In this document: positions 1 to 64,000 of the stretch, in pieces
Layout: each line of letters begins with the position of its first letter
How positions within the stretch are numbered: position 1 is the first letter of the stretch
Virus record (IMG/VR): IMGVR_UViG_3300032030_002802
Location: 1 to 64,000 of that record
Strand: one strand, 5' to 3'
Source of the DNA: a virus
Taxonomy: Duplodnaviria; Caudoviricetes
DNA: 64,000 bases
Position numbers and translations under genes: made by a program
Notes under the pieces: generated by a model
What the model was told of the DNA's origin: nothing
The model's input: only the letters and a program-made list of their open reading frames with translations
Database searches by the model: none

Positions 1-249
1 CAAGATTGCGCGGAGGTCAATATAGTCCTCCACTTCGCCTTTGCCATAATCCGCGCCGACTTCCAGATACCCGTCATCCCACTTCTTTATCCGCGTATAC
101 TTCACAAGCCTCGGCGACGTCGCAAAGCGAATGACATCATTACCATATGAAAACAAACTATAATTCCCGGCACAGGAAAGCCTAGCCAAGCCAGTATTTG
201 CAGATACCTTACGCTCCGCGCGCGTGGGGTATGCAGCCGAATACCTCAT
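1..249 (-). CDS. Hypothetical protein, partial (runs off left edge)
   Basis: Hand-translated open frame MRYSAAYP...YTRIKKWDDGYLEV...EDYIDLRAIL; true start uncertain because it lies inside the 154-bp repeat. Confidence 0.55.
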   Translation of the reverse strand, partial: MRYSAAYPTRAERKVSANTGLARLSCAGNYSLFSYGNDVIRFATSPRLVKYTRIKKWDDGYLEVGADYGKGEVEDYIDLRAIL

Positions 250-364
250 TTTGCCGCGATTGCCGTTCTCTGTTCCTTGCCGGTGCATAGTGCGCCAAAC
301 AAATTGACTGATATTTTAACCTATCGGTTGCGCCGAATCAAGCGGGATTTAGTGGCTGTGTTAG
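211..364. repeat. 154-bp direct repeat, copy 1
   Basis: Matches 1604-1757 with 4 mismatches. Confidence 0.95.
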
Positions 365-621
365 TCGCCAGTTGTTAGAGGTTGAACCGTGGCGTCTTCA
401 TGATACGGGCGGAGTTCCGGAAAGAAGTCCATCCTAAGCGCATTCGCCAGCTTCGCCGCCGTGCGGAACGAGAAGTTCACGTCCTGGTGCAACACCTTCG
501 TGATGTACGGCCGCGACACCTCCATCCGACGCGCGAGCTCCGTCTGCGAGACGCCCAGCTCCTTCATCCGCCTGAGTATCCGCCGCAGGAACGCCGATCC
601 GATCTTGTCAATCGCTTTCAT
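361..621 (-). CDS. XRE-family HTH transcriptional regulator
   Basis: MKELGVSQTELARRMEVSRPYITKVL HTH signature. Confidence 0.85.
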   Translation of the reverse strand: MKAIDKIGSAFLRRILRRMKELGVSQTELARRMEVSRPYITKVLHQDVNFSFRTAAKLANALRMDFFPELRPYHEDATVQPLTTGD

Positions 622-827
622 ATTTTCCAGTCAAAACCCTCTACGCGCTACACGTTCTTGCCTTATGGCTCCTCACATTTGCTTTCGCTACTGGGAGTTT
701 TGGAACTTGTGAGGATTGGAGGATTTTTATGATTTTTCACCGAAACTCCTAGTCTCCTAATCTCCCAGCAGCAAAAGTAATGAGGGACATTCCAATCACC
801 TCTATCGTTTATACATGACTTAATGGG

Positions 828-1583
828 TTAGATGTGTTCTTCAACCCCACGGAAATGGACGTTGAGCTCGTGGAGCGGGGCGAGGAGCGTGCCCAGCGGC
901 GTGCCTTCGGTCATTTTCGCGAAGGCGTTGACGTCCTTTGGAAAGCACTTGCCGCCGTAGCCGAGCTTGCCATCTGGACCAGGCACATAGGTATGCATGT
1001 CGTTGATGTATCCCGAGAGCAATACGCCAGTGTGGACTTTCGCCCAGTCGCAGCCCATCTTTTCGACATACTCCTTCGCCGCGTTGAAGTACGTGACCTT
1101 GTAGGCACCGAACACGTTGTGGATGTACTTCGTAAGTTCGGCCTCAAGCGGACTCATCACCGTGAACTTCTTGCCGGGGAACACCTTGATCAGGAGATCG
1201 ACCGCACCGGTAAATACCATCGTCTGCTTTCTGAAATCCTCGATGTACGTACGTTCCGTAAGGAATTCCGGCATGTAGCAGACCATGTGCCCGGTTTCCC
1301 GCGAAAGCATCTCGCTCGTTCCCGGGAGAATCGTGGTGCGTACGAACACGGGCACCTCCGGAAGACCGCGGATAAGTTCCTTCATGAGCGTCAGATCCTG
1401 CGTACCGTCGTCCTCCGTAGGCACGTGGATCTGCAGGAAGGCGATGTCAATCTGCGAGAGGTCGTCGTTGTACCCCTTCGGCGGATCGCTCACAAAGATT
1501 TGCGCATCCTTGTTATTCTCTTCCAACCACGCCTTGAGGGCCCCGCCGACAAACCCGCATCCGATTATTCCGACTTTGATCAT
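828..1583 (-). CDS. UDP-glucose/GDP-mannose 6-dehydrogenase family protein (short form)
   Basis: GIIGCGFVG Rossmann motif, PEFL, KYIHN, catalytic GYGGKCFPKD. Confidence 0.85.
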   Translation of the reverse strand: MIKVGIIGCGFVGGALKAWLEENNKDAQIFVSDPPKGYNDDLSQIDIAFLQIHVPTEDDGTQDLTLMKELIRGLPEVPVFVRTTILPGTSEMLSRETGHMVCYMPEFLTERTYIEDFRKQTMVFTGAVDLLIKVFPGKKFTVMSPLEAELTKYIHNVFGAYKVTYFNAAKEYVEKMGCDWAKVHTGVLLSGYINDMHTYVPGPDGKLGYGGKCFPKDVNAFAKMTEGTPLGTLLAPLHELNVHFRGVEEHI

Positions 1584-1603
1584 TCTACTGCCCTTCTAAA
1601 ACA

Positions 1604-1757
1604 ACGCTCCGCGCCCGTGGGGTATGCAGCCGAATGCCCCATTTTGTCGCGATTGCCGTTCTCTGTTCCTTGCCGGTGCATAGTGCGCCAAACAAATTGA
1701 CTGATATTTTAACCTATCGGTTGCGCCGAATCAAGCGGGATTTAGTGGCTGTGTTAG
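1604..1757. repeat. 154-bp direct repeat, copy 2
   Basis: Matches 211-364. Confidence 0.95.
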
Positions 1758-1837
1758 CCGCTAGCGGTGAGCGGTTGAGCCGCAGTCTCTTCAGGATACG
1801 GACGGAGTTCCGAACGACTTGACCATCTGCTCTAGCG

Positions 1838-2833
1838 TCAGCCACACAGTCTCGCCATCGGTCTTGACGGCAGGTTCGTTGCCGTCCGACGACTTGTAAG
1901 CCAATCAAGCAGCTTCGCCGGAACATCGGCAATCATCGGGAAGTATCCATTGTCCGTCCTGACACGGTCACGGACAGACCGGTCAAAGCGCTGCCCATCG
2001 TGGAAAGCTCTCACCTTTATCGGATCATAGAACTCTTCTTCGTTGTGTATCTTCGCGAGAGAAGAAAAGTCATAGCTGCGCGGACGCCCCGAAATCGGCG
2101 TCTTGAATCCGAGCCCGCACTTTGCCGCGCAGCGTTTCATCCAGTCAAGGGTGACATCCGAAAGTTCGCACTCGTTCCCCGGATACCCTCCGCCAACATC
2201 CTTGTGAACCCCGGAGAACCACCTCTGGACAATCCTCTCGGCCCTATCATACTGCATGGCGCTGTACCATTCGCGCCTTTCATCGGTCGCCATCGCATGA
2301 TATATCCATTTGACATTCGGCGCCCGCTCGCTGTCATGATAGCCCTTGTACTTGTCATGCGGAGACGTCACCGCATCCCAAAGACCGAGCATGACGATCC
2401 TCGGTGACGCGACGATGCCATCTTTCTTCAGGCGCTCGATTGCGTAGGCGTCTTTGTCGGCATAGGCCTTCGCGATCTGGACCGCCGAAGAGAATCTGCG
2501 CGGGATGCCGACTTCCGATAGAAGCCAGCTCAGCGTGTGCGCAAGATACCCGCCACGGCTGAATCCAAAGAGATAGACACTGATGTCCTCGCCGTCCGGC
2601 GCGTTCAGCATCTTCTTCGTCAACCATCTGTAGGCGAGCCCGAGCGGACGGTCAAAGTCCGCCGCGAACATCCCGCTTGCCAATTCGTCGCCCTTGACGG
2701 TTCCGATTCCCTCGACATACACCGCCTGCGTGTCCGCACCGGCAGAACAGTCTATATCCTGCTTCAGCTTCCAGACGTTCGTTCGCGTGGAAGCCTCGTT
2801 CCATGTCCCGTCTATGCACACGACGAGTTTCAT
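1838..2833 (-). CDS. DUF2235 / Tle1-like alpha/beta hydrolase (phospholipase effector-like)
   Basis: VCIDGTWN, GFSRG nucleophile motif, GLWDAV, HAMATDE, WFSGVHKDVGGG; start refined to ATG 2833. Confidence 0.85.
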   Translation of the reverse strand: MKLVVCIDGTWNEASTRTNVWKLKQDIDCSAGADTQAVYVEGIGTVKGDELASGMFAADFDRPLGLAYRWLTKKMLNAPDGEDISVYLFGFSRGGYLAHTLSWLLSEVGIPRRFSSAVQIAKAYADKDAYAIERLKKDGIVASPRIVMLGLWDAVTSPHDKYKGYHDSERAPNVKWIYHAMATDERREWYSAMQYDRAERIVQRWFSGVHKDVGGGYPGNECELSDVTLDWMKRCAAKCGLGFKTPISGRPRSYDFSSLAKIHNEEEFYDPIKVRAFHDGQRFDRSVRDRVRTDNGYFPMIADVPAKLLDWLTSRRTATNLPSRPMARLCG

Positions 2834-3177
2834 TCGACAGCCTCCAACCAGTATGTGTACTCGACTGGCTTGGCGATCCCCAATGAACCCCAGGTCGCCA
2901 GAAGCTCCCACCACTCCTGGGAGACGATTAGCCGTTGCACGGCCCTTTCATCCACGCTCCCGTCTCCACGCTGCAAGGTGCCGTCAAGCAAAGTCTGCGC
3001 ACTGTCGCCCCAGTCCCACCAGTAGGCGCTTGCGACATCGCAGAAGTTCGTTTTGGAGTTTTCATCGCAGTCAGCAGCGCTTGAAACATCGAACCATACG
3101 CAACCAGATGGTAGCCAGCCTGACATCGCGATCAGAAGAACAAGCACAAAAGGGCAATGCCACACGCCCTTGATCAT
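2830..3177 (-). CDS. Small putative lipoprotein
   Basis: Hydrophobic N-terminus ending LPSGC; ATGA overlap with the hydrolase. Confidence 0.5.
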   Translation of the reverse strand: MIKGVWHCPFVLVLLIAMSGWLPSGCVWFDVSSAADCDENSKTNFCDVASAYWWDWGDSAQTLLDGTLQRGDGSVDERAVQRLIVSQEWWELLATWGSLGIAKPVEYTYWLEAVE

Positions 3178-3201
3178 TGCAACTTCTTTCCCAAGCTTGA
3201 T

Positions 3202-4149
3202 TTACACGCGAAGAGTACCATTCCCAAGCGAACGGCGGTAGTCATCGACCGTCATGGCAAGCCCCTTCTCAAGGCTGATGGCGGGCTTCCACCCAAGCGA
3301 CCGTATGAGCGTGGTGTCGCAGAGCTTGCGCGGCGTACCGTCCGGCTTCGTGGCGTCCCAGTCGATCGCCGCCGGACACCCAGTCGCCGCCTTCACCTTC
3401 TCCGCTAGCGTGCGGATGGACACCTCTTCGCCCGATCCCACGTTCACGAGATCCGGCGGGTTCTCCAGCTCCAGCATGAACACGCACGCCGCCGCAAGGT
3501 CGTCAACGTGCAGGAACTCGCGGAGCGGCGTCCCCGTGCCCCACAGCGGCACCGTGGCGTCGCCGTTGACGCGAGCCGTCTCGAACTTGCGGATCATGGT
3601 GGGCAGCACGTGTCCGCCCACGACGTCGTAGTTGTCGCCGGGACCGTAGAGGTTGGTGGGCATCAGCGAATGGTAGAGAACTCCACAGTCGCGCCGCAGG
3701 AACTCGCAGAGCTTGAGTCCGGATATCTTCGCGAGCGCGTAGCCCTCGTTCGTCTTCTCCAGCTCGCTCGTGAGGAGCGCGCTCTCGGGAATCGGCTGCG
3801 GAGCCATGCGTGGGTAGATACAGGTGGATCCGAGGAACAGCAGACGCTTCACGCCTGCCTTGTACGCGCCCCAAACCGTGTTGAGCGCGATCATCTCGTT
3901 CTCGTAGAGGAAGAGCGCGTTCGCCGCCGAATTCGCGCCGATGCCGCCCACGCGCGCTGCTGCGATCACCGCCACGTCCGGCTTCTCCGCCGCGTAGAAC
4001 GCGGCGACGGCGGCAGGGTCGAGCAGGTCCAGTTCCTTGTGCGTGCGCGTGACAACGTTTGCGTAGCCCTTCTTGGCGAGCGCGCGGCACACGGCGCTCC
4101 CCACCATGCCACGGTGTCCGGCAACGTAGATTCGGTCTGTCTTGTTCAT
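3202..4149 (-). CDS. fcl: GDP-L-fucose synthase
   Basis: [53 protein letters not shown]; start MNKTD. Confidence 0.95.
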
Positions 4150-5147
4150 TTCAGCTTCAACTCCTTCTCGGCCAGCTTGAGATCGGCGTCCATCATCATC
4201 TTCACGAGGCCCTTGAACGTGACCTTCGGTTCCCAGCCGAGGACGCGCTTCGCCTTCGAGGGATCGCCCAAAAGCTGCTCCACCTCGCTCGGACGCTCGT
4301 AGCGGCTGTCGTGGCGAGTGTACTTCTCCCAGTCGAGCCCCACGTACCCGAACGCCTCGGCCAGAAACTCCTTCACGGAGTGCATCTCGCCGGTCGCGAG
4401 CACGTAGTCGTCGGGGTTGTCCTGCTGCAGCATCCGCCACATGCCCTCCACGTAGTCGCCCGCGAAGCCCCAGTCGCGCAGGGCGTTCACGTTGCCCATG
4501 AAGAGCTCCGACTGGAGGCCCAGCTTGATGCGGCTCGCCGCGCGCGTGATCTTGCGCGTCACGAACGTCTCGCCGCGCCGTGGCGACTCGTGGTTGAACA
4601 GTATGCCGTTGGAGGCGTGCATTCCGTACGCCTCGCGGTAGTTCTTGACGGCCCAGTACGAATAGAGCTTCGCCACGCCGTACGGGGAACGCGGGTAGAA
4701 CGGCGTCGTCTCCTTCTGCGGCACCTCCTGCACCTTGCCGTACAGCTCGCTCGTCGAGGCCTGGTAGAAGCGCGTCTTCACGCCAGTGAGGCGTATTGCC
4801 TCCAGCATCCGCATCGTGCCGAGCGCGTCCACGTCGCCCGTGAACTCGGGCGAGTCGAACGACACGCGCACGTGGCTCTGCGCCGCGAGGTTGTACACCT
4901 CGTCGGGATTGATCTCGTGTACGATTCTCATGAGACACGAACTGTCGCAAAGATCGCCGTAGTGCAAAAAGAGATTGACCCCATTCACGTGCGGATCCTC
5001 GTAGAGGTGGTCGATGCGCGACGTGTTGAACGTGCTCGACCTGCGGATGATGCCATGGACTTCATACCCCTTCTCAAGGAGCAGTTCGGTCAGGTACGAC
5101 CCGTCTTGTCCGGTGATGCCGGTAATGACAGCACGCTTCCTCATCAT
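4146..5147 (-). CDS. gmd: GDP-mannose 4,6-dehydratase
   Basis: [47 protein letters not shown]. Confidence 0.97.
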
Positions 5148-5707
5148 GCAGTCTCCTCCCACGGCTCGATGTCCGCGAGCACCGGGTGGCTCAGGTCCTT
5201 CTCCGACAGCGTCACAGCGCCTATGTCGACCGGCCACTTGATACCGAGGGCGGGATCGTCGAACCTGAGCCCGCGTTCGGACTCGCGGCAGTACACGTTG
5301 TCGCACTTGTAGCTGAACAGCGTGTTGTCCTCCAGCACGACGAACCCGTGTGCAAGCCCGCGAGGCACGAACATCTGCTTGCGGTTCGTGCCGGTCAGCA
5401 GCACGGCCACGTGCCTGCCGAACGTGGGCGATCCCTTTCGCACGTCCACGACGACGTCCCACACGGCCCCGTGCACGACGCGAACGAGCTTCGCCTGCGT
5501 GTGCGGCGCAGCCTGCCAGTGCAGGCCGCGCACGACGCCCTTGGACGACCTGCTCTCGTTGTCCTGGACGAACACGGCGTCAATGCCTGCATCGGCATAA
5601 CGCTGCGCATTGTAGGTCTCGGCGAAGTAGCCGCGTCCGTCCACATGGACGTCCGGCTCGATCACCTTCAGACCAGATATTCCCATCGGCGCTTCTATTA
5701 CTCTCAT
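5144..5707 (-). CDS. rmlC: dTDP-4-dehydrorhamnose 3,5-epimerase
   Basis: [37 protein letters not shown]. Confidence 0.95.
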
Positions 5708-5735
5708 GACTGCCTACTTCTCTCCGTGTGGCCGT

Positions 5736-5744
5736 AGTATACCA
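5736..5744 (-). promoter_or_regulatory. Extended -10-like element upstream of rmlC-gmd-fcl
   Basis: Minus strand TGGTATACT; similar elements near 28990, 44195, 50595 (-) and 18665 (+). Confidence 0.4.
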
Positions 5745-5773
5745 CAACTTCTTGCGCCGTGTCTACAGCAAAA

Positions 5774-5989
5774 TTAAACCACATTGCGACCGGTGACCAT
5801 CCTGCCTATGGCGAACGCCGCCGCACAGCACACGGCCGCCAACAACGCGATGGGCCAGAAGACGACACACATGACGAGCATCCGCCGCGCCCAGAGCACG
5901 TAGTTGTCCAGCACGGCCAGGCACAAGATCATGCCGACGGCCACGCCGCCGAGATACATGCCCAGGCAGAACAACACCCAGCCGCTCAT
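5774..5989 (-). CDS. Small membrane protein
   Basis: MSGWVLFCLG..., hydrophobic, WP motif. Confidence 0.55.
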   Translation of the reverse strand: MSGWVLFCLGMYLGGVAVGMILCLAVLDNYVLWARRMLVMCVVFWPIALLAAVCCAAAFAIGRMVTGRNVV

Positions 5990-6216
5990 CGCTCCCCCTG
6001 CGCAGGCATGAGCCCGTGCTCGCGGCCGTAGTCGCGCCAGTTGCCCTCGTTGAGGTATATGCCCCGCTCGTAGGCGTGGTCGTACACCTTGTTGAACAGG
6101 GCGCGGCACCTGGGGCACCGCTTCGACGCGTTGGAGCCGACGTAAGTCGCCCCGCACCCGCACGTCTTCTCACGCGGCGGGTTCCTCCGGCGGTCAGCCA
6201 TTTCTCCTCCAGCCAT
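5986..6216 (-). CDS. Small Zn-finger-like protein
   Basis: CGCG...CPRC; coupled ORF. Confidence 0.55.
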   Translation of the reverse strand: MAGGEMADRRRNPPREKTCGCGATYVGSNASKRCPRCRALFNKVYDHAYERGIYLNEGNWRDYGREHGLMPAQGER

Positions 6217-6436
6217 TGCTCTTCCTCCACTCGTCTAACCTGCGGCACGGCAGCTGGCCGGTGCCGGAGCCTCCCGGCCCTGTGATGCACATGTACGGCG
6301 TAAACAGCCGCTTGACCGCGGCCCAGAGGCCGCTGCCCCTGGGGCGCACGAGCGCGCAGTCGCAGTCGCACCCGGTCGCGTCCGGGTTCTCCGCGAACGG
6401 GCACCTGCCGGTCCCATCTGGCGACGTGCCGCTCAT
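6194..6436 (-). CDS. Small Cys-rich hypothetical protein
   Basis: Coupled ORF. Confidence 0.5.
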   Translation of the reverse strand: MSGTSPDGTGRCPFAENPDATGCDCDCALVRPRGSGLWAAVKRLFTPYMCITGPGGSGTGQLPCRRLDEWRKSNGWRRNG

Positions 6437-6657
6437 TTACGCTCCCTCCCGCCGTCGCAGCCGCTGAAACCCCAGAACAGCCGGTCGCACAGCCAGCAGA
6501 ACGCCAGCACGGCGAGCGACAGCGGCCACAGCGCGCAGAACAGCAGGTCAAGCGCGAAGTCGGCCGCGTTGGCATACGGACCGCCGGTGATGCGGCTGTA
6601 CGCCAGAAGGGCGGCCGCGACAAGCGCGTACGCCCCGATCGATATGAGTGTCACCAT
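6433..6657 (-). CDS. Small membrane protein
   Basis: Two hydrophobic segments, ALWP motif. Confidence 0.55.
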   Translation of the reverse strand: MVTLISIGAYALVAAALLAYSRITGGPYANAADFALDLLFCALWPLSLAVLAFCWLCDRLFWGFSGCDGGRERK

Positions 6658-6836
6658 GTTTTCCTCCAGTTTCCGTAAAAGGCCTTCGCCTCGGCCTTGG
6701 TGCCGGTCATCTGCACCTCGCCGTCACGGGACACGCCGTACACGTGCGCCCCGCCCTCGTCCTCGTACACCGACAGGGCCACCTTGGCCCCGTCGTCAAT
6801 GCGCTCGTGGAGCGTCTTAACCAGTTTAAGCATCAA
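6651..6836 (-). CDS. Hypothetical protein
   Basis: AGGAG RBS, 61 aa. Confidence 0.6.
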   Translation of the reverse strand: MMLKLVKTLHERIDDGAKVALSVYEDEGGAHVYGVSRDGEVQMTGTKAEAKAFYGNWRKTW

Positions 6837-6848
6837 CTCTCCTTGCCT

Positions 6849-8333
6849 CTATAAGATATCGCGCAAAAAACTCCTAGGCTTACGCCGTAGTGTACGAGTT
6901 GCGTCCATAAATGTGCTGTACTTATCACGAAGTGCAGTGGCATCAACGTCTACCCACCCAGCAGGATCTACTATCCGGTAAAACGACGGCTTGGTCGGAT
7001 GGGTACCCCACGGAGTAGAATCAAACACAGCGTAATGCTCCCACGGCATTCCCCGCATCTCATGGCCGGGAAGAACCACTTGATACGCCGTACTTGGCCT
7101 CCCACCCCTGCCAAGAGACATTCGCAACAGTCGGTTGTTAACCTCAGGTACATGATCCGTGAAAAACGACTTGCCTGTCCTGAACGACTTACTGTGCACT
7201 AAGTCAGATACCGAGAGACTCCCACCATTGCGAGTATACGTCAACGCCTCCCTGACATCAGGTGTTGCAAAGCCTGGGTCAGTGATAGGCCATGCACTCT
7301 GAAATACCCTATTGGTAAACTCATTCCCCCTAAAAATGTTACCTCTCGATTTTACGTACTCCGAAGTACGAGGTACCCCGTCTGTCCAGTTATTCAACGC
7401 ATACCGGACACTATCACGATACCGCTCTACCTCTGGGCGCACCATGTCACGGAAACTCCGTGCCACCTCTCTACCCCTGACACGCCCGTCTAACGCATCC
7501 GCAACCCTACTATTGACGGCTATAACGTCTGGCAGCAGAAATCGCTTCTTGCCTCCACCCCGCAGTGTTCTCCGCAGATGCAAGCCCTCTAGGTACTCCC
7601 TCAGCGGAACGCCTTTAGCCTTTGCCTGGCGGAATGCGCGCGCAAGGCTCATACCGAGACTCTTAGCTTGTTCGCCCACGGATAGTTTGCTGAAGCTCAC
7701 ACTAGGGTTGGCTAAACACGACTGCAACATGCGGCGAGTCACACGCGTGACCCTGCCGGACCTAATCAAATCTGCAAGCCGCCTCGCCGCTTTAGACCCA
7801 GCGCTCTTCTCAAGATCCGCGATACCGGCACCGGCTATTCTCTCGGCGTCCGCGCGCTTGCCGAGCCTGTCCGACACCTGCCTGGCCAGGTACTCGGCGA
7901 GCAGCTCCCTGTCGAGCTTCCTGGGATCCGTGTCCGGCCCGTAGCTGTCGGTGTACACCGTGTGGAACCCGCTCTTCCTGATCTCCCGCAGCAGCCTGCG
8001 CCGCTCGGACGAACGCCCGCTGAGCACGGTCATGTCGACGTGGTGCCCGAGCTCGTGACCGATGATCGTCCTCAGGAAGTCGCGGCCCGACCCCTTCAGC
8101 CCCCAGTGCCGCATTACCGCACGGTAGCGCGGGTTGATGCGCACCGTGCCGTCATCCTGCGTGTTGCCTCCGGACGAGTTGGGCGCCAGCACGTCCTTCG
8201 ACACCGGCCTCCCGTCGACGTACGTCGGCTGGCGACTCACGACGAGCCTGTCGCCTGACACGGGATATCCCATGCCGGCGTACGCCCTGCGCACCTCGTC
8301 GTAGATCTCGGGTACGTCGATGCGGGCTGACAT
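6849..8333 (-). CDS. Modular protein: N-terminal zincin-like (HELGH) domain plus possible ART-like C-terminus
   Basis: IIGHELGHH; KRA/KSA motifs; C-terminal IFRG..FATPD..ALTY; 3' part visibly lower GC. Confidence 0.55.
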   Translation of the reverse strand: MSARIDVPEIYDEVRRAYAGMGYPVSGDRLVVSRQPTYVDGRPVSKDVLAPNSSGGNTQDDGTVRINPRYRAVMRHWGLKGSGRDFLRTIIGHELGHHVDMTVLSGRSSERRRLLREIRKSGFHTVYTDSYGPDTDPRKLDRELLAEYLARQVSDRLGKRADAERIAGAGIADLEKSAGSKAARRLADLIRSGRVTRVTRRMLQSCLANPSVSFSKLSVGEQAKSLGMSLARAFRQAKAKGVPLREYLEGLHLRRTLRGGGKKRFLLPDVIAVNSRVADALDGRVRGREVARSFRDMVRPEVERYRDSVRYALNNWTDGVPRTSEYVKSRGNIFRGNEFTNRVFQSAWPITDPGFATPDVREALTYTRNGGSLSVSDLVHSKSFRTGKSFFTDHVPEVNNRLLRMSLGRGGRPSTAYQVVLPGHEMRGMPWEHYAVFDSTPWGTHPTKPSFYRIVDPAGWVDVDATALRDKYSTFMDATRTLRRKPRSFLRDIL

Positions 8334-8340
8334 GGCCACA

Positions 8341-8961
8341 TCACCCCATCGACGAGACCTTGAATGACCGGGTGTCGAAGACCTCCTTGACGAGGTCCGC
8401 CACAAGCATGGCCCTGCGGCCGTCCCTGTTCTGCAGGTCGTCGGCCGGGAACGAGATGCCGTACGTCGGGAACTCGAAGAAGTTCCACGGCGTGCCGGTC
8501 TGGTCCACGAGCTGCGTGTAGACTGGATCGATCGGGCCGCCCTTGAACATCGACCGGAACATGCGCACTAGCGCCTCGTCGGTCACGGTGTACGCCGGCG
8601 GGATGTTCCCCTCCTCGAGCTCGTCGCGGTACACCAGGAACAGCCTGACGCGGAGCTTGAGGTTGCCGAACTCGTGGACGCCGCGCAGGAAAAACCTGAA
8701 CGCCTCGGACCGCTCGTCGGCGGGCGTGTACACGAACACGGTGCCGGTCTCCTGGTCGAAGTCCGTGAGCGTGCCCGGTATGCACTTGAACAGCGCCTCG
8801 ACCTTCGCTGCCATCTCGACCACCGGGCTGGCGAGGCCGATGGCCGACACCGGCTTGTCCTTCTTGGTCGGCCTCTTGCCTGTGCTCTCGTAGAGCTTGA
8901 CCGTCTTGTCTGCCGTGACGGTCTTTGTCTTATTGGTTGTCTTCTTGGTTGTCTTCTTCAT
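8341..8961 (-). CDS. Hypothetical protein
   Basis: GGAGG RBS, Lys/Thr-rich N-terminus, GC3-rich codons. Confidence 0.7.
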   Translation of the reverse strand: MKKTTKKTTNKTKTVTADKTVKLYESTGKRPTKKDKPVSAIGLASPVVEMAAKVEALFKCIPGTLTDFDQETGTVFVYTPADERSEAFRFFLRGVHEFGNLKLRVRLFLVYRDELEEGNIPPAYTVTDEALVRMFRSMFKGGPIDPVYTQLVDQTGTPWNFFEFPTYGISFPADDLQNRDGRRAMLVADLVKEVFDTRSFKVSSMG

Positions 8962-9016
8962 GTCTGTTGCCTCCTTGTTGCGTATGCCCCGGAACGCCCG
9001 GGGCCTGAAACCGGGA

Positions 9017-9457
9017 TCAGCCGTACGGGTACGGATACCCCCTGCGGTCGTCGTCCTTCGACGAGAACGCCTTGTACCCGAGATACCCCAGCAACGGTAT
9101 TCCGATTGCCGCCGCGGCCGTGCCGATCGGGTGCTCGGCCGCGAAGCCCTTGACCTTGTCCCACGTGGACGGGGGCGGCGGTGGCGGGGCTGGCGGCGGC
9201 GCCGTCAGGGCCTTGTAGTCCTGGTAGCCGCGGAGGCCGCCGTACCCGGCCAGGCCGAGCAAGCCCACCTTCCCGAGCGTCCTGAAGAGCCCGGCAGACT
9301 TCATGAGGGCGCCGGGGTCGACCCCGGCCGCCTCGGCGGCCTTGCAGAACCCGGCGACGTAGGCCCGCATCTCGGGCGGAACCGCCTCCTCTGCCCTCTT
9401 CTCACCTCTCATCCCGGCTACGATGCCGCGGATTGCCTCTGCTGTCTTGGTATTCAT
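9017..9457 (-). CDS. Shared-leader family protein (putative virion)
   Basis: AIRGIVAGMRGEKRA, GFCKAAEAAGVDPGAL, poly-Pro. Confidence 0.7.
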   Translation of the reverse strand: MNTKTAEAIRGIVAGMRGEKRAEEAVPPEMRAYVAGFCKAAEAAGVDPGALMKSAGLFRTLGKVGLLGLAGYGGLRGYQDYKALTAPPPAPPPPPPSTWDKVKGFAAEHPIGTAAAAIGIPLLGYLGYKAFSSKDDDRRGYPYPYG

Positions 9458-9474
9458 TGTCTTTACCTCCGTTT

Positions 9475-9783
9475 TCAGCCTCTGTAATACGTCCCGCCGT
9501 ACGCGACCAGCGGCACGGCGGAGAGCGGGAGCAGCATCGTGCGCCCGCGCATGAACTCCTTCGCCGCGTCAAGCGCGCTGCGCGCCTGCGGGCTGTTCAC
9601 GGCGCCCTGCACGGCCTTGCCGGCCGTGCCGAGCGCGTTGCCGACCCGCTGGCTGCCCATCGCGCCCCGCACCGCGGCCCCGATGCGCGGGACGAGGCCC
9701 CTCGCACGCCGAAAAAGCGCGACCGGGTCCACGTTGAACGCCAGGGCGGTCTTCACGAAACCGTCTATGTACGCGTCGCTCAT
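9475..9783 (-). CDS. Shared-leader family protein (putative virion)
   Basis: YIDGFVKTALAFNVDPVAL. Confidence 0.7.
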   Translation of the reverse strand: MSDAYIDGFVKTALAFNVDPVALFRRARGLVPRIGAAVRGAMGSQRVGNALGTAGKAVQGAVNSPQARSALDAAKEFMRGRTMLLPLSAVPLVAYGGTYYRG

Positions 9784-9796
9784 GCCGGCACCTCCG

Positions 9797-10414
9797 TCAC
9801 CCGTGCCACCGGCTGAGCTGCACGCGCTCCTTCCGCTTGGCGTTGTTGTACGCGCCGGCGCCGGGAGTGAGCAGGTTGGCCCACCTGAACCTCTGGTCGT
9901 AGTCGATCTGGTCCTGCGCGGTGCGGCCGCGCGTGAAGAAGGCCTTGCCGCGGCCTAGCATGTTCGCGAGCGCGCCGGCGGTGAGGCCGGCGACCGCGCC
10001 GATGCCCTTGCCCTTGATGCCGCGCAGCCTCAGCTTGCCGAGCCACCTGTTGGCGCGTCGCGAGCCGAGGGCTGCGCCGAGCGCGGTGCCCTCGCCGAGC
10101 GTGGCCCACTGGCCGAGGCGCTCCATGAAGTCGTTGCCGAACGCGCTGGTGCCGCCGCGAGCCGGGAAGTTCTCGGCGACCTGCTGCGGAAGCTGCTGCG
10201 GCTGCTGCCCCGGCTGCGGAACCGCCCGCTGCGGGGGCACGGGCGGCGCCGCCACCTTGGCCAGCGCCGCGGGGTCTACCCCCATGGCCTCCGCCGCCTT
10301 GCAGAAGCCGGCGGCGAACGCCTGCTCCTCGAGGGTGAACCGCGCCTCAGCGGCCTTCTGCTGGCGCATCCCGGCGACCACGCCGCGGATGGCATCTCTC
10401 GTCTCGTTGTTCAT
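9797..10414 (-). CDS. Shared-leader family protein (putative virion)
   Basis: AIRGVVAGMRQQKAA, GFCKAAEAMGVDPAAL, Gly-zipper-like segment. Confidence 0.7.
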   Translation of the reverse strand: MNNETRDAIRGVVAGMRQQKAAEARFTLEEQAFAAGFCKAAEAMGVDPAALAKVAAPPVPPQRAVPQPGQQPQQLPQQVAENFPARGGTSAFGNDFMERLGQWATLGEGTALGAALGSRRANRWLGKLRLRGIKGKGIGAVAGLTAGALANMLGRGKAFFTRGRTAQDQIDYDQRFRWANLLTPGAGAYNNAKRKERVQLSRWHG

Positions 10415-10463
10415 CGACTGTTCTCCTTGTCTGTTGTTCACGGTCTACAATCCTCGCGGCATG

Positions 10464-11489
10464 CTATTTAAGCCCAGCCTGCTGGTATCTGCCCTTCCAT
10501 CCCAGCTCCCCGAGCGCGTCTATGATCTCGTCGGACGGGCGTTTGCGGAACAGGCGGATGCGTTTAAGCGCGTCGGGGCCGCTCTCGACGCTCTTGATCG
10601 CGGCTGACATTCCTCCCGGATTCTCCCGCGTGTAGGCGGACAACGGCAGGTGGAACAGCTCGCGCCTCTTCATGAACGGCAGATCGCTGGCCGGGACAAG
10701 CGTCTCGAAATTCCACGGGCCTATGTTCGGACGGCCTTTCATCTCCATCCTGCTGTACAGGTCGTATGTCTTGTCCATCTCGCCAAGCAGTGCCTTTATC
10801 GGATTACCCCCGGCCCTCTGGGTATTGGGGCCGAGCATCATGTGCGGGGCGAACGGGGAATACCCGTTGACCACGGCCTGGCTATCGGCGCCGTCAAGTA
10901 TGCTGAACAGGCCGAGGCGGCGCCGCTCGTCGGTAAACCCATTCCTGTGGGCGTAGAAGTCGGCCACGTGAGGGCTGCGCGTAGCGGTCACTCCCCAGCT
11001 GAAATCGACCTTGGGGTCTATCCCGTCCGCACGCATGTCCCACCCGGGCTTCCGGCTGTTGCGGAATATCGCCTGCCGCAGGGCCTTCGGAGCCCCGGCC
11101 ACCCGCTTCGCGACCGAATCCGCCGGGTCTCCGCCCCTGAACAGCGGGAACCTGATCCCCTCCTCCCTGATAACGCGTGCCGCGCTTACCGGCCTGTTCT
11201 TGGTCTTCGCGAACAGCTTAGCCAGCTTGCGCCCCACGACATGGTTGCGCAACTTCACGTCAAGTTCGTCCGCAATGAACCCCAGACTCGGCTTATCGCT
11301 GCTATACACCCCAGGAACCCGCGGCTTGGGCACGTACGTGCGCATCTTGGAGGAGAGCACCCTGCGGGCGACCTCCGCAACACCGCCCTTCGACCGCAGC
11401 ATCTCCTTCACGATGCGAGTGCTGGCCCGCTTCTCGCCGCGCATCCCGGCCACCATTCCGAGCACGCATTCTCTGATCTCGTTGCTCAT
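10464..11489 (-). CDS. Shared-leader protein with possible ART-like cargo
   Basis: VLGMVAGMRGEKRA; LFRGG..TATRSPHVADFY..FETLV. Confidence 0.6.
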   Translation of the reverse strand: MSNEIRECVLGMVAGMRGEKRASTRIVKEMLRSKGGVAEVARRVLSSKMRTYVPKPRVPGVYSSDKPSLGFIADELDVKLRNHVVGRKLAKLFAKTKNRPVSAARVIREEGIRFPLFRGGDPADSVAKRVAGAPKALRQAIFRNSRKPGWDMRADGIDPKVDFSWGVTATRSPHVADFYAHRNGFTDERRRLGLFSILDGADSQAVVNGYSPFAPHMMLGPNTQRAGGNPIKALLGEMDKTYDLYSRMEMKGRPNIGPWNFETLVPASDLPFMKRRELFHLPLSAYTRENPGGMSAAIKSVESGPDALKRIRLFRKRPSDEIIDALGELGWKGRYQQAGLK

Positions 11490-12340
11490 GCCTCCACCCC
11501 CTTGTAGGGCGACACCGAGTCGACCTTGACCCACCTGTCACAGACCACGTCGGTAATTCCCGGACGCACGACCCGCCACGGCTCGGGGGCAACCACGATG
11601 CCGCTGTCGGCCAGCCCGAGCCACGCAGCCCACCAATTGAAGGTGGAGTTGGGTATGATCGCGTGCCTGCACCTGCCCATGAGCTGCAGCTGCCACCACG
11701 GTGGCTGGACGCACCCGACAACCTCCGCGTCCGGAATCCGGCCGAACGTCCGCTCGCACCACGCCGCGTCGTCGCCGAACACGAAGAAACGGCACCCCGG
11801 CACATGTGCGCGCATGTAGTCCATCGCCCTGGGATAGTAATGCGGCCCGACCGTCCAGCGGATTCTGAGGAAGTCCGTTCGCCTCGTGCCCACCATGACC
11901 GAACCCGGCCTGTCGATGCGCGACAGCAGCCCGGCATACCTCTCCCGCAGATCAACCGGCCACGGAAGGGCGAGCTCCCTCCGCAGCGTATCGGAGATGT
12001 CCACGAAATAATGCTCGTTCGCAAAATACCCCGTAATGTAAGCAGGAGTCTCGGTAAACAACTGAGGCAGGTACTTGTCTGCCTTGCCGCGGACGTCAAT
12101 GCGCCGGAGGCCAGCATGGCTCCACCTCATACGCGAGCCGAACCGCGCCATGATGCCCGGAAACCAGTCCCGGAGCATCGGCTGGATCCGACTGTCGTCA
12201 TATACAACCGGGACCCCTGTCCGAATCTCGAGCGCCCGGCCGAACGCGTACTGGAAAAGCTGGTTCCCGAGCCGGCCGGACATACGGACGCAGTGGTGCG
12301 GCGTGGTCCTCGGAACTTGCGTGGCTGTGCTGTCGCTCAT
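11486..12340 (-). CDS. Alpha-1,2-fucosyltransferase (GT11)
   Basis: GRLGNQLFQYA, GYFANEHYF, RRTDF, FFVFGDD, HAIIPNSTFNWWAAWL. Confidence 0.92.
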   Translation of the reverse strand: MSDSTATQVPRTTPHHCVRMSGRLGNQLFQYAFGRALEIRTGVPVVYDDSRIQPMLRDWFPGIMARFGSRMRWSHAGLRRIDVRGKADKYLPQLFTETPAYITGYFANEHYFVDISDTLRRELALPWPVDLRERYAGLLSRIDRPGSVMVGTRRTDFLRIRWTVGPHYYPRAMDYMRAHVPGCRFFVFGDDAAWCERTFGRIPDAEVVGCVQPPWWQLQLMGRCRHAIIPNSTFNWWAAWLGLADSGIVVAPEPWRVVRPGITDVVCDRWVKVDSVSPYKGVEA

Positions 12341-12343
12341 GCC

Positions 12344-14095
12344 TTATCCTCCCTGCGCCTGCTGCTGCAGCACCATGTCCCTCCCCTGGAGCGCGGCCTG
12401 GTTGCGCATCTCGTCCATCCTCTGGATGACGAGCGCGTGCAGCGTCGGGTTCGAGTGCTTGATCTTGATGAGCTCGCTCCTGCGCATCGACTCCGGCGTC
12501 TGGGTGAGGAGCTGCTGCGCGAGGGCGCCGGCCTGCTCGTACACGTCGCCAGGAGTCGCGCCAACGACCGCCCCGGGCCCGGCGTTCTCGCCGCCGCTGC
12601 CGTCGAGCTGCTGCGCGGACTGCTCCTCCATGGCCTTCTGCTGCAGGCGCTGGATCTCCTGCTGCTCCTTGACGACGCGCTCCTGCTCGGCCATGTAGTC
12701 GATGCCGAGCGGCCTGTACGCTGTCTGCTTGGAGATGTCCTGCCCCGCGGCGGCCTGCATCATCAGCGCCTTGCGCTCGAGGTCGTCGGCGAGCGTGACC
12801 GGCCTGAGGTGCGCCTCGACCTTGTCTGACCAGCGGAAGTAGCGGCCGACGATCCTGACGATCCACGTGATGATGCTGCCGTAGCCGTTCACGAGGTGCG
12901 ACCACTCCTTCTCGAAGAGGCGCAGCGCCACCGGCGCGGCCTGCAGCGACAGGGAGCCCTTGTAGAGCTCCGCCGGGTAGCCCATGGACGTGAACAGCTC
13001 GTCGAGGGCGAGCTGTATGCTCTCCTTCGGAGACAGGCTCTTCGCCTCGCCGCCGAGCATCTGGTAGCCGATCGCGAACGGGGCGACCTGGACGTCGGTC
13101 ATCTGCTTGCGGTGGTTCTCCACCATCTGCTGCATCTGGCTGACGAACGTGCCCATGTTCATGAGCGACAGGGCGTCCTGGTTCGTGGTGGACTGGGCCT
13201 GAGGGAACAGGACGCGGAACGGCACGACGTAGTCGAGCGTGATCGCCTCGTCGTACCTGCGCAGGAGCTGTATGTAGTACGCGAGCTTGAAGTTGGGCAG
13301 CATCGGCGGGAGGCCGAGGCCGCGGATCGGGAGGCCCGCGAGGCTGCCCGCCCTGAGGTGGAACAGCGAGCCGTCCTTGAACTTGAAGAGGTTGTCCGAC
13401 GGCCTGAGGGCCGTCTCGATCATCGACCACGGCGTGTCGTTCAGATAGAACGGGTTGCCGTCCTTTATCTTGGCGCAGAACTGCGGGTCCATCTCCAGGT
13501 AGTACTCGGTGCGGCCGCTGATCGGGTGGACGCGCACCTTTATGCGCTTGGGGTTCCAGCGGATGAGCTTCACCCGGTCGATGTCGGGCGAGCGCCTGTC
13601 CCGGTGCCCGAACGCCACCTCGGCGTCGCACTTCGGGCAGTGGCCGGTGAACTCGCCCTTCTTGAACTTGTAGGGGATGGCGTCGCAGTGGTACTCTGTC
13701 TGGCAGCCGGGGCAGACGAGCATGCGGTCGAACGGCAGGAACAGGGACAGGTACACGTTCCCGTAAGTGATGAAGTCGTCGCCTATCTCCCCGAGCGTCT
13801 CGATGAGCTTCATCTTGTCGTCGAGGAAGGTCTCGTACTTCTCGCGGTCCTTGTCCTCCTCGCCCTCGACCACTATCTCGGTCAGGAAGTACCGGACCAC
13901 CCGGCCCGTAACCGCGCGGAACGGGGCCATGGTGGTCATGAGGAACTCGCAGAGCTCGTATATCTGGTTGATGTCGGACGGGACGTACTCCGACGCGATG
14001 TCGAAGAACGGGTTGGGGTACTTGTCAGCCCCCGAGCGGGTTATCCCGCTGTACCCGGCGTACCCTACCGCCGCTCCTGTGTTCTGAACTGCCAT
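12344..14095 (-). CDS. Putative large-phage portal protein with Zn-ribbon insertion
   Basis: 583 aa; DFITYGN motif, CPGC/CPKC, helical Gln-rich C-terminus; recalled resemblance only. Confidence 0.55.
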   Translation of the reverse strand: MAVQNTGAAVGYAGYSGITRSGADKYPNPFFDIASEYVPSDINQIYELCEFLMTTMAPFRAVTGRVVRYFLTEIVVEGEEDKDREKYETFLDDKMKLIETLGEIGDDFITYGNVYLSLFLPFDRMLVCPGCQTEYHCDAIPYKFKKGEFTGHCPKCDAEVAFGHRDRRSPDIDRVKLIRWNPKRIKVRVHPISGRTEYYLEMDPQFCAKIKDGNPFYLNDTPWSMIETALRPSDNLFKFKDGSLFHLRAGSLAGLPIRGLGLPPMLPNFKLAYYIQLLRRYDEAITLDYVVPFRVLFPQAQSTTNQDALSLMNMGTFVSQMQQMVENHRKQMTDVQVAPFAIGYQMLGGEAKSLSPKESIQLALDELFTSMGYPAELYKGSLSLQAAPVALRLFEKEWSHLVNGYGSIITWIVRIVGRYFRWSDKVEAHLRPVTLADDLERKALMMQAAAGQDISKQTAYRPLGIDYMAEQERVVKEQQEIQRLQQKAMEEQSAQQLDGSGGENAGPGAVVGATPGDVYEQAGALAQQLLTQTPESMRRSELIKIKHSNPTLHALVIQRMDEMRNQAALQGRDMVLQQQAQGG

Positions 14096-14122
14096 CTGTC
14101 GGCGTCCCCTCGGCGGATCCGG

Positions 14123-14311
14123 CTAGCACATGTTCTCGGTGACGGGACGGCGGTTGTGGCGCCTGAGGCCCAAGTTGGCCGTGGCCACGCCAAGACCCCG
14201 GCCGGCGCCGGCCTTGGCGAAATGCTCCGCGCCGGCGTCGATCACGTCGTCGATCTCGGCCGCGTCGCCCGCGGCCTTCTTACGCTCAACTGCGTTCTGC
14301 TTCTCCATCAT
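14123..14311 (-). CDS. Hypothetical protein
   Basis: AGGAG RBS; EKQN/KKAA/AKAG motifs. Confidence 0.55.
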   Translation of the reverse strand: MMEKQNAVERKKAAGDAAEIDDVIDAGAEHFAKAGAGRGLGVATANLGLRRHNRRPVTENMC

Positions 14312-15569
14312 GGTCTGCTCCTTCGTTGCCGACCGACAGCCAGAAGAGTGCTATGAAGTCCTGGCTGTCCGGTTCGGCGTATATTTTAGCACAACGACCA
14401 TGATACTCGCAAGATGTCCTTTTCTCCCCGGATAGGACAACCATCGGGCCGGGCTTGATCCCCACCATCAGCTCGGACGCGTACGACGGGTCGCTGACCG
14501 TCAGCACGGCCGAACGTCCCTGGCGGCCTGGGTGCAGCCGCCCCATGATCCGGCACTCCCAGCGTTCCCCTCCGACCTTGAGCCGCTCCTCCGGGATGGC
14601 CAGGGCGACGCGCACGGTCTCGCCCAGCGCCGAGCGCCTCAGCTCCTCCTCGGCCCGGGCGCGATAGGCGTCGCGCTCCCTGGCCCCCTCGAGCTGGCTC
14701 GACAGGTCGGCGACCTGCGCCTCGAGCTCCGCCGCGCGCTGCAGCAGGGCCGCGTGGTCCCCCGCCAGCTTGGTCATCGCGGCGACCACGTCTCCGGACG
14801 CAGTGAGCTCCCGCGCGCGAGGCCGGGCGGGGGCGGCGGCGATGCCCCGCAGCGTCCCCCGCAGCCCCTCCAGGGCCTCCTCCCGGCCCGGCAGGTCCGT
14901 CTCCCCGGTTCCGGGCGCAGGGCCCGACAGCCCGTCGTAGAACCCGTCCAGCGTGTCGTCGTCGGCCGGGGCCTCCGCCCGGCGCGAAAACATCCCCGGG
15001 TCGTCAGGATCCCGCAGGACCGGCCGCTCCGGCCCGGGGCGGCCGGGACGGTACGCCCTCGGGGGGACGAAGCCGGCCCCTGGCAGTATGCGCCCCCGCA
15101 CCCTGTGCGGCTGCAGCGTCGGGACGGGCGTATCCCCGTGCCCGGGCTGGACCCCGCGGCCGGCGCCGATCGCACGGGCCGGACGGGCTTGGCGTCCGGG
15201 CCTTGACGGTGCAGGCGGAGGGGCCGGGTCGGGCGGCCGTGGCCGCGGGGGTGGGGGTGTGCGGCGTCCTGCGCCCTCCCCGGTCCCCTCCGCCTGCGAA
15301 TAGTACTCCCTGTACCGCTCGGCCTCGGTGCGGCCGTCGTAGCGGGCCGCGTCGGCCCGCTTCGCCGTGTCCTTCGTGTCGATGTGGCGCATGCCCTTCG
15401 GGACGATGCCGTTCACCGCGGCCACGCCCGGGGCTATTATGCCGTCCCTGCCGCCGTAGGCGTCGGCGCGGGGGCACACGAAGCCGGGGAGGCCGCCGGC
15501 GGTCGGCGGCTCCCCGGAATATCCCCTGTCGCGGGGCAGGCGCGTCACGAGGCCGTCCACGTCAGGCAT
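14286..15569 (-). CDS. Pro-rich hypothetical protein with coiled coil
   Basis: 427-aa coupled ORF. Confidence 0.6.
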   Translation of the reverse strand: MPDVDGLVTRLPRDRGYSGEPPTAGGLPGFVCPRADAYGGRDGIIAPGVAAVNGIVPKGMRHIDTKDTAKRADAARYDGRTEAERYREYYSQAEGTGEGAGRRTPPPPRPRPPDPAPPPAPSRPGRQARPARAIGAGRGVQPGHGDTPVPTLQPHRVRGRILPGAGFVPPRAYRPGRPGPERPVLRDPDDPGMFSRRAEAPADDDTLDGFYDGLSGPAPGTGETDLPGREEALEGLRGTLRGIAAAPARPRARELTASGDVVAAMTKLAGDHAALLQRAAELEAQVADLSSQLEGARERDAYRARAEEELRRSALGETVRVALAIPEERLKVGGERWECRIMGRLHPGRQGRSAVLTVSDPSYASELMVGIKPGPMVVLSGEKRTSCEYHGRCAKIYAEPDSQDFIALFWLSVGNEGADHDGEAERS

Positions 15570-15885
15570 CGCGGGCCCCCTTCCCCGCGTACACCGACAC
15601 GTGGTCGTAGTGCAGGTACGCGTTCAGGCGGTACTCCCCGACGGCGGCGACGTACGTCACCTCGTAGCGCACGCGCCCGTTGAGCGTGGTGGACATGATC
15701 CACCTCCGCACCCCGTCGCCGGACTCCATCTGGCACTCGACGCGCACCTCGAGGCAGACGGGGGACACGGCCGAGGTCAGGAGCGCGTGGCGCCGCACGA
15801 GCTCGACGGCGGCCGCGTCCCTGTCCTCCGGAAGCGGGTCGCCCATCGGCGCGGGCGACACGGGCACTGCGAGCGGCTCAGGCAT
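15562..15885 (-). CDS. DUF6275-like paralog 3 (divergent)
   Basis: WIMSTTL..RYEVTY..YRLNAY. Confidence 0.7.
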   Translation of the reverse strand: MPEPLAVPVSPAPMGDPLPEDRDAAAVELVRRHALLTSAVSPVCLEVRVECQMESGDGVRRWIMSTTLNGRVRYEVTYVAAVGEYRLNAYLHYDHVSVYAGKGARDA

Positions 15886-16156
15886 CTGCCGGCGCCTCCT
15901 CGATGCAGCGGTTCTCGAACTTCTTGTACGCGTCGAGGTAGTACCTCGCCTTCGCGGCGTCGTACGTGACCTCGTAGTACATCCCGTCCGGGAGCGTCGT
16001 GGAGAGGAGCCACTTCGCGTTCCCGAGGACGTGGCACTGCCACACGACGTACACGTCGAAGGCGGCGGCCGGGTCAGACCTGTCGAGGTGCCCCTTCACG
16101 TAGCCGCGGACTATCTCCGCGGCGGCTGCGTTGCGGTCCGGGTGCATGTCAGGCAT
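15878..16156 (-). CDS. DUF6275-like phage protein
   Basis: DVYVVWQC..LSTTLPDGMYYEVTY..LDAYKKFENRCI. Confidence 0.85.
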   Translation of the reverse strand: MPDMHPDRNAAAAEIVRGYVKGHLDRSDPAAAFDVYVVWQCHVLGNAKWLLSTTLPDGMYYEVTYDAAKARYYLDAYKKFENRCIEEAPADA

Positions 16157-16463
16157 ACCCCCTCTCCTCGTCGACGCAGACGTCGTCGGACTTGTCGTAG
16201 ACGTCGAGGTAGTACTGCGCCTTGGACGCGCTGTACGCGACCTCGTAGTACCGCCCGTCGCGCAGGGTCGTCGTCATCAGCCACTTCGCGTTGCCGAGGA
16301 CGTGGCACTGCCACACCACCTGCACGTCGAAGTCGTCGAAGCCCTCCGTGTCCTTGACGTGGCTGCAGGCGTACCTGCGCACGAGCTCCGCGGCCGCCGC
16401 GTTGCGGTCGCGCGGGAGCTCCTCGTCCATCGGATAGCACTTGTGCCTGTCCGGATCCCCCAT
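16149..16463 (-). CDS. DUF6275-like paralog 1
   Basis: VVWQCHVLGNAKWLMTTTLRDGRYYEV. Confidence 0.8.
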   Translation of the reverse strand: MGDPDRHKCYPMDEELPRDRNAAAAELVRRYACSHVKDTEGFDDFDVQVVWQCHVLGNAKWLMTTTLRDGRYYEVAYSASKAQYYLDVYDKSDDVCVDEERGYA

Positions 16464-16464
16464 G

Positions 16465-16953
16465 TCAGGCCCCCTTCCCGGACTTCTTCGCGGGCTTCGC
16501 CGACTTCTCCGGCTTCGCAAGGTCGACGTTGCCGCCGCCCTTCGGCGCGAGCGTGCACAGGACGTCCATGAGGTCGTCGAGGACGTCGACGTTCACGTCG
16601 AACACCTCGAACCCGCAGTCCGCCGTGAGCCGCCGCAGGGCCTCGAAGTACGAGGACTGCCTGCCCGGGCCGTTGAGGCCCATCGCCAGGTGGACGATCG
16701 TGGACCGGCCGCAGGGCTCGCCAGGGACGGACGTCTCCGCCCTGTACACGCGGTACACGCACAGGTTGTTCGACTGGTCGGACACGCGCTTCACGAGCTC
16801 CTTCGCCCGCTTGGTGTCGACGCACTTCCGCGACAGCTGCTCCACCGACTTGACGTCGCCGAACCGCGCCACGAGATACTCCGGGGATCCCCAGGCGGGG
16901 GCCGGCTTCTTCTTGGCAGCCCCCTTTCTGCTTGGACTCTTAGTTGCCATCAC
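16465..16953 (-). CDS. Hypothetical protein
   Basis: RBS, coupled ORF. Confidence 0.65.
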   Translation of the reverse strand: MMATKSPSRKGAAKKKPAPAWGSPEYLVARFGDVKSVEQLSRKCVDTKRAKELVKRVSDQSNNLCVYRVYRAETSVPGEPCGRSTIVHLAMGLNGPGRQSSYFEALRRLTADCGFEVFDVNVDVLDDLMDVLCTLAPKGGGNVDLAKPEKSAKPAKKSGKGA

Positions 16954-17513
16954 TTTGCTCCTTTTGACTTTGGCTGTTCATCTCCGGCCCGTCCCGTCTG
17001 TCCCGCCCGTCCCGCCTGTCCAGCCCCGAACGCCTTGACCGCCCTGTTGTGGCGGACTATGTCGGCAAGCGACTTCGGCCTGTCGTCGGCTATCAGGTCC
17101 TCCCGCGTGACCGGCTTCTCGGCCCTGGCGACGGGGGCGACCTTCGCCCGCGCGCCGGCCCCCGGCACCTTGAAGTGCCCCATCCGGGCCATGTTGGCCT
17201 TCACGGCCTCGTCGTCCGCCCTGCGGCGCTCCTCCAGCTTCCTCTCGGCCTTCTCGGCCGCGGCCTTCCTGGCCTCCTGCGTCCTGCGCTCGGACTCGGC
17301 GCGCTCCCCGGCCGTGGGGAGGACGGCGCTGCCGGGTATGTGCGGCTCGCCGTCCTGCGACTCCCACGCAAGGGCCCCGTTGTTCATCGCCATGCGGACC
17401 GCGCGGTTGTCCCGCACCTCCAGCCACGGCGCGATGAAGCGCTCGCCGGGCGCCACCGAGCGGTGGACGCACTGCATGTACATGTCGGCCCCGGTCAGGT
17501 TCGTGAATATCAT
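16950..17513 (-). CDS. Hypothetical protein
   Basis: ATGA coupling, coiled coil. Confidence 0.65.
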   Translation of the reverse strand: MIFTNLTGADMYMQCVHRSVAPGERFIAPWLEVRDNRAVRMAMNNGALAWESQDGEPHIPGSAVLPTAGERAESERRTQEARKAAAEKAERKLEERRRADDEAVKANMARMGHFKVPGAGARAKVAPVARAEKPVTREDLIADDRPKSLADIVRHNRAVKAFGAGQAGRAGQTGRAGDEQPKSKGAK

Positions 17514-18064
17514 GACAGCGCCGCCATGTTCGCGTCAACGATGTCGCTGATCTCGCGCGCCATGCGGGCGAGCAGCAGTCCGCGCCTGACCTGCCACGGG
17601 ATCGGGCTGTAGTCCGAAAGCGGGTCGACCTTCCCCCCGTCGACGACGGTGACCGTAGCAGTGCGGCCGTCCGGCAGGGCGATGGTGTGCCTGGTGACGC
17701 CGGGCTCGACCACGACCGGCCTGAGCTGGTTCCTGGCCAGCTCGACCAGCCTGCGGCCCAGGCTCTCGAAGAACGAGGCCGCCGGCTCCGGAAGCTGCGG
17801 CAGCGAGTAGCGCGGGCCGCAGCAGCCGCCATGGCAGCCGCCTCCGCACTTTGCCTGTTTCCCGGTTCCGGCGTTTTCCTGCTTGCGCTGGGCCTCGCGG
17901 ATGCGTGCCCTGCGCTCCCTGTCATGCTTGTTCTTGCGCTCCCGCTGCTCCGGTGTGAGCGGTTTCCTGGTATCCGTCTTGCCTGCTTTGCCCGTCTTGC
18001 CTGCTTTGCCCGTCTTGCCTGCTGCGGCCTTCCCGGCCGCTGGGTGCTTTGGTGTTTTCTGCAT
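17510..18064 (-). CDS. Hypothetical protein with AGKTGK repeats
   Basis: 18-bp tandem repeat near the N-terminus. Confidence 0.6.
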   Translation of the reverse strand: MQKTPKHPAAGKAAAGKTGKAGKTGKAGKTDTRKPLTPEQRERKNKHDRERRARIREAQRKQENAGTGKQAKCGGGCHGGCCGPRYSLPQLPEPAASFFESLGRRLVELARNQLRPVVVEPGVTRHTIALPDGRTATVTVVDGGKVDPLSDYSPIPWQVRRGLLLARMAREISDIVDANMAALS

Positions 18065-18328
18065 CTGATTGGATCCTTCTGTTGCGAGAACGGGAATGAG
18101 TGTACCACACTGGCCGGCGTGAAGTCAAGCATCTTCTGGAAAAATCTTTTCTGCCGATCTGCCGAAACTCGGGAGAAATCCCAAGGGGGACACGTTCGAC
18201 CCCCGAGCAGGGGGATCGAGCGAATGCGAGATCCCCCTGCGAGCGGGGTCAAAACGAGGGGGCTCCCCCGGGATTTCAAAAACGCCTGCAACCCGATTTC
18301 CGGGGACCCCAAAAACCCCGAAATCGAA

Positions 18329-18660
18329 TATAAAAACTTACTTACCCTGTTAGGGTAAGTTTTTATATTACCTGCGCGCGTACGTACGCGCGCGTGCACG
18401 CGCGCACGCGAGGACATGAGGTACAAAAAATTGTACCTAACGTACCAGAAAACTGTACCGAAGACACCAGAAAACTGTATTTTGTGTACACCGGTATGTT
18501 GAGTCCATTAAATACAATTTTTTGTACCTCATGTCTGACTCAAAAAACTGTACTTCATGGGTATCAGAAAACTGTACTTAGCATACCAACGGATTGTATC
18601 TTCGGTACCAAAGAATTGTACTTCATGAAATATAATTTTCTGCTTGCAACACGAATACAG
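18329..18660. repeat. AT-rich origin-like region with iteron-like repeats and palindromes
   Basis: About six AAAA(C/T)TGTA-like copies 18425-18621; hairpin ACTTACCCT-gtt-AGGGTAAGT; palindromes 18374-18393 and 18388-18405. Confidence 0.6.
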
Positions 18661-18673
18661 TTTTTGGTATACT
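18644..18673 (+). promoter_or_regulatory. Sigma70-like promoter
   Basis: TTGCAA-N18-TATACT with TGn extension. Confidence 0.55.
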
Positions 18674-18717
18674 ATGCGCGTTCACGGAAAACAAGGTCTA
18701 CACGGAGGAAAAACACC

Positions 18718-19503
18718 ATGGACAACACGAGTTCAACAGCTGTCGCCAGCACGGTTTCTATCGGCTCGGTTGACATAGCCGGGATGCCGGAGATGAGGCT
18801 CAACGCGCCGGTGGTACTGGATGCAGGAAGCCTGTTCGACGCGTTCGCCATTTGCAGGATGTGCCTTCTCAGGATGCCGCTCGGCACGCTCGAGCGGCTT
18901 GCGCTGGACTACGTCCTGGTGGCCGACGAGACCGGCTTGGGCCGCAGGATCACGTACAAGGAGCTTGGCATGGCGCTGGGCCGCTGCGAGCATTCGGTCA
19001 AGGCGGCCGTCGCCGCCCTCCGCAAGGCGGGGCTGGTCATGACAGCCAGGACTGGTTACAGCGCGTCCGCCGTGTCGTTCACGGCCTCGCCGTTTGTGTC
19101 GTGGGCCATCGGCGTCCTCAAGCGCGCCGCGGCAAAACCGGCCGTTTCCGAAACGGCGGTTTCCGTTCACGCAGGCGTTGAATCCGTTTCCGGTTCCACG
19201 TTTTCCGTTTCCGAAAAGCCAGAACACGTTTCCAAACCGAGGCGTCCTCGTGCACAGGCCCTGGCAGCTAAAAAAGAGACGCAGACGCCTGCTCCGCCAG
19301 AGTCCGACGAGGGCCAGCCGGCCATCCTCGGGATGGCCGCGCCGTACGAAGGGGAGTTCGACAACTCCGAGGAGCTGGCCGACACCCTTAGGATCGCTGG
19401 CAGGTCTGCAGGGGAGGGCGCCGACGCGGACGACATCAGCTTCGGGTCTGAGACCGACGACACCGACATAGGCCGGGGCATCAGGATCAACCCGAACCTC
19501 TGA
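18718..19503 (+). CDS. Winged-HTH protein (replication-initiator-like or regulator)
   Basis: GGAGG RBS; ITYKELGMALGRCEHSVKAAVAALRKAGLV; acidic tail; only plausible + strand gene. Confidence 0.7.
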   Translation: MDNTSSTAVASTVSIGSVDIAGMPEMRLNAPVVLDAGSLFDAFAICRMCLLRMPLGTLERLALDYVLVADETGLGRRITYKELGMALGRCEHSVKAAVAALRKAGLVMTARTGYSASAVSFTASPFVSWAIGVLKRAAAKPAVSETAVSVHAGVESVSGSTFSVSEKPEHVSKPRRPRAQALAAKKETQTPAPPESDEGQPAILGMAAPYEGEFDNSEELADTLRIAGRSAGEGADADDISFGSETDDTDIGRGIRINPNL

Positions 19504-19505
19504 TA

Positions 19506-19544
19506 GCTAAAGAAAAGCGCACGGGTCTCTTTCACCCCGCACGC
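19506..19544 (-). terminator. Intrinsic terminator
   Basis: GC hairpin followed by TTTTCTTTAGC on minus. Confidence 0.6.
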
Positions 19545-19563
19545 ATAGGAAGGCAACCGCCTC

Positions 19564-19941
19564 TCACTTGATCGTGATTTCGACGGTCACCTGTGACGGC
19601 GCGCCCGCCGCCTGCGCGCCCTTGGGGGCGTACCGGCGCCAGCGGACACGCCGTACGACCTCGGCCAGGACGTCCCAGCCGAGCTCGTCGACGAGTTTCT
19701 TCATGCGGCCGTCGTTGCCGCATGCGCAGCGCCACCCATACGGGGTGTGGCCCGTGAAGGCCCTAATCACCCGCAGGAACGCCGCATCGTCTTGATACCT
19801 GTTCGCCAGCTCCACGAGCTTGCGCTCATGGAACTTGGCGATGAGCCGGTCGGCCTCTTCAATGTGCCGCCGGAGTTTGAAGGCCTCCCGGGATGCCCTG
19901 TTGAACTCCCGGTAGGCCTTTCGGATCTCTGCCGGAGTCAT
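19564..19941 (-). CDS. Hypothetical protein
   Basis: MTPAEIRK..., ATGA coupling. Confidence 0.6.
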   Translation of the reverse strand: MTPAEIRKAYREFNRASREAFKLRRHIEEADRLIAKFHERKLVELANRYQDDAAFLRVIRAFTGHTPYGWRCACGNDGRMKKLVDELGWDVLAEVVRRVRWRRYAPKGAQAAGAPSQVTVEITIK

Positions 19942-20372
19942 GCCTTCCTCCCGGCGACGCCCCGCAGCCAGCGGACGATACGCTGCCACAGAGTCGGCTT
20001 GTCCGGAGTCAGCAACTCCCACGGCAGGGCGTGGTTTATCCCCACGAACTCCGTCACCGGAGTCGAGGAGTAGTCCTTGCCCTCGAGCAACCGAGCAACC
20101 CTGTTAGCCTCGTCGGACCCGGCCGACCCCGGTTCCCATTGGTAGGCGTGGGAGTAATCCCCGCTCCGCCACTGGTGACCGAGGTAGGCTGTGCCCACCG
20201 TTTCCCCGTCGGCGTTTACGAGGTGCACCCGCATCCTGACCGATGCGAATGTTCCGGTGCCGGACCGGTAGACGGACCAGCTTCCCTCGTTTCGGAGGCC
20301 GTATCCGACCGCGGCCTTGAGGATCTTGTTTTGCTCGGCGATCCACTCTCCGATGGTTTTTCTCGTCTTCAT
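19938..20372 (-). CDS. Hypothetical protein
   Basis: AAGGA RBS, downstream of the repeated promoter motif. Confidence 0.7.
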   Translation of the reverse strand: MKTRKTIGEWIAEQNKILKAAVGYGLRNEGSWSVYRSGTGTFASVRMRVHLVNADGETVGTAYLGHQWRSGDYSHAYQWEPGSAGSDEANRVARLLEGKDYSSTPVTEFVGINHALPWELLTPDKPTLWQRIVRWLRGVAGRKA

Positions 20373-20449
20373 TGTTTGTTCCTTTCTGTTTGTTGGGTTG
20401 ACGAAAATCGATTAGCCCCTCTCGGGACTTTCCGGGGGTTACCAGTCCC

Positions 20450-20489
20450 CATTATATGTAATAACCCGAAACGGCCCGTTTTTTAGCCC
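20450..20489 (-). promoter_or_regulatory. Repeated phage promoter-like motif, copy 1
   Basis: GGGCTAAAAAACGGGCCGTTTCGGGTTATTACATATAATG; one mismatch to copy 2. Confidence 0.65.
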
Positions 20490-20499
20490 CTGGCCGTGG

Positions 20500-20540
20500 G
20501 CTAAAGAAAAGGCCACGGGCGCTTGCGCCGCCCCGTGACC
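20500..20540 (-). terminator. Intrinsic terminator
   Basis: GGTCACGGG..CCCGTGGCC then TTTTCTTTAGC. Confidence 0.65.
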
Positions 20541-20561
20541 CTCCTCTGTCGGCGAGGCGCC

Positions 20562-20831
20562 TCACCGCATGGCCGAGCGGTCGGCCGCGCCTATCAGCTC
20601 GTGGATCAGTTCCGCGTCGTCGTAGAACTGGTCCGTGAACTTGGCGCCGAGCTCCTCTGCGGCCTGTCCCCAGAGCTGGGTGAACATGGCGACTTCTGAG
20701 GCTATCTCATTGCAGGCATACTGGCCTCTGGCGCAGTACGCCTTGAAGGTCTTCCCGCACATGCACATCGTCGTGCGCACCATCGGTGTCTTGCCGAGCT
20801 TTATTGGTTCGATCTTGATTGTCGTAGGCAT
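20562..20831 (-). CDS. Hypothetical protein
   Basis: MPTTIKIEP..., RBS. Confidence 0.65.
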   Translation of the reverse strand: MPTTIKIEPIKLGKTPMVRTTMCMCGKTFKAYCARGQYACNEIASEVAMFTQLWGQAAEELGAKFTDQFYDDAELIHELIGAADRSAMR

Positions 20832-20891
20832 TTTCCTGTCTCCTGTTTGCTTTTTGGTTTTGTTTCTGTTCTGCCGCAGGTAATTCTCCGG

Positions 20892-20931
20892 CATTATATG
20901 TAATAACCAGAAACGGCCCGTTTTTTAGCCC
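20892..20931 (-). promoter_or_regulatory. Repeated phage promoter-like motif, copy 2
   Basis: Near-identical to 20450-20489; degenerate third copy near 22840-22870. Confidence 0.65.
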
Positions 20932-20944
20932 AGGTCCGATGGTG

Positions 20945-20995
20945 GCTAAAAAAAGGCGCGCGGGGGAGAAAGGAATTGAAATCCCCCCGCGCGCC
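20945..20995 (-). terminator. Intrinsic terminator
   Basis: GGCGCGCGGGGG..CCCCCGCGCGCC then a T-run ending TAGC. Confidence 0.7.
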
Positions 20996-20999
20996 AGGC

Positions 21000-21296
21000 C
21001 TACAGTCCGGCCACTCCTGCCGGGTTGAACCCGTCCGGCAGTGTCGGCCCCCCGGGCACGTTCGGGGGTGTCGGCAGCGTCGGTGCGGCCGCCGCGGCCG
21101 CCTCTCTGGCACGCGCCGCGTCCAGCAGCGCCACGCTGTCCGGGTCAGGGACCCACTCTGTTATCACGTGGTCCGAGTCCATGACAGGGCGGAGCTGCAC
21201 TATCGCCGTCCCGTAGTTCCCCAGGATGATCGCGCGGGGATTCTGTGGGACGGGGCTGAACAGCTTCGCTCCGAGGCGTCTCAGGAATCCGCGCAT
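21000..21296 (-). CDS. Hypothetical protein
   Basis: MRGFLRRL..., GGAGG RBS. Confidence 0.55.
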   Translation of the reverse strand: MRGFLRRLGAKLFSPVPQNPRAIILGNYGTAIVQLRPVMDSDHVITEWVPDPDSVALLDAARAREAAAAAAPTLPTPPNVPGGPTLPDGFNPAGVAGL

Positions 21297-21649
21297 TTCG
21301 CGCCTCCCTTCGCCTTCGACCGCAGCCATGTCCGTACGTTGTCCGGGTCTAGCGGCGTGAACAGGAGCGTTGCCGCCCGCACGTCGCCGATCCTGTGCGT
21401 AGCACGGCCGTTGTCGGCCATGAACACGCGCACCCTCTCGTCCTGGCCCTCGGACGCATCCCACTCGCCGTAGTCCACCGGGAACATTCCCGGAGCGTAC
21501 GGCGGCAGGTCCGGGTGCGGGGTCTTCGTCCCGTCCCGGTCTTCAAGGAGGAGCCGCCCTCCGGCCACCAGCTGGTAGCCTCCGGCGTGCTCCACCTTGA
21601 GAAGGTGGCAGCGCAGCCGCGTCACCACCACTTCGGTTTCGGTCGTCAC
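21281..21649 (-). CDS. Hypothetical protein
   Basis: GTG start overlapping the upstream stop. Confidence 0.55.
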   Translation of the reverse strand: MTTETEVVVTRLRCHLLKVEHAGGYQLVAGGRLLLEDRDGTKTPHPDLPPYAPGMFPVDYGEWDASEGQDERVRVFMADNGRATHRIGDVRAATLLFTPLDPDNVRTWLRSKAKGGAKCADS

Positions 21650-21900
21650 CACGGCCGCATCCTCCTTTCCGCGGCATTGCCTGCCGTCGGCGGCCTGCGG
21701 TGCATCGCGCGCCACAGGTCCACCTCGGACAGGCCGAGCGCCTCGCGGATCGCGCCGGCCTTCCCGGGCATCGGCAGTTTCCTGCCAGACTCCCAGTACG
21801 ACACGGTGCGCCCGCTTACGCCCAGGACCCGCCCCAGCTCGTCTCTCGACAAGCCGAGGCGGACCCGCGCCTCGCGGATGGGACTCTCGTTAGAGCCCAT
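21646..21900 (-). CDS. XRE-family HTH protein
   Basis: IREARVRLGLSRDELGRVLGVSGRTVSYWESG. Confidence 0.85.
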   Translation of the reverse strand: MGSNESPIREARVRLGLSRDELGRVLGVSGRTVSYWESGRKLPMPGKAGAIREALGLSEVDLWRAMHRRPPTAGNAAERRMRPW

Positions 21901-22687
21901 CCACTTCACCCGGGTTGAAGGACGCCTTGGGGTGCTTCCTGCGGTCGTGCCCGTTCTCGACCCAGAACAGGCCGGTTGTGTCATGGTCGTCGATGTGCCC
22001 GAGCCAGAAGCCCGGGTTGAACACGACCACGCTCGCCTTCAGGGTTGCGTCGAACGGCACGGCGGCAAGGCCGCGCGGGGCAAGCGGGCCGTTCAGCCAC
22101 GCCCACTCCTGGGGAAGCGGCTTGGCGGCCGCCACCGGCACGATGCAGAACGCCGAGGGCTGCAGGAACTGCGGAATCGGTCCGTCATTGTTGGAGATGG
22201 CGTCGAGCGCCTTCTCCGTGAACTTAGACAAATCGGCCTTTTCGGCCTCCTCGTCTAAAGTCCACTTGCCGCCGCACGTGCAGGAGCCGTGCGCCCTGAG
22301 CACGGCCATTCCGGCCGCCTCCCTCTGGATCTCGACCCCGCGCTTCCGGGCAGAGTCCTTGGCCTCCCAGACGGCCAGGGGCATGAGTACCCGCTTGCCA
22401 CAGTTTACGCATGTCACGTAGTGGCATGCCGTAACCTTTGGGATGCCGTTCGTCACGCGGCCGAACACGTAGTTGGCTGCAACTACGTGCCCGTCCTTGA
22501 TTGCCACCGCACGGCCGGTAGCGAGCCACCTAGCGTCAATGGCAGTCACGAACCGCCCCGACTGTGTCTCGTCGCGATCGAGCTCGATCGCGATTACCGT
22601 CTTGCCTTCAGGCACTTTCGAGGGTGCCGTCTTGATCTGGCCGTCAAGGGCGGCCAGCGCCTCGCTCATGATGTTGTTGTCCATCAT
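21890..22687 (-). CDS. Hypothetical protein with Cys motifs
   Basis: MMDNNIM..., CVNC and CTCG. Confidence 0.65.
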   Translation of the reverse strand: MMDNNIMSEALAALDGQIKTAPSKVPEGKTVIAIELDRDETQSGRFVTAIDARWLATGRAVAIKDGHVVAANYVFGRVTNGIPKVTACHYVTCVNCGKRVLMPLAVWEAKDSARKRGVEIQREAAGMAVLRAHGSCTCGGKWTLDEEAEKADLSKFTEKALDAISNNDGPIPQFLQPSAFCIVPVAAAKPLPQEWAWLNGPLAPRGLAAVPFDATLKASVVVFNPGFWLGHIDDHDTTGLFWVENGHDRRKHPKASFNPGEVDGL

Positions 22688-22863
22688 TTTTTCCTTCCAG
22701 TTCCACCTGGGATGCCTCCGGCACGGACCTCCCGTGCCGGTGGGCAGCAGTTGTGGCTTAGGTGGGTCGCCGCACTGCTTCCGCCTGTTCGGCCCCCGCA
22801 CACTCGTGCGGGGGCGCCGGGTAAGCGGTCCCCGTATAGATTATAGCGCGTAATACCCGTTTT

Positions 22864-23265
22864 TTAAGCCAGTTGTACCGCGGATTCCGGTATGCTGCGC
22901 GCGTCGTCGGGCAGGTGCTCGGCGGTCGCGTAGTGTTTTTCGGCGAGATGCAGGGCCCGGACGCGATACGTCTTCGTGCCCGTATCGGGGCTCCACCGGT
23001 ACTCCACGTAGTAGACGTGCCGCACGCGGGCCCCGCGGGCCACGTCGACGACGCCGCCCTCTCCCACCTCGTGCATGTTGCCCTCCGACATCAGCACCGC
23101 CAGTATGTCGCCCGAGTCGTAGTGCGTCCTGGCGTACTGCACGGCCTTCCGGAGGAGGGGTCTCATGTAGGCCTCCCCTCCGTCCTGGTTGTGCATGAGC
23201 GTCGTCTCGCGCCTCCCGCCCCCGTATATCAGCACGAGGGCGGGGCCGCAGTCGGAAAGGCTCAT
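22864..23265 (-). CDS. Hypothetical protein
   Basis: MSLSDCG..., GGAGG-like RBS, coupled. Confidence 0.55.
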   Translation of the reverse strand: MSLSDCGPALVLIYGGGRRETTLMHNQDGGEAYMRPLLRKAVQYARTHYDSGDILAVLMSEGNMHEVGEGGVVDVARGARVRHVYYVEYRWSPDTGTKTYRVRALHLAEKHYATAEHLPDDARSIPESAVQLA

Positions 23266-24080
23266 ATGACCGCCGGCGCCTCGAATCCGGTTCCGAACAC
23301 CCCGGTCCTGCACCCGGCGTCGTAGGCGTCCAGCGCCTTGCGCACACATGCCGTGGCCGCGTCGATGTCGAAGACGGCGAAGACGCCGCAGCGGGGCATT
23401 GGCCCCTTCTCGAGCGCGGCGATGCGCACCTGCGGGGAGTCGAACCCGTTCGCCGCTAGGACGAGGCGGATGAACGCCTGCTGCTCAGGGTAGTACAGTC
23501 CGGGCGCGGACCTGGCGAACGACGAGAGGTCGCTCGTGGTCTTGACGTCCACCGCGATGGTGGACCCTTCGTTGGCGTACAGGCTGTCGATCCGGCAGAG
23601 GCACGGCACTCCGGAGATGCTGGCCCTGAGGATCACGTTGCGCGCGTGCACGTACCCGGCCAGCGACTTGACGAACCCGTGCGTGTTGTACGCATGCGCC
23701 ATTTTCCCGAACATGTTGAACTGCGCGGTTGGCACGGGGATCTTGGGCTGCATGGCCTTCCACTCGACGAACGCCTTGGTGTCGGTGCCGTATGGCTTGC
23801 CGGTCTTGGGGTTGACGGGGCCGTCCGCCACGACGTACTTGGCCAGGAACTCCTCGGGCTGCATGCTCAGGAAGTCCGCCATGGCGCGTCCGGTGCTCAT
23901 GGCCTCGCTCAGCGCCGGCCGCAGCTCGCGGTCGTCCTGCATGGCCCTGAACAGGGCCGGGTAGTCGATGAGCCCGCCGATGTTCTCTGGCGTGATCACG
24001 GTGCGGCCCTCGGACGCGGCGAAGTATTCGTCCTGCGCCATCGGCACGTTTGCGCTTTCGATCTGTTTCGCGATGTCCAT
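23262..24080 (-). CDS. PD-(D/E)XK exonuclease (RecE/ExoVIII C-terminal, DUF3799-like)
   Basis: CRIDSL..AVDVKTT..YPEQQAF..EK. Confidence 0.75.
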   Translation of the reverse strand: MDIAKQIESANVPMAQDEYFAASEGRTVITPENIGGLIDYPALFRAMQDDRELRPALSEAMSTGRAMADFLSMQPEEFLAKYVVADGPVNPKTGKPYGTDTKAFVEWKAMQPKIPVPTAQFNMFGKMAHAYNTHGFVKSLAGYVHARNVILRASISGVPCLCRIDSLYANEGSTIAVDVKTTSDLSSFARSAPGLYYPEQQAFIRLVLAANGFDSPQVRIAALEKGPMPRCGVFAVFDIDAATACVRKALDAYDAGCRTGVFGTGFEAPAVI

Positions 24081-24081
24081 C

Positions 24082-24312
24082 TCAGCTTTCCTTCTTGGTT
24101 TCGTTGTTCTCCCCGGAATCCACGTCGACCGTGGTCTTGCTCGCCGGCACGTGCTTGCTCCGCCTGTTGTAGACGTACAGTCCGGCAGCCACCGCGGCCT
24201 CCAGCGCCAGGAGCACCGGCGCCGGGGTGAACACCGCCATGACGAGGGCCACGGCGGCCCCGCCGGCCGCGTACTTCGCGGCGTCCGGGATTTTAGCATC
24301 GGGTTTGTCCAT
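24082..24312 (-). CDS. Small membrane protein
   Basis: Hydrophobic hairpin. Confidence 0.55.
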   Translation of the reverse strand: MDKPDAKIPDAAKYAAGGAAVALVMAVFTPAPVLLALEAAVAAGLYVYNRRSKHVPASKTTVDVDSGENNETKKES

Positions 24313-24592
24313 AATTTGTCTCCGTTGTTGCGATTATCGTCCTGTCCCGCATCCTGTCTCGTTCGTGTTCCAGTATCCGGCCGAGCTGGTCGGCGCACGA
24401 AGTGCCGTTTCGGCACTCCACCCCCCGCAGCTTGGATATCGCGTCGTCCAGCTTCATCCCCGTCACGAGCCGGTGCAGCGCGTCCGCCTGTCCCCTGCAT
24501 CCGCCGTAGACCCGCACGTCGAGCACGGTCTCACCGTCGGTGTCCACGTCCATCATCCTGGCGCACACGCCCTGCGTGTAGTATCTCCGCAT
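24293..24592 (-). CDS. TSCPD-domain protein (TIGR03905-like)
   Basis: GVCA..GGCRG..LRGVEC..TSCADQL. Confidence 0.8.
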   Translation of the reverse strand: MRRYYTQGVCARMMDVDTDGETVLDVRVYGGCRGQADALHRLVTGMKLDDAISKLRGVECRNGTSCADQLGRILEHERDRMRDRTIIATTETNYGQTRC

Positions 24593-25047
24593 TGCTCCTC
24601 CTGTTCACTTGAACCGGGCGGCGAGGTCGGTGAACGCCCTCGCCGCCACGTATGCAACCTGCCCGTTTCCAAGGGCCTCAAGTCGGTCCACGACGTTGGC
24701 CACGCCATCAGCCACTCGACGAACTCCGGGTTCGTCCGCCCACCACCTGCATCGAACCGGCCGTCCGGCAGGATCCGGACGCGGCAGCTCAGGGGGATGT
24801 ACCGTCGCAGCAGCTGCGACGGCACCCCCTTGTTCCTCGCGTCCGAGCGCGTCGGAGTCGGCCAGAAGCCGAACCGCTTCATTGGGAGTGTAGCCTCCTC
24901 CCCGCGCTCCAGCCTCGCCACCGCCAGCTCCAGCGCCGCCAGCTCCTCCACGTGCAGGAAGTCCGCCTTTTCTGGCCAGTACCCATACCCGGTCCCTGAT
25001 GTGGGGGGCTCCGAGCTCGGCCGCGGAGAGACATTCCCATTCCGCAT
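24553..25047 (-). CDS. Alternate-frame beta-like subunit of C5 DNA methyltransferase
   Basis: WPTPTRSD...NPEFVEWLMAWPTSWT (motif IX-like) in a second frame inside the MTase. Confidence 0.6.
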   Translation of the reverse strand: MRNGNVSPRPSSEPPTSGTGYGYWPEKADFLHVEELAALELAVARLERGEEATLPMKRFGFWPTPTRSDARNKGVPSQLLRRYIPLSCRVRILPDGRFDAGGGRTNPEFVEWLMAWPTSWTDLRPLETGRLHTWRRGRSPTSPPGSSEQEEQCGDTTRRACAPG

Positions 25048-25486
25048 CGTACCCGAGCGCGTCAAGGTCCTGTAGGACGACGTCGAGCCCGAGCTTGACG
25101 AGGTCGGAGGAGTTCTCGGCGAAAACCCACTCTGGCTGCACCTCTCCGGTGATCCTGGCGAACTCGCACCAGAGGCACGACTTGGACCCGCGTATACCGG
25201 ACCTGTCGCCGAGGGGCGAGATGTTCTGGCACGGAAAGCCCCCACACAGTATGTCGCAATGGCCCTGCCACGGTCTCCCGTCAAAACTCCGTACGTCGTC
25301 CCATATGGGGAACGGAGCCAGGGTCCCGTCGTTCTGCCTTGCGACGAGGACCTCCCTGCAGAACCCGCTGGTCTCGACGGCGCATACGGTGCGCCATCCG
25401 AGAAGTAGTCCGCCGAGCAGTCCTCCGCCCGCTCCGGCGAACAGGTGGATAGCGCGAGGGCCCTGCTGATCGTCCACATCGGTCAC
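24605..25486 (-). CDS. DNA (cytosine-5) methyltransferase, alpha-type
   Basis: LFAGAGG (I), GGFPCQ (IV), FAENS (VI), HIRDRVW (VIII), LGNGQV (X); GTG start. Confidence 0.92.
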   Translation of the reverse strand: MTDVDDQQGPRAIHLFAGAGGGLLGGLLLGWRTVCAVETSGFCREVLVARQNDGTLAPFPIWDDVRSFDGRPWQGHCDILCGGFPCQNISPLGDRSGIRGSKSCLWCEFARITGEVQPEWVFAENSSDLVKLGLDVVLQDLDALGYDAEWECLSAAELGAPHIRDRVWVLARKGGLPARGGAGGAGAGGGEAGARGGGYTPNEAVRLLADSDALGREEQGGAVAAAATVHPPELPRPDPAGRPVRCRWWADEPGVRRVADGVANVVDRLEALGNGQVAYVAARAFTDLAARFK

Positions 25487-25665
25487 TGGCCCTCCTTCCC
25501 CGGTTTCTCCTGAATCAGGTCCGGCATTGGCGCGTTCGGGCACATGTCGCCCCCGAGGACTCGGGCCAAGAATCCCGCCTTCGCGCAGCTGGGGTACTCG
25601 TCGTTCCCGAGCCACCCGACTTCGCAGTGTCCGCACTTGCGCCAGTCCTCGGGACAGGGCTTCAC
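25483..25665 (-). CDS. Small Cys-rich protein
   Basis: Coupled 60-aa ORF. Confidence 0.5.
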   Translation of the reverse strand: MKPCPEDWRKCGHCEVGWLGNDEYPSCAKAGFLARVLGGDMCPNAPMPDLIQEKPGKEGQ

Positions 25666-25928
25666 GGCTTCGCCCCCTTGCCCGGGTCCCGCCGCAGCCT
25701 AGTCGCGGCCGCGTTGGCGTGGGAGAACCACGTCTGCTCGTCCTCGGGCTCCCTGCCCCAGGCCGCGCACTCCCGGCAGTACTCCCTGTACGCGTCGTTC
25801 CGCGCCTCGAACAGCTTCCGCCCGGACCTGTTGATCAGCTCGGCGTGCCTGCGCCTCGGGCATTCCGGGCTCTTGGCGGGAGGGTTGTGCCCTCCCGCCC
25901 AGCCGTATATTGAGCTGCATGCGCCCAT
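25662..25928 (-). CDS. Hypothetical protein
   Basis: MGACSSIY..., coupled. Confidence 0.5.
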   Translation of the reverse strand: MGACSSIYGWAGGHNPPAKSPECPRRRHAELINRSGRKLFEARNDAYREYCRECAAWGREPEDEQTWFSHANAAATRLRRDPGKGAKP

Positions 25929-26968
25929 TACTTCCCGTCCTCCCTGGCCTGCGGCGCGGCCTCGGGCTGCTCCGGCTGCGTCGGCTGGGTCTGCTGCTTC
26001 GGGAACGGCTCCCCGACCAGGGCCTCGTACAGTGCCAGCATGTTCTCGCGCGGGATGTTGTGGCACCCGATCTTGATGTGGTCGCCGGTGTACGAGATGA
26101 TGGTGTAGAAGCCGATCTTCATCGCGCGCATGTCCTTTCCGGCGGCCCACGCCTTCAGGAGGACGCGGGCCTCCCTGGCGTCGACCCGCACTCCCTTGGA
26201 CGTGCGCAGCTCGTCCCCGTCGACCCACACGTACGCGTCGTCGCGCTTGAGCTTCGACCGCAGCAGCTGCCTTTGCTCGCGCGTCAGCTTGTACTTCGGG
26301 CTGTCGTAGCGGTCGTCGCACAGCGCGCGGACGAACTCGCAGTAGTCCGCTCCGCTGCGGTCCTTCACGTACTTCGCGAACAGCGCCCTGGTCTCCGCCG
26401 CGCGCTTGACGGCCTCCTTCCGGTTCCTCGCCTGCAGCTCGGCCGCGGCCTTCCCGATGTCGATGTCCTCGAACCTCCTGAACCGCCTGTCCCGGAGCGG
26501 CTTGGCCCACTCCTCGGCCGCGCGGTCGAGCAGCGTCCTGCGCGCCCGCATGAGCCGTATGAACGTGTCTCGGTCCTTCCTGGTGTTGAGGCACTCGGCG
26601 TAGAGCTCCAGCTCACGCAGGAAGTTCCCGGCGAGCTCCTTCGGGTCGAGGTCGCCCCGCCCGCGCTCCAGCGGCACGGCCACCGCGTCGAACGGGCTTG
26701 CCGACCTCAGGTACGAGGTGTGGCGGCAGGTGGTGCTGGACATGGCGTGGAACGACGTGAGCGTCAGTCCGCTGCTGGGGTCGGACGTCTTCACGTCCCT
26801 CTGCTTCCTGCCCTTGGCCGGGATCACCAGGGCGACGAGCGTGGAGTAGCTCATCGCCTTGTTGCCGTCGTAGTTCAGCGTGCAGCCGGAGTATTCCTTG
26901 GCCAGGCCGTGGTTGACTCCCTTGTAGTAGAAGTCGTGGGCCTGCGTCTGGTTTGAATGCGATGCCAT
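25928..26968 (-). CDS. Hypothetical phage protein
   Basis: 346 aa, RBS, GC3-rich codons. Confidence 0.75.
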   Translation of the reverse strand: MASHSNQTQAHDFYYKGVNHGLAKEYSGCTLNYDGNKAMSYSTLVALVIPAKGRKQRDVKTSDPSSGLTLTSFHAMSSTTCRHTSYLRSASPFDAVAVPLERGRGDLDPKELAGNFLRELELYAECLNTRKDRDTFIRLMRARRTLLDRAAEEWAKPLRDRRFRRFEDIDIGKAAAELQARNRKEAVKRAAETRALFAKYVKDRSGADYCEFVRALCDDRYDSPKYKLTREQRQLLRSKLKRDDAYVWVDGDELRTSKGVRVDAREARVLLKAWAAGKDMRAMKIGFYTIISYTGDHIKIGCHNIPRENMLALYEALVGEPFPKQQTQPTQPEQPEAAPQAREDGK

Positions 26969-26980
26969 TGCTTCCTTCCT

Positions 26981-27193
26981 TTACTCTTGTCCGTACTTTA
27001 CCTGGTGCTTCCCGACGTACCTGGGGGTCGACAGCGCGTCGGCAACGTACTTCGCCAGACCAGGAATGTGCCAGCTCGGGCACTCGGCCTCTGTCCTGCC
27101 GAAGTTGTCGAAGACGTAGTCGTAGATGACCTGCTCGACCTTCTTCGCTAGGCGTCTCCTGTCCGCCCTGTCCTTCGGGGTCTTGCTAGGCAT
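26981..27193 (-). CDS. Hypothetical protein
   Basis: GGAGG RBS, 70 aa. Confidence 0.6.
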   Translation of the reverse strand: MPSKTPKDRADRRRLAKKVEQVIYDYVFDNFGRTEAECPSWHIPGLAKYVADALSTPRYVGKHQVKYGQE

Positions 27194-27497
27194 TGCCGGC
27201 CTCCATCCTGCGCACGTCCGCCAGTATCTTGTCCGCCGATCCGTTCTTCGGCAGCACCTCGCCGTCCCACAGCACCAGCGTCGACAGCACGCATCCCAGC
27301 TGGAACATGGCCGCCCGGAAGTCGAACGCGACTCCGGCGTCCCACCCGTTCCTGTCGCAGCAGGCGATGAGCTCGTCGATGTCCAGCGAGTGCTTGTCGA
27401 GGAACCGCGCGATGTCGTCGCGCAGCGCGTGTACCTTGGCCAGGCCCTCCCTGAGCGCCTGGTCCGGGTCGTCTTGTCTTGTCTGCTTGTCCTTCAT
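27186..27497 (-). CDS. Hypothetical protein
   Basis: AAGGA RBS. Confidence 0.65.
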   Translation of the reverse strand: MKDKQTRQDDPDQALREGLAKVHALRDDIARFLDKHSLDIDELIACCDRNGWDAGVAFDFRAAMFQLGCVLSTLVLWDGEVLPKNGSADKILADVRRMEAGNA

Positions 27498-27510
27498 GTG
27501 GTCCTTTCGT

Positions 27511-27999
27511 CTATCCGATCTGCCTGCTCGCGAACTTCACGGCCGCCCCGTGGGACGTCCCGTTCCCGCGCACGCGGCACGTCCCCCGTGCATGGCTCAG
27601 GGTGAGTTTCCCGGAGAACGCCGGTATCCCGGTCCAGCACCGCGCGGGCAGCTTGCTCAGCTTGTCCATCATGGCGGTCGTCGGCCCGACTGCGACGCAC
27701 ACCGTCCCGGAGTCCGCCGTGAAATGGCCAAACAGCTTGACCTGGTCGTCTGACGTCCCGTGCAGCTCGCACAGCCAGTCGCCGTAGATCGTGTCGGCGA
27801 GCAGCATCGTCACCCCGTGTACTTCCGCTGTCTGGGGCTCGATCCGGCCGGCGGCAAACCGCCTCACGAACTCGCCCCAGTCGTCTCCCGCCAGCAGGTA
27901 GCACGGGTCCGTCACCACTATGTCGGCCCTGGCCACCTTGACGGTGCACCTTGCGGTCGTCGGCCACTTGCGCGTATGCTTTCCTGTCTCTGGTGTCAT
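27511..27999 (-). CDS. Hypothetical phage protein
   Basis: VTDPCY..DTIYGDW..GHFTADSGTVCV. Confidence 0.7.
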   Translation of the reverse strand: MTPETGKHTRKWPTTARCTVKVARADIVVTDPCYLLAGDDWGEFVRRFAAGRIEPQTAEVHGVTMLLADTIYGDWLCELHGTSDDQVKLFGHFTADSGTVCVAVGPTTAMMDKLSKLPARCWTGIPAFSGKLTLSHARGTCRVRGNGTSHGAAVKFASRQIG

Positions 28000-28009
28000 C
28001 GTTCCTCCT

Positions 28010-28270
28010 TCATATCCGCATCACCTTCACGTCGTCCGCGTCTATCGGCATCCAGCGTCTCCCGCACGCGTCCATTATCGCGTTCACGGCCTTAGCGTAA
28101 GGGGTGTCGTCGCCCGGGCGGAACTCCGCCTCCATGTACGAGGCCACGGAGTCCTCGAGCTCGGCGCAGAACTTCTCGAAGTCGCAGTCCGGCGCGTCCA
28201 CCAGCACGAACCGGTCGACTATGGCGGCCCCGCCGCTGTCGTTCACGAACCTGAGGTCTATCAGCTTCAT
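28010..28270 (-). CDS. Hypothetical protein
   Basis: MKLIDLRF..., GGAG RBS. Confidence 0.6.
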   Translation of the reverse strand: MKLIDLRFVNDSGGAAIVDRFVLVDAPDCDFEKFCAELEDSVASYMEAEFRPGDDTPYAKAVNAIMDACGRRWMPIDADDVKVMRI

Positions 28271-28356
28271 GTCGTATTCTCCGGTGGCAGACAGGCAACG
28301 GGGCAGCGCCGTGAAGCGCCGCCCCGTTGCCGTGTTGCCTTTGTCCTGCCGTTGCG

Positions 28357-28914
28357 TTACTTGGCCGGAAGCGCGAACGCCTTCGCCGTCGCGTCGTACT
28401 TCATGCCGATCGCCTCGTGCGCCTTCTTCAGCGCCTTGGCGGCCGCCGCGTCCTCGCTGCGGGCTATCGCCGTGCGGCATCCGCTGCAGAACGCAGCCAC
28501 GACCTTGGACACCTTCTCAGCGTTGTCCTGGATGTCCTTGTGGGACGCCATGAACGTGTCGAGGGCCCCGAGCGCGACGAGCGAACCCACGTTTATCAGG
28601 TTCTTCTGCGCTGCCGTGAGCCCCTCGCGCCTGGCGACGAACTCCTGGATCGCGGGCGTGAGCGCGTCGACGTACGACGCGCCAGCGCCTACCGTCGACG
28701 CGCTGTCGCCGATCATCGTGACCACGTCCTTCAGCGTGGCCTTGACCTTCGGGTCGGGGTCGTCGATGGCGAACCAGGCGCTGAGGCCCAGGTTGCCCGC
28801 GGTGCTGGCCGCGGCGATTAGCGCGTCGTCGTCGGGCGTGCAGCCCGCGACGAACGCGACGGCGGACGCCACGGCTGTGGCCGCGGCGATGAGCGTGCAT
28901 TTGATCTTGTGCAT
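28357..28914 (-). CDS. Putative lipoprotein
   Basis: Signal peptide with lipobox FVAGC. Confidence 0.7.
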   Translation of the reverse strand: MHKIKCTLIAAATAVASAVAFVAGCTPDDDALIAAASTAGNLGLSAWFAIDDPDPKVKATLKDVVTMIGDSASTVGAGASYVDALTPAIQEFVARREGLTAAQKNLINVGSLVALGALDTFMASHKDIQDNAEKVSKVVAAFCSGCRTAIARSEDAAAAKALKKAHEAIGMKYDATAKAFALPAK

Positions 28915-29026
28915 TGTCTTTCCTTCTTTGGTTAACCATGTGCCGGGTGGCCGGTCACCTTTCCGGCCTCCCGCGGCGCTGGCGTATAGTATAGCACATG
29001 TCGCGCTACGCCGCCATCCCGCAGTT

Positions 29027-29149
29027 TCACTTCGCCGGCTGCGCGTTCACCTTGGCCAGTCCGAGCTTTTTGGCCTCGTCGGGGCTGTTGGCGTGGACTA
29101 CGACCTCGCGTGTCTGCTTCTTCGTGACCTTGACTATGTATTTCTGCAT
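29027..29149 (-). CDS. Small protein (40 aa)
   Basis: MQKYIVKV..VHANSPDEAKKL; resembles 36654-36848. Confidence 0.55.
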   Translation of the reverse strand: MQKYIVKVTKKQTREVVVHANSPDEAKKLGLAKVNAQPAK

Positions 29150-29320
29150 CGTCTGTACTCTTTTGGTTTCTGTTCCGGCGGCGCGGCTCGTTCCCGGGCT
29201 GGTTGCTTGGCCGTCGCTTAGATCGCGTGCGGGCACGTGAGTCCGAAGGGGGCGTTCGCCGCCTTCACGACTCTGGCTGCCCGCGCAGAGTGCTTCGCCC
29301 GGTCATCGGCCCGCCGGCCG
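29150..29320 (-). ncRNA. RT-associated hairpin array 1 (1 unit)
   Basis: TAGAT at 29219, hairpin to 29286, GTG-N10-TCAT (+ strand reading). Confidence 0.7.
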
Positions 29321-29839
29321 CTACTGGTCCCCGTCGTACGTGGAGCGGACGTAGTAGCGCCTCACGTCCGGCAGGTCCTCGTCCTGTATGTTGCGCAGCC
29401 AGTTGGATATCGGCGTGCATTCGCCGGACGCCTCCAGGATGTAGATCCCGTCGAACTCGTATGCCTGCCTTATGCGGTATATCGCGTCCGACATCTTCGG
29501 GTTCCTGGAGGAGAAGTTCGCCAGGGTCATGTCGGCGGCCAGCTTCGCCGCCACTTCCCGCATCTCGTTGAAGTACGGCCTGAACAGCGGCTCGAGCCGG
29601 TGCGTGTCGATCTCGAGCCACTCCATGTTTCTGCCATCCTCCGCCGCAGTGCCGTGCCGGACCACCGCCGGCCCGAGCCAGTCCACCAGGGTCCTGATGT
29701 CGTCTTGCCTGTCGTAGCCGAAGTGCTCTGTCACCCCGTCCGGGAACTTGTCCTCGTTCTGCGCGAAGACCTCGTCCTCCGTGTGGGTGCAGTACGACGG
29801 CCTTCCGTCCAGCGACAGCTCCAGTATCGTTACGTGCAT
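29321..29839 (-). CDS. Hypothetical protein between arrays
   Basis: 172 aa, strong RBS. Confidence 0.75.
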   Translation of the reverse strand: MHVTILELSLDGRPSYCTHTEDEVFAQNEDKFPDGVTEHFGYDRQDDIRTLVDWLGPAVVRHGTAAEDGRNMEWLEIDTHRLEPLFRPYFNEMREVAAKLAADMTLANFSSRNPKMSDAIYRIRQAYEFDGIYILEASGECTPISNWLRNIQDEDLPDVRRYYVRSTYDGDQ

Positions 29840-29869
29840 TTCTCCTTAGCCTCCTTGTCTGTTGTTGGT

Positions 29870-30333
29870 TGTCGGTTGTCCGCCGTTCCCGGGGTGTTGC
29901 CCTGGAATCCGTCAGATTGTGCCCAGTGGGGGCACATACCGCGGCTGGTCGGTAGGGAGCAGCCGCGGTAGGCGACCACTGGGCAATGCCCTGCCCGGTC
30001 ATCGGCGGACGCCGTTGCCGTTGTCGTTGCTCGGATTGCGCGCCGGCTCGTTTACCGTCTTGCAGATGGCCGACCGGAGCGGCACAGGGTCATGTACCCT
30101 GTTGGGGACATGCCCCACCCGGTACCGCGCCGGTCGGGCTGGTGCGCGCGCCCTTCCGCGTCCTCCCGTGCCCGCCGCGTTCCGCGCCTGTGTTGCGTGG
30201 ACTGTGCAGATCGCCATTCGAGCGGCAGACAAGAGCCGAGTCCGCCGGGCGAGCGCGGCTACGCCGGACTCGGTCCTGTGCTGCTCGAATTGCGTGCATT
30301 GCCGCGTCATCGCGGCGGGCGCCGGGTCCGCCG
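29870..30333 (-). ncRNA. RT-associated hairpin array 2 (3 units)
   Basis: CAGAT at 29913, 30063, 30207, each followed by a long hairpin. Confidence 0.8.
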
Positions 30334-31641
30334 TCAGCGGCGGCGGAGCGACCTGAGGAACTTGGCGATGTCGAAGCGGGACGCCTCGATCGACTTCTTC
30401 AGGATCGCGTGGATGACGTACGCCGGCGTGTCGGTGTCGAGCAGCGCGCGGAGCTTGTTGAGCCCCTCGCGCGCGCCTCCGGCCATCTCCTGCGTGCGGT
30501 TGCGCCAGTTGCCGCCCTCGGTGGTGTAGCGCACGTGGCAGTTGACCACGAGGCTCTTGAGGGTGTAGTAGGCGCCCTGGCGCTTGAACGCCTCCTTCCA
30601 GGCCTTCGGGAGCCAGAAGCGGGTGCAGCCGTCCTGGTCGCGGAAGGTGCCCATGCTCACGCTGGGCAGGGAGTTGCGCAGGATGTCGAGCGCGTCGGCG
30701 TAGGTCTTGCAGCGGCGGACGCGCTTCTCGGCCTCGGCGATGGTGCGGTTGAGGCTGACGAGCCAGTTGGTGGGGCTGATCTCCGTGCGCTCGAACTCGG
30801 CGCCGTCGTCGCCGGAGCCGGAGGTGTGCTTCTGCTTCCAGAGCTCGACGCGGCCCTCGCCCTGGATCTTGCGCCAGTAGACCCCGGTGCGGGAGTTGAA
30901 GGTGCACTTAGCGCGGTCGTTGACGTTGTTCCTGAGCCCCTCGAGGTACTGCGTGAAGATCTCGCAGATCTTGGGGACGGTGAGGAACTTGCTGCGTTCG
31001 AGGAACGCGGTGTGCCAGTGCGTCCGCATGAACTCGAGCTTCTCGATCTCGGTGTCGAGGAGGCGGAAGCAGTCGCGGAGGCTGTAGCGGCGGGCGATGG
31101 CGGCGTCGACGTTGCCGTCGTGCGCGAGCATGAGCCCGAGGTACTGCGCCGGCAGGAAGCGGCGGCTGGTGTAGGGCGTCCACACCTCGCCGTTCTGCAG
31201 TACCGCGTTGTACCACTTGGACGTGACGGCGATCTTGGGGTCGCCGCCGTCGCGCACGCCGGCGCACGTGCGGCGGCTGATGCGGTCCTCGTCGGTGGCC
31301 ATGCGGCCGGTGATCTCGATTCCGGCGTCGGCGTCGCCATAGTCGGGCGAAAGTCCGTCGCACCCGCCGTTGACGCGGCGTCCGTTGCGGAAGCGCTTGG
31401 TGTTCCCGTCGCCTGCCACGCTCCCGTCGTCCGCGGCGTGGCCGGCCATCACGGTCGGGACGTCGCCGATGGCGCACGGGCGCACGACGGACTTCACGAC
31501 CTTCGCGATGCTCTTCTCGGCCTCGCCGGTGTCGAGGTTGGCCGCCACCGCGTCGATGATGTCTCCGATGGTGAAGTCGGAGGTGCTCGTGATCTTCGTT
31601 CCGGGGTTGATCTTTGGTTTTGCCATATCAGTGTCTCTCAT
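30334..31641 (-). CDS. Hypothetical protein (~435 aa), candidate RT-system partner A
   Basis: ATGA-coupled to the upstream gene (alternative start 31626); RRFLPAQY, WKEAFKRQGAYYTLKSLV. Confidence 0.8.
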   Translation of the reverse strand: MRDTDMAKPKINPGTKITSTSDFTIGDIIDAVAANLDTGEAEKSIAKVVKSVVRPCAIGDVPTVMAGHAADDGSVAGDGNTKRFRNGRRVNGGCDGLSPDYGDADAGIEITGRMATDEDRISRRTCAGVRDGGDPKIAVTSKWYNAVLQNGEVWTPYTSRRFLPAQYLGLMLAHDGNVDAAIARRYSLRDCFRLLDTEIEKLEFMRTHWHTAFLERSKFLTVPKICEIFTQYLEGLRNNVNDRAKCTFNSRTGVYWRKIQGEGRVELWKQKHTSGSGDDGAEFERTEISPTNWLVSLNRTIAEAEKRVRRCKTYADALDILRNSLPSVSMGTFRDQDGCTRFWLPKAWKEAFKRQGAYYTLKSLVVNCHVRYTTEGGNWRNRTQEMAGGAREGLNKLRALLDTDTPAYVIHAILKKSIEASRFDIAKFLRSLRRR

Positions 31642-32585
31642 TTGTTGGTTTGACTCTTCTTGCTGTTGCCTGTGTCCGGCTGCGCATTGCGCACGCGCCC
31701 GGTGTCGATGTACTCCACCAGCCTGTTTATCTCGCATATGGTCGGGTCGAGGTCGTAGCACTTCGCCCTCATCTGGAGTTTGAACGCCTCCTGCGCCAGG
31801 GACTTCGCGAGCCTGGCGAGGTTGGGCGCGACCTGCATCGCGCGTGCGTCGGAAGCGCACACGCCGGACGGAATCCGGGCCCGCACGCCGCCGTCTGCCG
31901 CGACCACCACCTGCTCGGGCCCGATCGTCTTCAGCCCGGGCAGGGGCAGCACGGCGCGGCGCCACCAGTCTGTCTTGATCACCAGCTGCCTGTCCGCGTC
32001 GGCGTTGGTTGCGGCCGCCGGCGCCCACCACCAGCTGTCCGGGATCCAGTTTGCCTGCGACGTCACGTACTTCTCCAGCGTTCCGTCCAGCGCGGCGCAG
32101 AGTATCCACGCCTCGAGGCGCACGCGTGCCTCGCCCCGGGGCATCCCCTGCGCTATCTCGTCGTCCGTCATCTCGTCCACGTCCTTGGCCGGGAAGTTGC
32201 TGGCCATGTACCTCTCGGCCCCGTTCGGGCGGGACAGGTAGTGCTCGCGGAACAGGTCGACCGGGTCCAGCCCCTGCTCGTACTCGGTGAGCCACGGCAG
32301 TCCCGCGATGTCCACCTTCACGGTGGCCGTCTCCAGCGTCGGCACCTTGACCTCGCCGTTGCCTATTATGAACACATGCCCGACGAACGCGGAGTGCGCG
32401 GTGAGGTCGAACTTCACCATGTCGGCGTGGCGGCCGTTCGTCCTGTACAGCTTCCCGTGGGTCTTGGCGACCTCCACGAGCCCGGAGTACACCGAGTCCA
32501 CGTGGATTTTCCTCTGTTCCGGCTTCGGCTCGGCCATCTCGTCGGACAGCACGGCCGTGTCTTGCGGGTCTTGCTCTTCTTCCAT
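31638..32585 (-). CDS. Hypothetical protein (315 aa), candidate RT-system partner B
   Basis: AGGAG RBS; HYLSRP..RGEARVRLE..WWW..QLVIKTDWW. Confidence 0.8.
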   Translation of the reverse strand: MEEEQDPQDTAVLSDEMAEPKPEQRKIHVDSVYSGLVEVAKTHGKLYRTNGRHADMVKFDLTAHSAFVGHVFIIGNGEVKVPTLETATVKVDIAGLPWLTEYEQGLDPVDLFREHYLSRPNGAERYMASNFPAKDVDEMTDDEIAQGMPRGEARVRLEAWILCAALDGTLEKYVTSQANWIPDSWWWAPAAATNADADRQLVIKTDWWRRAVLPLPGLKTIGPEQVVVAADGGVRARIPSGVCASDARAMQVAPNLARLAKSLAQEAFKLQMRAKCYDLDPTICEINRLVEYIDTGRVRNAQPDTGNSKKSQTNK

Positions 32586-32609
32586 TTCGGTTCTCCTTTG
32601 GTTTGTCCC

Positions 32610-33318
32610 ATTAGGTAGGCGGCCTGTTGGTTTGGCATTGGTCAGATTGAGACCTGGTAGAGGCCTCGGGCTGTGGGTAGACAGCTGGGCCGAAACCAGG
32701 TCGAATGTCAGAGTCCGCCCTTCCTGGGTGTATGTCCGGCGTCCGGGTGTGTCCGGCGGGGTCTCCCGCGGAATGTGCGTCGTGTCGCAGATTGACAGCT
32801 GAGAATGAGGCGACCGAGAGGATGGAGACCTCGACGGACGAGCGGTCGCCTTATTCCAGCTGAATGCAGTACGGGGTCCTCCCGCCGGCCTGTCTCGTCC
32901 CGCACCGGTTTCCGGCCCTGTTTACGCAGCAGTGCGCAGATGCGCAGCGTGCTTGCCAGATCGGCGATCCTTCACGTGTCGGATCACCGATCTGGTGTGC
33001 ACGCCACGGTGGTCAGGCCGTCATGCCGGGAAGTCGTGCGCTTCCGCCGTTGTGGCTTCAGGAGCCCATAGATTGTGCGAGCCCCGTCCAGGGACATCGG
33101 ATGTGGATTGGCCCGGGCCATCCGATGTCACGGACAGTGCTCGTACGATGTACCTGGGCGTCATGCGCGTGTAGGCCGGGCTGCGCTTCGCCGCCTGTGT
33201 ACGGTCTATTGGTCAGATCCGGCTGGCCGAACCACGTGGTGTACCCGGCATGGGTAGACCGGGTGTACCACGTGGGGAGGCGCAGCCGTGTTCCAGCGGC
33301 ATCATGGCACAGTCTCGC
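32610..33318 (-). ncRNA. RT-associated hairpin array 3 (5 units)
   Basis: YAGAT at 32643, 32788, 32937, 33069, 33214, each followed by a hairpin. Confidence 0.85.
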
Positions 33319-33603
33319 CTATTTCTTCCTGCCGGCCAGCGTCTTCCGCAGCAGCCGTTCGGCCCGCTGCATCGCGTATCTCCTCGCCCCTGGGCAGTTG
33401 CAGCCGCCGCTGAACCAGTGGCACTCGTACGGCGACACGAGCCCGGCCGAGTTCAGCGGCCTGTACCACTTGCACGCCTGGACGGTGAACCCGTCCTTCA
33501 CGCAGCCGTACGTCAGCCGCACGTCGTCCTCGCCGAACGCCTCGGGCGACACCTCAAGCGTCACCGTGCATAAGTTCATCCTGTTGTCGGTCGCCATCTC
33601 CAT
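33319..33603 (-). CDS. Small hypothetical protein
   Basis: MEMATDN..., coupled downstream of the RT. Confidence 0.6.
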   Translation of the reverse strand: MEMATDNRMNLCTVTLEVSPEAFGEDDVRLTYGCVKDGFTVQACKWYRPLNSAGLVSPYECHWFSGGCNCPGARRYAMQRAERLLRKTLAGRKK

Positions 33604-33791
33604 CAGTCCTTTCTCATGAGGTAGCAGCTGTGTATCGCGTCCTGCACCTTGGATATCGCCTGGTTCACGTACATGAATGCGGTAGCGGACCCCTCCACGC
33701 CGCATATGGACCGGCCTATCTCCTCCAGCCCGCGCTCTGCGCCGCGTAGGGACTCCTCGGCCCGCGCGACCGTGTCGCCGGTCTCGCTCAT
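33603..33791 (-). CDS. Small helical protein
   Basis: MSETGD..., ATGA overlap with the RT stop, GGAGG RBS. Confidence 0.6.
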   Translation of the reverse strand: MSETGDTVARAEESLRGAERGLEEIGRSICGVEGSATAFMYVNQAISKVQDAIHSCYLMRKD

Positions 33792-35077
33792 GCGGTCACC
33801 TCCATCATCTCCGCCGTGTACACGCTCGGGCCGCACCGTGAGGCGCGGTACATCCGCATCAGGCTCTTGTAGCCCATCGTCCTGAGCATGTCGTCCGACG
33901 TCAGCGCCTTTGCCTTGCGGTGCTGGGTCTGCCGTCCGACGTACACGCCCTTGATGTGCTCCCTGATGTACTGGTCCAGCCTGCGCACCCGCGTCGGGTT
34001 GTCGATCACGCTGAAGAAGTAGCGCTCCCAGCCGAAGTTGCGCTGGTCGGCGTAGTGGCCGTCGCGCAGCAGCCAGTTGATCTTCCTGATGGCCTTGACC
34101 TGCTCCTCCCGGCTCTCCTTCGGGATGTACTTGTGCGGCCGGCAGATGCGCCGTATCTTGAGCTTGATGCGGTGGTAGCTCTCCTCGCTCATGTCGACCG
34201 TGCCGTTAGAGATCTCGCAGCCGAGGAACGTGAACGGGTGCGAGCTGTCGACCCGGGTGGTCTTCTTCTCGTTCAGCTTCAGGCCCTTCGCCGCCAGCAT
34301 CTCGCGCAGCGTGTCCAGCGCCTTGTCCGCGTCCGTCCCCAGCACCAGGATGTCGTCCGCGTACCGCAGGTACAGGACGTCCATGGCCGACAGCCGCTCG
34401 TCCACGTCCCTGAGGGCGAGGTTGGCGAGCAGGGTGCCGAGGGCGTTGCCCTGCCTGATCGCCATGTACCGCGGCTCCAGCTCGCCGTTGACGTACACGC
34501 GGTCGTCGTGGAAGTGCTTCCAGACGAGCGCGTCCACGGGGCTGCCGGTGTCCATGCTCTTCAGCGTGGCGTCCAGCGTCTCGCGGTTCACGCTGTCGAA
34601 GTACTTGCTGAGGTCGACCTTCCACCCACGGTCTCCGCGCCTCAGCCTTGGTATGAGGTCGCCGTGCAGGATCCGCTTCACGCCGATCCCGCGTTGGTAC
34701 GACCTGCACGACGGGTGTATCATCCCGCCGTACAGCCTGTTGTAGATCGCGCTCACGACACCGAGCACCAGGCCGTCCAGCGGCTGGCTCGGCGCGTACA
34801 GGGTGCGCACCTCCTTGAACTCCCTGTGCACCGCCTCCTTGTACGAGAGGTAGATGCCGGTAATCTTGTCGAGGTACAGGGTCTTCGGCGGCGACAGCGT
34901 GAAGCGCCCGTCGGCGATGGCCTGAACCAGCGCGGCGCGGCCGACCGTGTCGGCCACCGCCCCGAACGACTCCATGTCGATCCTGCGGCCCTTCTTCCTG
35001 CGGACGCGGTTCATCACGTCCTGCCAGATGGCCGGGTCGCACAGCATCTCCATTTTCTCGTCTTCGTCACTCATCAT
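33788..35077 (-). CDS. Reverse transcriptase (stand-alone, group-II-like), 429 aa
   Basis: RTLYAP..D, SCRSYQRG, KVDLSKYFDSV, IRQGNALG, YLRYADD, GLKLNEKKT, FTFLG, GWERYF; AGGAG RBS. Confidence 0.95.
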   Translation of the reverse strand: MMSDEDEKMEMLCDPAIWQDVMNRVRRKKGRRIDMESFGAVADTVGRAALVQAIADGRFTLSPPKTLYLDKITGIYLSYKEAVHREFKEVRTLYAPSQPLDGLVLGVVSAIYNRLYGGMIHPSCRSYQRGIGVKRILHGDLIPRLRRGDRGWKVDLSKYFDSVNRETLDATLKSMDTGSPVDALVWKHFHDDRVYVNGELEPRYMAIRQGNALGTLLANLALRDVDERLSAMDVLYLRYADDILVLGTDADKALDTLREMLAAKGLKLNEKKTTRVDSSHPFTFLGCEISNGTVDMSEESYHRIKLKIRRICRPHKYIPKESREEQVKAIRKINWLLRDGHYADQRNFGWERYFFSVIDNPTRVRRLDQYIREHIKGVYVGRQTQHRKAKALTSDDMLRTMGYKSLMRMYRASRCGPSVYTAEMMEVTA

Positions 35078-35099
35078 TGTCTGTTCTCCTTTTGTTGTT

Positions 35100-35995
35100 G
35101 TCCCGCCCTTCCGCGCCTGTGTGTGCGTTGTCGTGCAGATCGCCGTCGAGGCAGGATACCGTCGGGATCGGCATGGCCGATGCGACGGTATCTCGGGGGT
35201 CGACGGAGTGTCTCGGCGCGTCATGGGCGTACCCGCGTGCGCGCCTTCGGCATCGGCTATTCCGCCATGTGGCAGATCGGCCGCGGGCGAATCGGAGTCG
35301 CAGCGCCGGCGCGTGCTAGCGCGTGGGCGCAGCCATCCCCGTTTCGCCGCGGCTGTGCGTTGAATGCCTCCTGGCCCGCGTCCTGCATGTCCTGCGTGTC
35401 CGGCCGTGCGGCAGTGCGGCCTTCGGCACCCGTCCGTCAGGTGGCGGGTCAGATCCGTGTCGCATTAGGAGATGATGCGCATTCGTGCAGTCAGAGAATG
35501 CGCGTCATCTCCGTAACGACACAAAGGTGTCATGGTGTGCCTCGTGGCCTGCCCGGTCCTTCGGCGCGCGTCCCTTCGTCATAATGCAGATCGGAGGCAG
35601 CATTAAGCAGGTGATCACAGGGCGGTCGCAGTGTGATCACCTGCGTATGCTGCCGCGCGTGCAGGTGCGCCTCGTGGACTGGGTTCGGGGAATGGCCGGC
35701 GTCGGGGACGGTTCGTGCCATGTGGCTCAGATCGAACCCGGTGAAGGCGATCTTCGGCCAGGATGCTAGTCCTGGGCTAAGATCGCGTGAACCGGGTGAG
35801 TGGGCGGCCCCTCCTGCCGGCCTGGTCGGGCTGGGTTGGACGGCGCTTCCGCCGCCGTCTGCTGCTGGTCCCTTAGATTTGGCCGGATCCTTGGGCTCTG
35901 TCGGAGACGAACGGTCAGGTCGTATCCGTCGAGCTCCAAGGATCCGGGCGTGGATCGCGGCGTCGTGCGTCCGTGCGTCCGTGCATACGCCCGCG
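35100..35995 (-). ncRNA. RT-associated hairpin array 4 (6 units), directly upstream of the RT
   Basis: YAGAT at 35136, 35273, 35450, 35587, 35728, 35874, each followed by a hairpin. Confidence 0.88.
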
Positions 35996-36652
35996 TCAGG
36001 TGTGCGTGGACCAGCTCCCGTACGGTGCGCGTTCGCCGCTTGGCAGGTAGTCGGCGTGGTAGATTATGCCGCCACACAGGCCGGGCCGGCGCGACATCGC
36101 CTCGCGCACGGCCGTGTCTGGCTGCGTTGCGGCCTTCATGGCCGTGTCGGCCTGGAACGTCCGCGAGACCCCCTCCTGTCCGAGCATGTCCGGGAGTTCG
36201 CTCTCGTCGAAGCCGTCCACCACCTCCTGCGTACGGCCGTCCCTGAAGATGTACCAGCACCGGTCGTAGATGTCCACGCGCTCGCGGGTGTACGGGTCGA
36301 TCCACTCCTCCCTGAAGAAGAACGAGTGCTGCGCCATGTCGGCGAACACGAACGTCTCGCGCACCGGCAGCCGGTCCTTCCAGTCGTGCGCCGTGTGGGT
36401 CTGCCCGTCCTGGAGGCGTATCTCCGACCCTTCCGGGAAGAACGGGCTCCTGTTGTCGATGGCGTCGGCGTTGGCCCTGTACCCGAAGCACGCGAGCAGC
36501 GTCCTCGCGGCCTGTCCGCGCTTTTCCTCCAGCTTTCTCAGCTCGGGGGCTTCGGTCAGTTTTGCGTTCCGGATGGCCGCGTCGAGCATCAGGTCCGCGT
36601 TTATCGCGAACTGCACGGCGGCGTGGAACTGCTCTGGGCATGTTATCGTCAT
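35996..36652 (-). CDS. Hypothetical protein between arrays
   Basis: 218 aa; DMAQHSFFF..CGGIIYH..WSTHT (recalled resemblance to DUF4120-like proteins, unverified). Confidence 0.75.
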   Translation of the reverse strand: MTITCPEQFHAAVQFAINADLMLDAAIRNAKLTEAPELRKLEEKRGQAARTLLACFGYRANADAIDNRSPFFPEGSEIRLQDGQTHTAHDWKDRLPVRETFVFADMAQHSFFFREEWIDPYTRERVDIYDRCWYIFRDGRTQEVVDGFDESELPDMLGQEGVSRTFQADTAMKAATQPDTAVREAMSRRPGLCGGIIYHADYLPSGERAPYGSWSTHT

Positions 36653-36653
36653 G

Positions 36654-36848
36654 TCAGTAGTCCGTTAGGGTTTGCGTCTCGTCGTCCGTCGCGTTCACCG
36701 GCTTCACGCCGATCAGCTCCAGCTTTGACAGGTCGGCGTTCTTGAACGCCTCCTCCGCCTGCTTGAACGCCTCCTGGGGCGTCTCGGCCAGGACGGCCAC
36801 GTCTATCCGCCCGTCAACGGCCAGGCTCACCGTGAATGTCTTGTTCAT
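36654..36848 (-). CDS. Small hypothetical protein
   Basis: MNKTFTV..VLAETPQEA; GAGGAG RBS. Confidence 0.7.
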   Translation of the reverse strand: MNKTFTVSLAVDGRIDVAVLAETPQEAFKQAEEAFKNADLSKLELIGVKPVNATDDETQTLTDY

Positions 36849-36869
36849 GTCTCTCCTCGGTTTTGTTGT

Positions 36870-37646
36870 TGTCGTGGGTTCCCGGTCCTGTTCATTCCGC
36901 CGTTCGTCAGATTCTGACGGCAGGTCGCCGCTTTGGTGGGCGCGGCCCTGGGGGAGCTCCGCAGCGCAGGTCACGGAGCGGAGGTGCTCCTCCTCGGGCC
37001 GCGCAGGGCGGCTGCCTGCCGGCTGATGGAATGCCGGTCATCCCTTTTGTTGTAGTTGTCTGGCTTCCGCGCTGTTGTTCTGTCTGTGTCGCAGATGGAG
37101 GATCAGCGAAGCGATGCCACGCCTCCTGAAGTCCCACGGAGGTGAGGCATCGCTGCCTGATCCGAATGCGGCGTGCGCGTACTGCCTTTTCCTGGTCGTG
37201 TTCGGCAGGCTCGGGCGGCTGTCTTTTCGCGGTTGGTCAGATCGCAAGGCAGGCTGAGGCTGAGCGGCGGTCGTAGCTAAACGATTTCGCGGCTCGCCGA
37301 GGCCTGCCTGGGGTGCATTCTCCGCCGCACGCCCGCCTCGGCTTTGTGCGCTTCTTTCGGGTTCCGCACCAGTGTCCTCTCGGTTAGGCAGATCGCGTCG
37401 TCGGCAGATCCAGAAGCCTCCGAGGTCGTCGGATGGCCTCTGGATCGCAGGGCGACGCACTGGATGGGTGCGTCTTCCCGGCGGCTTGGGCGCCTGTGTG
37501 TCGTTGATCCGCTAGATCGTCTGTCTTCTGAGTCGGTTCTCGAGACCTGCGGTCGCAGGTCGTGCGCGCGAATCGAGGAAGAAATACGGACGTGGAGCCA
37601 GCGCCTCATGCCGCGTCGCGCGCCGTCACGTCGTCACGCCGCCGCG
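36870..37646 (-). ncRNA. RT-associated hairpin array 5 (5 units)
   Basis: YAGAT at 36908, 37092, 37238, 37389, 37513, each followed by a hairpin. Confidence 0.85.
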
Positions 37647-38306
37647 TCACCTGTGCAGGTCCATCACCACGTCGCCGGTCCCGAAGGCGCACTTGAACCC
37701 GCATCTCGGGCAGTCGCCGATGCACTTCGTCGCGTCCTTGGGCACGCGCCTGTCGGACCCGTCCTGCACCCAGCAGTTCCGCTTCACGTTCCTCTGGCGG
37801 GGCGGTGGCATGCGCGGCCACTGCGAGCGGAGCACGCGCAGGTTGTCCGGCAGCGAGGCGTGGTCGAGCCCGTCCATCTTCGAGTAGCCGTAGAACACGG
37901 TGCCGGGGTGGTCGCCGGCTATCCGCCTCCACATGTCCAGGTACTCCCGCGAGTAGAAGTCCCCAGCGACGTGGAGCCGCATCACCCGCGGCAGCGCCAT
38001 GTACAGGAACTTCCGGATGAGCAGCTCGGCGAGCGTCGGGTAGTTCTCCAGCATCCACAGGTTGTGGGTCCACATGTCCCACACGTTCGGGAACATGTCG
38101 CGTATCCGGTTGTTGTAGCAGCTCTTCGCGCAGTACCCGCGCAGCCTGGGGTTGCACGTCTTGACGTGGGGGATGCTCCACGACGGTATGTAGCCGATCT
38201 TGCGGTTGCCGGTGCCGATAGAGACGTACAGCTCGGGGCTGGCCGTGCCGACGATCTCTACGCCTTCCGCCCCGTCCACGTCCTCCGGGTCGATCCCCAC
38301 CTTCAT
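37647..38306 (-). CDS. GP88-like (radical-SAM-like) phage protein
   Basis: GNRKIG..KTC..CAKSCY..RLHVAGDFY..FYGYSK..CIGDCPRC. Confidence 0.75.
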   Translation of the reverse strand: MKVGIDPEDVDGAEGVEIVGTASPELYVSIGTGNRKIGYIPSWSIPHVKTCNPRLRGYCAKSCYNNRIRDMFPNVWDMWTHNLWMLENYPTLAELLIRKFLYMALPRVMRLHVAGDFYSREYLDMWRRIAGDHPGTVFYGYSKMDGLDHASLPDNLRVLRSQWPRMPPPRQRNVKRNCWVQDGSDRRVPKDATKCIGDCPRCGFKCAFGTGDVVMDLHR

Positions 38307-38605
38307 GCCAGCACCTCCTTCCAGGTGTCCGTCACGTCGATGGTCCGCACGGTCTTGTACCGCTTCTCGTTCTCCCTGCGCGCCTTCAGCGTCTCCTGCC
38401 ACTCGTCGTCGCCGATCCCGTAGTATTCCTGCTCCTCGCCGAGGACGTCGAGCGCCGCGTCGAACAGGACGCAGTCCATGTAGGAGATCGCCTCCCCCCG
38501 CGCGCTCATGTCGACGAACCTCTTCTTGACCTGCCCGGCGGCCTCCCTGGACATCGTGTACTTGACCAGCGTGTCCATGGTCTCGATGTTCGACCCCGCG
38601 GTCAT
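38303..38605 (-). CDS. Hypothetical protein
   Basis: Coupled ORF. Confidence 0.65.
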   Translation of the reverse strand: MTAGSNIETMDTLVKYTMSREAAGQVKKRFVDMSARGEAISYMDCVLFDAALDVLGEEQEYYGIGDDEWQETLKARRENEKRYKTVRTIDVTDTWKEVLA

Positions 38606-38808
38606 CCGAACAGCTCCATCTGCACCAGCTTTGGGCGTTTCGCCGCTTCTTTGGCCAGCGTGGCCAGCGACTTGCCCGTCAGGGCCTTCAGCTGGGTGTC
38701 TATGGCCGCTCGGACGAAGTCGTCGATGGTCGAGCTGAACTGCACCCTGGCCGCGTGCTTGATGACCGTGTGCTCGACCATGGTGACCGCCGCACGCACG
38801 GTCGTCAT
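38602..38808 (-). CDS. Small ribbon-helix-helix-like protein
   Basis: IKHAAR..TIDDFVRAAI. Confidence 0.45.
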   Translation of the reverse strand: MTTVRAAVTMVEHTVIKHAARVQFSSTIDDFVRAAIDTQLKALTGKSLATLAKEAAKRPKLVQMELFG

Positions 38809-38831
38809 GGGTTCTTTGCCTTCGGGTTCGC

Positions 38832-39455
38832 TCACAGCCTGTCCTCCAGCTCGATTACCTCGTACACGGTCCTGCCGCGCTTGTTCCTCTCGGCGGCGAT
38901 CTTGCACGCCTCGTCCTTGCGCTCCAGCAGCATGGCCTCGAACGGCGGCGAGTCCGTCACCGGCTTGCCTCCCACCAGCTTCAGGCCGACCTTGGGATAG
39001 GTCCTGCCGCAGAGGCCCGCGGGGCCGAGCCAGCCGACGGCGCGTCCGGACGGCGCTACGACGCGTATCGCGTAGCGCGTGACGTCCTTGGCCGTCACCG
39101 GGACCCGCTTGCCGTACACGACCTCGCCGGTCCGCACGTACACCCTGCCGTTCACGACCTCGATCTTCTCGAAGTCGTCGTCGTCCTCGCCGGACCGGTA
39201 TATCTCGCCGCTGAGCTTGATCCCCCGGGTCGACAGCAGCCGCTGGACGCGGAATGTGTCCTTGACGATGTCGTACCCGTGCATGTTGTAGCTGTCCGGC
39301 ACCACGTCGCCAACCTCGCCGCCGCAGTCCGCCGCATCGTCGCTGAGCGACGCGAGGACCCGCAGGTCGCACATGCCGTTTATGCGGTCGACGAGCTCCT
39401 GGGGTATCGGCTTGCTCGGGCTGAGCGAGCCCGAGAACGTTGAATTGTATCCCAT
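38832..39455 (-). CDS. Hypothetical phage protein
   Basis: MGYNSTFSG..., AGGAG RBS. Confidence 0.7.
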   Translation of the reverse strand: MGYNSTFSGSLSPSKPIPQELVDRINGMCDLRVLASLSDDAADCGGEVGDVVPDSYNMHGYDIVKDTFRVQRLLSTRGIKLSGEIYRSGEDDDDFEKIEVVNGRVYVRTGEVVYGKRVPVTAKDVTRYAIRVVAPSGRAVGWLGPAGLCGRTYPKVGLKLVGGKPVTDSPPFEAMLLERKDEACKIAAERNKRGRTVYEVIELEDRL

Positions 39456-39464
39456 GTCGTCTCC

Positions 39465-39869
39465 TTAGAACGGGATGTCCTCCGGGTCGCCGGTCGCGAT
39501 GTTGGCGTCGGGCGGGTCTTCATGCGGGTCGGCTTCCTGCGGCTCGTTCCCGGCCCGTGGCGCCATGACGGCCCTGATGGCCGACATCGAGAGCACCCAC
39601 CGGCCGTTGCCGTTCCTGTCGGTGTACTTGTGCGACGTCAGCCGCGCGGTGCACGTGACGTGTCTTCCGAGGTCCAGCTGCTGGTCGAGGTCCGTCGCGT
39701 CGGTGCCGAACATCGTCATCGGCACGAACGCCTGCGCCCCGGCTTCGTCCTTCACGGACAGCACGACGTTGCGGAAGTACCCGTTGCCGTTCTTGTACGG
39801 CACCAGTTCGCCGATCTCCGCGATGTCGCCGGCCATCGGCGTCTCGGATATCCTGTACCTGTCGCTCAT
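39465..39869 (-). CDS. ssb: Single-stranded DNA-binding protein (OB fold)
   Basis: OB-like core; acidic tail ending EDIPF. Confidence 0.75.
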   Translation of the reverse strand: MSDRYRISETPMAGDIAEIGELVPYKNGNGYFRNVVLSVKDEAGAQAFVPMTMFGTDATDLDQQLDLGRHVTCTARLTSHKYTDRNGNGRWVLSMSAIRAVMAPRAGNEPQEADPHEDPPDANIATGDPEDIPF

Positions 39870-40249
39870 GGCCTGGTGTCCCCGTCGAATACCGGCTTGC
39901 CGTCGGACGCGACGTCGATGCCCCGCAGGCACTCCTTCGGCGGCATGAGCGACTTCGCGTTCTCGCGCTCCTTCTCGTCGGGGTCGGACTCCATCGTCGC
40001 GACGGCCTCGACGTATTCGACGAGGGGCTCGAACGGGATGTCGTACCCCGGCTTGTACTGGAAGTTAACCCGGTGCTGCCGGATCACCTTGGACAGCATG
40101 GGGCATGCGCCCCAGGCCTCAGCCGCCGCCTGGTCCATGTGGCCGTACAGCAGGAACTTGTACGAGGGGTACCCGTTGCGGATCTCCTCCTCGAGGACGG
40201 CCGCGGCGCCGAGGTGTTTCAGGACGCAGCCTAAGCATGGTTTTCTCAT
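39866..40249 (-). CDS. Hypothetical protein
   Basis: MRKPCLGCVLKHL, RBS. Confidence 0.65.
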   Translation of the reverse strand: MRKPCLGCVLKHLGAAAVLEEEIRNGYPSYKFLLYGHMDQAAAEAWGACPMLSKVIRQHRVNFQYKPGYDIPFEPLVEYVEAVATMESDPDEKERENAKSLMPPKECLRGIDVASDGKPVFDGDTRP

Positions 40250-40815
40250 TCTTGTTCTCCTTGTGTTTTCTGTCTTGGCGCCAGGTAGTGCCGCAGGGTC
40301 TGTATCGGGTGCAGGGCCGACACCGGCACCGCGGCTATCTCGACCCGCGTGGCCACGCTTGTCGCGGCCCGCGCGTACTTCACGGCCTCTTCGCCGATGG
40401 CCCAGCCGGCCAGCTTCACGTTGAGCCCGCCCCTCGACTCGCGGGCGTGCTCGTGCTTGCTCACGAAGGCGCACACGAGCACGTGCCGCACGACGCCGGG
40501 CGGCACGGCCAGCGACGTCAGCGGGACGAGCATGTGCTTCGTCGACGGGTCTCCGGCGACAGTGGACACCATCACGGACAAGGCGATGCGCCCGCGGGCG
40601 GTGTCCACGATGTAGGGGGTCGTGCGCCTCGCGTGCACGGCCAGATGCCCGCTCCGGCACAGCTTCTCCAGGATCGCTGCGCCCATCACGGCGAACCGCC
40701 TGGAGTTCTCTGTCCTCGCGAACCTGGGCGGCGCTACGCCACGTGCGGCGTCCACGTCGGATTTCGGGACGCGAATGCTCTTGATGGGCCCCGGAAGGTT
40801 CGCGCGCGGGGTCAT
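40246..40815 (-). CDS. Hypothetical protein
   Basis: MTPRANL..., coupled. Confidence 0.6.
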   Translation of the reverse strand: MTPRANLPGPIKSIRVPKSDVDAARGVAPPRFARTENSRRFAVMGAAILEKLCRSGHLAVHARRTTPYIVDTARGRIALSVMVSTVAGDPSTKHMLVPLTSLAVPPGVVRHVLVCAFVSKHEHARESRGGLNVKLAGWAIGEEAVKYARAATSVATRVEIAAVPVSALHPIQTLRHYLAPRQKTQGEQE

Positions 40816-41165
40816 CCGAGCACCTCCCTGCCCTCGGGGAGCAGCGTGTACTCGACTCCGCGCGTTCCGGGCCTCGCCGCGAGCACCCCCATCTTGCAGA
40901 GGCGGTTGACCGGGCGCCGGGCTCTCACCATTATCGACATCCTCCCACTCCTCGTCTGCTGCCTCGGCGGGCCGTACAGGGCCGCGCCCAGCTGTTCGCA
41001 CGTGTACCACCCGGACTCCAGCACTTTGGCCGCGCGCCTCAGCAGGTCCATGCTCGCGCTGTCGGCCATCGGGCGGCGGGCACGCTTGTCGCGCCTGACC
41101 GCCGCCGGGCATCCGGCGCGCCCGGGGCAGTCGGCGCACAGGGTCTTCCGGCGGCACCGCCTCAT
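40812..41165 (-). CDS. Hypothetical protein (Cys motif, possible wHTH)
   Basis: CADC; coupled. Confidence 0.5.
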   Translation of the reverse strand: MRRCRRKTLCADCPGRAGCPAAVRRDKRARRPMADSASMDLLRRAAKVLESGWYTCEQLGAALYGPPRQQTRSGRMSIMVRARRPVNRLCKMGVLAARPGTRGVEYTLLPEGREVLG

Positions 41166-41572
41166 TTCTTCCCCGGCACCAGTTCGGACGCCGGCGAGAG
41201 CGGCTGCTCGTTCCACAGTATGGTGGTCGACCGTGTCCCGGCCTCGACCAGCGTCGCCTGCCTCTGGTTGACCGTGACGGTGAACACCGTTCCGGGCTGG
41301 ACGTCGAACACGGCCTTCCATACGGCGAGTATGTAGTTCTCGTGCAGCGCGCGCGGGAGCCCGGGGTACTCCTTCACCATGGCGAGGGCCATTTCGTCCG
41401 CGTCCGCGCCCGTCTCGGCCACCTCCGCCTTCTCGGCCAGCTTGAACCCCGGCACGGTCAGGAACGCCCCGGAGGACTGGCTCGGAAAGCAAGGGACGAC
41501 GGGCTCGCGCCGCGTCGTCCACTCGCTGTCCGCTGTAGTCCGCTCCTTTGGTATGGAGACGAGGAACTTCAT
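41162..41572 (-). CDS. Hypothetical protein
   Basis: MKFLVS..., coupled. Confidence 0.6.
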   Translation of the reverse strand: MKFLVSIPKERTTADSEWTTRREPVVPCFPSQSSGAFLTVPGFKLAEKAEVAETGADADEMALAMVKEYPGLPRALHENYILAVWKAVFDVQPGTVFTVTVNQRQATLVEAGTRSTTILWNEQPLSPASELVPGKK

Positions 41573-42138
41573 CCGAGGGCCTTCACCTGCTCTTCCGTGG
41601 GCGCCACGATCCCGCCCTTGGGCTGGTTGCGTCCCGGGACGCTGATCTTGGTCTTGGCGAGGAACTCGTCGACGTTGGCGTCGCAGCAGTTCACGAGCGA
41701 CACGGCCTGGGCCTGGGTGCAGTCCACGGTGGTGGATACGAACCCGAATCCGGAGTCGCGCCCCTCCGCGTCGACGTACACCGCCTCGACGCTGATCGCG
41801 CGGAGGTTGCTGTGGTCGGCGAGGAACTGCACGAGCTGCTGGACGTGCGTCCCGATCTGCCCCGGCGGTACGGTTGACGCCGTGAGCGCTTCTACGGCCT
41901 GAGCCTTGGGGGCGTCGAGCAGGACGCGCGGGTGTTCGGCGTCCTCTCCGGGGGCGGTGACGCGGACGGCCGCCGCGTCGTCGAGCTTCTTCACGCACTC
42001 CAGGATCGACGGGGTGTGGAAACGGATCTCCTCCGTCTTCTTCTCGCCGTTGAGCGTGACCTCTAGGGCCACGTTACGGTTCGGGGCCGGGGCTTTCTGG
42101 GTCTCCGGCGTCTCGGGTGTGTTGTCTGGCTTTTCCAT
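41569..42138 (-). CDS. Hypothetical protein
   Basis: AGGAG RBS. Confidence 0.7.
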   Translation of the reverse strand: MEKPDNTPETPETQKAPAPNRNVALEVTLNGEKKTEEIRFHTPSILECVKKLDDAAAVRVTAPGEDAEHPRVLLDAPKAQAVEALTASTVPPGQIGTHVQQLVQFLADHSNLRAISVEAVYVDAEGRDSGFGFVSTTVDCTQAQAVSLVNCCDANVDEFLAKTKISVPGRNQPKGGIVAPTEEQVKALG

Positions 42139-42149
42139 TTCGGTTCTCC

Positions 42150-42878
42150 TTATTTCTGCAGGGCGTACCGTTTTCCGATGGTTGCGGCTTCGCTTTTCAC
42201 GGTATCGGCCATGAACATGTGCGTTGCTAGTTGCTGGGCGCGTATTTCCAGGGCGTCCATGTTCCGAGTCACGTCTTCCTTGTCGAAGAGTGTGGTTAGT
42301 GGCGCGTCGCGGTCGACGGCCATGTCATTCCCGGCTTTTGCGTCAGCCTCTGCGGCAGCCCGGGCCACGGCGCTGATCTGCTCCCTGGCCTCGGACATGT
42401 GCTTCAGCATGTACGCCAGTTGGTTTTCCTGCATCCTCGCCCGGTTCCTCGTGCTCATGTCTTGGCTGCGTTTCTCTGCCTCCTGGCTGGTGAGCGCTCG
42501 TTTTCCCCGCTCCTTGTCCTCCCGCGTCATTTCCTCCGCTAGCGTTTTTTGCCGCTTCTGGGCCTCAGCAAGCCGTGTCCGCAGCTTAATCGTGGCGTTT
42601 GCCTCCACCGCCGCCTTGATGGTGTTGATTGTCTCTACCTCGGCTTTGGCGCTCTCGCCGTTCGTGAATACGGTGTTTGCGATACCCATCTGTGTAGACA
42701 GGTTCCTAAGCAATGCCGGAACGAATCCGTGGCCGACATCCGTAAGCGGTTTCACCGTTACGACCGTCTGTCCGTCTGCACTGGTTTTCGCGCTGATCGT
42801 GAAGTCACGTCCCTCGGTGGGCATGGTGTTCGCGACTATGGTGTAGAGCTTCTGCGCGTCTAGCGTCTGTATGGCCAT
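42150..42878 (-). CDS. Coiled-coil hypothetical protein
   Basis: MAIQTLD..., AGGAG RBS. Confidence 0.7.
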   Translation of the reverse strand: MAIQTLDAQKLYTIVANTMPTEGRDFTISAKTSADGQTVVTVKPLTDVGHGFVPALLRNLSTQMGIANTVFTNGESAKAEVETINTIKAAVEANATIKLRTRLAEAQKRQKTLAEEMTREDKERGKRALTSQEAEKRSQDMSTRNRARMQENQLAYMLKHMSEAREQISAVARAAAEADAKAGNDMAVDRDAPLTTLFDKEDVTRNMDALEIRAQQLATHMFMADTVKSEAATIGKRYALQK

Positions 42879-42879
42879 A

Positions 42880-43389
42880 CTAGTTCTCCTTCTCTGTTGT
42901 TCCGCCGGCTTGGTTATTCGGCGACTTTTGGCGTTCCTGTTGTCCGGGCTGCTCGGCGTGAGCGGTCTCGGGTTGCTTGGATTCATTCTCCTCGGCGGGC
43001 TGCGGATCGAGTCCGTCGCCGCCTGAAGCCGGTGCGGGGGCCGTCGGTCCCGGCGGAGGGGCCCACAGCGAGGCCATCGCCTGAGCGTCCTCCTTCGTGA
43101 TCCCGAGCTGCAGGCCGTCGAAGCCTATGGCCGCAAGGTAGTCGAGGAGGGCCTTCCCGACCGCGTGCTGCCCGGCGATGACGGTCTCGGGCACGCCCGG
43201 TATGTCCACGGGGGTAGTCACGTCCTTGTCGTACGGATGGTCGAACACGCCTCTCTTGTGTATACGGCGCAGCCCGGCTATCGAGTGGACGCTCATCAGC
43301 CCGGCCACGTGCCTGAGGGCCGCGTTGGCGAGTGCCCTGAGCTCGGGGTACTCGTCGAAGTCAGCCGCCAGTTGCGGTGTCAGTGTCAT
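42880..43389 (-). CDS. Hypothetical protein
   Basis: 169 aa, AGGAG RBS. Confidence 0.65.
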   Translation of the reverse strand: MTLTPQLAADFDEYPELRALANAALRHVAGLMSVHSIAGLRRIHKRGVFDHPYDKDVTTPVDIPGVPETVIAGQHAVGKALLDYLAAIGFDGLQLGITKEDAQAMASLWAPPPGPTAPAPASGGDGLDPQPAEENESKQPETAHAEQPGQQERQKSPNNQAGGTTEKEN

Positions 43390-44182
43390 CTTGCTCAGTC
43401 TCCTTCTTTGTTGTTTTGTCGGGAAGGTCTTCGGTGACCTTGTCCTTGTACCTGCTGTACAGTTCGGTCAGCCACTCCGCCGTGAGCGGCACCTTCTCGT
43501 GCGTCGTCGCGTGCTCCAGGTACATGCCAGCCTTGGCCAGGTCGGCTATCCGGTCGGTGAGCTTGCCCATCCCGTCGGCGCATGCCATCAGCGTGAACGC
43601 CGACACCAGGTGGGTAAGCCCGTTGTAGGTATCCTTGTCGTCCTTGAGCCGCCAGTAGAACGTCCCGTCCGGTTTCGGCCCGGTGCCGAACAGCCAGTCG
43701 AGGCGCTCCGGGAGGCCGTCCCCCGCATAGGGCCACTCCCGCCGCCCGTCGTCTTCCGCCTTCGTCTCGGCGAAGGGGTCGGTCCCGACAGGTGCGCGCA
43801 GCGTGGCCTCGATGCGTGCAAGCGTCTCGCGGTTGTTCAGGTTCACCTCGTCGTTCCTGTGGGCCAGGACGTACACCAGCCTGCCGGGGTGGTTCCTGCG
43901 GAGCCAGTCGGCGAACCAGAGTCCGCCCTTGTGGGCGGAGTCCTTGCCGAACTTGTGGTGGCTCGGGCACAGCAGTATCCCGTTCATCGTGTCGTACCGC
44001 AGCGCGCGGCACGTGTTGCGGTTCTCGAGGTGGTGGGCGTTCGGCGTGCTGCCGCTTCCGCAGACCGCGCACTTGTGCCCCCACTCCTCAGCCACCTTTG
44101 CCGTCCACAGGCGCATCAGGCGCCTTCGGATCCTGGCAAGCGGCTCCAGCTTCTTCCGTTTCTTCTTCTGTTTTCTGCTCAT
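43361..44182 (-). CDS. HNH endonuclease-domain protein
   Basis: CAVCG..AHHL..NGILLCPSHH. Confidence 0.8.
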   Translation of the reverse strand: MSRKQKKKRKKLEPLARIRRRLMRLWTAKVAEEWGHKCAVCGSGSTPNAHHLENRNTCRALRYDTMNGILLCPSHHKFGKDSAHKGGLWFADWLRRNHPGRLVYVLAHRNDEVNLNNRETLARIEATLRAPVGTDPFAETKAEDDGRREWPYAGDGLPERLDWLFGTGPKPDGTFYWRLKDDKDTYNGLTHLVSAFTLMACADGMGKLTDRIADLAKAGMYLEHATTHEKVPLTAEWLTELYSRYKDKVTEDLPDKTTKKETEQDDTDTATGG

Positions 44183-45674
44183 GGGTTTGTAGTATACCAT
44201 TTCCCGCGGCCGTCTGCAATGCCCGGGCTTGCGAAAAGAGCGCGGCGGCGACGGACGGCTTCCCGCCCCGTAGCGCCGCCTGGGCCTTTTTCGCGAGCGA
44301 CGTGGCGCGTGCGATGGCCGCGTTGCGAAGGTTCGTGGCGCGTCGGCGGGCGCGTCGGCGGCGTTTGGCCTCCGTCGCCCCCCACAGCCGCGCCTCGTAG
44401 TACATGACCGCCTTCTCGATCATGCCGAACACCTGGTTTATCCTGTCGTCCCAGTCGAGCCACTCGCGCTCCTCGCGGGTCAGGTGCTTTGACTTCGGGT
44501 TTGGCTTCTCCTTCGGCGGGCTGCACTGCGGCTTGCCCGGGGCGCCCTCCGCCCGCATGTTCAGGCGCAGGCAGTCGCGGCACGGCAGCGGAGGGGACGA
44601 CGCCACCATGTCGCGCATGTTCCGGCTCCCCAGCCACTCCGCCACGTCCCAGTACCTCTCGTTGTCCGCCACGGCCTCGCCGCGGGCCTCCCTGGCCGCG
44701 TCGATGTACTGCGGCAGGGTGTCGTACGGCATCAGCGACGGGGCCGCGACGACGAACTCGGGCACGGACCAGCCGCTCACGAGCACGTTGGGCTGCTGGC
44801 GCATCACGACGTCCGCGAGCTCCCAGCCGGCGAACGACACCATCGTGGGGGAGCACGACCACCGGTTCACCTCCAGCCACTTGCCGGTACCCTCCGTGAA
44901 CCCGCGCGGATGCGGCTCGATGTACACGCCCACCGCGAGGAAGCACACGTCCCTGTCCGGCACCGGCGCGTTGCGGCCGATGCACGGGACGCGCACGAAC
45001 GGCGCGTGGAAGCAGTTCGAGTCGCACAGGGATATCCCGTACCTGTAGAACCCGTCGTTCGACCTGGCGGCCTCCGCGGCCGTCGCGGGCGGCGGCTCTC
45101 CGGACACGTCAACGGGCAGGCCGTACTTCACGGCCGCGGCCAGCTTCGCCACCCAGTTTATCGTGAGGCTTCCGTACAGGCCGTACCCCTGCGGCTTGAA
45201 CCTCAGCTGCACCTCCGCCCTGTGGGCGAGGGCGTGGGCCGCCTCCAGGAGGCGCCATCCCCACCTTTCCGCGACCAGGTCGACGATCGCGGGGCTTTGC
45301 GGCCTCCGAAGCACCACGCCATCCCGGGGCATGCCGACGCGGTAGAACGCCGGCACGGTCTGCTCCAGCCACGTCGTGTTCGTCTTCCTGAAGGACGGGA
45401 CCCGCTGCGACGACATCGTGCGGAACTCCGTCCACGGCGTCGGCGCGGCCGCCGCGTCCCACAAACGCAGTCCACCAGCCGTCCCCGAGGCGCTTGGGGC
45501 GAACGGGTCCGGGTCCACGCTGTCCAGGCTCGCGAGCGCGGCCTCCTGCCTCTCCGGCGTCAGCCACGCCTGGTGCGGGTACTCCGGGTGCGCGAACGGG
45601 AAATGGCTTTCGCCCGTCGCCCGCACCACGCTGCACGCGGCCCTCGCACGCTCCGACAGCGCTGATCTGTCCAT
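44088..45674 (-). CDS. Large hypothetical protein
   Basis: ~528 aa with GC3-rich codons. Confidence 0.65.
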   Translation of the reverse strand: MDRSALSERARAACSVVRATGESHFPFAHPEYPHQAWLTPERQEAALASLDSVDPDPFAPSASGTAGGLRLWDAAAAPTPWTEFRTMSSQRVPSFRKTNTTWLEQTVPAFYRVGMPRDGVVLRRPQSPAIVDLVAERWGWRLLEAAHALAHRAEVQLRFKPQGYGLYGSLTINWVAKLAAAVKYGLPVDVSGEPPPATAAEAARSNDGFYRYGISLCDSNCFHAPFVRVPCIGRNAPVPDRDVCFLAVGVYIEPHPRGFTEGTGKWLEVNRWSCSPTMVSFAGWELADVVMRQQPNVLVSGWSVPEFVVAAPSLMPYDTLPQYIDAAREARGEAVADNERYWDVAEWLGSRNMRDMVASSPPLPCRDCLRLNMRAEGAPGKPQCSPPKEKPNPKSKHLTREEREWLDWDDRINQVFGMIEKAVMYYEARLWGATEAKRRRRARRRATNLRNAAIARATSLAKKAQAALRGGKPSVAAALFSQARALQTAAGNGILQTHEQKTEEETEEAGAACQDPKAPDAPVDGKGG

Positions 45675-45857
45675 TCTCTCCCTCCACAACCTTCGACGTT
45701 AGCAGCTTAAGTATCCCGCGTACGCACGCCTCGCCCGGCGTAATGCAGCAGTGCACCCCGTCGTGGTAGCTGTCGAACACGCAGAAGTCGCAGGCGTCGT
45801 GGTACGCGATCGCCCGCGCGAGCTCCTCCGGGCTGCGCGTGAGCCTCTCGAATAGGG

Positions 45858-46253
45858 TCATTGTCCGGGCAGGATTATCCTGCCCCGGCCTCGTATCCGC
45901 TCCCATTGGTCTATCTCCCGTATCACGCTCTCCTTTATCCCCGGGTTGCACACGCCGCACGCGTCGATGTGGAGGATGCTGTGCGGGCGGATGTAGAACC
46001 CGCTCGCCAGCATCTTGGGGGCGAGGCGGCACACGACCGCCTTGCACTTCGAGCATATGACCTTTGCCGTGTCCGCGTACGTCCGGATGCACTCCCCGCA
46101 GAGCTGGTCAGGCGTGCCGATGAACGGCGGCATGAGGAACGGCTTGCCGCACATCAGGCACGGCACGATGTTCCCGGGCAGCGCCGGATCGGACTTGACC
46201 TTCTTGAAGAGGATCTTGTTGTTCGTAAGGGCGGGCAGGTCCTCGAATCTCAT
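45858..46253 (-). CDS. Zn-finger protein
   Basis: CLMC, CGEC, CSKC, CGVC. Confidence 0.7.
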   Translation of the reverse strand: MRFEDLPALTNNKILFKKVKSDPALPGNIVPCLMCGKPFLMPPFIGTPDQLCGECIRTYADTAKVICSKCKAVVCRLAPKMLASGFYIRPHSILHIDACGVCNPGIKESVIREIDQWERIRGRGRIILPGQ

Positions 46254-46714
46254 TTCGCGGCCTCCGTGTTCTTCGCCTGGTTCCCGGCATCGGACGCCCT
46301 GCGGCGGCGGAACTCCTCGAGCCACCGCCGCGTCAGGGGTATCTTCGCCGGCGTCCCGCACGCGTACTCCTCCAGGTAGTCGCCGTGGGCCTCTAGCTCG
46401 TCCATGCGCTCGGCGAGCCGCCCCTCGCGCTCGTAGGCGTCCAGGTCCTCCATCAGCAGGTACGCCATCGCCTCGCCCGGGAATATCCCGACCCCGTTCC
46501 AGCTGTAGCGCCGCTCCGGCCTGAGGTCGTGGAATGCCTCGTCGCCTGGGCCGTCGCTGAACAGGGCCGCTGCGGCCGCCGCGAACTTCGCGTCCGTGGC
46601 GGCGATCTGGTCGCGGGCCTCGCCGACCACCGCAGCGGTGACCGCGGCGTCCGCGACGGCCTTCGGCGACGCAACGATGGTGGCAATGCCCGACAGGAAT
46701 CCGCGCCTCGTCAT
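46250..46714 (-). CDS. Hypothetical protein with Tat-like N-terminus
   Basis: MTRRGFL. Confidence 0.6.
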   Translation of the reverse strand: MTRRGFLSGIATIVASPKAVADAAVTAAVVGEARDQIAATDAKFAAAAAALFSDGPGDEAFHDLRPERRYSWNGVGIFPGEAMAYLLMEDLDAYEREGRLAERMDELEAHGDYLEEYACGTPAKIPLTRRWLEEFRRRRASDAGNQAKNTEAAK

Positions 46715-46899
46715 CCCAGCGCCTCCAGCTGCTCGATTATCGCGTCGCGCTCGGCCTTCAGGTCCTTGAGGCGCTCGTTGAACGCCTTGGCGGACTCCTT
46801 CTTGCTTGCCTCGACCTCGATGATCTGGCGGTCGATGTTCTCCAGCGACCTGCGCAGCTCGTCGGGCGTGCGCTGCGGCGTGTCCATGAACTCATCCAT
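46711..46899 (-). CDS. Small coiled-coil protein
   Basis: 62 aa. Confidence 0.65.
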   Translation of the reverse strand: MDEFMDTPQRTPDELRRSLENIDRQIIEVEASKKESAKAFNERLKDLKAERDAIIEQLEALG

Positions 46900-47431
46900 T
46901 CTGACCCTCCGGCCTTATCAGGTGTCGGTAGAGCAGGTCCGCCTCGCACCAGAGCAGGACCGCCGTCCCGTCGCGGCTGCGGGTAAGGCTGCACGGCAAC
47001 GGCAGGTTGTCCGTGTCGACGAGCAGCGAGCCCAGGCGGGTCACGGCCATTAGCCTGTCCGCCCCCCGCACGCGGTACACCAGTTCGGCCCGGGCAGGCC
47101 GGCCGGCCTGTCCGCCGGCCTGCTCGGCCAGTTCCAGCACGATGTCCTCGGCCGCCTTCGAGCTGCTCACGCTACGCACCGGCGGGAGCCTGCCTAGGTA
47201 CAGGCGCAGGGTCTTCCCGTCCAGCTCGCGGACCAGCCGCTCGGCGCGCTCCAGCAGGGTCGTGTCCGGCCGTATTTCCGAGGCGGTTCCGGTGGCCTTC
47301 TCCATCGCCGCCATCGTCTTTTCGGTCAGGCCCATCGCACGGAGGATGCGCCTCGCGGCCATGTCCTCCGTGGACTGGTCCGTGGCCGTCCTGCCTTCCT
47401 CGTACCGTCGCTTTACGTCGACCCAGCTCAT
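46892..47431 (-). CDS. Hypothetical protein, paralog of 47428-47958
   Basis: MSW..EDMAARRILRAMGLTE..YRVRGADRL..PC. Confidence 0.65.
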   Translation of the reverse strand: MSWVDVKRRYEEGRTATDQSTEDMAARRILRAMGLTEKTMAAMEKATGTASEIRPDTTLLERAERLVRELDGKTLRLYLGRLPPVRSVSSSKAAEDIVLELAEQAGGQAGRPARAELVYRVRGADRLMAVTRLGSLLVDTDNLPLPCSLTRSRDGTAVLLWCEADLLYRHLIRPEGQNG

Positions 47432-47958
47432 TTCACGGCCTCCTTCTCCTTTACAGCTGGCGGCGTCCAGCATGCCCAACCGAGGTATTCGCCAGCGTCC
47501 ATGTCGACGGACATGTACTCCCCGTCGGCCGTCCTGCGTACGACGCACGGTATCGGTATCCGGATCGTGGGGGCGCGTCCACCTTTCCGGTCGACCTTCA
47601 CCAGCACGAGCGCGTGGAGTCGCCGCGCGCCGGCCGTGCGGTACACGTTCACCATCTCGTTGCGCAGCCCGAGGTCGTCGTCCGTGGCAGACGAGACGGA
47701 CGCCACGGCGATCTTCTCGGCTTCGGCATACGACTTCACGTCGCTTACTATCAGCCGCGGGAAGTCATCCTGCCTGTCGTGCCCGATCCTGATCGCCATG
47801 TTGAGCGGCGTCGCCCGTGCAGTGCCCGTCTTGGCTGCTAGCCTGCGCACCTCACTCTCCGTCAGGCCGAACGCCTTGATGATGTGCTTCGCGAGCATGT
47901 CCTTCGTCTCCCGGGACGCAGACCCGCGAAACCACCTCTCCGCAGAGTCCCAGCTCAT
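47428..47958 (-). CDS. Hypothetical protein, paralog of 46892-47431
   Basis: MSW..KDMLAKHIIKAFGLTE..YRTAGARRL..PC. Confidence 0.65.
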   Translation of the reverse strand: MSWDSAERWFRGSASRETKDMLAKHIIKAFGLTESEVRRLAAKTGTARATPLNMAIRIGHDRQDDFPRLIVSDVKSYAEAEKIAVASVSSATDDDLGLRNEMVNVYRTAGARRLHALVLVKVDRKGGRAPTIRIPIPCVVRRTADGEYMSVDMDAGEYLGWACWTPPAVKEKEAVK

Positions 47959-49247
47959 TTCCCGGCCTCCTGGCCGTCCACGTCGCCGCCCTGCTCCGCC
48001 CCTTCCGCCGGCTGGTTCTTCCACGACGTCTCGAAGTCGAAGCCGAAGCCGCGGATCCTCAGCGCCTGGCGGCAGCACATGAGCAGGTCCTCGTTCGCGT
48101 AGAACGCGCGGACGAAGTCCTCCTCCGTCCGGAACGTCTTGTCCGAGAGGAGCGTGCACTTGATGCCAGCCGACGTGCGCACGGGCACCTGTCCGGGGTC
48201 GAACAGGCCGAACTTCGCCGAGAACGGGCTGCACGGGTGCTTGATGAGGAACTCCGCGTCCGTGTGGACCAGGTCGAAGCCTTTTCCGCCCGTGTTGAGG
48301 AACAGCGGCAGCTCCCTGACGGCGCCGGCGAACTTGTCGCCGGACCACTTGTTCTTGAGGCACTTGAACGTCGTGGCGTTCCCGACGATGTTGCCCGTCC
48401 GGTTGTCGGTCCACTTGGACGCACGCAGCTCGTAGGCGTAAGTCGCGGAGATGCGGACGGCCTCCTCGGCGACGCTGGTCTTCTGGGGGCCTGCGAACGC
48501 GGCGGGGCCGGACGCGATCTTCTGGGTCTCGTGCGAGGTCAGGAACAGGTTGGCCTTGCGCTGGTACATGCGCTGCACGCGCAGGCGGAACCACTCGCGC
48601 ATTTTCCTGGCCATCAGGCCCGGCTGTGTGGCGCGGCTCATGTCCACGACGTCCTGCTCGACCTTGTCCTCGGTGCCCAGCTGCGAAAGCGAGTCCACGC
48701 CGATCACTATGGGCTTGGTCATGTCGGGGTCTACCGGGTTCGTGAACTCGCTCTTCACTGGGCGTCCGTTCTCGCCGATCCCGCCGCCGACTCCGCCGCG
48801 GATCTCGCACACGAGCCTGTCGATCGTGCTTAGGCAGTCGTCAAGCGACGAGACTTCCTTCGTGAGGAGCCGCTGCGGGTCGCACCCGAACGAGTACACC
48901 CAGTCCGCCGGCGACCCGGCGCCCTCCGTCTCGAAGTGCATGCAGATGGCGTCCTGCTTCTTTATGGAGGTGGCGTACTGCAGGTACATGAACGACGACT
49001 TGCCGGCTGACGCGAGCGCCCGCTCCTGGCAGATGCGCCCCGACAGCCACCCGCGCCCGCCGACCAGGTACTCCTGCGCGATGCTGGGCAGGTCGTGCGT
49101 CGGGTTCCACACGTCGACGTAGGTGGCCTTCTCCATTGCCGTCGCGACCGTCTCTATCCCGGGGTCGCTCTTGCGGAGCCGCTCCAGGAGCGCCGACACG
49201 GTGTCGGTCGGCGCCCCCGAGGAGATGAGTTTCTCCTTCTTGGCCAT
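47955..49247 (-). CDS. RecA/UvsX-like recombinase
   Basis: GGRGWLSGRI, Walker A ASAGKSS, FETE, Walker B IGVDSL, ARKM, KNK. Confidence 0.8.
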   Translation of the reverse strand: MAKKEKLISSGAPTDTVSALLERLRKSDPGIETVATAMEKATYVDVWNPTHDLPSIAQEYLVGGRGWLSGRICQERALASAGKSSFMYLQYATSIKKQDAICMHFETEGAGSPADWVYSFGCDPQRLLTKEVSSLDDCLSTIDRLVCEIRGGVGGGIGENGRPVKSEFTNPVDPDMTKPIVIGVDSLSQLGTEDKVEQDVVDMSRATQPGLMARKMREWFRLRVQRMYQRKANLFLTSHETQKIASGPAAFAGPQKTSVAEEAVRISATYAYELRASKWTDNRTGNIVGNATTFKCLKNKWSGDKFAGAVRELPLFLNTGGKGFDLVHTDAEFLIKHPCSPFSAKFGLFDPGQVPVRTSAGIKCTLLSDKTFRTEEDFVRAFYANEDLLMCCRQALRIRGFGFDFETSWKNQPAEGAEQGGDVDGQEAGK

Positions 49248-50518
49248 TACTGGTTACCTCCCTGCGCGAGACGGGCGAGGAACGCCTCCTTGTTGAAGGC
49301 GGGCACGGGGTCGCCCACGACCTGGGCGGCCGGGGCGGCCTGGGGCGGCGTCGCCACGCCGGCCTTGACGGCAGCGGCGAACGCCGCGTCCGCCTCGTTG
49401 CCGGACGAGGTCACCGGGACGGCAGCGGGTGCCGCGACGGGTACGGACTGCGGGGCCGCGGACGAGGTCACCGGGACGGCAGCGGGTGCCGCGACGGGGA
49501 CGGGGGCGGCAGGCACGGGAGCAGCTGCGGGTGCCGCGTCGGGGACGGCCGCGGACTGCCCGGACGCGAAGCCGGCCTGGACGGTGCTGACGGCTCCGGG
49601 CGCGGAGGGCGGCTCGGGGATCTGGTAGGTGCTGCCGAAGGCGAGCTTCAGGAGCGCGTACTCGTGGTAGCCGGCGGGGCTGCGGCCGGTCAGCTCGCGG
49701 ATGAGGATCTGCACGATCTGCTCCGCGCTGAGGATGTTGAGGTAGCTCCGCAGGTCGGCCAGGTCGTACCGGGTCGCCATGATGTCCTGGGTGGCCGGGA
49801 TGCGCATCACGCGGCGGTTGGCGTCGAGCGCGAACTTGACGCTGTAGCCGGACATCTCGCCCTTGTCGTGCTCCTTCTCGACGACGAGAGCGGGCGCGCC
49901 CTGAGGCGCGGTGATGTCGCCGTTGGCGTACGCCGCGAGGTAGTTCGCCGCGATCTGCTCGGCCGTGGCGCTGGGCGACGGCTGGAACACGAGACCGTTC
50001 TCGCCGACCAGCTTCTTCGCGACTGCGGACGAGAAGATGCCGATGTGCGCGACGCGGTCCGGCTCGTTGGGCAGGAACACGTTGCAGAACAGGAACTGGC
50101 GTGGCGGGGGCAGGACGGCAGGGACGCGGTTCGGGTCGCCGAACTTCCCGTCGTCGAGCAGGTACGCCCACGTCGGGTCGCTCTTCGCGACCTTGCGCAG
50201 GACGGCGATCGGGCACTCCTCGCCGACGGACTGGAGCGACACGATGTCGTAGCGCTCCTTCCAGTCTCCGCGGCCGAGGCGGCGGTAGATGATCGCGCCG
50301 TTGCCCCAGTTGGACAGGGAGGGCGGCTCGCTCGGGAGGATCGACGGCAGGTAGGACACCCGCTTGTCGGGGTTGCCGGGGTCGAGCGCGGGCAGGATCG
50401 TGAACGTGATCGGCTGCTTCCCGCTCATGAACTTGGTCTTCACGCCGTTGAGGTAGAAGATCTTGTCGGAGTTTTCACCCTCGCCTGCGAGCGAGGAGAA
50501 CATGGTGTTGAATCCCAT
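49247..50518 (-). CDS. Hypothetical protein (possible gp32-like ssDNA-binding protein) with Ala/Pro linker
   Basis: Coupled to the RecA-like gene; 40-bp internal duplication 49402-49441/49459-49498. Confidence 0.5.
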   Translation of the reverse strand: MGFNTMFSSLAGEGENSDKIFYLNGVKTKFMSGKQPITFTILPALDPGNPDKRVSYLPSILPSEPPSLSNWGNGAIIYRRLGRGDWKERYDIVSLQSVGEECPIAVLRKVAKSDPTWAYLLDDGKFGDPNRVPAVLPPPRQFLFCNVFLPNEPDRVAHIGIFSSAVAKKLVGENGLVFQPSPSATAEQIAANYLAAYANGDITAPQGAPALVVEKEHDKGEMSGYSVKFALDANRRVMRIPATQDIMATRYDLADLRSYLNILSAEQIVQILIRELTGRSPAGYHEYALLKLAFGSTYQIPEPPSAPGAVSTVQAGFASGQSAAVPDAAPAAAPVPAAPVPVAAPAAVPVTSSAAPQSVPVAAPAAVPVTSSGNEADAAFAAAVKAGVATPPQAAPAAQVVGDPVPAFNKEAFLARLAQGGNQ

Positions 50519-50616
50519 TTGTTTTTCCTTTGGTTTGTTGGTTTGTCATTTCTCGTTTTTCGTTTTCAGGCCCTATACGTGGGCGGCCAGTAGTATAGCA
50601 AAATTCCTGCGGCATG

Positions 50617-50985
50617 TCATCCGTAATAAGTCCCCTGGATCGAGCGGAAGAGCTTGCGCAGCCGCTTCCTACCGAACCTGGGGAGCCCCTTCACCTTCCT
50701 GTACGCGCGTTCCATGTCGTCCATCAGGGCGTCCATGTTGCGGTACACGGCCCTGAAGAACCTCGGGTACTTCGGGAGCTCCACGAAGTAGACGGTGTTG
50801 TCGTCGAACGTATCGCTCTTGCCCCAGTCCTCGCAGCCGTCGTCCTTGACCTCGAACGCCTCGCCCGTGAACGAGTACTGTGACGAGATGTCGTCGTTCT
50901 CGGCCATCTCCTCCAGCACGTCCTGGTCGACGACATCGTTCAAGACGATCCCGTATCCGGTGAACGAGTAGTTCTGCATGCTCAT
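50617..50985 (-). CDS. Hypothetical protein
   Basis: MSMQNYS..., coupled. Confidence 0.65.
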   Translation of the reverse strand: MSMQNYSFTGYGIVLNDVVDQDVLEEMAENDDISSQYSFTGEAFEVKDDGCEDWGKSDTFDDNTVYFVELPKYPRFFRAVYRNMDALMDDMERAYRKVKGLPRFGRKRLRKLFRSIQGTYYG

Positions 50986-51398
50986 ATGCTTGGCTCCAGT
51001 CCCTTGTCCATCAGCTCGTCCACGAACTGCTTGATCTGGTCGATCTGGCAGTAGTGGTTCCTGCATCCGCACCAGTCCGTCTGGTGCCTCATCTGGCGCA
51101 CCATGATGTGGTACACCCATTCCTTGTCCCAGAAGCGGACGTCGCTTATCGACAGGTACACGTACCTGTCCGGGGCCCCGTCCGCTCCCTTCCTCGTCAC
51201 GACCGCCGAGAACTCGTAGTGGTTCCCGTGGATCTCCACCTTGTAGCCGGCCAGCGTCTTCCTGAGCCAACGCCCGTATGACGCCTCGAACGCCTTGTAG
51301 TCAGGGCCTGTCGTGCCCCCGCTCGAGAACTGGTGGTCCCAGTACTTCTGCAGCGGGCGCGGGAGATCGCCCTTGTGCAGGATATGGTCTATGTGCAT
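50982..51398 (-). CDS. Hypothetical phage protein
   Basis: NHYEFS..YVYLSISDVRF. Confidence 0.7.
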   Translation of the reverse strand: MHIDHILHKGDLPRPLQKYWDHQFSSGGTTGPDYKAFEASYGRWLRKTLAGYKVEIHGNHYEFSAVVTRKGADGAPDRYVYLSISDVRFWDKEWVYHIMVRQMRHQTDWCGCRNHYCQIDQIKQFVDELMDKGLEPSI

Positions 51399-51423
51399 TT
51401 GCGTTGTCCTTCTGTCGTCGTTG

Positions 51424-51957
51424 TCAGTCCCGCCCCCGCCACATCTCGAACGTGGCGTGCTCGACGTCCGTGCACGTCCACGCCCCCTCGGTGGCGTTCC
51501 CGTTGGCCATGTGGCCCACCAGCCTGAGCACCTCGTCGGGGTCGAGGCTCACCTCCTCGGTTTCGCCGTCCGCGTTGACGGACTCGAACTCGAGGTCTAT
51601 CCCGTCGTACGGGCCGTAGTCGAACAGCTGCAGGCCCGATGGGGTCTTGCCGTCGGCGCAGTACGAGACCTTCAGGCCCTCCTCCGCGTTCTCCTCGGCC
51701 CAGGCCTTCAACACGTCCTGCACGGTGGCCACCGCCTCGTTGAGGTGGAGGCCGACCGATAGCAGGGCCGCGGCCCCGTCGTGGCGCAGGTAGTCGTAGA
51801 GGGCGTCGCAGTCCACGACGCCGTCCTCCGACTCTATCTCCAGCAGCTCTTCCCACTTGTCGGCGGCCTTTAGCTTGCTGACCACGTCCCCGACGTCGTA
51901 CTCCTCGGGGTCGCGCATCCAGCGTATATCGTTAGGGTCGTTTACCTGGAATTTCAT
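51424..51957 (-). CDS. Acidic hypothetical protein
   Basis: AGGAG RBS. Confidence 0.7.
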   Translation of the reverse strand: MKFQVNDPNDIRWMRDPEEYDVGDVVSKLKAADKWEELLEIESEDGVVDCDALYDYLRHDGAAALLSVGLHLNEAVATVQDVLKAWAEENAEEGLKVSYCADGKTPSGLQLFDYGPYDGIDLEFESVNADGETEEVSLDPDEVLRLVGHMANGNATEGAWTCTDVEHATFEMWRGRD

Positions 51958-51970
51958 GTCGTCTCTCCTT

Positions 51971-52180
51971 TCAGTACGGTACGGCCTGCCCGGTGTCCTT
52001 GCCCATGTAGTAGGCGTACGCGCCCGCCTTTATGACGAGCGCGTCCCTGCCCCAGTACAGCTTCCGCATCCCGCTTATGGACGGGTACGGCCCTGCGGAC
52101 CCGACGCAGTCGCGCCCGAGCCTCCGCTCCAGGCCGTGCCTGTCCCGCAGGCGCAGGTACACCGTGCGTCCGCGCTTCAC
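51971..52180 (-). CDS. Hypothetical protein
   Basis: GTG start, GPYPSISGMRK. Confidence 0.55.
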   Translation of the reverse strand: MKRGRTVYLRLRDRHGLERRLGRDCVGSAGPYPSISGMRKLYWGRDALVIKAGAYAYYMGKDTGQAVPY

Positions 52181-52641
52181 TTTCCGGCCTCTTCCGGTCT
52201 CTCGGCCTTCTCGGCCGCGTCGTCTATCGCCGACAGCACCTTGTCCATGGTCTCTGGGCCGCAGAGGACCTTGCCGCCGGGCTTGCCGCCGGCCACGGCC
52301 TCCGGGCGCAGGACGGCCCAGCGGCCGGTCGGCCACACGGTGCGGCCGTCAGTCGTCTTGAACGCGTACTGCTGCCCGGAGTCGAACGCCGACCCGTCCG
52401 GCGTCGTCTCGACGAGGAGCACGCCGGTCTCGAATTTCCTGCGGCACTCGTCGCAGGGCTCCAGGTCGACCAGGACCTGCTTGGGCGCCTCGGCGTCGTC
52501 GTTGTCCGGCTTGCGGACGCGGCCGAGCAGGGCGACGCCCTTCGACCCGCCGCACCAGAAGCACTTGTCGAGGGCCGGGTTGACGCCGTGCTTCGGCGAC
52601 AGCTCGAGCCCGTCGTCCTTCCCCTTACGCCTCGTCGCCAT
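52177..52641 (-). CDS. Zn-binding phage protein
   Basis: SPKHGVNP..CFWCG..EPCDEC. Confidence 0.7.
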   Translation of the reverse strand: MATRRKGKDDGLELSPKHGVNPALDKCFWCGGSKGVALLGRVRKPDNDDAEAPKQVLVDLEPCDECRRKFETGVLLVETTPDGSAFDSGQQYAFKTTDGRTVWPTGRWAVLRPEAVAGGKPGGKVLCGPETMDKVLSAIDDAAEKAERPEEAGK

Positions 52642-53143
52642 GCCATTCCCCCTCTCCCTGGTCCTGCACGGCCGACACGGAGTTCGGGCTCCACTGCGGC
52701 TTCTGCGGCTCTTGTGGCTCCTGCGGCTGCGTCTCCTCGCCCGGGACGACGGAGTCGTCGTGCGCGAGTCCGGTCCGGACCGCGTTGATCGCGTCGAGGA
52801 CGGCCCGCGCCAGGACCTCCGCCGCGCTGCGGGACAGCTCGGTGCGGCCGCGCACGTAGCCCAGGACGTCCGCCATCAGGTCGGCGGCCGTGTCGGCGCA
52901 CGCTATGACGCTCTCGTTGCTGGCGGCCGCAGCCACGCCGCTCTGGCACAGCTCGGCGATCCGGTCGCACGCCTGGCGCGAGCTGCAGCGGTTGAACCGG
53001 CTCGTGGCCGCGACCGTCGCCCCTGGCAGCGGCACCATGTCGGCCGGCACGCCTTCGCCCGGCTGCGGCTCGTCGCCCAGCGCGAGGACCGGCGGCTCGC
53101 CTTCGCGGATCTTGAGGTATAGCTGTTTCATCGACTGTCTCAT
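52625..53143 (-). CDS. Hypothetical protein
   Basis: MRQSMK..., RBS. Confidence 0.6.
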   Translation of the reverse strand: MRQSMKQLYLKIREGEPPVLALGDEPQPGEGVPADMVPLPGATVAATSRFNRCSSRQACDRIAELCQSGVAAAASNESVIACADTAADLMADVLGYVRGRTELSRSAAEVLARAVLDAINAVRTGLAHDDSVVPGEETQPQEPQEPQKPQWSPNSVSAVQDQGEGEWHGDEA

Positions 53144-53877
53144 TGGTTGTTTCCTTTCTGGTTGTCTGATTCGCTCTTCACGAGTCCGGCCTTGCGCACC
53201 GCGTCGTACAGGGTACGGGCCCCCGCGCACTCCGAGAGGCCGAGGTCGATCGCGTCCATCTGGTCCTTGAAGTCGCCGTAGTCGGCGAACCCGCGTTCTA
53301 CCACTTCGGCCAGCGCCTCCATGACCATGCGGCCGGCCGCCGCCCGCGTCATCTTCCCGCGCTTGTAGTACTTCAGCATCCGGACGATGGACGACGTAGG
53401 GTACTCGCTTCCGGTATACTCGGTCTGCCTGGTGACGTTGGCCGCCACGAACGCGTCCGTGTAGTAGACGTTGCCCTGGACCGGCGGCTCATTGCCCCCC
53501 GCGAACCAGATTCCGACCTGCACGTGAGAGAAGTCGAACGAGTCGACCAGCTCCTTCAGCGTCGGTTTCAGGTATGAGCAGAACTGCACGGTCTGCCCTT
53601 CGCGTAGCATGACCGTGACCGCGTTCTTCGTGATCGACATGAGCGACACGGTCGGGTCCGTGCCGGCCAGCGACGTCACGCTTTCCATCACGTCCGTCAG
53701 CGTGTACGGCCGCGCCGCGCACGGGTACACGTCGTAGTCGTGCACCGGGTCGCCGCACAGCGACCCTCCCGCCAGTATGAACGGGCGCCCGTCCAGGATC
53801 TCGTACACCTTCCCGAACTGCAGCTTGTTCGCCCGCTGCACTATCGCCCGGTGTATCTTGTTGTCTACGTCTATCAT
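53140..53877 (-). CDS. Pol-beta-like nucleotidyltransferase
   Basis: ILAGGSL..HDYDVY..SFDFSHVQ..RMLKYYKRG. Confidence 0.7.
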   Translation of the reverse strand: MIDVDNKIHRAIVQRANKLQFGKVYEILDGRPFILAGGSLCGDPVHDYDVYPCAARPYTLTDVMESVTSLAGTDPTVSLMSITKNAVTVMLREGQTVQFCSYLKPTLKELVDSFDFSHVQVGIWFAGGNEPPVQGNVYYTDAFVAANVTRQTEYTGSEYPTSSIVRMLKYYKRGKMTRAAAGRMVMEALAEVVERGFADYGDFKDQMDAIDLGLSECAGARTLYDAVRKAGLVKSESDNQKGNNQ

Positions 53878-53879
53878 GT

Positions 53880-54140
53880 CTACGCCTCCTCCGGTTCGTA
53901 CTGCGTGTGGATGTGGGAGGCCTCCTGCTCCCAGTAGTCGCAGTCCTTCTTGTAGCCTTCCTTGCAGTGGCGCTCCGCCATCGCTACGGCCTCGTCCTGC
54001 GTGCGCGCCTGGACGTACAGGTAGTGCGCGTACGTTATCGCGCAGCGCACCTTGAACGTCCACTGGTTGTCCGGGTCCCGCGGCCCGTTGATCGGGTTGT
54101 CGAGGCTCGTCCCCGACTTGTTAGCCTTCATCCTTGCCAT
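53880..54140 (-). CDS. Hypothetical protein
   Basis: VQARTQDEA motif. Confidence 0.6.
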   Translation of the reverse strand: MARMKANKSGTSLDNPINGPRDPDNQWTFKVRCAITYAHYLYVQARTQDEAVAMAERHCKEGYKKDCDYWEQEASHIHTQYEPEEA

Positions 54141-54615
54141 CTTTAGCCTTTCGCTTCGTCAGTTTCGACCAGCCGCGCGGGTGTTTCATCCGGCGCAACA
54201 CCGCCCCGGACGCGTCGACCAGCGCGTACGCGGACAGGTCGGTCGGCCACTCGATGAACTCAAGCGCCGGCACGACCAGGTCGCGGATGTCCCCGCCGCG
54301 GAACGTGCGCGACGAGTACATCATCTCGCCTCCGTCCGTCTCGGGGAACAGGAGCCCGTCCACGGCGTCTGCACGCCCGCCTTGCAGCTCCGCCGGCGTG
54401 GTCCAGGTGCAATCCACCGGCGGCAGCGCGTACTCGTAGACCATCACGTACCGGTCTATCAGGTGCCCGTTCTCGTCGCGCTGGGAGCAGTCCTCCTCGT
54501 CGAGGTTGTCGCCCGAGCCGAACGCGATGCGCACCATCCCGCGCCCTGGGAGCAGGAGCGTGACCTCAGCGTCCCGGTGCGGGTACACGTTGCAGGGTAT
54601 GTCGTCCAGTTTCAT
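54121..54615 (-). CDS. Hypothetical protein
   Basis: GSGDNL..DGG; GGAGG RBS. Confidence 0.65.
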   Translation of the reverse strand: MKLDDIPCNVYPHRDAEVTLLLPGRGMVRIAFGSGDNLDEEDCSQRDENGHLIDRYVMVYEYALPPVDCTWTTPAELQGGRADAVDGLLFPETDGGEMMYSSRTFRGGDIRDLVVPALEFIEWPTDLSAYALVDASGAVLRRMKHPRGWSKLTKRKAKDGKDEG

Positions 54616-54878
54616 TGCTCCTCCTCGCCGTCCCCGTCTTCGTCGTCCTCCACGTCGCCGGCGTCGGGGTCGGCGTCCGGGTCGTTATTGTCGGACCCGG
54701 TCAGCGGGAGCGGGTCTTCCTCGTTGGTCAGCACGAGCTGCACCGGCTCGCCCGTGTCCGGGTCGCTGTTACGCTGGACGGCCCTGACTGGGACCGCCTC
54801 CTCCCCGTTCAGGGAGATCCGCAGCTCGCGGTGCAGGTCGCTGAGCCTGACCTTGTCAAGCAGTTGCCTTAGCGTCAT
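54612..54878 (-). CDS. Hypothetical protein with acidic tail
   Basis: RBS, coupled. Confidence 0.6.
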   Translation of the reverse strand: MTLRQLLDKVRLSDLHRELRISLNGEEAVPVRAVQRNSDPDTGEPVQLVLTNEEDPLPLTGSDNNDPDADPDAGDVEDDEDGDGEEEQ

Positions 54879-55407
54879 TTGCCTTCTCCTTTTTGCTCCG
54901 CCTCACGAGGCGGTTCATCACCCTCGGCCTGTAGCCGAGCTCCAGTAGCCTGTCCAGCAGCCGCTCGCGCATGGTCGGGTCGTTGCACGGCTTGAGGGCG
55001 TGGTAGTAGGCCATGCACGATTCCTCGCACTTCCCGCGCACCTGGTCCAGCGACAGCATCCACCCGTCCGCGGACCGGCTGTTAGGCACGTCCGGGAGGA
55101 ACGCGACCGGCACCCATTTGCACTCGAACGGGCAGAACCGCTTCCGGAACACGACGCGGGTCTTCGGGACCCGCTCCGCCCAGTAGTCCTCCACGTCGCA
55201 CGCGAGCCCGAAGGCCGGGCGCGAGCAGAACCCGTTTCGCGTGCCGTCGATCGGGCATGTGAGGCGGAACCCGGAGCGCAGGAGGCGCTTCTTGTAGTCC
55301 AGTATCAGCCCCATGTCGTCATCGGTCAGCCCGGTGGCGTCGCCGTTGACGAAGTAGCACGCGGCCCAGCACGGCACGTTGCACACCACAGTGGACCTCG
55401 CGCCCAT
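54856..55407 (-). CDS. Hypothetical protein
   Basis: WAACYFVNGDATGL. Confidence 0.6.
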   Translation of the reverse strand: MGARSTVVCNVPCWAACYFVNGDATGLTDDDMGLILDYKKRLLRSGFRLTCPIDGTRNGFCSRPAFGLACDVEDYWAERVPKTRVVFRKRFCPFECKWVPVAFLPDVPNSRSADGWMLSLDQVRGKCEESCMAYYHALKPCNDPTMRERLLDRLLELGYRPRVMNRLVRRSKKEKANDAKATA

Positions 55408-55904
55408 CACCGCACCTCCTTCTCCCGGCCGTTCGGCCAGTCCCTCGGGGCCCGGAAGAAGTGCATTCCGCGCGTGTTGGTGCCGGTCGGCCCGGACACC
55501 AGGCGTATGCCCCAGCCCTTCTCCCCGAGCTCCTCGGTCAGCTGCGTGAGCCGGGCGAGTCGCTCCGGGGCGTGGATTGCGGCCAAGGCCGCGGCGTAGT
55601 CGAGCGCGGCCCACAGCCGGTCCTCGTACTCCGCTCGTATGGTCTCTTCAGTCTCGGTAGTGGCGTCAGTCACTGTCTCCTCCTTCGCGTTGCCGCTCCC
55701 GGCGCATTTGTCCGGCCCGCCTGTTTCGGCCGCTCCGGCTTTCCTGTTCTCCGATATCGCCCAGGTGTTGACCATCTGGCACTGCTGCTCGGTGAGCCCG
55801 AGCCGCGCTACGACCTTTGCCAGTGCCTCGCGCTTGGTCTGCGCGGCCACCTCATGCCTGCCGGCGTGGCGCGTGTATATCGTGAAGCGTCTGTTCTGCT
55901 GCAT
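55407..55904 (-). CDS. Hypothetical protein
   Basis: GGAG RBS. Confidence 0.5.
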   Translation of the reverse strand: MQQNRRFTIYTRHAGRHEVAAQTKREALAKVVARLGLTEQQCQMVNTWAISENRKAGAAETGGPDKCAGSGNAKEETVTDATTETEETIRAEYEDRLWAALDYAAALAAIHAPERLARLTQLTEELGEKGWGIRLVSGPTGTNTRGMHFFRAPRDWPNGREKEVR

Positions 55905-56262
55905 ATCTCCCCCGTATCGGGGTTTGGCATCTTCTCTCCAGCTCGGCGAGTCTGCCGGCCAGCACGCCGCGCAGCGTGCCGATCGCGTCGTCCATCGACC
56001 TGTGCTGCCTTCCCGCCTCCGTCTCCTGTATGTACAGCATGGCCGGCGACGACCACCTGGACGCGAACCGGTAGCGGTAGTCCCGCAGCGGCATGCCGAG
56101 CATGTCGCGCGAGTCCTGCACCAGCGTGTAGGGCAGGCCGGACTCGCGCAGTATGTCGGACACGGTGGAGTAGTGCATGCGGCTGCATGTCTTCCCCACG
56201 GCCGCGTCCAGTGCGGCGAGCTCGCGGGCGTACGCGTCCCGCTGCTCCTCCGGGGTCATCAT
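55852..56262 (-). CDS. Hypothetical protein
   Basis: MMTPEEQ..., coupled. Confidence 0.55.
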   Translation of the reverse strand: MMTPEEQRDAYARELAALDAAVGKTCSRMHYSTVSDILRESGLPYTLVQDSRDMLGMPLRDYRYRFASRWSSPAMLYIQETEAGRQHRSMDDAIGTLRGVLAGRLAELERRCQTPIRGRYAAEQTLHDIHAPRRQA

Positions 56263-56534
56263 TCCGACTCCTCCGGGCCCTCGGTCTCGGCCACACACAG
56301 CGTCCTGCTCGGCGCGCTCCCGGCGAACCAGGCGTCCCACGAGCGGCCCTCGCGGCGCAGTACGGCGAGGAGCCGGCTGCGCAGCCAGATGGAGTCGGCC
56401 GCCGTCCACCCGGACAGGTCGATCTCGGCGCGGGAGCAGTCCGGCGCCCGCACCACCGGCGGGACCGGCAGCTTCATCTTCGGGCACGTCTCGGCCAGCG
56501 CGGCGTCGACGCTGAGCAGTTCGTTGCACGTCAT
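56259..56534 (-). CDS. Hypothetical protein
   Basis: MTCNELL..., coupled. Confidence 0.5.
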   Translation of the reverse strand: MTCNELLSVDAALAETCPKMKLPVPPVVRAPDCSRAEIDLSGWTAADSIWLRSRLLAVLRREGRSWDAWFAGSAPSRTLCVAETEGPEESE

Positions 56535-57580
56535 GCGCCGGCCCCCCACAGCCTGCGGACGGCGGCCGAGACCTTCTCGTCCCACTCCTTCCTGTGCTCG
56601 CCGAGGAGCTCGCACACGGCGGCGTCGCCCTTGCCGATGTTCTCGGCGATGATCTCGCGCTCCTCCTCCTTCACGCCGGCGACGTACTTCTCCACGCGCT
56701 CCGTGAACCGCTCGGCGGTGGCCTTCGCGTGCGCCGCGTTCTCGGGGCTCGAGAATGGTGCGGCGACGTACTTGTCGCGCTCCCCCTTCACCTGCGCCAG
56801 GAACTCGCCGAGCGGGCACATGTGGCTCCCGAAGCGCTTGCGGACGTCCTCGTCGTCGAGGACGGTGCAGAACTCGGACAGCGAGCCGTTGCCGCGGAGG
56901 TGCTCGACCATCCGCTCAGTCACCCACATCATGTCGTGCTTCCCGTCGAAGTCCTCGGGGTACTCTATGCGCCACAGCAGCGCCAGCACCGCCGAGATCT
57001 CCTGCGAGTCGTTGTCCCCGTCGCCGTTGCGCAGGTGCCCGATCGCGTCCTCGAGGTCGGCCATCAGGGCCTCCTCCACCTCCGCGTCGGTGGACAGCGG
57101 CTCGCCGTAGTGCCTGTGCCGCCACTGGTCGCGCGACAGGAGCTGCACGCGGTCCAGCATCTTCGACCGGAACCCGTCGTGCGACACCCAGTGGTCTATG
57201 CAGTGGTCCACTATCGTCTTCCGGTTGGAGGGACGCGTGAGCTCCGCCAGCGCCTTGCCGTAGAACGTGTCGTCGACGGTCACCTCCAGGTCTAGCCAGT
57301 CGGTCCCGAAGTTGTACTCGCGTGGCGAGTTGAACCTCGTGGCCTTGATTGCCGTCACCCCGTAGCTGGCGAGCGGCTTGTCGGCGTCGAACACCAGGTT
57401 CGCCTCGTGGACCAGCCGCTCGCCGAACTTCCTGGCGTCGTAGTCGTCGCAGACCAGGCGGCCCTCCTCCCGCTCGGACTCCGCGTCGGGCGCCCACATG
57501 CCGTCGTAGCTGAAGACGCCGGAGTACGTGTCCACGTCCACGATCATCGCCACGGTCGTGTATGCAGTGAATGTTTGCAT
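56531..57580 (-). CDS. Hypothetical phage protein
   Basis: 349 aa; SPREYNFGTD, SHDGF. Confidence 0.75.
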   Translation of the reverse strand: MQTFTAYTTVAMIVDVDTYSGVFSYDGMWAPDAESEREEGRLVCDDYDARKFGERLVHEANLVFDADKPLASYGVTAIKATRFNSPREYNFGTDWLDLEVTVDDTFYGKALAELTRPSNRKTIVDHCIDHWVSHDGFRSKMLDRVQLLSRDQWRHRHYGEPLSTDAEVEEALMADLEDAIGHLRNGDGDNDSQEISAVLALLWRIEYPEDFDGKHDMMWVTERMVEHLRGNGSLSEFCTVLDDEDVRKRFGSHMCPLGEFLAQVKGERDKYVAAPFSSPENAAHAKATAERFTERVEKYVAGVKEEEREIIAENIGKGDAAVCELLGEHRKEWDEKVSAAVRRLWGAGA

Positions 57581-57596
57581 CGCCTCATCTCCCTGT

Positions 57597-57848
57597 TCAG
57601 TCGAACCAGACGGAACCCTGGTACCTGGTGTCCGCCATGACCGGCGCGTCCGGCACGTGGCCCGGCTGCCTGTCGGCTATGGCCTCGGCGAGGGATTCGC
57701 GCACGAGGCGCTCGTCGTCCTCGCTCCTCGCCAGCGCCGTGTCTCCCGGCTCGTGCGGTTTCGGCAGGGGCTTCGCGTACCGCCGCGCTACCCGTGCCAC
57801 CTGGTCCCGCGTCATGCCGATCTCGGCGAGCATCGACTTCGTGCTCAT
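57597..57848 (-). CDS. Hypothetical protein
   Basis: Coupled ORF. Confidence 0.6.
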   Translation of the reverse strand: MSTKSMLAEIGMTRDQVARVARRYAKPLPKPHEPGDTALARSEDDERLVRESLAEAIADRQPGHVPDAPVMADTRYQGSVWFD

Positions 57849-58180
57849 TCCGCCGCCTCCCCGCTGTGCAGTTCGTTGACGACCTCCTCCATGGTCGACG
57901 CCTTGTCCAGCCCGAAGCTCCAGCGCATGTTGCTGACGCCGCCGGTGACGGTCTCCTGGTCCTTATCGGTGGTCCGGTCGTATCCGGCGAACAGGACGGC
58001 GACGTCCACGACTATCGCGTTGAACGTCTCCTCGTCCACGCCCGACAGCCTGGTCCTGCCGGCGACCGCGCGCAGCATGTTGTGTGCGAACCACACGGCG
58101 GCGGAGCTCACGCTGTCGAACAGCTCGGGCTCGTTCTCGACGCCGTCGCGGTCGGAGTTCAGCACGACTATGTCCGACAT
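57845..58180 (-). CDS. Hypothetical protein
   Basis: MSDIVVL..., GGAGG RBS. Confidence 0.6.
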   Translation of the reverse strand: MSDIVVLNSDRDGVENEPELFDSVSSAAVWFAHNMLRAVAGRTRLSGVDEETFNAIVVDVAVLFAGYDRTTDKDQETVTGGVSNMRWSFGLDKASTMEEVVNELHSGEAAE

Positions 58181-59031
58181 TTTCGCACCTCCTCCCGCGC
58201 CTTGAGCACGTCCTCGACCCGCGCGACGTTCATCTCGTGGAACGTCTTGCCGAGCAGCGTGCGGGCGGCCTTCTCGGCCTCGCCCTTCGTCTTGAACCGC
58301 CTGGCCTCGCCCAGGTCGGCGGTCAGCACGTCGCTGCCGCGCCCGTGGGGGATTATGCGCTTCGCGAACCCGAACACGAACTCGCCCTGCTCGTCCAGGT
58401 ATATCGGGCACTGCACGACGAACTCGCCGGTCTCGCCGGTCTCGCCGGTCTCGCCGGTCTCGCTCGTCCTGAGGCCGCGCGCGAACTTCCTTAGGGACTT
58501 GCCTCCCTCACCGAACACGAACATCATGCTCACGTCGGACACGAGGCTCGCTTTCTTGCCCGGCATGTCGATGCCACGCGCGACCTTCACGGAGATCGTT
58601 GGCTCCTCGTAGTACCCACCGCCGACGGTGCTGTTGGCCATGTTTGCTCCAGTCTCGTAGAACGTGACCTCGTACGAGGTCGCCGAGCGCCCTACCCGTG
58701 GCAGCACGAGCGCGATGAACTTGTCGATCGGCAGGGCTCCGTACGCCAGCGTCTGGTACAGGCCGCCGTCGACGGTGTCGTCCGGAACGGCCGTGCCGTC
58801 CGGCGTCAGGGTCATGCCGATCCTGACGAGCCGCAGCTCGACGTACCGCTTGATGCGGCGGGCGTCGGCGGACTCGGCCCGCGCGGTGAGCGCCAGCGCC
58901 TCGAACCTGCCGTCGTCCCTAGTCTCGCGCGCCGGCAGCAGCGGCATGGCCGGCGACACCCAGTAGTTTCCGTTGCCCTGCTGCACCGTGTCCACCCATG
59001 GCGGAAGTGCCTCTGTCCCTATCACCCTCAT
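58168..59031 (-). CDS. Hypothetical protein with ETG tandem repeat
   Basis: 9-bp unit x4 at ~58423-58462. Confidence 0.6.
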   Translation of the reverse strand: MRVIGTEALPPWVDTVQQGNGNYWVSPAMPLLPARETRDDGRFEALALTARAESADARRIKRYVELRLVRIGMTLTPDGTAVPDDTVDGGLYQTLAYGALPIDKFIALVLPRVGRSATSYEVTFYETGANMANSTVGGGYYEEPTISVKVARGIDMPGKKASLVSDVSMMFVFGEGGKSLRKFARGLRTSETGETGETGETGEFVVQCPIYLDEQGEFVFGFAKRIIPHGRGSDVLTADLGEARRFKTKGEAEKAARTLLGKTFHEMNVARVEDVLKAREEVRKCRT

Positions 59032-59327
59032 CCCCGCACCTCCTCGATTCCGGCCTGCTCCAGCAGGTCTCTGTACTCGTCCAGCCCTTCGCCCGGCTTG
59101 GCCGCGCGCATGCGCTCGAACACCGCGAGCAGCTCGTCGCCGCAGGCGGCCACCGTCAGCCTGTAGTGCGCGTACTCCACGCCCGGCTCGTCCCAGTTCG
59201 GCCCCTGTATGTAGCCCTGCAGCCGTTTCGGCTCCTGGACGTATCCGGGGTTGACGTCCAGCAGGTGCTTCGCCCACCGCTTGAACTGCACAAGCAGCGG
59301 GCCATCTTTCTTGGTTATCCTCTTCAT
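59028..59327 (-). CDS. Hypothetical protein
   Basis: RBS. Confidence 0.65.
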   Translation of the reverse strand: MKRITKKDGPLLVQFKRWAKHLLDVNPGYVQEPKRLQGYIQGPNWDEPGVEYAHYRLTVAACGDELLAVFERMRAAKPGEGLDEYRDLLEQAGIEEVRG

Positions 59328-59343
59328 CCGTTTTCCTTTCTTG

Positions 59344-59700
59344 TCATTTGAAGACCAGCTGGCTGTTTTTCGTGGCCTCGTGCGCCCGCTCCATGGTCCT
59401 GACGTAGTCCGGTATCGTCAGCCCGTTTATCCTCGGCTCCTTCGCGCGACCCCCGTCGGCAGCCGGTTCCTCGTCTGCGGACGCGGCATCCCACGGCGAC
59501 GCGTCCGCCAGCTCCAGCTCGGTTGTGACCCGGACCTCGCGTACGCGCGCACGGTCGTCGACATGCCCGGCCGCATTGGCCGCCAGGTCGCGGTGGATCC
59601 ACATGTCCGCATTGCCGAGATCCTCGCCCCATACGCCTCCCTGGCAGACGAACCTGCCGTCACGGCGCTGGATCACCCAGCGCGTGGTTTGTCTCTTCAT
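59344..59700 (-). CDS. Hypothetical protein
   Basis: RBS region shares 16 bp with that of 59028-59327. Confidence 0.6.
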   Translation of the reverse strand: MKRQTTRWVIQRRDGRFVCQGGVWGEDLGNADMWIHRDLAANAAGHVDDRARVREVRVTTELELADASPWDAASADEEPAADGGRAKEPRINGLTIPDYVRTMERAHEATKNSQLVFK

Positions 59701-59716
59701 CTGTTTTCCTTTCTTG

Positions 59717-60022
59717 TCACGAGAATCCGTGGGCCTGGTACTCGCTCCCTTTGAAGCACACCCGCTTGACGATGCGGGCGAACAGCTTCACCATGTCCTC
59801 GAACGTCTCGTCGTCCGCGAACGACTCGTAGTAGTCCAGCCGTTCGGCAGGGCTCGTGTCGTCCATCACGTCGAACGGGCCGCCGTCCGGCACGCCGAGC
59901 ATGAGCCAGGCCTCGATGTCGCACTCGTCGTTCAGGTGGTGCATGATGCAGTCCATCGCGCACAGCACCGCCGCCCGGCTTTTCACCCGCTCGCCATCGT
60001 GTTTGTCGAGATTGTCCGCCAT
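59717..60022 (-). CDS. Hypothetical phage protein
   Basis: LNDE..WLMLGVPDG. Confidence 0.7.
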   Translation of the reverse strand: MADNLDKHDGERVKSRAAVLCAMDCIMHHLNDECDIEAWLMLGVPDGGPFDVMDDTSPAERLDYYESFADDETFEDMVKLFARIVKRVCFKGSEYQAHGFS

Positions 60023-60023
60023 G

Positions 60024-60299
60024 TCACTCCTCCACTACCGCTGCCTGCAGCGTGATCTTGACCGGCCTGAGCCTGTGGATCTCGCTTCTCGGCATGGTGG
60101 ACGTCACCATGCCCGCCAGGCCCCGGTCGGAGCCCAGGCACTCCTGCGCCAGCTCCCGCGTCTTGAACGTCTCCGCCGCCAGCGGGTTGCTGGACCACGT
60201 CCAGCGGCGCGCGGATTTCCTGGCGTACAGCACGACGTTGTCCGTCGCCGTGATGCCGAGCACCCACGTGCAGCTGTCGGTGAAGTCGCGCGCCCTCAT
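60024..60299 (-). CDS. Hypothetical protein
   Basis: Coupled ORF. Confidence 0.55.
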   Translation of the reverse strand: MRARDFTDSCTWVLGITATDNVVLYARKSARRWTWSSNPLAAETFKTRELAQECLGSDRGLAGMVTSTMPRSEIHRLRPVKITLQAAVVEE

Positions 60300-60658
60300 G
60301 CCGCGGCCCTCGGTTCGATCATCCACTCGCCCGTGTCATAGTCCATGTACGCGTCAACCTGTTTGTAGAGCCAGCCTGGCAGCCGGTTGTCGACCCACTG
60401 CGGGCACAGCTCCAGCAGCTCGCCCACGCAGCGCACGTCGACGCCGTTGACGAACTCTACGATCCTGGCCTTGAGCAGGTTGTACGCACTCGGGCATTTC
60501 GGGTCGAATGACTGCCGCGTCGCCAGGATCGTGCCGTCGTCAAGGTACTTCTTGACTACTGCCGCCGCGAACTTGGCGTTGGCCTGCAGTGCCGGAAGCC
60601 GGTCGATGTTCTCGAGCACGATCTTCTTGACGCGCCCGAACGGGATCACTCTCTCCAT
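60296..60658 (-). CDS. Hypothetical protein
   Basis: AGGAGG RBS. Confidence 0.65.
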   Translation of the reverse strand: MERVIPFGRVKKIVLENIDRLPALQANAKFAAAVVKKYLDDGTILATRQSFDPKCPSAYNLLKARIVEFVNGVDVRCVGELLELCPQWVDNRLPGWLYKQVDAYMDYDTGEWMIEPRAAA

Positions 60659-60666
60659 TGCTCCTC

Positions 60667-60915
60667 CTAGCCTGTCATGTAGTTGTATTTCGTGGCCCCG
60701 TCGCCGGTCAGCAGGAACTTCGGGACCGTGCCGTCGAACGGGATGTTGGCGCCGCGGAACGCCTCCCTCCCCTCCTCCAGGTCGTACCGCACGAAGAACC
60801 AGCCCTCGTTCGGCCCGTAGAACGACCAGTACTCCATGTACTTTCCGTTCACGGAGTACTCGTACACGCCGGTCTCCTCGGCGCGCACGAGGGCCCGCTG
60901 CTCATTGGGCGTCAC
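60667..60915 (-). CDS. Hypothetical protein
   Basis: GTG start, aromatic-rich. Confidence 0.6.
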   Translation of the reverse strand: MTPNEQRALVRAEETGVYEYSVNGKYMEYWSFYGPNEGWFFVRYDLEEGREAFRGANIPFDGTVPKFLLTGDGATKYNYMTG

Positions 60916-61370
60916 TGCCCAGCCTCTTTCTGGTTGACGATGTTCACCATGGCCTGCCTGATCCCGTCGGCGGTGTGAGGCGGCAGCCTGAGCCGCAGCA
61001 CCACGGTCTTGATAATTGGCGAGTCGTCCTCCGGCGACAGCGTGACCTCCGGGTACTTGTCCCCGTACAGCTTCCGCTCGCGCAGCCCGGCGCGCATGAA
61101 CAGGCGCTTGACGACGAGCTGGCAGACGGTGCGCCAGTGCGCGACGGTCATCCGCTCTATCACGTCGTCGACCCCGCACGTCGGCCCGAACGAGTTGTGG
61201 TACTGCAGCTCGAGGTCGCACCACAGGACGTGGACGGCGTGCTCCTCGCACCAGACTATCGCGTCGGCCATGATGTCGGCGGCCTCGTCGCAGTCGTCGG
61301 CCGCTGCTATCCGCCTGGCGAACTCGCACTCGTCGTTGTAGGCCAGCTGTTTCAGGTTCTTGTCACTCAT
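60912..61370 (-). CDS. Hypothetical protein
   Basis: AGGAG RBS. Confidence 0.65.
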   Translation of the reverse strand: MSDKNLKQLAYNDECEFARRIAAADDCDEAADIMADAIVWCEEHAVHVLWCDLELQYHNSFGPTCGVDDVIERMTVAHWRTVCQLVVKRLFMRAGLRERKLYGDKYPEVTLSPEDDSPIIKTVVLRLRLPPHTADGIRQAMVNIVNQKEAGQ

Positions 61371-61548
61371 AGTACTTCTCTCCTGTCAGGCGCTCCCACC
61401 TTCTGCACACGGCCCGTATGGACCGTGTGCAGGCTCCGGCGAAGCGCATGCCCCACATGAACTCCCATATCTCCGGCCTGCCCAGCTTCGCGATGTCGGC
61501 GTCGCGCACGTCCCTCGACGTTCGCTTATCTAGGCCCAGCCTGATCAT
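61363..61548 (-). CDS. Hypothetical protein
   Basis: MIRLGLDK..., coupled. Confidence 0.5.
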   Translation of the reverse strand: MIRLGLDKRTSRDVRDADIAKLGRPEIWEFMWGMRFAGACTRSIRAVCRRWERLTGEKYYE

Positions 61549-62243
61549 TCCGCCTCCCCGTCGTACGGCAGCTGGCCCCACTGGAACTTGCACTCGCTGG
61601 AGCTCAGCCGGCACGTGCAGCAGACGTGCGCGGCGCAGAACGCGTCGAACCGCCTTTTCTGCTCCGAGGCCGTGCCGACGTCGCAGTTCCGGCGCGGCGC
61701 GGCGAGTGCGCGGACGACCATCCCCCTCAGCTCGTCCACGCCTTCGCAGGCCGTGCACTTGTCGCCGGGGCACAGCGTCGGATGCCCGTGCCTCGACACG
61801 TTGCCGAGGAACAGCTCGCACTGCACAAGTGCCTCGCGCGGCGTTATCGCCCCGTCGGGGGCCGTCTGGCCGTCGCCCCGCGCACTGCACGCCTGGCGGC
61901 GCTCGGCGCGACACAGGGAGAGGCGGGCCTCCACTCGTATGTCGCAGTCGGCGCCTTTGTCGCGCACGGTGATGGTGACCGGCGCATCGCACTCGACGCC
62001 AGCCCGCTCGGCGAACCCGCGGACCCACCCGGCCGTCCTGCCGAGGTCGCCGACGTCAACGACGAAGCGGCGCGTGACCGTCAGCACGGCCTTGTCCCCG
62101 TCCATACGCAGGGTGTCGTCCTGGTCCCAGAGCGGCCGGCCCTTATCGTCGCACGCGATCTCGTCTCCGCCGGAGTCGTACAGGTCCGGGTGCGGGGTGT
62201 CGCGCACGTAGGCCGCGAACAGGTACCTGAGCTGCTGTATCAT
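61545..62243 (-). CDS. Hypothetical protein with Cys-rich C-terminus
   Basis: PRRNCDVGT..C..C..WGQLPY. Confidence 0.6.
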   Translation of the reverse strand: MIQQLRYLFAAYVRDTPHPDLYDSGGDEIACDDKGRPLWDQDDTLRMDGDKAVLTVTRRFVVDVGDLGRTAGWVRGFAERAGVECDAPVTITVRDKGADCDIRVEARLSLCRAERRQACSARGDGQTAPDGAITPREALVQCELFLGNVSRHGHPTLCPGDKCTACEGVDELRGMVVRALAAPRRNCDVGTASEQKRRFDAFCAAHVCCTCRLSSSECKFQWGQLPYDGEAE

Positions 62244-62440
62244 CGCGGCTCCTCTGGCAGCAGCTCGCCCGCGAAGCACATCTTGTACTTCGAGTAGCGG
62301 CGTTCCCTGAACCCGCTCGAGCACGACTTGTCGCCGTTTCCGCCCCTGACGCAGTACGCGCACGGCACTGGCTGCGAGCGCCTGCTCGGCCTGAGGCTCT
62401 CCTCGGCCTTGATCCGCTCCTTCACTTCTGCGTATTTCAT
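62240..62440 (-). CDS. Small Cys-containing protein
   Basis: CAYC; RBS. Confidence 0.6.
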   Translation of the reverse strand: MKYAEVKERIKAEESLRPSRRSQPVPCAYCVRGGNGDKSCSSGFRERRYSKYKMCFAGELLPEEPR

Positions 62441-62452
62441 GCTGTCTCCTCT

Positions 62453-62599
62453 CTAGTTCATTATTCTGGTCATGATCGCGGCGCCGGCCTGTATCGCCTT
62501 CAGCAGGAATATCCCGACCGATATGACGCACAGCGCCGCCGCCATGCACGCTAGCGCGTTCTTCGCCGCCCGGCCGATTCTGCGGAGGGCGGCGGTCAT
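62453..62599 (-). CDS. Small membrane protein
   Basis: Single hydrophobic segment. Confidence 0.5.
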   Translation of the reverse strand: MTAALRRIGRAAKNALACMAAALCVISVGIFLLKAIQAGAAIMTRIMN

Positions 62600-63105
62600 G
62601 TGCGCTCCCCCTCGCCGCATACCTCGCGGACGCACCACTTGCACTCCTCGACGAGCGCGAGCAGCGAGTGGTGCTGGCCCGGGTCGGAGTCGAGCTTCAG
62701 CAGCCGCTGCACGAGCCCGGCGACGTCCCGGCACCTGTGCGCGAGCTCGCGGCGGACGAGCACGCCGGCGGCCTTCGGGTCGCCGTTCACGGGGTCGTCG
62801 ATCTCGGCGCCGGCGACGACGTGGTACGCGGCCGCGGTCTCCCAGTGCTGGAACCCGGCATCCAGGAGGAGCCCGATCCCCATGGTCGGGCCGAACGTCT
62901 TCAGGATCGTGGTGGCGAAGAAGAAGCCGTTGGTCCTGTCCTTGCTGCCCCGGAGTTCGTACGGGATGTCGTGGGTGCAGAGGAACAGCCGCACTGCGTC
63001 GGCCTTGTTCTTCGCGTCCATGCACGCGGCCAGCAGCCCCTCGCGGAACCTCTTGACCTCGTCTCTCTCCTCGGTCTTCTTGGTCTTCTCGGTCTTTTCG
63101 CTCAT
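62596..63105 (-). CDS. Hypothetical protein
   Basis: MSEKTEK..., RBS. Confidence 0.6.
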   Translation of the reverse strand: MSEKTEKTKKTEERDEVKRFREGLLAACMDAKNKADAVRLFLCTHDIPYELRGSKDRTNGFFFATTILKTFGPTMGIGLLLDAGFQHWETAAAYHVVAGAEIDDPVNGDPKAAGVLVRRELAHRCRDVAGLVQRLLKLDSDPGQHHSLLALVEECKWCVREVCGEGERT

Positions 63106-63299
63106 AGTCCGGTCTCCCTCTTGCGTACGGTCTCGGAGATCTTGTCCTGGTGCGCCCGGAACACGGCCAGCGCGTCGTCGAAGACGGCGCACGAGGCGGA
63201 CTTGGCCCCGCGCTCGTACACGCCGTAGCCCCCGTCGTCGTGCCGCATCAGGTCGAGCGTCCGCTCCCCCGCGCGGAAGAACATCACCTGCACCGCCAT
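63102..63299 (-). CDS. Hypothetical protein
   Basis: MAVQVMF..., coupled. Confidence 0.55.
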   Translation of the reverse strand: MAVQVMFFRAGERTLDLMRHDDGGYGVYERGAKSASCAVFDDALAVFRAHQDKISETVRKRETGL

Positions 63300-63649
63300 C
63301 AGTCGGCCTCCGGAAGCAGCCTGTCGCAGTACCCCATGTCGCCTCCGTGCTCGTCGATCGACAGCACGACGTCCTCCGGCCTGTGCGCGGTAACCATGAC
63401 CGTGGCGTTGACGCCGAGGTTGCCCTCGACGTCCCCGATGCAGATGCGCGTGTCCAGCCCCTTCGAGAACTCCGTGGTGCTCACGAGCTCGACGAGCTGC
63501 CTCACCGTCATCTCGCCCATGTGCTCCGTGTTCTCGATGAACGGGTTGCACGTCTTGGCCGGTCTCGCCGTCGGTTTCGCGGGTTTCGCCTGTTTCGCGG
63601 GTTTTGCCTGTTTCGCCGCCGGCTTAGCCTTGCTTTTCTTCTGTGCCAC
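63299..63649 (-). CDS. Hypothetical protein with AKQAKP repeats
   Basis: GTG start, GGAGG RBS. Confidence 0.6.
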   Translation of the reverse strand: MAQKKSKAKPAAKQAKPAKQAKPAKPTARPAKTCNPFIENTEHMGEMTVRQLVELVSTTEFSKGLDTRICIGDVEGNLGVNATVMVTAHRPEDVVLSIDEHGGDMGYCDRLLPEAD

Positions 63650-63998
63650 GTCTGTCCTCCTTCTTGACCTTCCAATTGTCCTTCTCGGTATACGCAGTCG
63701 CCACCAGTCTCTCGTTGTCGGTGCCGAGCGCCCTGTGCGCCGCCTGGATCGCGTTGAACAGGCGGTAGAACACCTTGGCCCTGCCCCTGTCCTCGACCCA
63801 TGTCGGCTTGCCGTCCGCGTCGTCACCCGCGTAGAAGCTGCACGGCGTCGCCGCGGGCGTGTGCACGATGAACTCAGGGATCGTGTACTCGTACGCGTCC
63901 AGCCCGCGGTCCTTGTCCGCGACCAGGCACACGTCTGGCATGTAGTAGACCGGGATGTCGGGGTCGCGCGTGAACTCGATGTCGTCGGCGTGCTCCGT
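63624..63998 (-). CDS. Hypothetical protein, partial (open to right edge)
   Basis: Frame stays open upstream of 63941. Confidence 0.55.
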   Translation of the reverse strand, partial: TEHADDIEFTRDPDIPVYYMPDVCLVADKDRGLDAYEYTIPEFIVHTPAATPCSFYAGDDADGKPTWVEDRGRAKVFYRLFNAIQAAHRALGTDNERLVATAYTEKDNWKVKKEDRRGTEEKQG

Positions 63999-64000
63999 GA

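Follow-up and report, generated by a model that had tools for sequence, protein, structure and literature searches.

An 8.4-kb module, located in a window of 64,000 nucleotides (positions 1 to 64,000 of the IMG/VR record IMGVR_UViG_3300032030_002802; all coordinates are those of this whole stretch), consists of five arrays of structured units interleaved with three system genes and about five further open reading frames (ORFs). The 20 units lie within 29189-37604, in a single orientation throughout and with up to six in tandem without an intervening ORF, and have a median length of 144 nt (124-171, n = 20). Each contains a hairpin (P2) of 54-104 nt, which differs in each of the 20 units and starts 0-5 nt after the motif YAGAT of the plus strand. 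The genome (~199 kb, 65% GC) came from ruminant gut samples, and the phage families found on the 199-kb contig (GP88, exonuclease VIII-like, and UvsX-like) indicate that the locus is phage-borne. Its relatives sit on phage-like metagenomic contigs, and no prophage of this clade was found among the GTDB species genomes scanned.

Organization of the Locus

The features are listed below; R2 is the covariance model described in a later section.

29189..29313, minus: ncRNA unit, array 1; YAGAT 29219; R2 64.7 bits; P2 29225-29286; P1 CCGGGC/GCCCGG
29324..29839, minus: 172-aa ORF between arrays 1 and 2; no family match
29874..30015, minus: ncRNA unit, array 2; YAGAT 29913; R2 78.7 bits; P2 29918-29985
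30025..30166, minus: ncRNA unit, array 2; YAGAT 30063; R2 55.9 bits; P2 30069-30138
30167..30323, minus: ncRNA unit, array 2; YAGAT 30207; R2 81.9 bits; P2 30215-30292
30337..31626, minus: large accessory protein (bORF), 430 aa; PADLOC RTas337, E 9.2e-14
31641..32585, minus: small-accessory homologue (sORF), enlarged to 315 aa; PADLOC RTas346, E 1.5e-7, residues 110-207
32614..32732, minus: ncRNA unit, array 3; YAGAT 32643; R2 30.1 bits, outside training set; weight matrix 29 bits
32748..32893, minus: ncRNA unit, array 3; YAGAT 32788; R2 72.8 bits
32903..33028, minus: ncRNA unit, array 3; YAGAT 32937; R2 61.8 bits
33029..33177, minus: ncRNA unit, array 3; YAGAT 33069; R2 80.8 bits
33179..33317, minus: ncRNA unit, array 3; YAGAT 33214; R2 64.8 bits
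33322..33791, minus: small ORFs of 94 and 62 aa, immediately following the RT; no family match
33791..35074, minus: UG27-type reverse transcriptase (RT), 428 aa; PADLOC RT_UG27, E 3.4e-66; Pfam RVT_1, E 2.6e-19
35096..35237, minus: ncRNA unit, array 4; YAGAT 35136; seed of model R1
35243..35384, minus: ncRNA unit, array 4; YAGAT 35273; R2 65.4 bits
35421..35546, minus: ncRNA unit, array 4; YAGAT 35450; R2 47 bits
35547..35687, minus: ncRNA unit, array 4; YAGAT 35587; R2 83.7 bits
35688..35828, minus: ncRNA unit, array 4; YAGAT 35728; R2 89.5 bits
35834..35977, minus: ncRNA unit, array 4; YAGAT 35874; R2 61.7 bits
35999..36851, minus: ORFs of 218 and 65 aa separating arrays 4 and 5; no family match
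36867..37053, minus: ncRNA unit, array 5, longest hairpin (104 nt); YAGAT 36908; R2 21.9 bits, outside training set
37054..37196, minus: ncRNA unit, array 5; YAGAT 37092; R2 82.2 bits
37199..37343, minus: ncRNA unit, array 5; YAGAT 37238; R2 66.5 bits
37349..37489, minus: ncRNA unit, array 5; YAGAT 37389; R2 86.5 bits
37490..37604, minus: ncRNA unit, array 5, weakest by covariance model; YAGAT 37513; R2 10.5 bits, E 0.76

The RT falls in the UG27 group of class 2 UG/Abi RTs: RT_UG27 was the top of 77 PADLOC profiles matching it (221.9 bits over positions 2-358 of the 420-position profile), the runner-up RT profile being UG26 (E 2.9e-47). The match is divergent, with 221.9 bits versus 755 bits for the canonical RT of Bacteroides phage BS-TP1. 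The catalytic YADD box is kept, Y238-x-D240-D241 being invariant in the RT alignment A2. The accessory proteins match their families weakly; the sORF homologue, at double the usual size, is matched over only ~100 residues, and BLASTP of the accessory proteins against those of BS-TP1 was marginal. The orthologues in L002 match RTas337 at 1.3e-15 and RTas346 at 1e-8, while the RTas337-family protein of BS-TP1 itself scores E 1.2e-130. The three proteins form a graded series to the canonical loci (4e-228, 1.2e-130, and 1.8e-57 in BS-TP1; 2.7e-86, 3e-30, and 1.3e-20 in L006).

Several of the further ORFs recur in relatives. The two small ORFs after the RT are also present in L002, L003, and L082, with one in L083 and none called in L004, L005, and L081. 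An ORF of ~216-220 aa, as found between arrays 4 and 5, was called in L002-L004 and L081-L083, its small (65-aa) partner in L002 only. In L002, L003, L005, L082, and L083, the large accessory gene is followed by an ORF of 163-173 aa, similar in size to the 172-aa ORF.

Conserved Motifs and Their Spacing

The sequence-only reading had described a plus-strand grammar of short motifs at fixed distances, TTCSGC, YAGAT, the hairpin, and RTG-N~10-TCVT. The letters it quoted are present at all of the positions given, YAGAT is followed by a hairpin in 20/20 units, and the fixed distances are upheld by an alignment of the 20 units on YAGAT. Relative to YAGAT, the conserved columns are TT at -27/-26 (17/20 and 15/20 units), C at -25, G at -23, GT at -17/-16, T at -12, and RT at -6/-5. 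TTCSGC is exact in 9/20 units (TTC in 14/20), and RTG-N9-11-TCVT occurs in 14/20.

The enrichment that this reading presupposed is also seen: TTCSGC-N19-23-YAGAT occurs 10 times on the plus strand of the 199-kb genome, nine of them inside the 8.4-kb stretch, and once on the opposite strand. With a 40-nt weight matrix of the 3' segment, the units score 12-36 bits, while the best non-unit match in the 199 kb reaches 17 bits and the best opposite-strand match 14.5 bits. The fixed-distance motifs are specific to the 29189-37604 stretch of the genome.

Architecture of the Units

The gene-sense strand, taken as RNA, reads P0 - AnGA - P1 - CA(Y) - central hairpin - AUCUR-N4-AY...AC - P1' - GAA - P0'. 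Each unit is predicted to fold into one long hairpin, in which the outermost basal helix P0 is separated from P1 by a GA-rich internal loop (5' AnGA, 3' GAA), and P1 from P2 by an asymmetric loop with a few nucleotides ending in CA(Y) on its 5' side and ~23 nt on its 3' side (AUCUR-N4-AY-N5-A-N3-AC). Pairing of each unit's own flanks (-25.7 kcal/mol) is stronger than that of flanks from different units (-18.1), and 0/20000 permutations were as good.

A covariance model built from a single unit (R1; 35096..35237) recovered 16 other units at E<=0.6, on the same strand in every case. The model R2, whose training set excludes the units at 32643 and 36908, detected 19/20 units of this locus, and seven related metagenomic phage contigs yielded a further 65. 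All are in RT sense, and no full-length unit was detected on the strand opposite the RT at this locus or in those contigs. The weakest unit, at 37513, scores 32 bits with the weight matrix and has P1 GGCGC/GCGCC and P0 GCGGC/GCCGC. Stem cells are paired at 93.2% in 18 rows (17 units and one plus-strand hairpin match) versus 49% when shuffled, and at 89.9% in 81 units versus 46%; sliding the partners gives 33-39%. The covariation score is 0.81-0.84 versus 0.18. Between the window and L002, 162/200 stem pairs are identical and 13 are altered on both sides with pairing retained, while 40% of the unpaired letters differ.

The near-invariant unpaired letters of the 81 units in eight genomes are A-n-G-A (96/91/89%), CA at the 5' foot of P2 (99/98%), AUCU at its 3' foot (100/99/100/91%), and GAA (84/96/86%). 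Neither a pseudoknot nor an extra basal hairpin was found, and own-versus-cross pairing tests of the 3' loop, P2, the apical loop, and the linkers gave no signal. From the co-orientation with the genes and from homology we infer that the units are transcribed with the genes, from the minus strand; G-U counts do not decide between the strands.

This architecture divides the four motifs, all of which had been read as RT recognition, priming, and termination or processing signals. That role fits YAGAT and RTG, which on the RT-sense strand are AUCUR and CA(Y) and stand at the places of the AUC and YA motifs of homologues. It does not fit TTCSGC and TCVT, which are strands of the covarying P0/P1 helices and the AnGA/GAA loop: on the RNA, TTC and SGC are GAA and the 3' arm of P1, and TCVT is the AnGA loop strand beside the 5' arm of P1, which itself makes up part of what had been written as N10. 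Being helix and loop strands, they are structural or protein-binding elements rather than priming or termination sites.

Relationship to Known UG27 Systems

Template RNA arrays of UG27 systems were first described in the "Minerva" preprint of September 2026 (doi 10.64898/2026.09.22.753630), in which the central hairpin of each ~150-nt unit was copied into a short cDNA in five systems. Synthesis begins at a conserved AUC, which lies at the 3' foot of that hairpin, and ends after a short motif on the other side of it; the units are 135-167 nt and the cDNAs 50-100 nt (10.64898/2026.09.22.753630). The 149- and 167-nt classes have an extra basal hairpin and a pseudoknot, while a ~135-nt class has no pseudoknot (10.64898/2026.09.22.753630). 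The UG27-associated protein clusters 337 (large) and 346 (small) were defined by Mestre et al. 2022 (PMC9226505).

The locus shares with these systems a phage-borne UG27-group RT with cluster-337 and cluster-346 proteins, arrays of ~135-170-nt units of highly diverse sequence, additional units in adjoining intergenic regions, and a long hairpin whose central stem is bracketed by an asymmetric internal loop, with AUC at the 3' foot of the stem and a short YA-ending motif at the 5' foot. On the other hand, UANAG and UUYA do not occur in their published form in the units here, N4-AY-N5-A-N3-AC and CA(Y) standing in their place. The AnGA/GAA internal loop between two basal helices is specific to this clade. 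That neither a pseudoknot nor a further basal hairpin was detected is consistent with the class without a pseudoknot described in the preprint. The layout also differs, with 20 units in five arrays among three genes and about five further ORFs, as do the accessory proteins (sORF homologue 315 aa versus ~147 usual for UG27; bORF 430 aa versus ~316-365).

Downstream of the RT in both Alistipes putredinis DSM 17216 and Phocaeicola coprophilus DSM 18228, copies of ATC-N7-8-TANAG in RT sense are spaced ~150-180 nt apart, and the canonical AUC-N7-UANAG motif was verified in L031, L016, and L001. A Bacilli MAG with a 47% identical RT has ATCTA...TATAG, which bridges both motif forms, and intermediate forms occur in L010 and L006. 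Because R2 detected no units in Bacteroidota or Bacillota UG27 loci, the homology of the RNAs rests on the architecture and this motif series, not on the score.

Comparison with Other Reverse Transcriptase Systems

Retrons, too, have an RT that copies the hairpin-forming portion of a neighboring structured RNA to give a short single-stranded DNA, as predicted here by analogy, and inverted repeats flank the template (here P0/P1). A retron has one unit for its RT, whereas there are many here; nothing resembling the 5' msr part with its branching G was identified at this locus; and the characterized UG27 systems, unlike retrons, need two unrelated accessory proteins. Assignment of the RT to the retron clade was rejected (NCBIfam retron_St85_RT 53 bits against a cut-off of 235), and no retron RT model (e.g., RT_Ec107-like) is among its 25 best PADLOC matches. 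A group II intron was also rejected (TIGR04416 85 bits against a cut-off of 300; no Rfam intron family in the window).

DRT2 and DRT9 (UG2 and UG28) belong to the same RT class (class 2 UG) and use a neighboring structured ncRNA as template. They act in host defense and produce long cDNA, concatemeric or homopolymeric, from a single ncRNA; the RNA here is instead an array of short hairpin templates carried by a phage, and the matches of the RT to the Drt9 (7.1e-23) and Drt2 (2.9e-12) profiles are far below that to RT_UG27.

Proposed Mechanism and Alternative Explanations

We consider it probable that the repeated motifs mark 20 template RNAs of a phage-encoded UG27 RT system with two accessory proteins. 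By analogy with five other UG27 systems, the RT and both accessory proteins would start DNA synthesis at AUC, the 3' foot of P2, copy P2, and stop just past CA on the 5' side; the proposal of the sequence-only reading that cDNA would start near CAGAT and stop past the hairpin agrees with those five homologous systems. The predicted cDNA of each unit extends from the G of YAGAT to RTG on the plus strand, and the output would be ~20 different single-stranded DNA hairpins of a predicted 63-119 nt (median 76). Most likely, P0/P1 and the invariant nucleotides of the loops position the protein complex on each unit.

It is unlikely that the units are UG27-type RNAs which are not copied from AUC to CA here, acting as scaffolds or decoys or having other start and stop points or products. 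The missing UANAG and UUYA, the high divergence of the accessory proteins, and the quite different products of other class 2 UG RTs (10.64898/2026.09.22.753630) speak for this, but AUC (>=99%) and CA (98-99%) of the 81 units stand exactly at both feet of P2, the catalytic region of the RT is kept (RVT_1; YADD box), and the architecture and sizes agree with characterized systems.

The position of the units between genes of one operon-like block, some of them immediately 5' of ribosome-binding sites, would suit operon punctuation on the gene strand, such as intrinsic terminators, sites of processing by RNase III or otherwise, or 5'-UTR regulators. We regard this as very improbable, given runs of up to six units with no ORF between them, the absence of evident U-tracts after the hairpins, the confinement of the grammar to the surroundings of the UG27 genes in the 199-kb genome and the seven related contigs, and the invariant loop letters and P0/P1 helices, which terminators do not have.

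There is also very little to recommend small antisense RNAs on the plus strand with their own promoters, in which TTCSGC would be a -35 box and YAGAT a -10 box. The motif order resembles such boxes, but the spacer is ~20 nt and not 17, the letters beside TTC covary as a helix with letters past the hairpin, and characterized homologous loci have the AUC motif in RT sense. Folding on the plus strand is slightly better for 17/20 hairpins, yet the gain is small (26 G-T versus 15 A-C), and in the basal stems the strands do not differ significantly (Wilcoxon p 0.19), a difference that strand composition may explain. REP- or MITE-like mobile repeats spread within the region would account for numerous palindromic units with conserved flanks, but are the least credible explanation, as no sequence is common to any two hairpins, there are no tandem repeats and no transposase nearby, the other 190 kb of the genome is without units, and the units are strictly co-oriented and linked to RT genes in every relative.

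Significance

The UG27 template-array kind has already been published, so the finding itself is a rediscovery, and the locus is a divergent new example of this recently described kind in a GC-rich gut phage. The present analysis shows the motifs with their fixed spacing, the helices that covary, the families of the three proteins, and the conservation of the grammar in related phages. A broader reading, which we put forward tentatively and at somewhat less than even odds, is that the locus and its seven relatives form an undescribed GC-rich UG27 branch with a different unit design, an extra-ORF module, a new host phylum, and fast-changing cargo. In such a branch, the AnGA/GAA loop between the basal helices may replace the basal hairpin and pseudoknot, with no UANAG; the ~5 further ORFs, several of which are syntenic in relatives, could be additional components; and the host would belong to none of the four phyla so far reported. 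The hairpin cargo may also turn over much faster than the RT: the RT gene of L081 is 86% identical in nucleotide sequence, yet similarity is kept in only 3/20 units.

Gut phages widely carry UG27 systems, whose biochemical output is many short single-stranded DNA hairpins. A branch as divergent as this one helps to tell essential from lineage-variable UG27 features, those kept being AUC and CA at the feet of P2 and an enclosing basal helix, and those specific to a lineage being the GA-rich loop, UANAG, and the pseudoknot. Together with the model (81 units, eight genomes), the refined grammar yields exact cDNA-end predictions for 20 products and extends detection to units reportedly missed by published covariance models in several clades.

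The UG27 locus and its genes

The window is the leading 64 kb of one 199,078-bp contig (GC ~65%), and all genes examined here are carried by the minus strand. Those lying among the repeat arrays are as follows.

Genes of the UG27 locus in the window
33791-35074, minus strand: reverse transcriptase (RT; Pfam RVT_1; best PADLOC profile RT_UG27, E 3.4e-66)
31641-32585, minus strand: small accessory protein (RTas346, E 1.5e-7), downstream of array 3
30337-31626, minus strand: large accessory protein (RTas337, E 9.2e-14), downstream of array 3
35999-36851, minus strand: 218- and 65-aa ORFs between arrays, no family match
33322-33791, minus strand: 94- and 62-aa ORFs between arrays, no family match
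29324-29839, minus strand: 172-aa ORF between arrays, no family match

The RT_UG27 profile outscores the UG26, UG17, Drt9, Drt3a, and Cas-associated RT profiles for the window RT, and no retron profile is among its 25 best PADLOC matches. The curated models for group II intron, retron, Drt2, Drt3a, and Drt4 RTs score far under their cut-offs. RTas346 and RTas337 clusters are known to co-occur with UG27 RTs on gut phages (Mestre et al., 2022; PMC9226505). The small-accessory homologue is 315 aa long, and the 147-position RTas346 profile matches it over residues 110-207 only, so it carries N- and C-terminal extensions, which the Bacteroides phage versions are without. The corresponding E values (RT/small/large) are 4e-228/1.8e-57/1.2e-130 for the canonical UG27 locus of the Bacteroides phage BS-TP1 and 2.7e-86/1.3e-20/3e-30 for L006, a 37% GC metagenomic contig whose RT is 45% identical to that of the window. 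By these profile scores, a graded series ties the divergent window locus to canonical UG27 loci. While canonical loci encode three proteins only, the window locus has five further ORFs between its arrays. ORFs comparable in size and placement are seen in several of the related contigs: most have the ~216-aa and ~165-aa ones, fewer have the small ones. The five ORFs of the window could be additional parts of this branch of UG27.

Phage families found are GP88, an exonuclease VIII-like protein, and a UvsX-like recombinase; the last had no match among isolated phages, and a tRNA scan of the window found nothing. The GP88-family protein (37650-38402, minus strand) adjoins array 5, and its distant matches come from mycobacteriophages, a Streptomyces phage, and a virus assigned to Methanomassiliicoccales. 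These are too remote for naming a host, and seem compatible with either a bacterial (Actinomycetota-like) or an archaeal one. In public runs X1-X9, the stretch 29100-37700 or close strains were found in sheep, bovine, and goat gut metagenomes of several studies, and the stretch is also present in two sheep-gut metatranscriptome (RNA) libraries, in DNA and RNA runs alike as contigs only. One bovine run has a strain that differs by a few percent (most of its contigs are 95-99% alike) and shows small indels within units. The contigs that carry array 4 have ~2x the depth of neighbouring contigs, which informs neither on transcription, ends, nor cDNA.

Arrays and motif statistics

Five intergenic arrays at 29189-37604 contain 1, 3, 5, 6, and 5 units (n = 20). 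On the plus strand each unit has YAGAT, then 0-5 nt, then a hairpin of 54-104 nt; the hairpin sequences are all distinct, none being common to two units, and a tandem-repeat finder detected nothing in the window. The sequence-only reading had described four linear signals around each hairpin, TTCSGC and YAGAT on one side and RTG and TCVT on the other, and the letters it quoted are present at all of its coordinates. The fixed distances were borne out by YAGAT-anchored columns conserved across the 20 units (TT at -27/-26, C at -25, G at -23, GT at -17/-16, T at -12, and RT at -6/-5). Exact TTCSGC occurs in 9/20 units, TTC in 14/20, and RTG-N9-11-TCVT in 14/20.

In the whole genome, TTCSGC-N19-23-YAGAT has 10 matches on the plus strand, 9 of them within this 8.4-kb stretch, and 1 on the other strand. 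A weight matrix of a 40-nt segment (22 bits of information) agrees: units score 12-36 bits (at least 11 bits in 18/20 when left out one at a time), against 17 bits for the highest-scoring non-unit site anywhere else in the 199 kb and 14.5 bits for the top opposite-strand site. The motif pattern is thus real and far beyond chance. The 17-bit site, at genome position 84600, lies in apparent coding sequence without an adjacent hairpin and was taken as chance. Second CAGAT copies at window positions 32957 and 37405 are stem sequence of units 32937 and 37389 (units are named by their YAGAT position), not units of their own. A strict hand-written grammar scanner recovered 7/20 units only. No Rfam family reached its gathering score in the 64 kb, and at E<=1 there were just sub-threshold, miRNA-like chance matches to two hairpins.

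RNA structure of the units

Read on the minus, gene-sense strand, YAGAT becomes AUCUR, the 3' foot of the variable central hairpin (P2), and RTG becomes CAY, its 5' foot. The other two signals, TTCSGC and TCVT, proved to be structural, as parts of helices and an internal loop. The letters adjoining TTC (RNA GAA) are complementary to those adjoining TCAT (RNA AUGA) and form a helix, P1, of 4-7 bp whose sequence varies between units (CCGGGC, CGGCC, GGCAT, CGCACC, etc.); beyond the AnGA/GAA loop comes a second, outer helix, P0 (3-9 bp). Mean flank pairing is -25.7 kcal/mol for a unit's own flanks versus -18.1 for flanks of different units (0/20000 permutations as strong). Applied to six further pairs of regions, the same own-versus-cross test was flat, which shows that it does not give positives by default; nor did it give any signal for a pseudoknot in the units.

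A covariance model (R1) built from the P0, P1, and P2 of the single unit 35096-35237 recovered a further 16 units at E<=0.6, every one of them on the minus strand. A model-guided alignment was used; a MAFFT whole-unit alignment had misplaced the 5' sides. In its 18 rows (17 units plus one plus-strand hairpin match), the fraction of stem cells that pair is 93.2%, versus 49.2% when shuffled (0/500 equal) and 34-39% with partners slid, and both sides vary in 34/35 pairs, in an alignment that, being model-fitted, is biased towards its own structure. A second model (R2), run on the window and seven related contigs, found 81 units at E<=0.01, all in RT sense; over these, 89.9% of stem cells are paired versus 46.0% shuffled, with a covariation score of 0.839 versus 0.175. 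Near-invariant unpaired letters in the 81 units are A-n-G-A (96/91/89%), CA (99/98%), and AUCU (100/99/100/91%) followed by R; the C preceding the P1 3' arm (93%) and GAA (84/96/86%) are likewise near-invariant.

The P0-P1 internal loop is a purine-rich 4-nt/3-nt loop, AUGA/GAA, or AGUA/GAA in unit 37092. One example has the following positions.
35220-35223, plus-strand coordinates: AnGA, 5' of P1
35109-35111, plus-strand coordinates: GAA, 3' of P1'
The loop is similar to tandem G-A motifs of the loop-E or sarcin-ricin and K-turn-like kinds, and was not seen in units of L006 or of L010, a Bacilli metagenome-assembled genome (MAG). By analogy with loop-E/K-turn-like protein-binding sites, tandem sheared G-A pairs could form within it. 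P2 has 26 G-T on the plus strand versus 15 G-U-equivalents on the minus strand, which is not significant and does not tell whether the RNA or the cDNA is the selected fold; the basal-stem asymmetry may be a base-composition effect.

Relatives and turnover of the hairpins

An RT search of a viral contig collection found no relative. Metagenomic RT homologues are many, with identities of 63-89% in a close clade and 38-47% in more distant ones. The close clade is absent among 185,579 GTDB species genomes scanned, where the best RT matches are the Bacilli MAG (47%) and others at ~30% identity. Seven close-clade contigs were compared (L002-L005 and L081-L083; GC 58-63% in the four measured, L002-L005). 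L002 and L003 have, in order, a GP88-like gene, an array, a ~216-aa ORF (plus a small one in L002), an array, the RT, two small ORFs, an array, the small and large accessory genes, an array, and a 163-170-aa ORF, which is the gene layout of the window around its RT; the other contigs have parts of it. The window weight matrix detected 18, 11, 7, and 6 sites in L002, L003, L004, and L005, respectively, in RT sense only. With filters off, R2 recovered 19/20 window units at E<=0.005, two of them outside its training set, and the twentieth, 37513, scored 10.5 bits; R2 found no units in Bacteroidota, Bacillota, or low-GC UG27 loci.

By blastn, 14/20 units have recognisable orthologues in L002 (RT gene 82% identical in nucleotides), yet similarity was detectable for 3/20 units in L081, whose RT gene is 86% identical. 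Array content thus turns over unevenly between relatives, and the L081 figures show that the central hairpins change, by divergence or replacement, much more rapidly than the RT. Global array identity between relatives is uninformative, the shuffled baseline being 0.70. In nine window-L002 unit pairs, 162/200 stem pairs are the same, 13 have changed on both sides with pairing intact, and 5 are broken, while 40% of unpaired letters differ. By these comparisons, the unit fold is under selection.

Comparison with published UG27 systems and proposed working

UG27 arrays of sequence-diverse, structurally conserved ncRNA units were described in a bioRxiv preprint of September 2026, with unit lengths clustering at ~135, 149, and 167 nt and a main hairpin in which an asymmetric internal loop brackets the central stem (doi 10.64898/2026.09.22.753630). 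For five systems in E. coli, 50-100-nt ssDNAs required the RT and both accessory proteins and mapped to the central hairpins, starting at the AUC of AUC-N7-UANAG and ending after UUYA on the opposite side; the biological role is given as unknown (doi 10.64898/2026.09.22.753630). P2 sequences in the window have chance-level matches only to the rest of the phage genome (12-15 nt, or 17-21 nt with mismatches), and the preprint likewise found no meaningful resemblance between the hairpins of its systems and the remaining phage genome (doi 10.64898/2026.09.22.753630). The window units (124-171 nt, median 144), in which no pseudoknot was seen, resemble the published ~135-nt pseudoknot-less class.

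The window shows no enrichment of literal ATC-N7-TANAG, and BS-TP1 shows none either at the exact N7 spacing. ATC-N7-8-TANAG recurs at intervals of ~150-180 nt immediately downstream of the RT, in RT sense, in Alistipes putredinis DSM 17216 (L031) and Phocaeicola coprophilus DSM 18228 (L016), two of the species studied in the preprint, and with this spacing it recurs in the UG27 locus L001 as well. The window motif appears to be linked to the published one by a series of forms: AUC-N7-8-UANAG (L031, L016, L001), AUCUAAA...UAUAG (L010, RT 47% identical to that of the window), AUCUAAA...UAG (L006), and AUCUR-N4-AY (window clade).

The structure, motifs, protein families, and conservation are established here; the working of the units we infer by homology. 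The units would be transcribed together with the operon, and the RT and both accessory proteins would bind the P0-loop-P1 platform and the asymmetric loop. The RT would then start at AUC, copy P2, and stop just beyond CA, with a predicted output of 20 ssDNA hairpins of 63-119 nt (median 76) that span the G of YAGAT to RTG on the plus strand. The unit sizes and the predicted cDNA sizes agree with the UG27 sizes of the preprint. The guess that the motifs are RT signals, with cDNA starting near CAGAT and stopping past the hairpin, matches the measurements in UG27 homologues, and the sequence-only reading had, independently and correctly, recognised how units of a UG27 ncRNA array are built. The window locus is a divergent new case of UG27, a kind itself already described, to which are added the helix-and-loop reading of two motifs, a list of the letters that are truly invariant in the 81 units, and a covariance model that works for the clade.

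Follow-up and report, generated by a model that had tools for sequence, protein, structure and literature searches.

A UG27 reverse-transcriptase system with twenty hairpin units in a high-GC phage and the probable compositional origin of its strand-biased mismatches

A UG27 locus with five hairpin arrays

The window analyzed here, a stretch of 64,000 nucleotides from a 199,078-bp IMG/VR virus record of a phage with 65% GC, carries at positions 29219-37600 a UG27 reverse-transcriptase (RT) system, made up of the RT, its two accessory proteins and five arrays with a total of 20 hairpin units. The RT (429 aa; 33788..35077, minus strand) belongs to a group defined in Mestre 2022 (PMC9226505) and is matched near full length by the PADLOC model RT_UG27 (E=3.4e-66, 222 bits, protein residues 5-383), compared with 159 bits for the runner-up model RT_UG26. 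It also matches Pfam RVT_1 (E=2.6e-19), and the NCBIfam models for retrons, group II introns and Drt proteins all score far under their cut-offs. Both accessory genes share the strand of the RT gene. The large accessory protein (bORF, Mestre cluster 337; 430 aa; 30334..31626) was detected with PADLOC RTas337 (E=9.2e-14) and has no match in Pfam, PHROG or NCBIfam, and the small one (sORF, Mestre cluster 346; 315 aa; 31638..32585) was detected with PADLOC RTas346 (E=1.5e-7). By tblastn, six of the ten close loci and five of the 80 distant UG27 loci have an RT-strand copy of the large protein, and seven and six of them, respectively, have one of the small protein. RT homologues number 96 in total, 26 of them at 63-100% identity; those at 63-89% identity are located in Logan and ENA contigs. 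The set of close relatives used throughout consists of ten JGI contigs (RT identity 83-91%), and a single-protein scan of viral contigs as well as a scan of genome contigs returned no close relatives.

The units lie 124-184 nt apart, are confined within the window to this locus and, in RNA sense, all run on the minus strand; the five arrays alternate with four more conserved small genes. Array 1 (29219..29300) is the single unit U1, with its YAGAT at 29219 and a central hairpin at 29229-29284. Array 2 (U2-U4, 29913..30310) has YAGAT at 29913, 30063 and 30207 and hairpins at 29913-29993, 30072-30135 and 30209-30297. Array 3 (U5-U9, 32643..33300) has YAGAT at 32643, 32788, 32937, 33069 and 33214, with hairpins at 32651-32702, 32796-32862, 32947-33004, 33075-33146 and 33232-33275. 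Immediately upstream of the RT gene in RNA sense lies array 4 (U10-U15, 35136..35960; YAGAT at 35136, 35273, 35450, 35587, 35728 and 35874; hairpins at 35137-35213, 35286-35348, 35457-35522, 35596-35654, 35736-35797 and 35881-35949), and array 5 (U16-U20) occupies 36908..37600 (YAGAT at 36908, 37092, 37238, 37389 and 37513; hairpins at 36919-37020, 37100-37163, 37247-37309, 37404-37448 and 37544-37561). The units have no common sequence family and their hairpins are diverse in sequence, and folding exceeds chance on both strands, with z <= -2.67 as plus-strand DNA and z <= -3.67 as minus-strand RNA in 19 of the 20 (U1: -2.67 and -3.70); the hairpin of U20 is weak (-0.93 as DNA, -1.79 as RNA).

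Integron attC sites, REP elements and MITEs were early candidates for these repeats and were dropped after the RT and both accessory proteins had matched UG27. The units are not small ORFs, as start and stop codons differ between them. Against Rfam, the region showed sub-threshold chance matches to microRNA models only, and ARAGORN predicted no tRNA genes.

The predicted cDNA strand

In the published systems, UG27 units share a transcript with the RT gene, and short ssDNA hairpins are copied from them starting at a conserved AUC, which lies within AUCNNNNNNNUANAG, 3' of the hairpin (bioRxiv 10.64898/2026.09.22.753630). The same preprint, with a set of 82,314 units, describes arrays of ~150-nt units, cDNAs of 50-100 nt that start at AUC and end after UUYA, a requirement for all three proteins and, in five gut-phage systems, short ssDNAs that are copied from the central hairpins and depend on the RT (bioRxiv 10.64898/2026.09.22.753630). 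In the window, AUC is found at the 3' foot of the hairpin in all 20 units; opposite it lies the complementary, invariant YAGAT of the plus strand, which makes that strand the predicted cDNA. By homology, the plus strand would thus be the ssDNA that is reverse transcribed from the GAT of YAGAT, with the operon-sense minus-strand RNA as template; for U1, the predicted cDNA would begin with the GAT at 29221. An earlier note on this DNA, made from the sequence alone, had proposed that selection acts on the fold of the plus strand, either as reverse-transcribed ssDNA or as an antisense RNA, and homology to the characterized UG27 systems bears out the former with respect to the identity of the molecule.

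The flanks agree in orientation with this assignment. The published motif occurs across 80 distant loci 428 times in RT sense and 115 times in reverse, AUCUR followed by a hairpin across the ten close loci 112 times in RT sense and 4 times in reverse, and the conserved flank motifs are in RT-sense orientation in every relative. At the 3' flank only the AUC is invariant in the window, and the UANAG half is not kept at the published spacing; where the published motif has AUC-N7-UANAG, the clade has the consensus AUCUG-N14-ACAG-N3-CGGAAG (AUCUG..ACAGgcgcgGAAG). At the 5' side of the hairpin, where the published stop motif is UUYA, 10 of the 20 units of the window and 25 of the 94 in the clade have CAYUC, and the remainder are degenerate.

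Like other UG27 systems, the locus is borne by a phage and combines a UG27-group RT with accessory proteins of clusters 337 and 346. It also shares with them arrays that run in RT sense and consist of 135-170-nt units around a long, diverse central hairpin, an invariant AUC marking the 3' foot of that hairpin and, in part of the units, a UUC-type motif at its 5' foot, and additional units in adjacent intergenic gaps. Its spacers are short, like those of the ~135-nt pseudoknot-free class; the published covariance model includes a basal hairpin and a pseudoknot. It differs in its RT, which shares no more than 27-36% identity with the IMG/VR gut-phage members, in its 3' flank, and in its setting, a 199-kb phage of 65% GC with 20 units in five arrays among four conserved small genes.

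The earlier note had also likened the putative product to msDNA. Functionally the comparison is apt, as retrons (msr-msd) too have an RT that copies an adjacent structured ncRNA into a short hairpin ssDNA, which is what homology predicts here. It does not extend to kinship of the RTs: the RT falls outside the retron clade (retron_St85 scores 53 bits, its cut-off being 235), and solved retron RTs match the RT core only (E ~1e-10, residues 150-287). Moreover, a retron has one template, a single msr-msd between a1/a2 repeats and with a branching G, instead of twenty tandem units, UG27 relatives need three proteins, and a 2'-5' branch, although such a feature is invisible to sequence, is unsupported. 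DRT2 and DRT9 share with UG27 the RT class 2 (UG/Abi) and the use of an adjacent ncRNA as template, but with this RT the Drt2 and Drt9 models reach much lower scores than UG27 does, and DRT2/DRT9 products are long or concatemeric, in contrast to the 50-100-nt hairpins of UG27 (bioRxiv 10.64898/2026.09.22.753630).

Mismatches, fold energies and base composition

The argument of the earlier note for selection on the plus-strand fold was a hand count of about 12 G-T against about 2 A-C oppositions in plus-strand naming. All four stems it quoted are present with the claimed G-T oppositions (33241/33266 and 33242/33265; 32807/32852; 30224/30282 in array 2; 37121/37143), and the direction of the asymmetry holds. 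Its size does not, as strand-symmetric counts range from 11:5 within the 20 central hairpins to 15:6 for pairs common to the folds of both strands; A-C sites absent from the hand count lie at 30083/30124 (a C-A site in array 2), 32965/32986, 33085/33136, 35153/35194, 35296/35338 and 37415/37438. When all wobble pairs in the best fold of each strand are counted, the ratio is 23:15 in the hairpins alone and 58:29 with flanks.

The excess is no greater than base composition predicts. Permuting partners among the mismatch positions gave an expectation of 11.4 G-T and 3.7 A-C for the observed 11:5, and in the clade (74 units) the ratio of 36:15 corresponds to a G-T fraction of 0.71 against a null of 0.70. 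Non-Watson-Crick bases of the hairpins have on the RNA strand a G:C ratio of ~1:2.5, with A about equal to U, and this ratio by itself is enough to predict the observed 2.4:1 of G-T over A-C. As G opposite T is no commoner than base frequencies predict, the wobble asymmetry is no evidence for selection on the cDNA fold. If anything, the clean, isolated 1x1 sites tilt toward G-U on the RNA strand: named on the cDNA strand, G-T and A-C number 4 and 5 in the window, 15 and 12 in the clade and 22 and 39 in the distant family. In the family, this lean is strong when judged by the overall composition of unpaired hairpin bases (p=6e-7) but is not significant when the margins of the sites themselves are used. 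Among related units grouped into clusters, pair columns vary with RNA-strand G-U in 43 cases and with A-C in 51, and 80 are compensatory; wobble type follows no pattern with stem depth (outer versus inner half). In blastn against the close relatives, genes align at 67-86% and array segments in few cases only, so that a comparison of orthologous units with the window is largely impossible.

The shortage of G is a property of all unpaired hairpin bases. On the RNA strand their G/(G+C) is ~0.28, with values of 0.26-0.30 in apical and internal loops that are alike in the window, in 74 clade units and in 146 distant units, compared with 0.49-0.51 at fourfold codon sites (p from 4e-4 to 2e-35 for the contrast).

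Fold energies lead to the same result. The plus strand folds more stably in 17 of the 20 units; the difference amounts to -3.9 kcal/mol under RNA parameters and -2.2 kcal/mol under DNA parameters, and dinucleotide shuffles yield strand differences of -4.4 and -1.35, respectively; shuffling only the unpaired bases leaves the difference in the window unchanged. The G-poor unpaired RNA bases thus account for a predicted plus-strand fold that is better by 2-4 kcal/mol. In the distant family, the native sequences give the cDNA strand a greater advantage than unpaired-base shuffles do when RNA parameters are used (z=-4.0), which is not the case with DNA parameters (z=-1.2). Comparing the folding energies of both strands with shuffles was the check that the earlier note had itself proposed, and no plus-strand bias remained after skew correction, neither in wobble pairs nor in energy, an outcome which it had named as speaking against its reading. 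Of the proposed selection on the plus-strand fold, the identity of the molecule as the predicted cDNA stands by homology, whereas the argument from wobbles and fold energies fails.

We consider it likely that the locus is a UG27 system with hairpin cDNAs started at AUC, in which the G-T excess and the better plus-strand fold both derive from the composition of unpaired bases. Judging from the characterized relatives, a minus-strand operon transcript would carry the 20 units of ~140 nt each, the RT and its two accessory proteins would start at the AUC that invariably marks the 3' foot of each long, diverse hairpin, and the hairpin would be copied into a short plus-strand ssDNA with a 5'-GAT start. 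The template RNA would be kept as a clean hairpin in which G is nearly always paired to C or U; this seems the simplest reading of its G-poor loops, and the G-rich purine-purine mismatches of the cDNA would be an inherited by-product of this constraint on the template.

Possible selection on the DNA copy and its implications

Among the alternatives, the one that fares best is that the cDNA hairpin is itself structurally selected, the template being written for stabilizing G-T, G-A and G-G oppositions and a tetraloop cap in the DNA copy, while the RNA bears C-A, C-U and C-C in their place, weaker oppositions that could perhaps ease unwinding by the RT. The greater stability of most units as plus strand would fit, as would the absence of the skew from fourfold sites and the fact that, on the cDNA strand, purine-purine mismatches outnumber pyrimidine-pyrimidine ones (by 24 to 9 in the window, 73 to 25 in the clade and 159 to 62 in the family). 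Yet G-T is not above expectation in any data set, apical loops share the G>C skew although their bases have no partners, composition-preserving shuffles recreate the energy asymmetry of the window, and the 1x1 sites tilt the other way.

What composition does not explain is the hairpin tip. In the window, GNNA tips occur in 10 of the 20 units on the plus strand and once on the RNA strand (within-loop shuffles 4.7, sd 1.6) and G.TA tips 6 times and not at all, respectively (shuffles 1.4), with GGTA in U5 and U9 and GCTA in U11 and U14; in the family, the cDNA and RNA strands have 73 and 4 GNNA and 49 and 2 G.TA tips, and both motifs exceed the shuffles on the cDNA strand only. A pseudoknot between loop and flank is no explanation, as RNA tip loops pair with the 5' or 3' flank no better than swapped or shuffled loops. 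The class d(cGNNAg) is cited as a stable DNA tetraloop (Nakano 2002, via PMC10085684), and cGNNAg tips number 16 on the cDNA strand and none on the RNA strand in the family; in the window, however, this strict form occurs once on each strand, and the motif could just as well serve, as UANC on the RNA, for recognition by a protein. The strand-specific GNTA tip of the cDNA is thus the sole sign of tuning at the cDNA level, one that goes beyond composition and fits some such tuning, and structural selection of the cDNA hairpin as a whole appears unlikely to us.

A neutral mutational strand skew from replication or transcription is very improbable and already contradicted by the evidence. The earlier note had named a G/T skew as confounder, and the plus strand of the whole window indeed has T>A; however, A is about equal to U inside the hairpins and the T excess is located in the spacers, GC skew in RNA sense is +0.03 at fourfold sites of nine flanking genes versus -0.42 at unpaired hairpin bases, and 58 distinct distant RT genes show the same contrast (fourfold sites G.30, C.31; loops G.10-.11, C.28). 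The named confounder is thus no background mutational skew; the effect resides locally, in those hairpin bases that are unpaired. Similarly remote is the antisense RNA of the earlier note, here envisaged as made from the plus strand by a per-unit promoter (CTTCCGC-N3-CTGT-N12-YAGAT), because, although this two-part motif is conserved upstream of each hairpin on the plus strand, its 21-nt spacing is unsuited to sigma-70, a promoter scan is no higher than background (2 sites, both intragenic, versus 1.0 expected), a transcript initiated at YAGAT would lose the outer stem, which begins 6-10 nt past it, and the equivalent motif in experimentally studied relatives is the 3' flank of RT-sense RNA.

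Our analysis extends UG27 arrays to a divergent clade of high-GC phages, here with 20 units and accompanied by additional conserved genes. Counting wobbles at one locus does not suffice to decide between selection on the RNA and on the cDNA, because the hairpin-specific G:C skew of unpaired bases mimics the same picture; two regularities that are measurable across the family, G-poor unpaired template bases and the GNTA tip of the cDNA strand, take the place of the wobble argument. The text of the published description mentions neither a wobble or mismatch asymmetry nor the tip motif (bioRxiv 10.64898/2026.09.22.753630). That template hairpins are written to the benefit of the DNA copy throughout UG27, including this locus, by G-rich unpaired bases and GNTA or d(cGNNAg)-type tips, is a tentative idea that we find possible but rather doubtful. 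Which of the two, RNA hairpin or DNA copy, is seen by selection bears on which molecule does the work of UG27, and if the idea were true, the folded ssDNA hairpin would be the working product, a point that the published description does not address.

The UG27 locus and its hairpin arrays

The source IMG/VR virus record is 199,078 bp long, and the window, its first 64 kb, has a GC content of 65% and nearly all genes on the minus strand. The reverse transcriptase (RT) gene (33788-35077, minus strand) matches the PADLOC profile RT_UG27 over nearly its full length (E=3.4e-66), and two accessory genes (30334-31626 and 31638-32585) match the PADLOC profiles RTas337 and RTas346; it is by these two accessory clusters that UG27 loci are defined (Mestre 2022, PMC9226505). 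The NCBIfam models for retron, group II intron and Drt all score far under their cut-offs. A common unit is found in 20 copies at 29219-37600 and nowhere else in the window, split over five intergenic arrays with a spacing of 124-184 nt. On the plus strand its consensus is CTTCCGC-N3-CTGT-N12-YAGAT, followed by an imperfect hairpin of 45-100 nt and often by GARTG-N10-GTCATSG; the hairpins of the 20 units have no sequence in common. The last unit of array 5 (U20, 37513-37600) folds barely above shuffles (z -0.93 as DNA, -1.79 as RNA) and may be decaying. Four small minus-strand genes between the arrays (29321-29839, 33319-33606, 33603-33836, 35996-36652) have no family match; they are kept in 3-8 of ten close-relative loci, none was found in 80 distant UG27 loci, and they may be components that the system has in this clade only.

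UG27 loci were described in a preprint of September 2026 (bioRxiv 10.64898/2026.09.22.753630) as carrying arrays of ~150-nt units with conserved structure and diverse sequence, where copying initiates from the AUC of AUCNNNNNNNUANAG and terminates, across the hairpin, after a UUYA motif. In 80 distant UG27 loci (RT identity to the window RT 27-36%) there are 428 RT-sense copies of the published motif versus 115 in reverse, with a periodicity of ~170 nt beside the RT. Ten close relatives obtained from JGI metagenomes (RT identity 83-91%) have AUCUR with a strong hairpin before it 112 times in RT sense versus 4 times in reverse. The same AUCUR, the complement of YAGAT, is located on the minus strand at the 3' foot of every window hairpin. 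By this position and by homology, we infer that the template RNA is the minus strand and that the predicted cDNA, beginning 5'-GAT, is the plus strand, which agrees, at the level of homology to UG27 systems, with the first of the earlier note's two alternatives for the plus strand, reverse-transcribed ssDNA. In this high-GC clade the minus-strand 3' flank consensus is cgAUCUGc-N14-aCaGgcgcgGAAgcc, compared with the published AUC-N7-UANAG, and only about one clade unit in four has the motif CAYUC at the 5' foot. Within the published UG27 kind, the locus counts as a new and divergent member.

Close relatives retain the gene order of 28000-39000 with gene DNA identities of 67-86%, but only few of their array segments can be aligned with the window, which indicates a much faster turnover of hairpin units than of genes. 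In six ENA-type metagenome contigs (L095-L100) the RT is only 23% identical to that of the window.

Wobble asymmetry and base composition

So that neither strand was favoured, mismatches were classified from bases opposite each other in symmetric gaps, keeping only pairs on which the folds of the two strands agree; an alternative version of the count forbade G-U pairs altogether. Plus-strand G-T:A-C counts are 15:6 among pairs common to both folds, 11:5 within central hairpins and 4:5 at isolated 1x1 sites; for all wobble pairs in each strand's best fold they are 23:15 in hairpins only and 58:29 with flanks included. The 74 non-redundant units of the high-GC clade give 36:15 (p=0.005 versus 1:1). 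The four stems with G-T oppositions quoted in the earlier note are real and the direction of its 12:2 count holds, but the count was too steep.

This asymmetry is fully explained by the local G:C skew of unpaired bases. Background strand bias can be ruled out as the source of this skew, since fourfold sites of nine flanking genes are near-balanced in RNA sense (G.45, C.425) whereas unpaired hairpin bases of the window are G-poor (G.157, C.388). Apical loops have an RNA-strand G/(G+C) of 0.26-0.30, as do internal loops and bulges, in the window, the clade and 146 distant units, as opposed to 0.49-0.51 at fourfold sites (p from 4e-4 to 2e-35). As apical loops, whose bases lack a partner, are equally skewed, the skew is not a pairing effect. 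Because A and U are about equal at unpaired window bases (A.24, U.215), the expected cDNA-strand G-T to A-C ratio is that of G to C, ~2.4, which is the ratio seen. The same skew accounts for the excess of purine-purine over pyrimidine-pyrimidine mismatches on the cDNA strand (24:9 in the window, 73:25 in the clade, 159:62 in the distant family). The spacers separating the hairpins show another pattern, with much A and little U (A.26, U.09).

Permuting partners among mismatch positions gave 11.4 G-T and 3.7 A-C expected for the window (observed 11:5), and a G-T fraction of 0.70 for the clade (observed 0.71). In 17 of the 20 units the more stable fold is that of the plus strand, with a mean difference of -3.9 kcal/mol with RNA and -2.2 with DNA parameters, while dinucleotide shuffles show strand differences of -4.4 and -1.35, respectively; folding z-scores are -5.1 (plus) versus -5.5 (minus) with RNA and -5.2 versus -4.9 with DNA parameters. 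Shuffling unpaired bases on a fixed Watson-Crick skeleton reproduced the asymmetry (z=+0.4 with RNA, -1.1 with DNA parameters). After these skew corrections no strand bias is left in either the mismatch or the fold-energy tests, the outcome that the earlier note had given in advance as speaking against its reading, and the wobble asymmetry does not show the selection on the plus-strand, or cDNA, fold which the earlier note had proposed.

Helix maintenance

Clusters of related units contain 80 compensatory pair columns, with G-U in 43 pair columns versus A-C in 51 (p=0.47). The distant family has 39 G-U versus 22 A-C on the RNA strand at 1x1 sites, which is significant when the expectation comes from the overall unpaired-base composition (p=6e-7) but not when it comes from the sites' own margins (P about 0.16); 1x1 sites in the clade and in the window tend in this direction as well. 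Taken together, helix maintenance is clear but neutral between strands, or tilted at most slightly to the RNA side.

A strand-specific hairpin tip

GNNA tips occur in the 20 window units 10 times on the cDNA strand versus once on the RNA strand (within-loop shuffles, cDNA strand: 4.7, sd 1.6), and G.TA tips 6 versus 0 times (shuffles: 1.4). The latter lie at 29950-29957, 32674-32681, 33249-33257, 35313-35320, 35763-35770 and 37274-37281. Among the 146 family units the numbers are 73 versus 4 for GNNA (shuffles: 32.9) and 49 versus 2 for G.TA (shuffles: 12.4); the G-N-T-A tip thus exceeds within-loop shuffles and is almost absent from the RNA strand. It reads GGTA or GCTA in the window and GTTA or GATA in distant UG27 phages, often as cGNNAg, whose exact form is found 16 versus 0 times in the family and once on each strand in the window. 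Four classes of DNA tetraloop are unusually stable, and d(cGNNAg) is among them (Nakano et al. 2002, as cited in PMC10085684). Neither the tip motif nor the wobble asymmetry is mentioned in the text of the UG27 preprint.

The tip motif is strand-specific and unexplained by composition. Some tuning of the cDNA finds its best support in this motif, which could equally, if read on the RNA, be a UANC element for recognition. Across the family, the counts favour composition as the explanation for the stems and the cDNA-side reading for the tips. Pairing of the RNA tip with either flank is no better than for swapped or shuffled loops.
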